Origin: a virus
Taxonomy: Duplodnaviria > Caudoviricetes
Length of the DNA stretch: 28,774 bases
Strand: one strand, 5' to 3'
Virus record (IMG/VR): IMGVR_UViG_3300030330_002824
Coordinates: 1-28,774 of that record
Position 1 is the first letter of the stretch. The number at the start of each line of letters is the position of its first letter. The position numbers and the translations under genes are program-made. Under the pieces are notes generated by a model. That model was not told the DNA's origin, did no database searches, and saw only the letters and a list, made by a program, of their open reading frames with translations. Shown in pieces: positions 1 through 28,774 of the stretch.

Positions 1-762
1 CGGTTGATTTGTATTAGTGAAGACCAAGACCGGATTATCATTCGTGGAAGCAACATTGTTCGCAGTGGGTGTGTAAACCGTAGGAAGATAGTCATCGCCT
101 CCCCAGAACCCCGCGCCCCAGCCCTGCCCTTGAACCTGTGCGCTAAGACCAGAACTGATCTTCTTTACGATCGTGTAATCAGTGCAGAACTGAGTTGCGC
201 TTCCTGTTCCAGTTACGGGGAGTCCTGTCGATGAATCCACCACATAGATTGTAAAATTATCGGCATCATCCACTCCAAATACTTGGAACCCCGCGTTCTG
301 AGTCATTAAAGCAGAGGTGTAAGGGGATGAAGGCCCGGCAAACGTATCAGTAAAAGTGATCCAGTCGTTTGCTTCGAGACCATGCCCGCTCATGGTTACT
401 TTGACTAAGGCAGTCGCTGAACTCCCATCAAGAACCATCTGTAAGAGGTTGCCGCCCGGGTTGACGCGAGTTTTGGCCTCCCTGATGGGCGTAATGTCTA
501 CAGGATTCTCGCCAGCTATGATGTAAAACTTTCTATCTGTGCCAACGAACTGGTAGTTATTCCCTAAGTAATCCCGGGAAGTGAAGCTCCTTCTACCGAC
601 ACCATCTAGCTCGTAGGTGCTATCCCGAACCCAGCCCCGGATAGTCTCGATCTGATTAGATCGAAACCGAATATTATTGCAGTCATACCATCGACCAGCC
701 GATGCATACTGCGTCGGGTTTCGGTCTATTCCGGGCGGCAAAGGGAACTTTTTTATTGCCAC
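1..762 (-). CDS. Tail nozzle / DNA-stabilisation-type virion protein, N-terminal part (runs off window start)
   Basis: Not in the ORF track because it lacks a stop in the window. GTG at 762, just after the stop of 766..2484, reads MAIKKFPLPPGIDRNPTQYASAGRWYDCNNIRFRSNQIETIRGW. This resembles the PG..T.Y...G.W.D...RFR......GW N-terminus of podovirus nozzle-like proteins, and the position in the tail cluster fits. Confidence 0.65.
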   Translation of the reverse strand, partial: MAIKKFPLPPGIDRNPTQYASAGRWYDCNNIRFRSNQIETIRGWVRDSTYELDGVGRRSFTSRDYLGNNYQFVGTDRKFYIIAGENPVDITPIREAKTRVNPGGNLLQMVLDGSSATALVKVTMSGHGLEANDWITFTDTFAGPSSPYTSALMTQNAGFQVFGVDDADNFTIYVVDSSTGLPVTGTGSATQFCTDYTIVKKISSGLSAQVQGQGWGAGFWGGDDYLPTVYTPTANNVASTNDNPVLVFTNTNQP

Positions 763-765
763 AAG

Positions 766-2484
766 CTACTTCCAAGCCCTAACTACAAAAGACCACCCGC
801 CAGCAGCACTGAATGTTGACTCGCTGCCTGATGTAGTGAGACCGTTTATCTCAGAGGAAACTAAAACTTTTACATAAGTATTACTAGACCAGATCATTAC
901 GCCTCTGCTGCTATTCGTGTACAGAGTTCTTGAACAAACCTCCACGAAGTCATTTTGAGCGTAACCAAGATCAGAAGAAGCATCTGTTCTTTTTAAGAAT
1001 ACTTGAACTATAGACGGGTTGCTGCCAGAACTTATTGAAAGACTACTGGTATCAAATGTATACGTCGCCGCCCCGGTATAAGCTGTTGAGCCTTCAAAAT
1101 AACCACCTTCCCCACTGACCATTCCTGCATGGTAAGGCTGGCCCCAACCGTCGCTGTTGGTGTTCGATACTTCAAGGACGCCACTATTGGAGAAAAGGCC
1201 GTACCCGCCAGTCCCCACAGTCGAACTAAGGTTCACATAAGAATCCCCGGTAACGACAACAGCGCCAGTGCCAGCGGGTGCGATAGTTACGTTCCCATTA
1301 GCTCCATTTTGAATGAGGATGTTACTGCCGGGAGAACTTCCAGTTTCTAATTGGAGACCGTAATCTCCGTTCGTCTGGATAACCCCGATAGCACTTCCGT
1401 CACCTACCGCTAAATCATGGACAACTGTTGTCCCAGTTGCCGTAAGCGCACCTGAAAAGTCAGCGGTACCCGAAAAGTCAGCAGCATCATTTACATCCAA
1501 GGCTCCATCGACTTCAAGCTCGACACTCGCAAGGATCTTGGGGGTCAAGGTGTCAAAGCTCAGATACCTAGACCCGGAGGTGTTCGTCTCCCGGAACTCC
1601 AAAGCCGCAGCGTTATCGGTCATCAGAACGATATCTGTAGCCTGAGTTCCTACATTGACTTCTGCTGTGTCGATATCGAGAGTCTGGCCGATGATCGTCT
1701 TGTTATTGGTCGTATCGAATGTAATGAAGTCTTTCGGAGTCCCCGTATAACCTTCAGTAAACTTCAAGGAAGAAGTTTCGGTGTCCTTCATGTAGATAGT
1801 GGTGGCAGTAGACCGTAAATCTACTTTGGGAGACTCAATCCGCGTGTCTACGTTAGTCGAGCCAAGGGCAACATGCTCAACCGCGCTGGTCTGGGTATCA
1901 AAGTGAATGTAGTTATACCCATTACCATCATCTTTGATCGCTAAGGCATTAGCCTCATCATCTTTCAGGGTTATGACCGAAGCTGCGTTTCGGAAGTCAA
2001 TGCCGCCAATCTGCAAGTCATCAAGAATGTTCCCGACATTCCCGGAAGCATCGGAGTAGATGAGAGCGGTCGATCCATTCTGGAGCGTGTAAGTCCCGGA
2101 GCCGCCATCTAAAACAATCTTGCGCGAACTCCCGAGGCTGTTCTTTACCCAATAGACGCGGTTGGTGTTCTGGACAGCAGAAGTGTTCCCGCAAATCTTT
2201 ACCGTTACGTCAGCACCATGAGTACCCGTAAAGTTGACGAATCGATACCTGCCCTCAGAGCCATCTTCCCAAGCATCCGTAGTGTCGCCAAGGCACCAGT
2301 TGAGAGTGTTCCCCGAGAAAGTAGAGGGGAGATTGGGGCTGACCACATTGAAAGACGTAGCAACACCCGAAAGGTACTGGTCTACACGCTTGAAGTTTTC
2401 ATTCGTAGAAGTACCCCAAGTGCCCGCCTCTAGGCCCGTGCCTATAAGCTTTACTTTGAACCCACGAGAAAAAGTAGTTGCCAT
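766..2484 (-). CDS. Tail fibre-like virion protein (572 aa)
   Basis: G/T/S/D-rich, beta-prone sequence. N-terminal GTWGTSTNEN motif typical of podovirus fibre attachment regions, internal imperfect repeats, C-terminal FVVRAWK ending. Confidence 0.7.
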   Translation of the reverse strand: MATTFSRGFKVKLIGTGLEAGTWGTSTNENFKRVDQYLSGVATSFNVVSPNLPSTFSGNTLNWCLGDTTDAWEDGSEGRYRFVNFTGTHGADVTVKICGNTSAVQNTNRVYWVKNSLGSSRKIVLDGGSGTYTLQNGSTALIYSDASGNVGNILDDLQIGGIDFRNAASVITLKDDEANALAIKDDGNGYNYIHFDTQTSAVEHVALGSTNVDTRIESPKVDLRSTATTIYMKDTETSSLKFTEGYTGTPKDFITFDTTNNKTIIGQTLDIDTAEVNVGTQATDIVLMTDNAAALEFRETNTSGSRYLSFDTLTPKILASVELEVDGALDVNDAADFSGTADFSGALTATGTTVVHDLAVGDGSAIGVIQTNGDYGLQLETGSSPGSNILIQNGANGNVTIAPAGTGAVVVTGDSYVNLSSTVGTGGYGLFSNSGVLEVSNTNSDGWGQPYHAGMVSGEGGYFEGSTAYTGAATYTFDTSSLSISSGSNPSIVQVFLKRTDASSDLGYAQNDFVEVCSRTLYTNSSRGVMIWSSNTYVKVLVSSEINGLTTSGSESTFSAAGGWSFVVRAWK

Positions 2485-2488
2485 CTAA

Positions 2489-3250
2489 TTAACCCTTAAC
2501 TTGGGGCATCGAGCCGGGGCGATAGCTGTCATTAGCCACCGATTTAGTCATTACATTTCTGGCGATCGTCAAAGAATCCATAAAATGCTTTTCGTAAAGC
2601 TGGATCATATCGGGCTCACCCTTCATAAAGGTATAAGCCTGAACAATCGAGCCATACATAAGGCAATCCGGGAAAGTTGAGGACAGCCAAGTCACATTAG
2701 AATCAGTGCTGTTATTAGTAATGGAGTCTTCGCTACGCTTCCTGTAGTACGTCACCGTCGCTTGGTAAGTCGTATTGGGAATAGGCCCCAAGCGGATCTT
2801 GAGGGTTGGGGCACCAAAGTGACTAGCCGAAGAGTTGCTCTGGATAGAGCTACCCGGGACAGCGTAATACTTAGGCTTTCCTTGAGTTGCAGCAGAAGCA
2901 GAGCCAGGGTAGGCCTCTAGCAAGAAATCGTAGTCTTTCTTCAATAAGTACCTAGCTGGTCCGTACTCCACACCTCCCGACTGTCCGGTGGCACTCTCTG
3001 AGATCCGAATAGAAAGAATCTCCAAAACGCCAGCCAGATTTAAAAAGTCAGGATTGCTTCCTAAATCATAGTCCGCTTCGCCAGAGGAGAGAGTTACTGT
3101 CGCCTCTTCCTGAAATGAATACGGAGTGTCGAGCGCACCGAAAACTCTGTCTTCAGCAGCAATGATAAAGTTATTTATATTGGCTACAAAAGTAGACTCT
3201 GAATTCTGACAGTAGTCTTCGATTGCAGTCTTTAGCTCGCCGTAGTTCAT
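2489..3250 (-). CDS. Head-tail adaptor-like virion protein (253 aa)
   Basis: MNYGELKTAIEDY...FIIAAEDR...G.PKYYA...LGPIP...TWLS...PD.L.YG...AY.FMK pattern typical of podovirus adaptor proteins; located in the structural operon. Confidence 0.65.
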   Translation of the reverse strand: MNYGELKTAIEDYCQNSESTFVANINNFIIAAEDRVFGALDTPYSFQEEATVTLSSGEADYDLGSNPDFLNLAGVLEILSIRISESATGQSGGVEYGPARYLLKKDYDFLLEAYPGSASAATQGKPKYYAVPGSSIQSNSSASHFGAPTLKIRLGPIPNTTYQATVTYYRKRSEDSITNNSTDSNVTWLSSTFPDCLMYGSIVQAYTFMKGEPDMIQLYEKHFMDSLTIARNVMTKSVANDSYRPGSMPQVKG

Positions 3251-3261
3251 TTTAAATCAGC

Positions 3262-3483
3262 CTAGACTTTGCGGAAGTTCTTTCCGCGAGTTGCAGCGCC
3301 AGCTCCGCGAACCTGTTCAGTCTTAGGTTTCGGGTAGCCAGGGCCACTCGAAAGGTTGAGCATACCGCCCGCCATGTACTTCTTCATGTTTTTGACAGGC
3401 TGTCCGGTCTTAGCGGACTTCTCTTTAGCCGCCTTCTCACCTTCCTTCGTGTACGCAAAATGCTTGTTTCCTACCTTGGGCAT
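3262..3483 (-). CDS. Small basic phage protein (73 aa)
   Basis: GGAG RBS upstream of ATG. Lys-rich, with MPKVG.K.F.YT..G and RGAGAATRG motifs; packed in the operon. Confidence 0.7.
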   Translation of the reverse strand: MPKVGNKHFAYTKEGEKAAKEKSAKTGQPVKNMKKYMAGGMLNLSSGPGYPKPKTEQVRGAGAATRGKNFRKV

Positions 3484-3492
3484 TTTTCTCTC

Positions 3493-4263
3493 CTAGAGAT
3501 TAGTCCTGGGGACTGTTTGGATTTTTATCCATTCTATGTACAGATCAAAGTTCACTCTATTGGACGAATTAGCATTAAAGAAATCAAATCGAAGTTTGTT
3601 AATCGTGCCGGACCACTCTGCCTGATCGGATAAATCGAACTCAACCTCAAAAAAGTCCTCTCCCATCTGTAAAAGATCATTCGGATCAATTGGGATATTG
3701 AGAACCCTGTCACCGGAAAATCCGGGCTGATCTGTATTTGCCCAGAAAAACTGGTGAATCCCAGCCGTAAGCCCGTCTACTATCGCAGAAGTAGCCCCTT
3801 CGTTGAACCATCTTACTTTTACAATAGGCCTCTCGGAAGCAGGGAAAGGCTGGAAGAAATTAAGTGTCCTGAACTGAGGATCATAAGAATCTGAGTATGC
3901 AATCTTTACCCAGTCATTACTCGTGTCGATTGTCGTTGTGGCAGTTCCACCAGAACCGCCCAAGCCATTCCAGTCGTCTCCACCAATTGTCGTATTTGAA
4001 TTGAATAACTGAACTATGTCATTGCTGTCCCGTCCGCTAATGGCCCCAACAGGTCTGGGATTGCGAAGAGCCTGCGGGTCATCGAAGTGGTGCCGACCCA
4101 GTTGGTTTTGGGGATTATCCGGGCTCCAGCACTCATCACATGCCATGACCCCAGTCTTTTCCATATTCGACACTTCCGCCTTGAGGTCGTGAAGCGGATA
4201 GCGAAATCCACAGATATCGCAGAAGCCAAACGCATGTTTGCCGGATGCGTAAGGTCTAGCCAT
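3493..4263 (-). CDS. Conserved phage protein with N-terminal CxxC-CxxC zinc-binding motif and C-terminal beta-sandwich-like extension (256 aa)
   Basis: CDICGFRY...CDECW...PQ...DPQALRNPRP motif. Start overlaps the upstream stop (TAATG). Confidence 0.7.
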   Translation of the reverse strand: MARPYASGKHAFGFCDICGFRYPLHDLKAEVSNMEKTGVMACDECWSPDNPQNQLGRHHFDDPQALRNPRPVGAISGRDSNDIVQLFNSNTTIGGDDWNGLGGSGGTATTTIDTSNDWVKIAYSDSYDPQFRTLNFFQPFPASERPIVKVRWFNEGATSAIVDGLTAGIHQFFWANTDQPGFSGDRVLNIPIDPNDLLQMGEDFFEVEFDLSDQAEWSGTINKLRFDFFNANSSNRVNFDLYIEWIKIQTVPRTNL

Positions 4264-4994
4264 TAGTAGTTCATCACATTCGGGACAAACCGGGCTGAAG
4301 TCTTAACTCGATCCTCCTCCGCCGCCTGCTGAAAAAGCTCCTCGTAAGAAGACTTGAGAAGCGGAAGTCTTTGGGCAGACTCCGGGCGCTTCATTGCAAG
4401 CTGATACGCCAGCCCTGCCACAAGGCAAGGGATGAATCGATCCGGCACATCCATCGTATTCGACCCAACACTCCCGGCGTCAGCCATCCGGCGAATCCGG
4501 TAGTAGTAAATCTTATACGTCGAGCTTTTATCAGGAACAGGCCAAACCGTTATCGTCGAGTTGCGGTCGCTGCCGTCAGAAGGGTTGTAATCCTTGATCC
4601 CAATTCGATTGTACAGGTACTGAAGGGGCTGCCCCTTGCTTAGCTTGTTCGGGATATTTGAGTAAGTTGATTCAGAAATCCTGCTGAGATGAAAGTCCGT
4701 CTGCTTGTTGGCATCAGCATCGTCAGTGCGAAGCATGAGGTCAAGCAGAGAAACAGTATCGATATCAATGTTGTAATCAGCCTGACCCTCAACGAGAGTA
4801 ATAGGAGTTCCGTAAAGCTCGACCGTCCAGAGGTTGATGCCCCTGTTCTGCCACTCCAGAAGAAGGTAGTTCAGGCTGCGTCGGGCAGTCCTGAAGTCGT
4901 ACCCGCTGCGAAGCTCAAGACCAGCCCGCTCATAAGCTTCCTCTATAAGCTCAGAAATATCTGGGTTAAATGCGAATGTTCCGCTAGTTGCCAC
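4263..4994 (-). CDS. Head-tail connector / tail tubular-type virion protein (243 aa)
   Basis: MATSGTFAFNPDISELIEEAYERAG...TARRSLN...W.NRGINLWT...WPVPD...P.RFIPCLVAGLAY, a pattern conserved in podovirus structural modules. GTG start with GGAGG RBS. Confidence 0.7.
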   Translation of the reverse strand: MATSGTFAFNPDISELIEEAYERAGLELRSGYDFRTARRSLNYLLLEWQNRGINLWTVELYGTPITLVEGQADYNIDIDTVSLLDLMLRTDDADANKQTDFHLSRISESTYSNIPNKLSKGQPLQYLYNRIGIKDYNPSDGSDRNSTITVWPVPDKSSTYKIYYYRIRRMADAGSVGSNTMDVPDRFIPCLVAGLAYQLAMKRPESAQRLPLLKSSYEELFQQAAEEDRVKTSARFVPNVMNY

Positions 4995-5268
4995 GAATAG
5001 CCTCCAAGATCTCTTGGCTTGAGTCTGCCTGTCGTCTTGAGATTTCTTTTATTTCCACTCTCATCTCGTCAAGGAGTCGAGTGTGATGATTTACTTCAGT
5101 CGCTACGCGCTCAAGCTTTAACTCCGCGCGGGAGAGGTCTTCTCTGCCAGCAAGATTGTCATGACCATTATCGTTCGCATGGCTAGTCTGCATAGTAAAA
5201 AGGCCTCCGATGGCAGTAGCTATCATGCCAAGGGAAGCCCAAAAAGCAGTAGGGGTTACATGAGACAT
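4984..5268 (-). CDS. Small membrane protein (N-terminal TM helix + coiled coil), holin/lysis-accessory-like
   Basis: Hydrophobic AFWASLGMIATAIGGLFTM followed by a heptad-rich charged segment; coupled to both neighbours. Confidence 0.5.
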   Translation of the reverse strand: MSHVTPTAFWASLGMIATAIGGLFTMQTSHANDNGHDNLAGREDLSRAELKLERVATEVNHHTRLLDEMRVEIKEISRRQADSSQEILEAIRGN

Positions 5269-5693
5269 CAGGTATTAACCCCGCCTGTGTAGACTATCGC
5301 TACATACATGGCCGTCTTGGAGGAAGCGGACGAAGAACCACTTTGATCAGTTGCATCCACACCAAACCAAACCCCATCGGGAAATAAAATCCCGTCCCCA
5401 CCAAAGTAATGTGAGTAATTTGCTAAAGGCTTAGAGGAGCCCGAATCAGTACCACCTACAGGGTTCATAAAAGCTGACTTGTAAAGCTCGTTTCCGCTGG
5501 CAGCGTCGAGGAGGGACATCGGCCTTGTTAAAGTGTAGGAGGTAGAAGAATCTACCCAGCGGTTCATTACCCAAAATGCGTGAACTCTAGACCTTCCGCT
5601 TATTACTTGAACGCCTGTAGCGGGAGTTGTCGAACCACCTACGTCATAAGGGTCTTCGCTGTACCATATTTTGCAATAATCTTCTGTCATCAA
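5268..5693 (-). CDS. Array paralog E' (141 aa), small beta-rich putative virion protein
   Basis: Shares TED...W...Y..GG, ISGR..VH, GG.GILF.DGV...DAT, YTGG.NT with 7275..7712. Confidence 0.8.
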   Translation of the reverse strand: MMTEDYCKIWYSEDPYDVGGSTTPATGVQVISGRSRVHAFWVMNRWVDSSTSYTLTRPMSLLDAASGNELYKSAFMNPVGGTDSGSSKPLANYSHYFGGDGILFPDGVWFGVDATDQSGSSSASSKTAMYVAIVYTGGVNT

Positions 5694-6127
5694 GAATACA
5701 CCACGTTAAGCAATCCGCCTACTTGACCGCCAGTGGTGGCCCCCGTCGCGGAGTTTGCGGGCAAAGTCATTTCTACAGTAAGCCCGTCGTCAAACAGAAG
5801 CCCCGGACCAGGGATATGGAAATTACAACCAAGCCCGCCATTCGCACCCAACTCTGCGTAGTTAGACGGCGTGAAAACAGGTAGGAAAATTTCAAGAAGG
5901 ACTGAGCCTGAAGATTTTTTAAACTCAACACTAACTAGAGTTGTTTTATTAGCAGAACTTATTGCGACGTTTTGAAAGAGGCAGGTAGTTGAGAATCCAG
6001 AAAAAGACCTAAGGCAAGCTCTTTGACCAGAAGGGACAAGAACCTCAGTAACTGTTGTGGTTCCTGAAGTCCCTTGGTTAACAATTCCCTTTACAACCTT
6101 GCTTTTACATTTGTATACACGTTTCAT
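5690..6127 (-). CDS. Array paralog D' (145 aa)
   Basis: IPGPGLLFDDGLTV matches LPGFGFKLDNGLSL of 7758..8174; ends VVYS. Confidence 0.8.
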   Translation of the reverse strand: MKRVYKCKSKVVKGIVNQGTSGTTTVTEVLVPSGQRACLRSFSGFSTTCLFQNVAISSANKTTLVSVEFKKSSGSVLLEIFLPVFTPSNYAELGANGGLGCNFHIPGPGLLFDDGLTVEMTLPANSATGATTGGQVGGLLNVVYS

Positions 6128-6134
6128 GTTTCTG

Positions 6135-6512
6135 CTAACTGTAGAACAAGGTTAGTTCAAATCTCTGAGCATCAGTTGAAAATCCAGTACTAGTTACTTC
6201 TAAATACAAACCGTTATCAAACTGTATATAGTTGTCGTCCATCATCATGTACGAACCTTGATTTGCAGACAGACTATTTACTTGACCAGAAGGCATAAAA
6301 AAAGTTAAAGCAGGATCAGAAGAGGTTGTCCCGTCAAATATTTTAAACTCAGCAATAGTTCCGGCAGTTCCTGTAGGATTGTTAAGAGAAGAAAAGAAAA
6401 TGAAACCTAAAAATTTAAATCTAGTAGGCAAGCTAGAGCTAAACTGAACTCTTGTGTCAGCAGTATCTATATATACGGATTGATGCGATGTGTTGCAGTA
6501 ACCAATAGACAA
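6135..6512 (-). CDS. Array paralog C' (125 aa)
   Basis: KFLG, DGTTSSDPAL, GSYMMMDDNYIQFDNGL and STDA correspond to motifs in 8171..8536. TTG start. Confidence 0.8.
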   Translation of the reverse strand: MSIGYCNTSHQSVYIDTADTRVQFSSSLPTRFKFLGFIFFSSLNNPTGTAGTIAEFKIFDGTTSSDPALTFFMPSGQVNSLSANQGSYMMMDDNYIQFDNGLYLEVTSTGFSTDAQRFELTLFYS

Positions 6513-6515
6513 GGC

Positions 6516-6899
6516 TCATCCACCCAACTGATAGGTTACGGTGACGTTTCTAACGCCGGGAGATACGCCTCTGACCCATACATCTTTTTCGGAAAGAAAG
6601 TAATTAGCCGGTGAAGGAGAAAAATCCATAAACGGCTGACCCGCTTGAGTAATAGAACCAATATTGCTTTCTCCTCCCCGAGCAGTTCCATCTTCATAGA
6701 GAATAGAAGAAGACCCGTCAGAAGGATCACCGGACCAAATCTGCACTCTTGGATGCTCATCCTCATCAAGACTGAATGGGCACCAAACAACAGAGAAAAT
6801 TCTACAAGAACCAAAATCCCCAATGTCTACCAGCTTGATATCACCAGTAGGGCTGGAGTGCATGTTTTGATATTTGCTTACAACGTCTGTTGACTGCAT
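6516..6899 (-). CDS. Array paralog B' (127 aa)
   Basis: MQS..V.S.Y.N..SS, RIF.V and TYQLG shared with 8538..8930. Confidence 0.8.
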   Translation of the reverse strand: MQSTDVVSKYQNMHSSPTGDIKLVDIGDFGSCRIFSVVWCPFSLDEDEHPRVQIWSGDPSDGSSSILYEDGTARGGESNIGSITQAGQPFMDFSPSPANYFLSEKDVWVRGVSPGVRNVTVTYQLGG

Positions 6900-6906
6900 G
6901 CAAAAT

Positions 6907-7275
6907 CTACTGGTAAGCCACTCTTATATTGACTTGTTTGTTCATAGTGCCAGTCCCACTGCCGGAAACAATCTGATTGCACCGGACAGCCAAGTAGTTA
7001 TTTATCCTGAGCCCATCAGCAGGAATCAATATAGAAGAGTTTGTACAAAGGTAATTCGCGAGCGCACTTCCAGCCATTACTACGATGATGTCATCGCCAT
7101 CGTATACCTCTAGGCATAGAGACGGCCCTACTTCAAACCCGGTTTCTTTTGAGGAGCAAGGTGCGGAGGAGATAGACTTCACAACGCAAGGCCGATTTAC
7201 AGCAGTCACCTTCCCGTCATCTACGGTCAGTTCACTTCTGAAATACTGCTTTACCCCAGCCGGGTAAACGGCCAT
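6907..7275 (-). CDS. Array paralog A' (122 aa)
   Basis: VYPAG...YF, P...KSI, YDG, P..GLRIN and GTM shared with 8934..9308. Confidence 0.8.
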   Translation of the reverse strand: MAVYPAGVKQYFRSELTVDDGKVTAVNRPCVVKSISSAPCSSKETGFEVGPSLCLEVYDGDDIIVVMAGSALANYLCTNSSILIPADGLRINNYLAVRCNQIVSGSGTGTMNKQVNIRVAYQ

Positions 7276-7712
7276 TAGGTATTTGCCCCGCCAGTATAAA
7301 ATATATTAAGAGCTAACCCTGTATCTTTTGCTGTGCTCGACCCATCAGGAGCAGTCGCGTCCGCAGCCAGATAAACCCCATCTTCAAACAAAATGCCGTT
7401 TCCTCCCACTTCAATATTTGAAGTAGAGAGAGATCTGTAAGATGAGACTCTCATCCCTAAAAATTTGCAAGCTATGTCGGCAAGAGTAGAGGAAGAGCAA
7501 AGTCTATAGGCTCTTGAGTTAAAAAAATCAGCCGCAGAAGAATTACCTTGCGTGCTGCGGGATACAGATATTGAATGAACAGCAACCCTACCAGAGATTA
7601 TTTTTATAGCTGACCCAGTAGAAGGTACGGCATCGAGATTATCTCTTAGGTCAACTCCGCCTTGGTTGTACAATGCGGAAGACCATACGTTTAAAGAATC
7701 TTCAGTTTGCAT
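7275..7712 (-). CDS. Array paralog E (145 aa)
   Basis: IISGRVAVHS, GGNGILFEDGVYLAADAT, FYTGGANT. Confidence 0.8.
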   Translation of the reverse strand: MQTEDSLNVWSSALYNQGGVDLRDNLDAVPSTGSAIKIISGRVAVHSISVSRSTQGNSSAADFFNSRAYRLCSSSTLADIACKFLGMRVSSYRSLSTSNIEVGGNGILFEDGVYLAADATAPDGSSTAKDTGLALNIFYTGGANT

Positions 7713-7757
7713 AATCTTACTAGCTTCTTGACCTTGATGAACTAGGGAAATCTAAAC

Positions 7758-8174
7758 TTAACTTTGAAATGTTACCGCGCATGAGATTTGAAATGCGGCA
7801 CCCCCCGAAGTATCCGGTCCTTTACCCTGCAACTTTAAAGAAAGACCATTGTCTAATTTAAATCCAAATCCAGGGAGATTTATAAACCTATGGAAAGACG
7901 GGTGAACATTAGAAAAGTTAGAGGCTCCCACACTTACATGATTAGCCAAAACAGAAAATTTATCCGTATCAGAAGAATCCATGATGGTAACTCTGGGGAG
8001 TTCAGTGAACTCGGTGAATCTCCAATAAGCGTTAAAATCATCTTTTGGCGCGCAGGCAATGTACAAAGAAGAGATAACAACTCGACCACTAGCCACAACT
8101 GCGTAAGTCTCATTAGCAGTTGCTCCACCAGCAACATCAAGAATCGTAGAGAACCCGTTTACATTCTTGATCAT
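7758..8174 (-). CDS. Array paralog D (138 aa)
   Basis: VVASGRVVI, LPGFGFKLDNGL, VTFQS. ATGA overlap with the upstream gene. Confidence 0.8.
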   Translation of the reverse strand: MIKNVNGFSTILDVAGGATANETYAVVASGRVVISSLYIACAPKDDFNAYWRFTEFTELPRVTIMDSSDTDKFSVLANHVSVGASNFSNVHPSFHRFINLPGFGFKLDNGLSLKLQGKGPDTSGGAAFQISCAVTFQS

Positions 8175-8536
8175 TGGTAGATAACCGTAATAACAATGTC
8201 AGCTTTATTATTGGCGTCAGTAGAATTTGTGTACTTAACATTCAGGCCATCGGTAATTCTTATGTAAGAGTCATCATCGTACATTGAGTAAAATCCAGCA
8301 TTCCGTTCTACTTCGCCGCCCTCAGTGCTTGTGATTACACTTAAGAAAGGATCTGATGTGCCGTCTGAAAATTCCAACTTTGAAGTTTGATTTACATTAT
8401 CGTTTAGCAAGTTTCCAGAGATCCCAAAAAATCTCATATTCTTACTTAAGCCTTGGCTAGTAAGGATATTGTTAGCGCCGGAATCTAAATTATTCATTTC
8501 GATTATTTTAGTTTTAACGTATGAATACGAAGCCAT
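8171..8536 (-). CDS. Array paralog C (~121 aa; ATG at 8536 preferred over TTG at 8554)
   Basis: RFFG, DGTSDPFL, GFYSMYDDDSYIRITDGL, ITVIYQ. The ATG lies immediately after the stop of 8538..8930. Confidence 0.8.
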   Translation of the reverse strand: MASYSYVKTKIIEMNNLDSGANNILTSQGLSKNMRFFGISGNLLNDNVNQTSKLEFSDGTSDPFLSVITSTEGGEVERNAGFYSMYDDDSYIRITDGLNVKYTNSTDANNKADIVITVIYQ

Positions 8537-8537
8537 A

Positions 8538-8930
8538 TTACGCTTGACTTCCAATTTGATAAGTTAAAGATATAAAATTTATTCCCACGCCTAGACCAGT
8601 GAAGTAGATACCATCACCAGTGCATACAGTGTCTACCCCATTTGAAGGTATCTTTATGCAGTCTATATAAGCCGCAGTTCTGAACGGGTCATGTTGTTCA
8701 TGAGAAGAATAGACTTCATCTCTGAAAAACTGATAGTCCAAGCTGTCACTATCTTGGTTGTGCAGTGAAATGCCAGAGAATTCTGCTGGATCAAGAGCTT
8801 CACTAATTTGGAATTCAACGTGAAACAACCTAAACAAATCTCCATTAGACAAGGAGATTATCTTTGTTCTGGCGTTTTTATCCGATGAAGCCACGTTCTT
8901 GTAGGCAGATTTTACATATCCAGATTGCAC
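8538..8930 (-). CDS. Array paralog B (130 aa)
   Basis: MQSGYVKSAYKN, IPSNG...GDGIYF, LTYQIG. GTG start. Confidence 0.8.
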   Translation of the reverse strand: MQSGYVKSAYKNVASSDKNARTKIISLSNGDLFRLFHVEFQISEALDPAEFSGISLHNQDSDSLDYQFFRDEVYSSHEQHDPFRTAAYIDCIKIPSNGVDTVCTGDGIYFTGLGVGINFISLTYQIGSQA

Positions 8931-8933
8931 AAC

Positions 8934-9308
8934 TTACCTCCTGTAGAGAACCGAGATTCCAACAGCTTTGAGGTTGGTCATAGTGCCAACTGATTCTATT
9001 GATATCTCAAGAGATGAATTTACTCTCAAGCCTGCAAGAGGAAAGAAGATATTAAATCTGCTGTTAGCTGAACTGTACAAGAATTCGGATCCTGAAGATA
9101 TGCAATCAAATATTCTATATATCTCAGTGCTTCCATCAAAAAGTTTGTATATGAAACCGCCATCGTCCTGATCACCGCTACTAAGCGTGGCACCGCATGT
9201 AATACTCTTAAGAGCTAGCGGTCCAGTCAGCAACGAGGTACGAGTGCTGGAGTCTGCTATGGGATCGGGATGGAAGTAATTCGTTAATCCTGTGGGGTAA
9301 ACGCTCAA
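8934..9308 (-). CDS. Array paralog A (~124 aa; TTG at 9308 preferred)
   Basis: AGGGGT RBS precedes TTG-AGC-GTT, giving MSVYPTGLTNYF, which aligns with MAVYPAGVKQYF of 6907..7275. Confidence 0.8.
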   Translation of the reverse strand: MSVYPTGLTNYFHPDPIADSSTRTSLLTGPLALKSITCGATLSSGDQDDGGFIYKLFDGSTEIYRIFDCISSGSEFLYSSANSRFNIFFPLAGLRVNSSLEISIESVGTMTNLKAVGISVLYRR

Positions 9309-9324
9309 CTTGATACCCCTAAGC

Positions 9325-9372
9325 AAAAAGACTGAGGCCGCAGACCAGATGTAATGTCTGATCTACGGCCTC
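9325..9372 (-). terminator. Long hairpin plus U-tract, probable intrinsic terminator/attenuator upstream of the paralog array
   Basis: Minus-strand GAGGCCGUAGAUCAGA-CAUUACA-UCUGGUCUGCGGCCUC (16-bp stem with G-U pairs) followed by AGUCUUUUU. Confidence 0.6.
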
Positions 9373-9420
9373 TTGTCGTTGGGGAGTGAGATCCCTGTAC
9401 CACTGGGGGTCGTTCAAGGA

Positions 9421-10335
9421 TTACCAGTTGCCACCAGAGTAGGGGTAGTACGCTCCGGGGCGAGACAGGCCACTAACAACATAATCAACAGCCATATCCA
9501 TGTTGAAGCCTGCTGCTCCGTTCAGGTACTCAAACGCAATCGAGTATCCCTCCGTGGAGTCCATCGGCATAGTGTTAGTAATCGTGTTCGTCTTCTTTCC
9601 ATTCACATAGAAATCAGTGTGCCCAGTGCCAGCCGAAGCGTCAGTCCAACGAGTACGGAACCCGAGGGTGTACCAAACGAAATCACCCGCAGTCACACCG
9701 GCAATGTCCGTCTTCACGTTAGTGCCGGTGGCCGTCGAAGAAGTAACCGCAGCATTCGTTGAAAACACGCCAAGAACGCCGTCTTCGCCAACGTGGAATC
9801 CCGTGCCACCGCCAGCAGCGATAGTCAAAGCTCCGGTAGCCGGGGCCATGAAGCTCGTATCCGTTGTGATCCAACCGAAACAAGCCTTCCCGCCCCAAGT
9901 CGTGGTCTCACTAGAAAAACCAACCCGGAACTTCATGATCATCTCACGATTGTCCATCAGGGTAGCAGTAGAAGTGATCGGACCAAGAAGGTTCAACTGC
10001 GGAGTTGAAGTTTCAGTGCCACTCGGAGCGGCGTTGTAAGCAACCTGAGTTCCGTCATCATCGCCAGTTCCAGGGTTCAGCAGAAGGTATCCAGTCGCTG
10101 CGTCTACAACTTCAGTCGGGCTCGCAGCCGCGCCGATATTCGTAACCGTAAACCCGGCTCCGGCAAGAAGTCCGTCTGCAAAAGGGTAGTCAAAGTCTTC
10201 AACCTGAAGCTGATACGGAGTACGAGTCTGTTCAAATGCCGCCACCGGCACGTCAGCAAAAAGACCGCCCTCTGCGGCATCACTTCCTAAAATTGCACCC
10301 TGAAAATGAGTGCCTCTAATTTCTCTATTCGACAT
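9421..10335 (-). CDS. Putative virion structural protein (304 aa), possibly capsid fibre/decoration with lectin-like beta-sandwich
   Basis: N-terminal THFQGAIL motif; A/G/T-rich; DFYVNG and MAVDYV motifs reminiscent of ConA-like folds; downstream of the capsid gene. Confidence 0.55.
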   Translation of the reverse strand: MSNREIRGTHFQGAILGSDAAEGGLFADVPVAAFEQTRTPYQLQVEDFDYPFADGLLAGAGFTVTNIGAAASPTEVVDAATGYLLLNPGTGDDDGTQVAYNAAPSGTETSTPQLNLLGPITSTATLMDNREMIMKFRVGFSSETTTWGGKACFGWITTDTSFMAPATGALTIAAGGGTGFHVGEDGVLGVFSTNAAVTSSTATGTNVKTDIAGVTAGDFVWYTLGFRTRWTDASAGTGHTDFYVNGKKTNTITNTMPMDSTEGYSIAFEYLNGAAGFNMDMAVDYVVSGLSRPGAYYPYSGGNW

Positions 10336-10421
10336 TGTTCTTCCTAACTGGCTCTAAGAGCTGGCCCAATGGGCTGGTTTGGAAATTCAAAGAAACGCTA
10401 CTTACGTTTCCGTGAAATCTT

Positions 10422-10586
10422 TTACTTACCGACCTTCTTCATCGCCTTCTTGTGGGCTGAAGTAAAGGTCTCTCCGTTCTTCATAAGTCTACGCATTTCA
10501 GCCATGTGCTTTGGCGTGTGATGAACGGAATGCTTCTTGAGAGTTTCTTGCTGTCGCTTCGTGAGAGCTTTCTTCTTAGCAACCAT
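10422..10586 (-). CDS. Small basic His/Lys-rich protein (54 aa), below the ORF-track cutoff
   Basis: ATG overlaps the upstream stop (TAATG). Reads MVAKKKALTKRQQETLKKHSVHHTPKHMAEMRRLMKNGETFTSAHKKAMKKVGK. Confidence 0.75.
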   Translation of the reverse strand: MVAKKKALTKRQQETLKKHSVHHTPKHMAEMRRLMKNGETFTSAHKKAMKKVGK

Positions 10587-10864
10587 TACCACTTAACCTT
10601 GTCTGCCCAATAAGCAGCAGACATCTTGCCCTTGGAAATATTTTTTCCGTGTCGGGCTTTGAAAGACTTACGTTTTGCCTTCATCCTGTCCGACTCGCCC
10701 TTCTTAGGCTTGCCAGCAGTCTTCGCACCCTTCTCACCGAAACGAATCAGCTTGATCTTGTCGCCTTCTTTAGCAAGAACAGCATGACTCTTCGTCTTGT
10801 GGTTGGGAGTCCTCTTCGGCTTGTTGTAGCCGGAAAATGTTTCGCTACCGCGCTTGATAGCCAT
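10586..10864 (-). CDS. Small basic conserved phage protein (92 aa)
   Basis: GYNKPKRTP.H..KSH.VLAK.G...KLIRFG...RKSFKARH...SAAYWADKVKW. Confidence 0.8.
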   Translation of the reverse strand: MAIKRGSETFSGYNKPKRTPNHKTKSHAVLAKEGDKIKLIRFGEKGAKTAGKPKKGESDRMKAKRKSFKARHGKNISKGKMSAAYWADKVKW

Positions 10865-10866
10865 GC

Positions 10867-11124
10867 CTAACCCTTCCGGTGCTTCGCAGTCTTCTTGGCA
10901 ATCTTCTTAGGCTGCTTGGAAAACTGCTTACCCTTCTTGGTGTCTTCGCGCTTCTTTCTAGAAGTCGCAGCGTATTCTTTATCCGACAAAGCTTCTCTGG
11001 CTTTTTTCGGAAGGTATCTCTCTCCAGTAGCCTTCTTTCCCTGAGTGCTGGGCTTGCCGGATTTAGTACCCCATTCTTCTTTAGTCCACTTCTTTAGGGA
11101 CTTTTGAGACTTCTTGAGAGCCAT
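10867..11124 (-). CDS. Small basic protein (85 aa), resembles the C-terminal half of DUF5872-like proteins
   Basis: QKSLKKWTKEEWGTKSG...RYLPKKA...LS..E...T..KK.....GKQF. Confidence 0.7.
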   Translation of the reverse strand: MALKKSQKSLKKWTKEEWGTKSGKPSTQGKKATGERYLPKKAREALSDKEYAATSRKKREDTKKGKQFSKQPKKIAKKTAKHRKG

Positions 11125-11324
11125 TAGTCTCGGTATCCCCCGCCCTTGGCCTTGTATTCCTTAGCCAGCATCTGGGCTTTACGGGCACTCCACTGGCCGG
11201 GCTTACCGCCCTTGCTACCAGCCTTGATCTTCTTAAAGAGGCCCTCTCGCATCTTCGGCTTGGTGTAGTTCCCAGCCTGATTAACCTTGCTCTTCGCTTT
11301 CTTGGCAGGTTTCTTTTTAGCCAC
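11124..11324 (-). CDS. Small basic protein (~66 aa; GTG at 11324), resembles the N-terminal half of DUF5872-like proteins
   Basis: GAGG RBS before GTG. NYTKPKMRE...GSKGGKPGQWSARKAQMLAKEYKAKGGGY. Confidence 0.7.
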   Translation of the reverse strand: MAKKKPAKKAKSKVNQAGNYTKPKMREGLFKKIKAGSKGGKPGQWSARKAQMLAKEYKAKGGGYRD

Positions 11325-11553
11325 CTGAACCTCTGTGTAGCATCTCAAAAGCCCAAGTAACTAAACCGACAAAAACGACACAAGCAGAACAAACGCCATA
11401 AACTCTGTACTTGAACTGGTTCAACTCAAGTCGAACAGAATCAATCTCGTCAAGTAATCCATTCAAGATAGTCTTGTCGTTCCTAACTCGATGCTCAAGG
11501 TTAGAAATCTTCTGCTCTATTACTCCTATTTCTCTTTCGGATATGGGAGTCAT
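11317..11553 (-). CDS. Coiled-coil plus C-terminal TM protein, XhlA/holin-like (~78 aa)
   Basis: Heptad-rich N-terminus followed by hydrophobic VYGVCSACVVFVGLVTWAF. Confidence 0.5.
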   Translation of the reverse strand: MTPISEREIGVIEQKISNLEHRVRNDKTILNGLLDEIDSVRLELNQFKYRVYGVCSACVVFVGLVTWAFEMLHRGSGG

Positions 11554-11560
11554 AGCTACC

Positions 11561-11592
11561 AAAGAAAAGGGCGGGGCCGAAGCCCCGCCCCT
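11561..11592 (-). terminator. Intrinsic terminator after the major capsid gene
   Basis: Minus-strand AGGGGCGGGGC-UUCG-GCCCCGCCC-UUUUCUUU, about 10 nt after the capsid stop. Confidence 0.9.
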
Positions 11593-11602
11593 CTCAGGCG
11601 TA

Positions 11603-12523
11603 TCAGGTCACGTTGCCGCTTCCGAAGATTCCGAGATAATCGGAAACGCCGAAGCTGTATCGCTCGCGAGCCTTGTACCGGACGTTACCGGTATCGAAGT
11701 CACCGTCCATACCCGTCTGCATCGGGGTACGGGTGAAGTGCTTCATGCCATTCGGCACATCCGTCATCACGAACCACCACTTCTTCGTCGAAGTCGTGAA
11801 GAAGTGATTCACCGAATAACCCTCAGGGATCGTTCCGTTGGAACGGAGGGCATTGATGTCGTTGTCAGCAGTTCCCGGACGGAGTTCCGTGTCGAGAATT
11901 CGCGTAGCAACGAACTGGTTGTACGGAGCCACAATGAGCCGTCTCGGGCGAGCAGCGATCTGGAGACCACGGGAATCCGTGAAATCCGACAGATCGATCA
12001 CTGCCTGCTCAAGCGAGGTCTCGTTGAGATCCGAAGCCGTGCCGAGAACATTCGACAGATCCGAAGCACCCACCGTGGGGTGATCCGAGGCACAGAGGGC
12101 CTTACCATCACCAGCCGAAAAGTTGGTGTTGGTAAAGGCGTTGTTCAGCGGGAACATCGCCTTGACCTGCTTCGTGTGAGCCATCGATCGGGCAAGCGCC
12201 TTGGTGTAGCGTGCCGAAACCGAATCATAGAGGTTGTCTTCGACAGCCTCTTCGGTGATCGAGAAGCCCATCGCCACCGTCTCGTGGGTGTAGCGAGAGG
12301 TGAAGTCTTCCTGTGCCGTATCGTAAGCGATAGCGGAACCCTCGGACTTAACCGGCGCTGCACCGAAACCAGACAGCTTGACCTCTTCCTCGAAGGATCG
12401 CTCCGACGATTCGGTCTCGTAGATGGCCTCATGCTCGTTCTCGTAAGAGTTGTACTCCATCCCAAACAGGGCGTTCAGCCCCGGGAGGAGTTCCTTCATC
12501 ATTTGCGCTCTAGAAATAGCCAT
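11603..12523 (-). CDS. Major capsid protein (306 aa)
   Basis: MAISRAQMMKELLPGLNALFGMEY...EEEVKLSGFG.AP.K.EG...DFDTGNVRYKARERYSFG. Strong GGAGG RBS, biased codon usage, followed by a terminator. Confidence 0.9.
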   Translation of the reverse strand: MAISRAQMMKELLPGLNALFGMEYNSYENEHEAIYETESSERSFEEEVKLSGFGAAPVKSEGSAIAYDTAQEDFTSRYTHETVAMGFSITEEAVEDNLYDSVSARYTKALARSMAHTKQVKAMFPLNNAFTNTNFSAGDGKALCASDHPTVGASDLSNVLGTASDLNETSLEQAVIDLSDFTDSRGLQIAARPRRLIVAPYNQFVATRILDTELRPGTADNDINALRSNGTIPEGYSVNHFFTTSTKKWWFVMTDVPNGMKHFTRTPMQTGMDGDFDTGNVRYKARERYSFGVSDYLGIFGSGNVT

Positions 12524-12539
12524 GATTTAGTTACCTCCC

Positions 12540-13109
12540 TTAGAAGAGCGGGGTGGTCTGAATACCCGCAGCAGCGAACCGCACGAGAATATCAGGGGTA
12601 GAGGAAGTCGAGTTCTCGTTATCGACAACGCCAACATTGATGAGAATGGCATCTGAACCATTCGCAGCCGTGTTGACAGCAACCAGATTCGAGACTCCAG
12701 TGTCCGTCCCTCCAGACCCAGAGAGCAGATGCTTGAAGCCGACCTGATCGTCAGCAAAGGAAGCATTGCCCTGAACCTGAAAGAGATAACTATCTGCCGG
12801 AGCGATAAAAGCAAAGCTCTTATCATTTACCCCAGTTCCGTCGTAGTAGTTGCCCCACTTCTGCTCACCGGAGGCATTCTCCCAGGTAGCGCCAACAAGG
12901 ACGCCGCAAGAAAGTGCCGCCGCCTGATCGGTGGGCGCTTCGTTCTTCTTCAAACCGTATGCGTTAGCCGATGCGGAAACCGTGTAAAACACGGGGCTTC
13001 CGTTATAGATGGCATTCGCCTTCTCGTCGTTCTCAATCTGAACCTTGACGAAGCCGCCGTTCTGAGAACGCGCACCAGCCCGCATTACCGGACGTAATCC
13101 GTAGGCCAT
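12540..13109 (-). CDS. Capsid-associated (decoration/cement-like) protein (189 aa)
   Basis: MAYGLRPV N-terminus; directly upstream of the capsid gene; AGGAG RBS. Confidence 0.6.
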   Translation of the reverse strand: MAYGLRPVMRAGARSQNGGFVKVQIENDEKANAIYNGSPVFYTVSASANAYGLKKNEAPTDQAAALSCGVLVGATWENASGEQKWGNYYDGTGVNDKSFAFIAPADSYLFQVQGNASFADDQVGFKHLLSGSGGTDTGVSNLVAVNTAANGSDAILINVGVVDNENSTSSTPDILVRFAAAGIQTTPLF

Positions 13110-13158
13110 TTTAATTCTCCTGAATCAATCGGGAGACTTGGCGCAAGTACATCTAACG

Positions 13159-13626
13159 CTAGTTCTTCCCGAATGTGATCCGAGAAGTACGCTCAGGTTT
13201 GAGCATCGGCATTCTCGGATCTTGCTGTCTAAAGTAATCCTGATCCACCGATTCCATCTGCAAGTTGACTTCCTTCTCCTGATGCTCTCGAATCTGTTCA
13301 CCGATTTCGGTGGGGCGAGCGCAAAGCAAGAGTCCCCCGATAACTACGCTATCGGGGAAGTCACTACCTCTGTCCGAGATCACCTTGAGTTCAGGGTAAT
13401 CTGCTGCGACAACAGGTTCCCATCCGTCCCGAAGAGCCTGAGAAACATTCTTGTTATCAGACTCGCCCCGCATGGAGACTCGGACATACCGAAACTCCAG
13501 ACCCTCTCTCGGGTCAGGGCTGGGAAGAAGGGAAGAAGGCTTCCACGGTGTATTACGCTTTGTCTTTTCACGGGTTTCATTCTCTCTAGTTCGAGAACTT
13601 CCACCGTTATTGCGCGATTCAGTCAT
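13159..13626 (-). CDS. Conserved phage head-module protein (155 aa)
   Basis: WKPSSLLP.P....G..FRYVR...G..D..NV....R.GWEPV...GGLLLC..P, between scaffold and capsid genes. Confidence 0.75.
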   Translation of the reverse strand: MTESRNNGGSSRTRENETREKTKRNTPWKPSSLLPSPDPREGLEFRYVRVSMRGESDNKNVSQALRDGWEPVVAADYPELKVISDRGSDFPDSVVIGGLLLCARPTEIGEQIREHQEKEVNLQMESVDQDYFRQQDPRMPMLKPERTSRITFGKN

Positions 13627-14540
13627 TACCCGATCTCCTTCAGGAGCTGCTTGGCGTACTGCTCTGGTGTGATACCCAGCCGTTTCGCGAGAGCGACTTG
13701 GGTGGAGGTTAGCTGCACTCTGCGGGGCTTCCCTGACGATCTATCCGCCGGGGCAACCACCGTACTCGATCGACGACTCGCAGCGGGCTCCTCCGCACCC
13801 GTATCGACGCCGAACTGAGAGGGAAAGACTTCCCTCATTCTCTGATCAATCTTCTGGTAATACTCTTCGCTCTCCGGGTTTACCCCGTCGTTCATTACCA
13901 GTTTTTCATGGACTCCATATGCAAACGAAGTCATCTCTCGATCCTTACCGAACCAACTGTTATCTCCAAGCCAACGCTCAAGTCGGGGGTCCGGTGCCTT
14001 CGGCGGGGGAGGCGGCGGGGGCGCATTTTCCATCTGCGGCACCGACCTCTCGGCCATCATCTTTTCACTCTGGGATCGATTCAACGCCTCTTGAGCAACG
14101 ATGAGCTGATCCGGGTCGCCGGACTCATACGCTGTCTTGTAATCGATGCGGGCCTTTTCGAGAGCAGCATCAGCCCGACCGCGCATCTCTGAGATAAGAA
14201 CCTTCTCGCCTCGTTCGAGAACTTCCTTGAGCTGCTGGTTCTCCTGAGCCACTTGTTCTGCGTAGCGGACGGCTTCTTCGCGCATTCGCTCGGCGGCTTC
14301 TTTGGAACGTCGCTCCTCATGGAACTCGTACTTCAGCTTGTTGATTCTCTTCTGGGCTCTTCCACCAACCTCTTCAATCTCTGAGTCGTTATCGTCGGAT
14401 TCGCTAGAGCGGGGCTCTACCTGATCATCCTCGGGGCGATCATCGACTACATCAATCTCGAAAACGTCGGAGTCATCTTCCAATACGTTCAAAGGCTCCG
14501 CGAGCGGATTACCCATAAGATCGTCCAGATCCGCACTCAT
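13626..14540 (-). CDS. Capsid scaffolding protein (304 aa)
   Basis: Acidic N-terminus, long coiled coil, W...N.WFG motif, C-terminal LT..QVALAKRLGITPEQYAKQ; lies between portal and capsid. Confidence 0.75.
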   Translation of the reverse strand: MSADLDDLMGNPLAEPLNVLEDDSDVFEIDVVDDRPEDDQVEPRSSESDDNDSEIEEVGGRAQKRINKLKYEFHEERRSKEAAERMREEAVRYAEQVAQENQQLKEVLERGEKVLISEMRGRADAALEKARIDYKTAYESGDPDQLIVAQEALNRSQSEKMMAERSVPQMENAPPPPPPPKAPDPRLERWLGDNSWFGKDREMTSFAYGVHEKLVMNDGVNPESEEYYQKIDQRMREVFPSQFGVDTGAEEPAASRRSSTVVAPADRSSGKPRRVQLTSTQVALAKRLGITPEQYAKQLLKEIG

Positions 14541-14920
14541 GCTCTCACCACTCCTCTCGGATCATCCACTACGGCCTCAACAGAGTCGTCGTTGATAATT
14601 CTGAATTCCTTACCGTGGATTCTTAGTCGCGTTCCTGAATATGCGCGCATCACAATCCAATCACCCTCTTTACACCAAGGGCCGTGCGGAAATCTTTCCT
14701 TATCGGCATAAGCGTCAGGGCCAGCCTTGAGAACAAACCCAACGATGCTTGCAACGGACTCTGCGTCTCGTCGTTCGCCGGGAATGTAAAGACCGCCTTC
14801 TGTCGTCTCTTCTACTTCGGGAAGCGCAATCAAGAGCCGGTATCCACTCGGATCCGGCAACTGAGTGGGCTTCTTCGATTCTTCGGGAACCTCATTGTTG
14901 TACTGAATTGCTTCAGCCAT
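14537..14920 (-). CDS. groES: GroES/Cpn10-like co-chaperonin (127 aa)
   Basis: P.GYRLLI...EETTEGGLYIP...G.VLKAGP...KEGD.IV...YSGT...I.GKEFRIINDDSVEAVV matches the Cpn10 pattern. Confidence 0.85.
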   Translation of the reverse strand: MAEAIQYNNEVPEESKKPTQLPDPSGYRLLIALPEVEETTEGGLYIPGERRDAESVASIVGFVLKAGPDAYADKERFPHGPWCKEGDWIVMRAYSGTRLRIHGKEFRIINDDSVEAVVDDPRGVVRA

Positions 14921-14985
14921 TTTGCCCTCTTTTGCGACGGAAGTTAATGGCCTTCGTCGTTTGCCATTGCGCCCTGTTTAGGCGA

Positions 14986-15171
14986 TTAAGATTCCTCAGA
15001 TAGACTGATAACTTCCTTGAGTTCTAGCTCAGCCATCTGGAGTCCTTTTAATATTCCACAAATATGACGGTACTCTTCGTAAGATGCAACAGAACCACCG
15101 CAGATATGTTCATTATGAGTTTTAATCAGTTCTGAAAGACGAAAAAGCAATGCGTCTATAACAGGGTCCAA
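14986..15171 (-). CDS. Small conserved phage protein (61 aa)
   Basis: GGAG RBS, TTG start; G....YEEYRHICG..KGL motif; follows portal. Confidence 0.7.
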   Translation of the reverse strand: MDPVIDALLFRLSELIKTHNEHICGGSVASYEEYRHICGILKGLQMAELELKEVISLSEES

Positions 15172-15180
15172 TATTGCTCC

Positions 15181-17643
15181 TTACTCGATGTTCTTCAAAA
15201 GTTCAAGGTCGGCTTTCATCGCCTCGATCTTTTCTCTGGACTCAGTTTCAGCAAGATCAACCGCAGCGTCCATTTCACTCTTGGCAATCTCTACATCGTT
15301 GTTCTCTTCCGAGATCATCTTGTTAGTAGAGATACGAGTTAACTCGACATCATTTCTCTCACGCATCTTCTCGCGATCGAGTTGCAGTCTTGCCTTCTTC
15401 TCTTCGATGTTCGCCATCGTCTCCATCTCTCTGATCTGGAGTTCCTTCTGGCGCATCTGGACAATCGGGTCTTCCGCCTGCTCCTGATTCTTCTGCTGCT
15501 GAGCCTGAGCCATGCTCTGCTGAAGAACCTTTTCCGAAGCCTGAGCGACCAGAGCCGATAGCTGGTTCTGAATTTCCGGGGGCAGATCTTCATCGAGCGG
15601 GGGCAGGGGCGCACCCAACTGCTTCTCGATCTCCGCTCTGTACTGGAACGCAATATGCTCAGTGATGTGAGCGGCCATTGCCGCCTCGATTGCCTTGGCG
15701 TTCGGCGACTTACTCACCATCTCTAGGATCTGCGGGTTCTGCACCGCACTGATATGAGTCTGGATGTGAGCTTCGTGGTCTTGCCACTGGAATGCCTTGA
15801 CCGGCTTATTGTTGAGAACTTCCATGTTCTCCGTAACCGGATCTCGGGCTTCCACCTCATCCTTGAGCGGGATGATCTGGTCAGGATCCTTGATCCCCAG
15901 AACGTCAAGCATCTGCCGGTGAAGCAGTGGCATGTCGTACATCTGGGGAGCCGTGCCTGCCAACTGGAGCGCGGCCTGATACTGCATGATCCGCTGAGCC
16001 ATCGTTGCAGAGTTCGGATCGCTAACCGGGATCACGTCAATCCGGTCATCGAAGTCCGTCTGGCTCATCATTTCGTTCCCGTCCTGATCATACGGGTACG
16101 AGTGCGGTGCATAATCCTTCACGATATCCGCGAGGATCTCGAATTCCTTCTTCATTGCAGAGTGAAGTCTGGCCTGAACCGCAGACATCACCTTCATGGA
16201 GCGTTCCAGCAGCGCGAGAGTCGTCCCGACCGGGGCCTGCTGGTTCATATCGCTGATCTGGAGGTCCGTCAGGGACGCGAAGCGCCTTCCTTCTTCGACG
16301 ATGTTCCCCAGAAGCTGATAAAGGACGCCGGAAGGCTCCTTGTACGGCAAAAACTGGATATTGTCGCGAATTGCACCACTCGGAACGTCCACATCGCGGA
16401 ATTCGCCGGGCGTAATCGGCGTATCGTCGCCCCGAATCCGTAATCCGCGCGATTTCAGGCCACCCGGGAGGTTACTGAGCGTACCTGCGTCCACTAACTG
16501 GCGAAGAATCGACGTTGCAGACTTCGCAATGCCGCCAATCATGTGAATTAAGCCGAATCCGTAGAACCCAAGGCCCGGGATGTACTCATAACTGACGAAA
16601 TGCTGACGGGGCGTGTAGTTTTCGTCGTCTTCCAACCAGTTTCGGCGGATCGAAAGGACTTTTCTAGAGCCCTTATCGATCGTAACCACATAAGGAAGGG
16701 CGATTCCGGTCTCTTCCCCGTCCTTTGTATGCTCAAAACCTGCGAGATCGATGTCAGTCTGGATCTCAAGCAGGGTGCAGCGGCTGTCATTCTCGAATCC
16801 GGGGCTTTCTCCGGTTAAATCGTCGTACTCTTCTTGAATATCCGAGATGCTTCCGTTGTCCGGGTCGATATCCACGTCCGCGTAGAAGCCATTCACCTGT
16901 AATTTCCGCACATCATTGCGGTTTCGCTTCATTACATGGGTGATTCTTTCGGCAGTTTCTAGGGTCGAAGCCCCATAAGACACCACCAAGTCTTCTGCCG
17001 GGACAAACATTGCACAGGGGCGGCCCATATTGGCGTCCCAGTACACCTTTCGGAAGGCGGAACCTGCCAGCGGAAGACTGAAGAGCATCTTCTCCGTCTC
17101 CGCGCGGTACTCGGTCATTACTTCCGTGACCATGTAGTTCATAAACTCTTGAACGCGCGCGGCCTGCTTGGCCTTCTCGTCCGTGATGCGGCCTACGATC
17201 TTGGTCGAAACAGGGCCAGCAGCCGGGAAAATTTCTCCAATCGCCTGAGACTGGAAACGCACAACTGCTTCAGAAAGTATTGGATGGGTGACTCCACAAG
17301 CTCCCTCCCAGGGAGAAGTTCTGTCCTCAATCTTCAAGCCAAGCTGCTTGAGGCCCTTGATGTAGGTCTCTTCCCAGTCCTTCCGGCTGCCCTTATCCGA
17401 AAGAAAAGCCCCCACTAACTCCGAAGACAGACGAGTGAGATCCTGCTCGTCCATGAACTCGACAAGATTGGAGTCGAACTCGTCTCCGGCCAGACTCTCG
17501 TCCGGGTCGAAGTCGATGATCATGCCGCCATCTTCCGCCTCGATGATGACGGACTCAGGGTTCACAACTTCGATGGAGACTTCCTCATCCATGAAATCGC
17601 TAGAACTCATCGGCATATCTGTAAGGGCTTTTTCAATCGCCAA
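15181..17643 (-). CDS. Portal protein (820 aa, P22-like with long C-terminal coiled coil)
   Basis: SRKDWEETY..GL..LG...PWEGACGV.HP.L.EAVVRFQ...LPLAGSAFRKVY...GFYGFGLIH..G...LRQLVDAGTLSNLPGG; Q/E-rich helical tail. Confidence 0.9.
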   Translation of the reverse strand: MAIEKALTDMPMSSSDFMDEEVSIEVVNPESVIIEAEDGGMIIDFDPDESLAGDEFDSNLVEFMDEQDLTRLSSELVGAFLSDKGSRKDWEETYIKGLKQLGLKIEDRTSPWEGACGVTHPILSEAVVRFQSQAIGEIFPAAGPVSTKIVGRITDEKAKQAARVQEFMNYMVTEVMTEYRAETEKMLFSLPLAGSAFRKVYWDANMGRPCAMFVPAEDLVVSYGASTLETAERITHVMKRNRNDVRKLQVNGFYADVDIDPDNGSISDIQEEYDDLTGESPGFENDSRCTLLEIQTDIDLAGFEHTKDGEETGIALPYVVTIDKGSRKVLSIRRNWLEDDENYTPRQHFVSYEYIPGLGFYGFGLIHMIGGIAKSATSILRQLVDAGTLSNLPGGLKSRGLRIRGDDTPITPGEFRDVDVPSGAIRDNIQFLPYKEPSGVLYQLLGNIVEEGRRFASLTDLQISDMNQQAPVGTTLALLERSMKVMSAVQARLHSAMKKEFEILADIVKDYAPHSYPYDQDGNEMMSQTDFDDRIDVIPVSDPNSATMAQRIMQYQAALQLAGTAPQMYDMPLLHRQMLDVLGIKDPDQIIPLKDEVEARDPVTENMEVLNNKPVKAFQWQDHEAHIQTHISAVQNPQILEMVSKSPNAKAIEAAMAAHITEHIAFQYRAEIEKQLGAPLPPLDEDLPPEIQNQLSALVAQASEKVLQQSMAQAQQQKNQEQAEDPIVQMRQKELQIREMETMANIEEKKARLQLDREKMRERNDVELTRISTNKMISEENNDVEIAKSEMDAAVDLAETESREKIEAMKADLELLKNIE

Positions 17644-17959
17644 ATCGTTTCCTTCTAAAGCATGTACTTAGTAGGACGAAAAAAAGAAGAGCAATATTTA
17701 TTGAACTTGGTTCGGGCAGATGAACAGGAAGGTGGTTTGACCACACGCTGTATCCATCATCACCAACCGCTCTAGATCTAATGAGCAAAGCCGATTCGGG
17801 TATTTCGACTATTGCTTGAAAACATTCGAGACAATCATCAACCGGCTCGACCCGGAGAACCCATTCCCACTCATTGGACCCGGCTCTTTGGAACTGGAAC
17901 TCCCAACTATTAATCAGTTGAGATTGAGGCTGTTGCCAGTAAAGAGTCTTTTCCGGCAT
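17633..17959 (-). CDS. FN3-like protein with PEP-CTERM-like C-terminus (108 aa)
   Basis: L.W...W...RSRAV...GYS.WS resembles fibronectin type III. Ends LPEPSS-INIALLFFVLLSTCF-RRKR. Confidence 0.6.
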   Translation of the reverse strand: MPEKTLYWQQPQSQLINSWEFQFQRAGSNEWEWVLRVEPVDDCLECFQAIVEIPESALLIRSRAVGDDGYSVWSNHLPVHLPEPSSINIALLFFVLLSTCFRRKRFGD

Positions 17960-18450
17960 TACTTATAGGTAGGCTGAACGCGACCCAAACCTTTCCTGAT
18001 ATCGAGAGGCATACGGCCACGGTCGAGAAGTCTTTGAACTTCTTCTTTTCCTCTAATGGGCTCAGGGTTTCTCACCGCAGACATAATCCCAACCAGATTA
18101 TTGTACATGTCATCGTAAGAATTTCTGAGAACTTTTGCCGGGGGCATCCTCTTACGGTCGGTACCAAGTTGACCGTAGTTGCCGAGGACAATCGCATCAA
18201 AGATGTTGTTTATCTCGTGCCCGGTTCCGCCGATGAAGGCTCGAAGTGGACCCACTGTCGGATCCAGGGAAGCCCTACGCATACCCATGACATGTCGATA
18301 TCGATCCGCTTCGGGAGACTGAACGTCGTCGTACAGATTCCTGCTCCGGTCGATTGCATCGTCCATGTGCATACTAAGAAGCTGATACCCCGCAGGGATA
18401 CGGTCATCATCTTCAGGCAGCAGGTATGTGTTGTACTTGGGTGCAGGCAT
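17959..18450 (-). CDS. Hypothetical protein (163 aa)
   Basis: Fills the operon with coupled stop/start. Contains ADRYRH...HE...D.YNNLVG motif. Confidence 0.7.
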   Translation of the reverse strand: MPAPKYNTYLLPEDDDRIPAGYQLLSMHMDDAIDRSRNLYDDVQSPEADRYRHVMGMRRASLDPTVGPLRAFIGGTGHEINNIFDAIVLGNYGQLGTDRKRMPPAKVLRNSYDDMYNNLVGIMSAVRNPEPIRGKEEVQRLLDRGRMPLDIRKGLGRVQPTYK

Positions 18451-18456
18451 TTCTAC

Positions 18457-19131
18457 CTATTCGTAGGGTATCGTGAATTCACTAAACCCACGCTTGTCTC
18501 TGGCTAAAGTCCTCATCAATATGTTTCCCGCTGCCTCGGGTTGAAAAATCGACTTAACTGCATCTCCTAAAAACCGAAACGGATTCTCTTTTATTTCATT
18601 CTTTACGGCATCACCTTCTTGGTAAAGCCAGTCATACGGATCTCTGATCGTCACAGTCCCATCATCATTTTTAAAAGCGTTGAAGTGACCCAGGGTCGTG
18701 TTCAATCGGTAGCTAGGAGAAAGAAAACTTTGCCCGACTGCGGTGGGGATCGATGGACCCGTTCCATACCCAGGCGCATTCCAGTCCGGCTCAACGGAGA
18801 TCTTGTTTCTATCTTTATTGAAAGAAGCAAGTTTTTTTCTGTACTCAGCCGCAGCGTTTTCGGCGCTACGCAAAGGCAACGGATCATCGGGAGTGGGAGC
18901 AAAAACCTCTTGATGATGCTCATACGCATCCCTGAGGCGTTTTTCTTCTAATTTATTCCGGTTCTCGTGAAACCTTATTCTTCGCTGCATCTCTTTAATC
19001 TCCTCATCGGAGAAATCTTCTGCGCGAATGAGACTGCTCGTATTAGACGGGTCTCTAAATAAGTTCCTAAGAAAAATCCTGGCGTTCAGGGGAACCGCAG
19101 AGGCGATACCGCCATTTCTGTTTTCACTCAT
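18457..19131 (-). CDS. Hypothetical protein (224 aa)
   Basis: TAATG coupling to terminase; TTLG.F....DGTVTI.D.YDW motif. Confidence 0.7.
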   Translation of the reverse strand: MSENRNGGIASAVPLNARIFLRNLFRDPSNTSSLIRAEDFSDEEIKEMQRRIRFHENRNKLEEKRLRDAYEHHQEVFAPTPDDPLPLRSAENAAAEYRKKLASFNKDRNKISVEPDWNAPGYGTGPSIPTAVGQSFLSPSYRLNTTLGHFNAFKNDDGTVTIRDPYDWLYQEGDAVKNEIKENPFRFLGDAVKSIFQPEAAGNILMRTLARDKRGFSEFTIPYE

Positions 19132-20648
19132 TAGTAGTAATCCGCTCTTACGGGGATGAAGTCATCCTCGTCATCATCCGTGTTCAGAGAGACAAACCCA
19201 CCCTGCCGGAAACGAATCAACGCTTGAGTCGAGGAGTCAACGAGGTCGTCATGCTCTCCAGACGGGAAAGCCGCGAACTCTTCCATGACCTCCTCGGAGA
19301 ATCTTCTGTCGGGACACCAAACCATCCCGGAAGCGAATAGATCCGAGACAGCATTAACGCGCGCAATTTTGTCGTTCCCCCGGGAAGGCGTGTACTCCTG
19401 CACCGGGATGCCCATTGCTCTCAGCTCAAAAATAAGGGGAAGTCCCGCTGCCTTCGCTTCCACGATGAAGGCGTCCGGGGACCACCGCTTCCATTCCTCA
19501 AAAGCCTTCATCTTCAGCTCTGGGAATTCCATCCGGGCTTTCATGGCATCCAGCAAGATGAGGTTGGGCTGATCCCGGCCTTCATCGTCTGGCATGTAAA
19601 ATATTCCCCACGTCGTACACGCGGAGTAATCCGATCGCTCCTTCTTGAGAAATGCCGTATCCCAAGATTGAATTATGAACTCGCAGGGAGGTGGGGAGTC
19701 CTCCGTCCAGTGCCGCCACCACTCTCTCTTGATGATGGCGCCCTCTTCCGAGGTTGGGTCTTGCTGATACTGAGCGGACCACTTCGATACAGGCAACTCG
19801 GAGCGGAGCTTCGTCAGTTCATCTAGCGACCAGAACCCAGGCCAGAGGGGGCTGCCGGAAGGAAGGATCGCAGGGAGTTCGATCACTTCCCATTCATCGG
19901 CACCCTCGCGCTGAACGGAGGACTTCAAAATCTGCCCGGTCAAATCACGCTTATGCCAACGAGTCATAACAATAATAATGGCACCTCCGGGCTGGAGTCT
20001 CTGGCGAGGCCCAGACGTGTACCACTCATATGTTCTGTTGAAGACCGTTGGGTCCGCGCTTTGACCCTCTTGCTCGGAGTGGGGGTCATCAATAATGAGT
20101 AGGTCAGCACCCTTACCGGTTACTGCACCCCCCACCCCGATTGCGAAATATTCTCCTCCCTCAGATGTGTTCCATCGACCAGCCGCTTTTGAATCTTGCT
20201 GGAGTTTTACCCCAGGGAAGATCGACTGGTAATCCGGGCTCCCGACAAGATTCCTCACCTTACGGCCAAACCCAACTGCGAGTTCAGCCGTATGCGCTGT
20301 TTGGATCACCTTCTTTCCGGGGTACTTACCTAAGAACCATGCCGGGAGATGGTACGAGGCAAACTCACTCTTCGTATGGCGAGGAGGCATGTTGATGATC
20401 AACCGCTTCAACTCACCGCGAGCCACACGCTCAAAAGCGCGGGCCATCATTTCGTGATGCTTCCCTTCGATGAAAATCGGCCAAGCAGCCTTCACGAACT
20501 GAATAAAATCGTCTTGGCAGTCCTCTTGCTTCTTGAGGTTCTTGTAATGCTCTACAAGAGTTTTAAGACGCTCCATCTTCTCTAAAGGAAGACTGTCCAG
20601 CTTATCCAAGTACGGCTCTAGAACAGATAAATCCAGATCTGTACTCAA
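19131..20648 (-). CDS. terL: Terminase large subunit (505 aa)
   Basis: RLIINMPPRHTKSE (Walker A), GKGADLLIIDDP (Walker B), MTRW, SWDTA nuclease motif and HDDLVDS. Confidence 0.95.
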   Translation of the reverse strand: MSTDLDLSVLEPYLDKLDSLPLEKMERLKTLVEHYKNLKKQEDCQDDFIQFVKAAWPIFIEGKHHEMMARAFERVARGELKRLIINMPPRHTKSEFASYHLPAWFLGKYPGKKVIQTAHTAELAVGFGRKVRNLVGSPDYQSIFPGVKLQQDSKAAGRWNTSEGGEYFAIGVGGAVTGKGADLLIIDDPHSEQEGQSADPTVFNRTYEWYTSGPRQRLQPGGAIIIVMTRWHKRDLTGQILKSSVQREGADEWEVIELPAILPSGSPLWPGFWSLDELTKLRSELPVSKWSAQYQQDPTSEEGAIIKREWWRHWTEDSPPPCEFIIQSWDTAFLKKERSDYSACTTWGIFYMPDDEGRDQPNLILLDAMKARMEFPELKMKAFEEWKRWSPDAFIVEAKAAGLPLIFELRAMGIPVQEYTPSRGNDKIARVNAVSDLFASGMVWCPDRRFSEEVMEEFAAFPSGEHDDLVDSSTQALIRFRQGGFVSLNTDDDEDDFIPVRADYY

Positions 20649-20798
20649 GACGCAATTCTCCCCATAAACCCGAGACCTCTAGATCGCCCCTTCTAAAAAG
20701 AATTGAGCCCTCTCGCATCCAAGCGAAGAGGGCTCCGAGGGGGTCTCTACAAGAGGTCTCTCTGGCGTAGAAACCTTCTACGAACTGCCAGCAGGCTC

Positions 20799-20826
20799 AG
20801 TATAACAAAGACCCCCCCCTTGACAA
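20799..20826 (-). promoter_or_regulatory. Putative sigma70-like promoter upstream of terL
   Basis: Minus-strand TTGTCA-16 nt-TATACT with TGn extended -10, in the ~270-bp intergenic gap. Confidence 0.4.
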
Positions 20827-20920
20827 CTGCCAGAAAGACATGGCCCCTGGCAGAAAACTTAATAGGTACGCGGGCTTACAAAAGTTTATTTTTTTTTCAA
20901 AAAATAGGGATCGTAGAGAC

Positions 20921-21166
20921 TTACTCGATGATGAGACCGTCCACGTCTACGGCAGATCTAGTTTCTACCCAAAGCCGCGCCCCGCACCCTAAAGGCTTGT
21001 CGGGGCGGTAAATCACTTCACTCGGACCCTCTATCTTTACACTAAAACCTTTTACCGATTTACCTCGGTTTTGCACAGTACACGGGGGCAGTAAGGATCC
21101 TAAAGGGTTTTTTATATTTTTCCGTATAACGTGCTGATCCACATGTATGCGCTTAATCGTATTCAT
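20921..21166 (-). CDS. Conserved phage hypothetical protein (~81 aa)
   Basis: RIHVDQHVIRKN...P.TV...V.I.GPS.VIY.PDKPL.CGARLWVET motif; ATG at 21166. Confidence 0.75.
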   Translation of the reverse strand: MNTIKRIHVDQHVIRKNIKNPLGSLLPPCTVQNRGKSVKGFSVKIEGPSEVIYRPDKPLGCGARLWVETRSAVDVDGLIIE

Positions 21167-21812
21167 CGAAAGCTCCACTGGCATCCAGATTCAACTCAAC
21201 AAGCTTCACCTCCGGGGTAATACCATCTAAGGCATCCTCGGATACGGTTTCCTGCGGGGGAATAGCTACAGAATCCGTGATTGTTTGTGCAGAATCGTGT
21301 GTAGTGATGTGGGGGTGGTCGTCGTCGCGCAAGGGGGGTTGGGGGTCGGGCGTCACATCCAGCTCGAAGCCAACCTCCGGGTCGTCCAGCGTGTCAGCTA
21401 GCAGAGCGTGGATCGACGCGGCCACCTCGGCGGCGCTCGAAGACTGGCCGACACCCTCGGGCGTCGATCGGTCGGACCCGAAGAGATCGATGGTCCCGAC
21501 ACTTCCAAGTGTACGCAAGGCAGCGATCCGATCGGACGCGCGTTCGGCTGACTCCGCTTCGCGCCAGAGTGCGGAAACGATCCGTTCGCGATCGGCGGCG
21601 GCACGCGCTCGGCCTCGAACTAACAGGTCCTGTCGAAGAGTCTCCGCGTACCGTTGCACTTCGGGCGAACGCCAGAGTCGTGAAGCTTCCGCCCTGACAT
21701 TCTTCGGTGTCGCCTCGGTCTGGCGCGTGTCCCTGAAAGCTTGAGTAATACTGGGCGCTTCCCCGTAGACGATGGCCTCGGTGAAACGTCGATTGCGTTC
21801 TGATAAAGGCAT
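21153..21812 (-). CDS. terS: Terminase small subunit (219 aa)
   Basis: LSERNRRF...G...TQAF...AEASRL...PEV..Y...L...RERIV..L..EA...DRIAALRTLG, the pattern of HTH small terminases. GGAGG RBS; upstream of terL. Confidence 0.75.
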   Translation of the reverse strand: MPLSERNRRFTEAIVYGEAPSITQAFRDTRQTEATPKNVRAEASRLWRSPEVQRYAETLRQDLLVRGRARAAADRERIVSALWREAESAERASDRIAALRTLGSVGTIDLFGSDRSTPEGVGQSSSAAEVAASIHALLADTLDDPEVGFELDVTPDPQPPLRDDDHPHITTHDSAQTITDSVAIPPQETVSEDALDGITPEVKLVELNLDASGAFDEYD

Positions 21813-21893
21813 TGGATGTTAGTTCCCTCCGTCATACAAGGGTAAAGCCTTCGCGCCATCGGTAAACCCTCAGACCCTGTTAGGCTTCGTCAC

Positions 21894-21907
21894 TTTACCC
21901 GGGTAAA
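21894..21907. repeat. Palindrome TTTACCCGGGTAAA copy 1
   Basis: Perfect 14-bp palindrome, intergenic upstream of terS. Confidence 0.9.
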
Positions 21908-21914
21908 TCCAGAC

Positions 21915-21951
21915 AAAAGAAAACCCCGGGAAGCTTTCGCCGCCCGGGGTT
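21915..21951 (-). terminator. Intrinsic terminator after the 247-aa gene
   Basis: Minus-strand AACCCCGGG-cggcgaaagcuu-CCCGGGG-UUUUCUUUU. Confidence 0.8.
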
Positions 21952-21973
21952 CCTTCGGCCTATGGCCTTGGCG

Positions 21974-22717
21974 TTATGCCGTCTTAGCCTTGGCCTTCGC
22001 GGCCTTCTTGGCCTTGGCCTCGGCCTTCGATGCCTCGGCCTTCTCGGCCTTAGCCTTCTCGGCGGCGAACGTCTCGGACACGATATCGCGAAGCACGTCC
22101 TCGACCTCGGATCGCGTGGCCTTCTCGGCCTTGGCGTAAGCCTTCACTGCCGAGGCCAGCCGATCGCGATTCGACTTCGCCGGACGTGCCCAGTTGAGGC
22201 GCATCCGCCGAGAGTCGAGCGGTCGCGACTGGTCACCTTCGCCGACCGTGAAGTCGGACCCGATGAAGTTGGCGACTGCGGCGACCCGGCCTTCGGCGTC
22301 CTTCGCCGAGTCGATTCGCGACACGATCGCCGACCGAGTGTCGGAGTGAGTCGCGAAGGCCTTGGCAATCGTTCGGATCTTATCCAGCACCGTGTTCGCC
22401 TTGACGTCGGCGTCGACTTTGTACCCGTAAGCCTCGGCGAAGGCTTCGCGGACGAAAGTCGAACGCGCCGCCTGTCGGGCCTTTGTATCCTTCCCGATCG
22501 CTTTGCCCGATCGGATCAAGTCGGCGAGTACTTCGCCCTTCTTCCCGATCGGCACCGTGAGAAAGTGGACGATCGCCGCGGCCTCGGCCTCGGCCTGCCG
22601 GTAGTGAAGGTTCGATTCCTTCTCTGCCAGCGCGACCGCGTCGGCGACCTTCTTCTCTCCGGCCTTCGCCGCCTTCTCGGCGGCCTTCGCGATTTCTACC
22701 AATTCCATTTCGTTCAT
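21974..22717 (-). CDS. Ala/Lys-rich helical hypothetical protein (247 aa)
   Basis: GGAAGG RBS, strongly biased GCC/AAG codon use, own promoter and terminator; basic tail KAEAKAKKAAKAKAKTA. Confidence 0.8.
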   Translation of the reverse strand: MNEMELVEIAKAAEKAAKAGEKKVADAVALAEKESNLHYRQAEAEAAAIVHFLTVPIGKKGEVLADLIRSGKAIGKDTKARQAARSTFVREAFAEAYGYKVDADVKANTVLDKIRTIAKAFATHSDTRSAIVSRIDSAKDAEGRVAAVANFIGSDFTVGEGDQSRPLDSRRMRLNWARPAKSNRDRLASAVKAYAKAEKATRSEVEDVLRDIVSETFAAEKAKAEKAEASKAEAKAKKAAKAKAKTA

Positions 22718-22788
22718 CCTTCCGGGCGCGTCGCGCGCCCTATGTGGCGGGGGGGTCCCCCGCCCACCCCTTCATGGGGTGGAGCCCC

Positions 22789-22815
22789 ATTATAGCATTT
22801 GACACTACCTGTCAA
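22789..22815 (-). promoter_or_regulatory. Leftward sigma70-like promoter
   Basis: Minus-strand TTGACA-15 nt-TATAAT with extended -10 (TGCTATAAT); both hexamers are perfect consensus. Confidence 0.75.
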
Positions 22816-22825
22816 CACCTCTCGT

Positions 22826-22839
22826 TTTACCCGGGTAAA
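22826..22839. repeat. Palindrome TTTACCCGGGTAAA copy 2
   Basis: Perfect copy, 10 nt upstream of the leftward -35 box. Confidence 0.9.
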
Positions 22840-22840
22840 T

Positions 22841-23001
22841 CCGCGACCCCCCGCCCACCGGCACCCCTGCACCCATGCCCGCACCCACCCACGCCCACCC
22901 GCACCCATGCACGCCTGCGCCCGCGCCTGCCTGCGCGCGCGTACCCGCCCGCGCCCGCGCCCGCGAGAATCAGAGAGATGTGGGTCAGAGAGATGTGGGT
23001 C
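22841..23001 (+). repeat. C-rich low-complexity tract plus 15-bp tandem repeat
   Basis: Recurring GCACCC/CCCGC/GCGC units, then CAGAGAGATGTGGGT twice (22971-22985, 22986-23000). Confidence 0.8.
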
Positions 23002-23045
23002 GAATATCGGCTCAGAATTTGACAGAATTATTTTATGAACACCTA

Positions 23046-23074
23046 TTGACTTATAGTGTATGCTGTCCTACCTT
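23046..23074 (+). promoter_or_regulatory. Rightward sigma70-like promoter
   Basis: TTGACT-17 nt-TACCTT in an AT-rich island. Confidence 0.55.
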
Positions 23075-23105
23075 CAGAACTCCTGAGAAAATTTTTTTTC
23101 AGTTA

Positions 23106-23150
23106 GTTTTACCCGGGTAATTCGACGGTCGTTTTACCCGGGTAATTCGA
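23106..23150. repeat. Palindrome copies 3 and 4 within a 20-bp direct repeat
   Basis: GTTTTACCCGGGTAATTCGA at 23106-23125 and 23131-23150. Confidence 0.9.
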
Positions 23151-23159
23151 GGAGGACGA

Positions 23160-23800
23160 TAGACCTACATGCCCCGCACCAGAGCGGGCCGCGAGCATGA
23201 CCTAGCGGGTGCTGGCGGGACGGCTTAGCCGGACAGTCTGGAACGTGTAACGGCCCACTTCGGGGGCTGGGCGGCGCCTTCGGTCAGCGTGTCATCTGCC
23301 CACACAATATGACGGGATGCAGTCTGCGACCCTATGAGTCGCGGCGACCCTGCAATCCAGCGACCGCCCTGCCCCCTGCGTTATGAGTGCAGAGCAGTGT
23401 GGATCGCTCGCCCCACCGGGACGGGGCACCGGATTGAGCAGGGTGTATTCGACGGGATGCCACCGGATGGTTCCGCCCAACGGGGGAATGCCATGTGATT
23501 TACCCGGGTAAATCTACGGCTAACGCCCGCCGTCGAATGCGCCTCAGAACCACCGCCGCGCATTGTGATACGGCTGCAAAACTAGGTCAGATGTGACAGG
23601 TCTGGTGTGAGCCTAGGGTGCCCAAGGGCCAGCGCGTAGTTTTCTAACGCCCACACGATCACGGTCCAGCGCGCGACCGCAGCGTGTGGCAATCCACCGG
23701 CCATGACCCCGTAGTCTGGGCGAGCTGGTGGTCTCGGTATCTGCCGATCGGTGAATCGGTGAACCACCCTTTGACCGATGGGCAGAACCCATCTGCCCGG
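23160..23800 (+). ncRNA. Candidate large structured non-coding RNA or very long structured leader (boundaries approximate)
   Basis: No plus-strand ORF of 60 aa or more. More than 10 stems, many with G-U pairs on the plus strand, two C(UUCG)G loops, and a 15-bp long-range helix 23441-23455/23530-23544. Confidence 0.6.
23497..23514. repeat. Palindrome copy 5 (extended, 18 bp)
   Basis: GATTTACCCGGGTAAATC. Confidence 0.9.
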
Positions 23801-23801
23801 G

Positions 23802-23819
23802 AATTTACCCGGGTAAATT
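23802..23819. repeat. Palindrome copy 6 (extended, 18 bp)
   Basis: AATTTACCCGGGTAAATT, abutting the GAGGA RBS of the next gene. Confidence 0.9.
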
Positions 23820-23829
23820 GAGGAACGAA

Positions 23830-24084
23830 ATGAACGAGAAGTTCAGGGTTGACGTGCATGTGGAGCCGTGCCCGTATGACCCAGAGGAGTACGTCAGCAT
23901 CCGAATCAGCGGGCTCAGCCCGGATCTGGGTCCGAACGTCCGCAGCTTCGGGGTCCGTTTCAGGATGAAGTGGTCGCGGAGGGGTGACGCCCTCGGCGTG
24001 GCGCTTCTGATGAAGCCGATCGAGAAAGCTCTCAAGCTGTACGACCTCAATCTCTCCCATGTGGCAGGCATCATATTCGGATAG
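23830..24084 (+). CDS. Hypothetical early protein (~84 aa)
   Basis: GAGGA RBS then ATG at 23830 (MNEKFRVDVHVEP...). Confidence 0.75.
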   Translation: MNEKFRVDVHVEPCPYDPEEYVSIRISGLSPDLGPNVRSFGVRFRMKWSRRGDALGVALLMKPIEKALKLYDLNLSHVAGIIFG

Positions 24085-24093
24085 GAGTACGAG

Positions 24094-24279
24094 ATGAAAA
24101 GTTTTTTCTCTGAGTTCATGCGTCTCGAAGAGTCCAAGGCCATCACCCAGCGGCGATCCCGCAAGGGGATTCCCAAGGTGATAACCGAGGAACATCTCCG
24201 CAGGATGAAGCGGAGGGAGTGGATTGACGAGGGTCAGACCACCAAGCTGGGGGATCTCCCCGGGAAGGAGGAGAAATGA
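24094..24279 (+). CDS. Hypothetical protein (61 aa)
   Basis: AGGAG RBS; ATGA overlap with the next gene. Confidence 0.7.
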   Translation: MKSFFSEFMRLEESKAITQRRSRKGIPKVITEEHLRRMKRREWIDEGQTTKLGDLPGKEEK

Positions 24280-24545
24280 TCCCCGGACTTATCACACTCG
24301 GATGCATTCGCACCCACCAACTTCCGGCAAATGAGACGCGCCCCGCTCGCATCGTCGTCTACGAGGATGAGCAGTTCGGAAACGAGCCGAGGAGGCTGGT
24401 TGTCGAGTGCCGCTCTGATTTCACGATCAGGGAGAACCACTACCGAGCCGCCCAAATGTGGCTCGATAAACACAACCCGGGCCATCGCCCGATGATGCCC
24501 GGTCTCCACTTCGAGTGGGACTACTACTGGGCGTGGGAGGCTTAA
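24276..24545 (+). CDS. Hypothetical protein (89 aa)
   Basis: AGGAGG RBS. I.T..LP..ETRPARI...NH..AA motif. Confidence 0.75.
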   Translation: MIPGLITLGCIRTHQLPANETRPARIVVYEDEQFGNEPRRLVVECRSDFTIRENHYRAAQMWLDKHNPGHRPMMPGLHFEWDYYWAWEA

Positions 24546-24547
24546 CC

Positions 24548-24847
24548 ATGTCGAGATATCCCAACACAACTTTCGTGAACGTCTACCTGATCGACCGGGC
24601 CTACGGCGGCCCCGAGGAGGGAGGCTGGTACTACACGATGGGTTCGTTCTGTGACGGAGAGGCATTCCCTGACGAGAGGGAGGAGGATGTCGAGCGAGCA
24701 GTGGAACAGGCCAAGGCCCGCTGCAAAGACTGGAACGAGAAGCGCAACTCCGATATCGGATCGGTGCTTTCCGATGGGAGGTATGTGGTCAGGATCGAGA
24801 ACCATCCCGGGAAAAACTTCCCGGATGCGAAGCCTCACTACGAGTGA
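24548..24847 (+). CDS. Conserved phage hypothetical protein with GGPEEGGW motif (~99 aa)
   Basis: GGAGG RBS then ATG at 24548. VNVY..DRAYGGPEEGGWYY...P..KPHYE. Confidence 0.8.
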   Translation: MSRYPNTTFVNVYLIDRAYGGPEEGGWYYTMGSFCDGEAFPDEREEDVERAVEQAKARCKDWNEKRNSDIGSVLSDGRYVVRIENHPGKNFPDAKPHYE

Positions 24848-24849
24848 GA

Positions 24850-24863
24850 TTTACCCAGGTAAA
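24850..24863. repeat. Palindrome copy 7 (one mismatch)
   Basis: TTTACCCAGGTAAA between a stop codon and the AAGGAG RBS, which it overlaps. Confidence 0.8.
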
Positions 24864-24873
24864 GGAGAGTGGA

Positions 24874-25152
24874 ATGAAGCCCAAAGAGATTCGATGGACG
24901 TATCCCGAAGATATTCGATGGACGGTGGTGGCGGACGTGCAAACCGAGACACCCGAGGGAGCAACCACCACGAGGGGTGCGCCTAGCTTCGAGGTCTGGG
25001 CGTGCAGTGCCAAGGAGGCACACACCAAGGCCAAGGACATTCTCACCGTTAGTTGGCGGGGGCCGACCAAGGTGGGGATCAGCATGGGTCTGTGTGACTC
25101 GAATGGGAACTACTTCTCGGCAGACGAGAAGGGAATCAAGGAGGAGAAGTGA
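24874..25152 (+). CDS. Hypothetical protein (~92 aa)
   Basis: AAGGAG RBS then ATG at 24874. Short internal repeat EIRWT/DIRWT. Confidence 0.7.
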   Translation: MKPKEIRWTYPEDIRWTVVADVQTETPEGATTTRGAPSFEVWACSAKEAHTKAKDILTVSWRGPTKVGISMGLCDSNGNYFSADEKGIKEEK

Positions 25153-25313
25153 TGCGAAGAAAAGGACGAGTGGTGCGAGTAGTGACGGAGGCTTTCGCTG
25201 GTGGGCGAGGCAAGGGTGGTGGTCGGAAGGTGGAGCTTGTGACCTACAAGAAGCTCCCCGGCAAGGGTGCCACCAACCCCCGGAATCGGAAGGCGATCAA
25301 GGAGTCGAAGTGA
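25152..25313 (+). CDS. Small basic protein (53 aa), below the ORF-track cutoff
   Basis: TGATG coupling and AGGAGG RBS. MRRKGRVVRVVTEAFAGGRGKGGGRKVELVTYKKLPGKGATNPRNRKAIKESK. Confidence 0.6.
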   Translation: MRRKGRVVRVVTEAFAGGRGKGGGRKVELVTYKKLPGKGATNPRNRKAIKESK

Positions 25314-25504
25314 AGTGTGTGAAGTGCGGATCTCACGTCAAAAAGAGACGGGTCCAACTGGGTTACAAGATCTGCCTTGAATGCGGAGCGAAGGCCGCTG
25401 CCGCAGAGGCGATGAGAAGGGCGGGGTGTGTCGCCCCTGCCTTCAACAAGGGTGCGTACCAGCCGGTGTTCACCCTGCAAGATGCAAAGGATGTGGGTAG
25501 ATGA
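25310..25504 (+). CDS. C4 zinc-finger protein, DksA/TraR-finger-like (64 aa)
   Basis: AAGGAG RBS, GTG start. CVKCG....KRRVQLGYKICLECG...NKGAYQ. Confidence 0.75.
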   Translation: MKCVKCGSHVKKRRVQLGYKICLECGAKAAAAEAMRRAGCVAPAFNKGAYQPVFTLQDAKDVGR

Positions 25505-25545
25505 GTTACGAGGTGTAGCTCGAACCAACAGGGGGGGGTGAGAGT

Positions 25546-25617
25546 ATGACGATGGCAATTGCTGTGGTTGTTTACGTTTTGTTTCTGATCTTTTTGATCA
25601 ACAAAGTAGGAGGATGA
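25546..25617 (+). CDS. Possible 23-aa hydrophobic peptide
   Basis: MTMAIAVVVYVLFLIFLINKVGG after a G-rich RBS-like stretch; fills the gap in the operon. Confidence 0.4.
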   Translation: MTMAIAVVVYVLFLIFLINKVGG

Positions 25618-25618
25618 A

Positions 25619-25861
25619 GTGAAGGTGAAGGATAGTGATACGAAGGAATCGAGAGAGTACGAGCCGATGTACATCAACCAGATAACGGAGGATGATGAGT
25701 ACGATAGAAACGAAATGGATCGGGCTGTGTATATGGCTTTGATGGATCAGCTAGAGCGTGACCGCATCGCAGAAGAAGGGAGTGCGCTGCGAGGTCTGGT
25801 CTGGGCTCTGGCTTGCATGAGCATGGCTGCTCTAGCCATTGGCTTTTTCATGGGAGAATGA
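25619..25861 (+). CDS. Hypothetical protein with C-terminal TM helix (80 aa)
   Basis: AGGAGG RBS; acidic N-terminus; GLVWALACMSMAALAIGFF. Confidence 0.7.
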   Translation: MKVKDSDTKESREYEPMYINQITEDDEYDRNEMDRAVYMALMDQLERDRIAEEGSALRGLVWALACMSMAALAIGFFMGE

Positions 25862-26115
25862 GAGTGGATGACGAAGAAGTGGACAATGACCAGTTGGCAG
25901 ATCTAGTCGTTGTTCTGGAGATGCAGTACGACGACCGCTCCCCATTCAAAGGGATGATCGATCTTTCTCCGGCAATCAAAACTCTTCGGCAGTTGGATAT
26001 CCACCAGCACCGTCAGGTGTATAGCCAGCTAACGGATAGCGCCAAGGAGAACATCTGGATGGAGACGGAGGGCCACATGGCTCTGAAGGATTTTATTAGG
26101 AAGCACCGGGAGTAG
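25858..26115 (+). CDS. Hypothetical protein (~85 aa)
   Basis: ATGA overlap at 25858 with the upstream stop. Confidence 0.65.
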   Translation: MRVDDEEVDNDQLADLVVVLEMQYDDRSPFKGMIDLSPAIKTLRQLDIHQHRQVYSQLTDSAKENIWMETEGHMALKDFIRKHRE

Positions 26116-26116
26116 A

Positions 26117-26130
26117 TTTACCCGGGTAAG
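26117..26130. repeat. Palindrome copy 8
   Basis: TTTACCCGGGTAAG within AGATTTACCCGGGTAAGTCT, right after a stop codon and upstream of a promoter-like element. Confidence 0.85.
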
Positions 26131-26154
26131 TCTTCCACAGTATCTTTTTGATAC

Positions 26155-26182
26155 TTGAACACATGTTGTGTTGATGTACAAT
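26155..26182 (+). promoter_or_regulatory. Putative sigma70-like promoter for the DUF3150-like/AAA/peptidase operon
   Basis: TTGAAC-16 nt-TACAAT in an AT-rich gap, followed by an AGGAG RBS. Confidence 0.5.
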
Positions 26183-26212
26183 TAGATCTAGTTCATATAG
26201 TTAGGAGTAGTT

Positions 26213-27121
26213 ATGTCTTTGCGTGATTCACATCAGCTTCTTGAAATCCACTGCTCGCTGCCGGGTGGCTCCAAGCAGAACCAAGAAGCAATCGGGGAAC
26301 TCTCTCACACTTACAACTGTGACCCCGAATTGATCAACGTCACAAACAAGCTGTTCAGTCTGGAGCTGAAGGATGTGCGGGCACATCAGGCCAAGCTGCG
26401 GAAGGAGGGCAAGAAGCACGGTCTGCCCTTCGACCCGCCTGCCGTGATCATTCGGTACTCGGTCGTGGATAAGGTGATGCCTTTGCTGGAGGAGATGAAG
26501 CAGGAGAACTTCTACATGTACCAGCAATTCCTCAAGATCTACCCCGATATCATCGAGGCTAGACGGAGGGACGGCACGGGTATGGGGAGGATGTTCAACG
26601 AGTCAGACTTCCCCTCAGTTAAGGCACTGGAGGAGAAGTGGGCCATCCACATCGACCTGAAGGAACTGCCCGATCCGAACTCTGACGTGCGAGTCGGTGC
26701 GTCGGATGCTCAGATCCAGAGGACGAGGAAGTCCATGCAAGAGCAGCAGGATCGGTTCATCCGGCAGGCTGTCGTGTCAATGCTGGCCGAGATCCGTGGC
26801 CCGCTCGCCAATATCGTGGAGAAACGTGACGTGTATAAGGGTGGACGGAAGGGCCGATTCCACAACGCCACGTTCATTGGGAATGTTCGTGATGTGGTGA
26901 ACAAGATCATCCCGAACAATCTTACCGATGATCCTGAGATCGAGGAGATCAAGCGAGATTTGATCAGGGAGATCTGCCCGCTTGAACCACAGGAGCTTCG
27001 GGACAACCCCGCCATGCTGAAGAATGCTGGCGATAACGCAGAGGAGATCATCAAGAAGACCGACAAGTTGATCAGCAAGTACCAGAACATGTCTACGTTT
27101 GGTTCAGGAATTGCCATCTAA
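26213..27121 (+). CDS. DUF3150-like helical protein (302 aa)
   Basis: NKLF...FL..YP.........G.MFNESDFPS...L..K...ELP...D.R...NLTDDPEIE...ELRDNP pattern, and the usual position upstream of an AAA ATPase and vWA-peptidase in phages/MGEs. Confidence 0.6.
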   Translation: MSLRDSHQLLEIHCSLPGGSKQNQEAIGELSHTYNCDPELINVTNKLFSLELKDVRAHQAKLRKEGKKHGLPFDPPAVIIRYSVVDKVMPLLEEMKQENFYMYQQFLKIYPDIIEARRRDGTGMGRMFNESDFPSVKALEEKWAIHIDLKELPDPNSDVRVGASDAQIQRTRKSMQEQQDRFIRQAVVSMLAEIRGPLANIVEKRDVYKGGRKGRFHNATFIGNVRDVVNKIIPNNLTDDPEIEEIKRDLIREICPLEPQELRDNPAMLKNAGDNAEEIIKKTDKLISKYQNMSTFGSGIAI

Positions 27122-27138
27122 TCATAAGGAGTTTTATC

Positions 27139-28317
27139 ATGGCAGTTGATATCTTTAATCTTCTCGAAGTGAGTCGTATCTCACAGACCGATCCCACTTT
27201 CTCGGATGACGCATCGCCCCTATGGATTTGGTCTGACCCGGGACTCGGCAAGACGAGCATCATCGGCAGCTATTGTAAGTCGGTGAATCATTACATGCTC
27301 AAGGTCATCCTTGGCCCCACTCCGGCACCGGATCTGAGTGGGTTCTGGATTCCCGACCTGAAGTCTGGGACCGTGGAGCATCTGATCACGGACAAGTTGA
27401 TCGGTCACAACATCCCGGAAGCGGAGGGATACGACGGTATCTGTGTGTTCTTCGACGAGGTGGCGAACTCCGGCGACGAGCAGCAGACCGCGATCCAGTC
27501 GATGGTCGAGGATGGTGAGCTTGGTGGGAAACGCAAGGCGGATAACGTCTGGTATGTGTTTGCATCAAACCACCCCGGATCTAACTGTGGTGCAAATGAA
27601 GTGGTCCTTTCTCTCAGGCAGAGAGCCGCAGATGTTCACGTCCTGAATGATGATCAGGCGAACAAGCGAGAGGGTGCGCTCAAGGATTCTCCGTACATCT
27701 CTGTGGAGAAGGAGTTGTTTCCCACATGGCTTGAGCTTGCGATCGAGGATTGGGATATCGACGATCGCATTACTGGGTATCTGCACTACACGATGCGGGA
27801 CTCAGCAGGGGGCGCAGTCGATGGGATCGACAGTGAAGGCTCAGCGTTTCACCGGTTTGATCCGATGGCTGCTGACCCGAACCAGCCCAGCCCTCGATCG
27901 TGGTCGAAGCTGAGTAACATCCTCAAGATTACTGACGATGAGGATACGATCAGAACCTACGCATCTGGTCTAATCGGTGCCGCCCAGTTCAATCACTGGT
28001 GGGGCTGGTGCAAGCTGGCCCAGAAGGTGCCGCTCTACGAGGAGGTCGTGGCTCCGGGTGGGGATCCGATGGTCCCGTCCATCACTACCCCGGACCAGTG
28101 TTACGCCGTAATGATGAACATTGCGAGAGGCGTGCGTGGTCGTGGTGAGGATATCACCAAGGAAGAAGTCGAGGCGGTACTCCAGTATCTCCGAAGACTG
28201 CCGGAGACCTACGCTGCATACGGATGGGTCGTGTGCAAGAAGAACAACCCCGCATTCACAGAAAGGACAGATGCCCAAGCTGCTTTCATCGCTGACTACC
28301 TTGACGCTATCCGATAA
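27139..28317 (+). CDS. MoxR-like AAA+ ATPase (392 aa)
   Basis: Walker A variant IWSDPGLGKT, DLSGF..P, Walker B VFFDE, sensor ASN, and PSPRSW motif. Confidence 0.85.
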   Translation: MAVDIFNLLEVSRISQTDPTFSDDASPLWIWSDPGLGKTSIIGSYCKSVNHYMLKVILGPTPAPDLSGFWIPDLKSGTVEHLITDKLIGHNIPEAEGYDGICVFFDEVANSGDEQQTAIQSMVEDGELGGKRKADNVWYVFASNHPGSNCGANEVVLSLRQRAADVHVLNDDQANKREGALKDSPYISVEKELFPTWLELAIEDWDIDDRITGYLHYTMRDSAGGAVDGIDSEGSAFHRFDPMAADPNQPSPRSWSKLSNILKITDDEDTIRTYASGLIGAAQFNHWWGWCKLAQKVPLYEEVVAPGGDPMVPSITTPDQCYAVMMNIARGVRGRGEDITKEEVEAVLQYLRRLPETYAAYGWVVCKKNNPAFTERTDAQAAFIADYLDAIR

Positions 28318-28328
28318 GGAGAATTTAA

Positions 28329-28774
28329 ATGCAGGATCTAGTCAAGCTTGTAGAACGAGACATCAAGCAACATCGAACGAGGATCTTCTCCGAGCAACCC
28401 CTTTACGCCATCTTGTTGAGCAGGCTTAACAGTCTGGTCGTGACAGATGGACAAGTGATGGGCCGCAAGCTGCCTACCGCAGCTACCGATGGGAAGTGTA
28501 TCTACGTCAATGCTCCGTGGTATTGGGGTCTGCCCCGGGAATCTCGATTCCCTCTGTTTCTCCATGAGCTACTACACGTCGCTCTGGGTCACAACTACCG
28601 GAGGGGCAACCGCAATGAAAGGCTCTGGGGTATTGCTTGCGACTATGTGATCAATCTGATCATTCGCGAGTTGAAGATGTACATCCCAGATTGGTACTGC
28701 GATACTCGATTCTTGGGTCTATCCGAGGAGAAGGTGTACGCAATACTGGAGCAGGAGGAGCAAGCCAAGCAAAA
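28329..28774 (+). CDS. DUF2201-like HExxH metallopeptidase (usually fused to vWA), truncated at window end
   Basis: AAGGAG RBS, ATG at 28329. LPTAATDGKCIYVN...LFLHELLHVALGH..RRG.R...LWGIACDYVIN. Confidence 0.85.
   Translation, partial: MQDLVKLVERDIKQHRTRIFSEQPLYAILLSRLNSLVVTDGQVMGRKLPTAATDGKCIYVNAPWYWGLPRESRFPLFLHELLHVALGHNYRRGNRNERLWGIACDYVINLIIRELKMYIPDWYCDTRFLGLSEEKVYAILEQEEQAKQ

Follow-up and report, generated by a model that had tools for sequence, protein, structure and literature searches.

The stretch between positions 23146 and 23804 of the window (by which we mean the whole 28,774-nt stretch of DNA analysed, 28.8 kb from an uncultured marine phage with a podovirus-type genome, estimated to be 48% complete) is a real, strongly constrained non-coding element that carries locally conserved, partly compensated hairpins and is bracketed by operator-type palindromes. 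We hold with middling confidence that the early promoter transcribes it as a new structured 5' leader RNA belonging to the early operon. An earlier note had proposed a large structured non-coding RNA here. That reading stands in so far as the stretch is non-coding, constrained and shares compensated hairpins with a distant relative, but neither the pairability of the single sequence nor a global fold is borne out; the observation beneath it likewise held for the missing ORF, the stems, the promoter and the missing terminator, but not for overall folding.

In the preferred reading, the early promoter would give an early message headed by a structured 5' leader of ∼700 nt, which would set how much of that message survives and is translated. 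The leader would act in cis, by affecting how stable the message is, how it is processed at the long 3' hairpins and how accessible the first ribosome binding site (RBS) is, and a tiny upstream ORF is possibly part of this action. A DUF2239-type repressor would bind the palindromes at the ends and in the middle of the leader, which are predicted operators; the palindromes point to repressor control at the DNA level as a second layer. Few structured RNAs exceed 500 nt, and every addition to them has led to new biology. If the stretch is a working RNA, it would give access to the way in which such phages begin an infection.

The gap between the structural and early arms

The stretch sits in a 1.1-kb divergent gap (22718-23829) separating the structural and early arms. 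By large terminase the closest cultured relatives are the Pelagibacter phages HTVC027P and HTVC023P and phage 023Pt_psg01, at ∼55% amino acid identity. Two HTVC023P papers, one of them PMC9599517, contain none of the words non-coding, intergenic, ncRNA or untranslated, and PMC9599517 does not speak of palindromes either. A related, complete phage of 56.9 kb, L170, was found via a 110-aa early protein, which has relatives (P0001-P0004) at 71-91%. The main features of the window are as follows.

1-22717, minus strand: structural genes
15181-17643, minus-strand structural arm: portal
19131-20648, minus-strand structural arm: large terminase
21153-21812, minus-strand structural arm: small terminase
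22840-22999, upstream of the leader in the same control region: tract rich in C, and a pair of iteron-like direct repeats of 15 bp
23047-23075, plus strand: early promoter-like site TTGACT-17-TACCTT, read from the sequence
23146-23804, plus strand: ORF-free conserved leader, delimited by closed frames, codon use, strain identity and L170 homology
23150-23229, plus strand: SD-like GAGGAGGA, ATG 23170 13 nt later and a 19-codon ORF, a putative upstream ORF
from 23830, plus strand: early genes (small genes, an ATPase and a putative metallopeptidase-domain gene)

The putative metallopeptidase-domain gene carries Pfam DUF2201_N and falls in a PHROGs family labelled HNH endonuclease. In the structural arm, the C-terminus of a 108-aa protein (17633-17959) weakly resembles PEP-CTERM, with an E value of 0.0017 that does not reach the Pfam cut-off.

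The claim that the stretch holds no credible ORF is upheld. All six frames are closed, the longest open run being 81 codons, and no frame has coding-like codon use: the codon-usage score, for which 41 window genes served as training set, does not rise above -0.02 in any frame (windows starting at 22700-23700), whereas true frames average 0.24 and have their 5th percentile at 0.05. The stretch has 63% G+C in a window of 51%, and the L170 leader likewise has 63% in a genome of 56%. The small ORF at 23170 has a counterpart in L170 (GGAGG-12-ATG followed by a 4-codon ORF), and the small-ORF peptides at conserved AUGs differ between the two phages, with no peptide conservation.

It might still be supposed that the stretch is decayed or recoded coding sequence, either frameshifted genes or a gene in which TGA is read through. 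One plus-strand frame (23147-23647) is, on a by-eye reading, broken only by TGA, four times, and six of the first seven variable strain sites fall in one phase. Besides the codon use, however, L170 lacks the TGA-only pattern and has mixed stops in every frame of its leader, translated similarity to 117 related loci is absent, and a 42-codon ORF at a conserved AUG has one synonymous against four non-synonymous variants by eye. This explanation is already close to refuted, and we give it scarcely any credence.

The stretch belongs to no described RNA family. Rfam 15 covariance models gave 0 matches in the window at the gathering score, and even at E<=1 (window 21646-25304 and L170) the comparison, which had been proposed as a check, returned only a chance snoRNA match on the other strand and outside the stretch; GOLLD, ROOL, OLE, HEARO, RNase P, group I/II introns, riboswitches and ribozymes are among the families that found no match. 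ARAGORN predicted 0 tRNA or tmRNA genes in the window. These results agree with the earlier statement that hallmarks of tmRNA, RNase P RNA, tRNA and group I/II introns are missing.

The promoter pointed out upstream, TTGACT-17-TACCTT, is indeed present at 23047-23075, but it is weak by consensus and scores under the threshold of the promoter scan. At the homologous place L170 has a 12/12 consensus promoter (TTGACA-16-TATAAT, extended -10, 1909-1936) facing the leader. The terminator scan was empty in 22600-24300, as had been reported, and at the end of the L170 leader, and no second promoter was found ahead of the first early gene in either phage. None of the listed sequencing runs holding the stretch is on record as RNA-derived. 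A discrete ncRNA gene would carry its own promoter and an intrinsic terminator; here the promoter is present and the terminator absent. Since a promoter lies upstream and neither a terminator nor a second promoter occurs before 23830, a long 5' leader is favored over a discrete 640-nt ncRNA, and the regulatory leader that the earlier note had held in reserve is the better fit.

Several large phage RNAs invite comparison, among them GOLLD and ROOL, which are suspected to act in trans during host takeover. By analogy the stretch could be a stand-alone large ncRNA of a new class, cut out of the message or terminated by a factor, and likewise acting in trans during host takeover. A size of 620-660 nt, the excess of G+C, near-invariance across ocean samples, conserved hairpins and the empty Rfam comparison would all suit such an RNA. 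Yet neither a terminator-like site nor a second promoter precedes the gene at 23830, the element is single copy in each genome, the window's own sequence has a weak folding z, and nothing signals discrete ends, and we therefore regard this as rather improbable. GOLLD, ROOL and OLE (Rfam families; cryo-EM paper PMC12286853) resemble the stretch in being several hundred nt long, G+C-rich relative to the genome and full of hairpins, and GOLLD and ROOL in being often phage-borne. The window element differs in matching no Rfam model even at E<=1, in its place as a leader that follows a promoter and runs up to the first early gene with no terminator, and in being known from only two lineages.

Other known systems bear comparison as well. 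The early leader of satellite phage P4 holds the CI immunity RNA and the repeats seqA, seqB and seqC. The stretch is similarly a long untranslated leader at the head of an early operon, and the 9-mer ATTCGACGG, with direct copies at 23119-23127 and 23447-23455 and a complementary copy at 23530-23538, recalls the seqA/seqB/seqC layout. A P4-type leader would keep its complementary repeats among relatives, however, and the ATTCGACGG repeats are confined to the window lineage, where they lie in an insertion that L170 lacks; nor does the window contain lysogeny genes. The early transcript of phage T7 has RNase III hairpins before gene 0.3, and T7 shares with the window a podovirus-type genome, a long non-coding start of the early transcript and, ahead of the first gene, imperfect hairpins of some length; the sequences are unrelated. 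RNA II of ColE1, the primer transcript of the plasmid, is likewise structured and non-coding, with a length of ∼550 nt and origin-like repeats next to it; it differs in being part of a plasmid system, and neither an antisense partner nor a sign of priming is seen in the window.

Conservation among strains and in a distant relative

Strain contigs of four sequencing runs, from marine metagenomes of four studies, were compared with the window over 23090-23835.

X5, 23090-23835: 12 differences in 746 nt
X7, 23090-23835: 13 differences
X15, 23090-23835: 14 differences in 743 nt
X20, 23090-23835: 11 differences in 617 covered nt

Identity in the stretch is thus 98.1-98.4% with no indels, and the flanking genes differ by 6-15%. 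Over 22782-24868, X15 has 158 differences, just 14 of them inside the stretch, and at 22149-22713 it has 86 in 565 nt; X5 has 89 differences and 12 gap letters in 804 nt at 22149-22952 and 32 differences in 366 nt at 24351-24716, and X7 has 30 in 244 nt at 24270-24513. The stretch is several-fold better conserved among strains than the neighbouring protein-coding DNA and is the most conserved segment of the phage across samples from 2014-2025. Near-identity beside diverged flanks means that the stretch is strongly constrained, that it was recently exchanged, or both. Three haplotypes occur, each with private changes within the stretch, so that it is not a single recent copy.

At longer range the control region of L170 repeats the order of the window: small terminase, C-rich tract, iteron-like repeats, promoter, palindrome, leader, palindrome, RBS. 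Its leader, homologous to 23146-23804, is ORF-free and 620 nt long (1997-2615). The small genes that follow differ between the phages and the leader is retained, with the spacing of its anchors kept (13/14, 154/153 and 78/82 nt in window/L170). The block 23173-23244 is 82% identical to L170, above any gene in the comparison; over their whole length the leaders have 44% identical columns, arranged in islands, and the window leader has ∼85 nt extra, within which lie palindrome O3 and a 15-bp helix. The leader is more conserved than the genes among close strains and less alignable at long range, a pattern that recent exchange of the segment would also give.

Only two lineages of the leader are known. 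A blastn comparison of 22700-24300 and the L170 leader with 50,697 phage records found no match, and neither neighbour protein (84 aa, 247 aa) was found in IMG/VR. Exact matching there gave 0 matches to a 20-mer and four to the 18-mer GGGTGCTGGCGGGACGGC, one true and three by chance; in GTDB the same 18-mer had 111 matches, all by chance. No DNA or translated similarity was seen at 80 TerL-related loci (3/64 parts of the collection scanned), no homologous leader at the 79 loci to which distant relatives of the 110-aa protein led, and a covariance model of the 5' block, run over 84 sources, recovered the two known copies only.

Folding and conserved hairpins

The structural elements on the plus strand are listed below.

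23173-23231, plus strand: 5' domain with hairpins H1 (23173-88), H2 (23189-23218) and H3 (23221-31), aligned to L170 2022-2094
23369-23397, plus strand: two-tier hairpin with the invariant loop UUAUGAG
23441-23544, plus strand: insertion of the window lineage, with a 15-bp helix (23441-55/23530-44) enclosing palindrome O3
23628-23689, plus strand: conserved block GCCAGCGCGUAG..UAACGC, followed by a hairpin of two tiers (outer stem 23651-57/23683-89, inner stem 23662-66/23675-79)
23694-23800, plus strand: 3' hairpins 23694-23731 and 23735-23800, just before gene 1

Every stem that the earlier note had listed is present in the sequence, but its description of the stretch as almost continuously pairable fails on the window sequence alone, since the whole 659 nt folds no better than shuffles (plus z -1.47, with 1/20 shuffles as good; minus z -1.17). 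The note had itself named folding no better than controls as a refuting outcome, and for the window sequence alone this is nearly what was observed. Calculated on both strands, as the note had also proposed, the half 23146-23499 has z +0.33 on plus and -0.26 on minus (100 shuffles); the half 23512-23804 has z -2.13 on plus (2/100) and -1.18 on minus. The L170 leader by itself beats its shuffles on plus alone, with z values of -2.45 (0/100) and -1.85 (4/100), against 0.02 and -0.97 on minus. GGA (CsrA-type) motifs are not enriched (13 vs 13.2; 23 vs 18.0). Strain variants give the whole-leader minimum-energy fold no support: of the 20 in 23146-23804, nine keep and eight break pairs on the plus strand, and five keep and eight break them in the minus-strand fold.

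The hairpins were also compared one by one with L170. In the 5' domain, the stems of H1 and H2 have 13 pairs, 12 invariant and one changed from A-U to G-U; the stem of H3 is likewise unchanged, and the loops of all three hairpins differ between the phages. By eye, ∼12 differences of the 5' block lie in loops and linkers against one in stems, and no helix of H1 or H2 has a two-sided change. The UUAUGAG hairpin keeps its outer CUGC/GCAG and has an inner stem of CUGCG/UGCAG in the window against CUCG/CGAG in L170 (2226-2240), so that two pairs differ in both partners and one G-U has become G-C. In the hairpin at 23651-23689, whose alignment is anchored by GAUCA and CAGCG flanks, three of the five pairs of the inner stem are changed on both sides (CGGUC/GACCG against UCGGC/GCCGA at L170 2426-30/2438-42), as are two of the three overlapping pairs of the outer stem. 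This amounts, on a by-eye reading, to seven double compensatory pairs in two anchored hairpins and no broken pair. L170 also has long hairpins at the 3' end (2510-2598).

A pairwise consensus fold was obtained by structure-profile alignment followed by RNAalifold, the null being the whole pipeline run on column-shuffled, re-aligned pairs (n=45). The 5' part stands out on plus (z -2.98, 0/45) and not on minus (-1.11), while the 3' part folds on both strands and better on minus (plus z -2.15, 2/45; minus -3.97, 0/45). A plain global MAFFT alignment gave consensus folds of z -1.57 on plus and +0.48 on minus. Two-sided changes are no more numerous than under the null (11 observed for a null mean of 7.8, with 5/45 shuffles as high; 7 for 5.0, 10/45), and with only two lineages no statistical covariation test is possible. 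The proposed collection of homologs thus yielded one distant relative, whose hairpins carry the seven double changes, but in a number that the null also reaches.

The long-range 15-bp helix singled out by the earlier note is real and exceeds chance, being longer than any helix in 100/100 dinucleotide shuffles (mean 11.0, max 14), but it lies in the insertion that L170 lacks and is therefore specific to the window lineage. In this region X15 has two changes from G-U to A-U and one broken pair.

Given these mixed results, it might be asked whether the stretch has any function beyond its palindromes, so that its conservation would reflect recent segment exchange and its stems would have arisen by chance at 63% G+C. 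Folding of the window at the shuffle level, two-sided changes within the null, the split of variants into nine that keep and eight that break pairs, and the low long-range identity are all what would be seen in that case. It would not be expected, however, that the same length, anchors and hairpins recur in a phage whose neighbouring early genes have been replaced, that the two genomes share no DNA better conserved than the 5' block, that none of 100 shuffles matches the L170 plus strand at z -2.45, or that three haplotypes have private changes. We consider an absence of function quite improbable.

There is reason to think that the plus strand is the one transcribed. The perfect L170 promoter faces the leader, the folding signal of the 5' part is confined to plus, and three variants in supported helices are G-U on plus and would be A-C on minus; from these pointers in the sequence we infer transcription of the plus strand.

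Palindromes and the DUF2239 family

The earlier note missed a 16-bp palindrome, ATTTACCCGGGTAAAT, which occurs in eight copies in 21895-26129 against 0.02 expected. Copies at 23109, 23134, 23500 and 23805 flank the stretch and split it in two.

23107-23148, directly 3' of the promoter: tandem palindromes O1 (23109-23120) and O2 (23134-23145), 25 bp apart
23498-23513: palindrome O3, inside the window-specific insertion and enclosed by the 15-bp helix
23803-23832, plus strand: palindrome O4 (23803-23818), SD GAGGAA and ATG 23830 of the first early gene
702, 774, 1705, 1979 and 2616 (reverse-complement coordinates of record G001): copies of the L170 palindrome

The copy at 23805 abuts the RBS of the first early gene and that at 24851 likewise abuts an RBS. 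In L170 the palindrome is AGACGTA-N5-TACGTCT, at the same five places as in the window, and its copy at 2616-2634 precedes the RBS of gene 2648. It appears that the operator, and presumably the regulator with it, was swapped between the phages and the layout kept. An apparent loose end of X15 at 23500 was considered as a rearrangement but turned out to be only the palindrome copy that this contig has at 26118.

Tandem palindromes were found at 48 loci when metagenome contigs were scanned, one locus being identical to the window. Among the 47 others, 19 or more (L122-L167; unrelated bacteria) have tandem TTTACCCGGGTAAA at the start of a gene of the DUF2239 family (PF09998), the pairs being 27-29 bp apart and usually placed around a TTGAC -35 box; in the window O1 and O2 are 25 bp apart directly after the promoter, as befits a tandem operator. 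Because tandem palindromes mark the starts of DUF2239 genes, the palindrome is very likely a DNA operator of the DUF2239 family, and tandem TTTACCCGGGTAAA is likely the auto-operator of DUF2239, an unstudied regulator family for which no paper was found in the literature searched and whose profile has no match among PDB sequences. PF09998 has no match in the six frames of the window (48% of the phage) or in the complete L170, so that a host protein is the simplest candidate binder, and we infer that the palindrome would be bound by a host-encoded DUF2239-type protein. A 61-aa early protein was considered as a mini-DUF2239 and set aside at an hhalign probability of only 7.5%. The palindrome link would supply the first testable function for the family, that of a DNA-binding autoregulator, and it suggests that the phage is wired to a regulator of its host.

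Repeated operator-type sites are familiar from mycobacteriophages, as the stoperators of Cluster A and the start-associated sequences of Cluster K. The window palindrome is comparable as one exact short site repeated between genes, with three copies abutting an RBS (23805 and 24851; L170 2616), but its sequence is different and it also marks bacterial DUF2239 promoters.

With so many palindromes, the whole stretch could be a control region at the DNA level, in which the bound repressor loops the intervening DNA and the hairpins are incidental or signals in single-stranded DNA; such a region may include a replication origin next to the iteron-like repeats. The eight exact copies, the places kept in L170 despite the changed sequence, and the use of the same tandem site at bacterial DUF2239 promoters would all follow, and the iteron-like repeats, AT-rich stretch and skewed C-rich tract just upstream, like the 3' part folding as well on the minus strand, are consistent with it. 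Looping or an origin would explain distance, however, and not the near-invariance of ∼650 nt or the compensatory changes in stems; origins are usually AT-rich, whereas the stretch has 63% G+C; and the 5' part folds on plus only. We judge this explanation unlikely, though it deserves to be taken seriously, and retain the early leader with repressor control as its second layer. A bolder version, speculative and in our view improbable, is that the stretch represents a new class of ornate phage RNA of ∼650 nt, from the first transcript entering the cell and almost unchanged across the world's oceans, which would serve during host takeover as a free RNA machine or decoy, with a borrowed host DUF2239 gating its synthesis.

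Elsewhere, CsbD-like genes are divergent from DUF2239 in four tandem-palindrome loci. Large marine contigs carry arrays of 2-5 palindrome copies with ∼22-bp spacing at many places (L120, L121, L124, L126, L127, L129, L138, L143, L146, L150, L152, L153, L159, L162, L163 and L166), adjoining DUF134, helicase, UDG and other genes. These arrays could reflect a global regulon, or be a lead to the phage host.

Upstream of the leader, the C-rich tract and repeat region (22840-22999) is conserved in L170 (1730-1860). Both phages have a C-rich (CCCRC)n tract (window 22840-22965, L170 1730-1815), whose other strand, rich in G, would become the leader of the late (structural) operon; the tract is a candidate for quadruplex or R-loop formation. 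The iteron-like direct repeats of 15-16 bp comprise TCAGAGAGATGTGGG, present twice at 22970-22999, and three related copies in L170 (1821-1860); in the window they adjoin an AT-rich stretch (23000-23100), and the two together are a possible replication origin.
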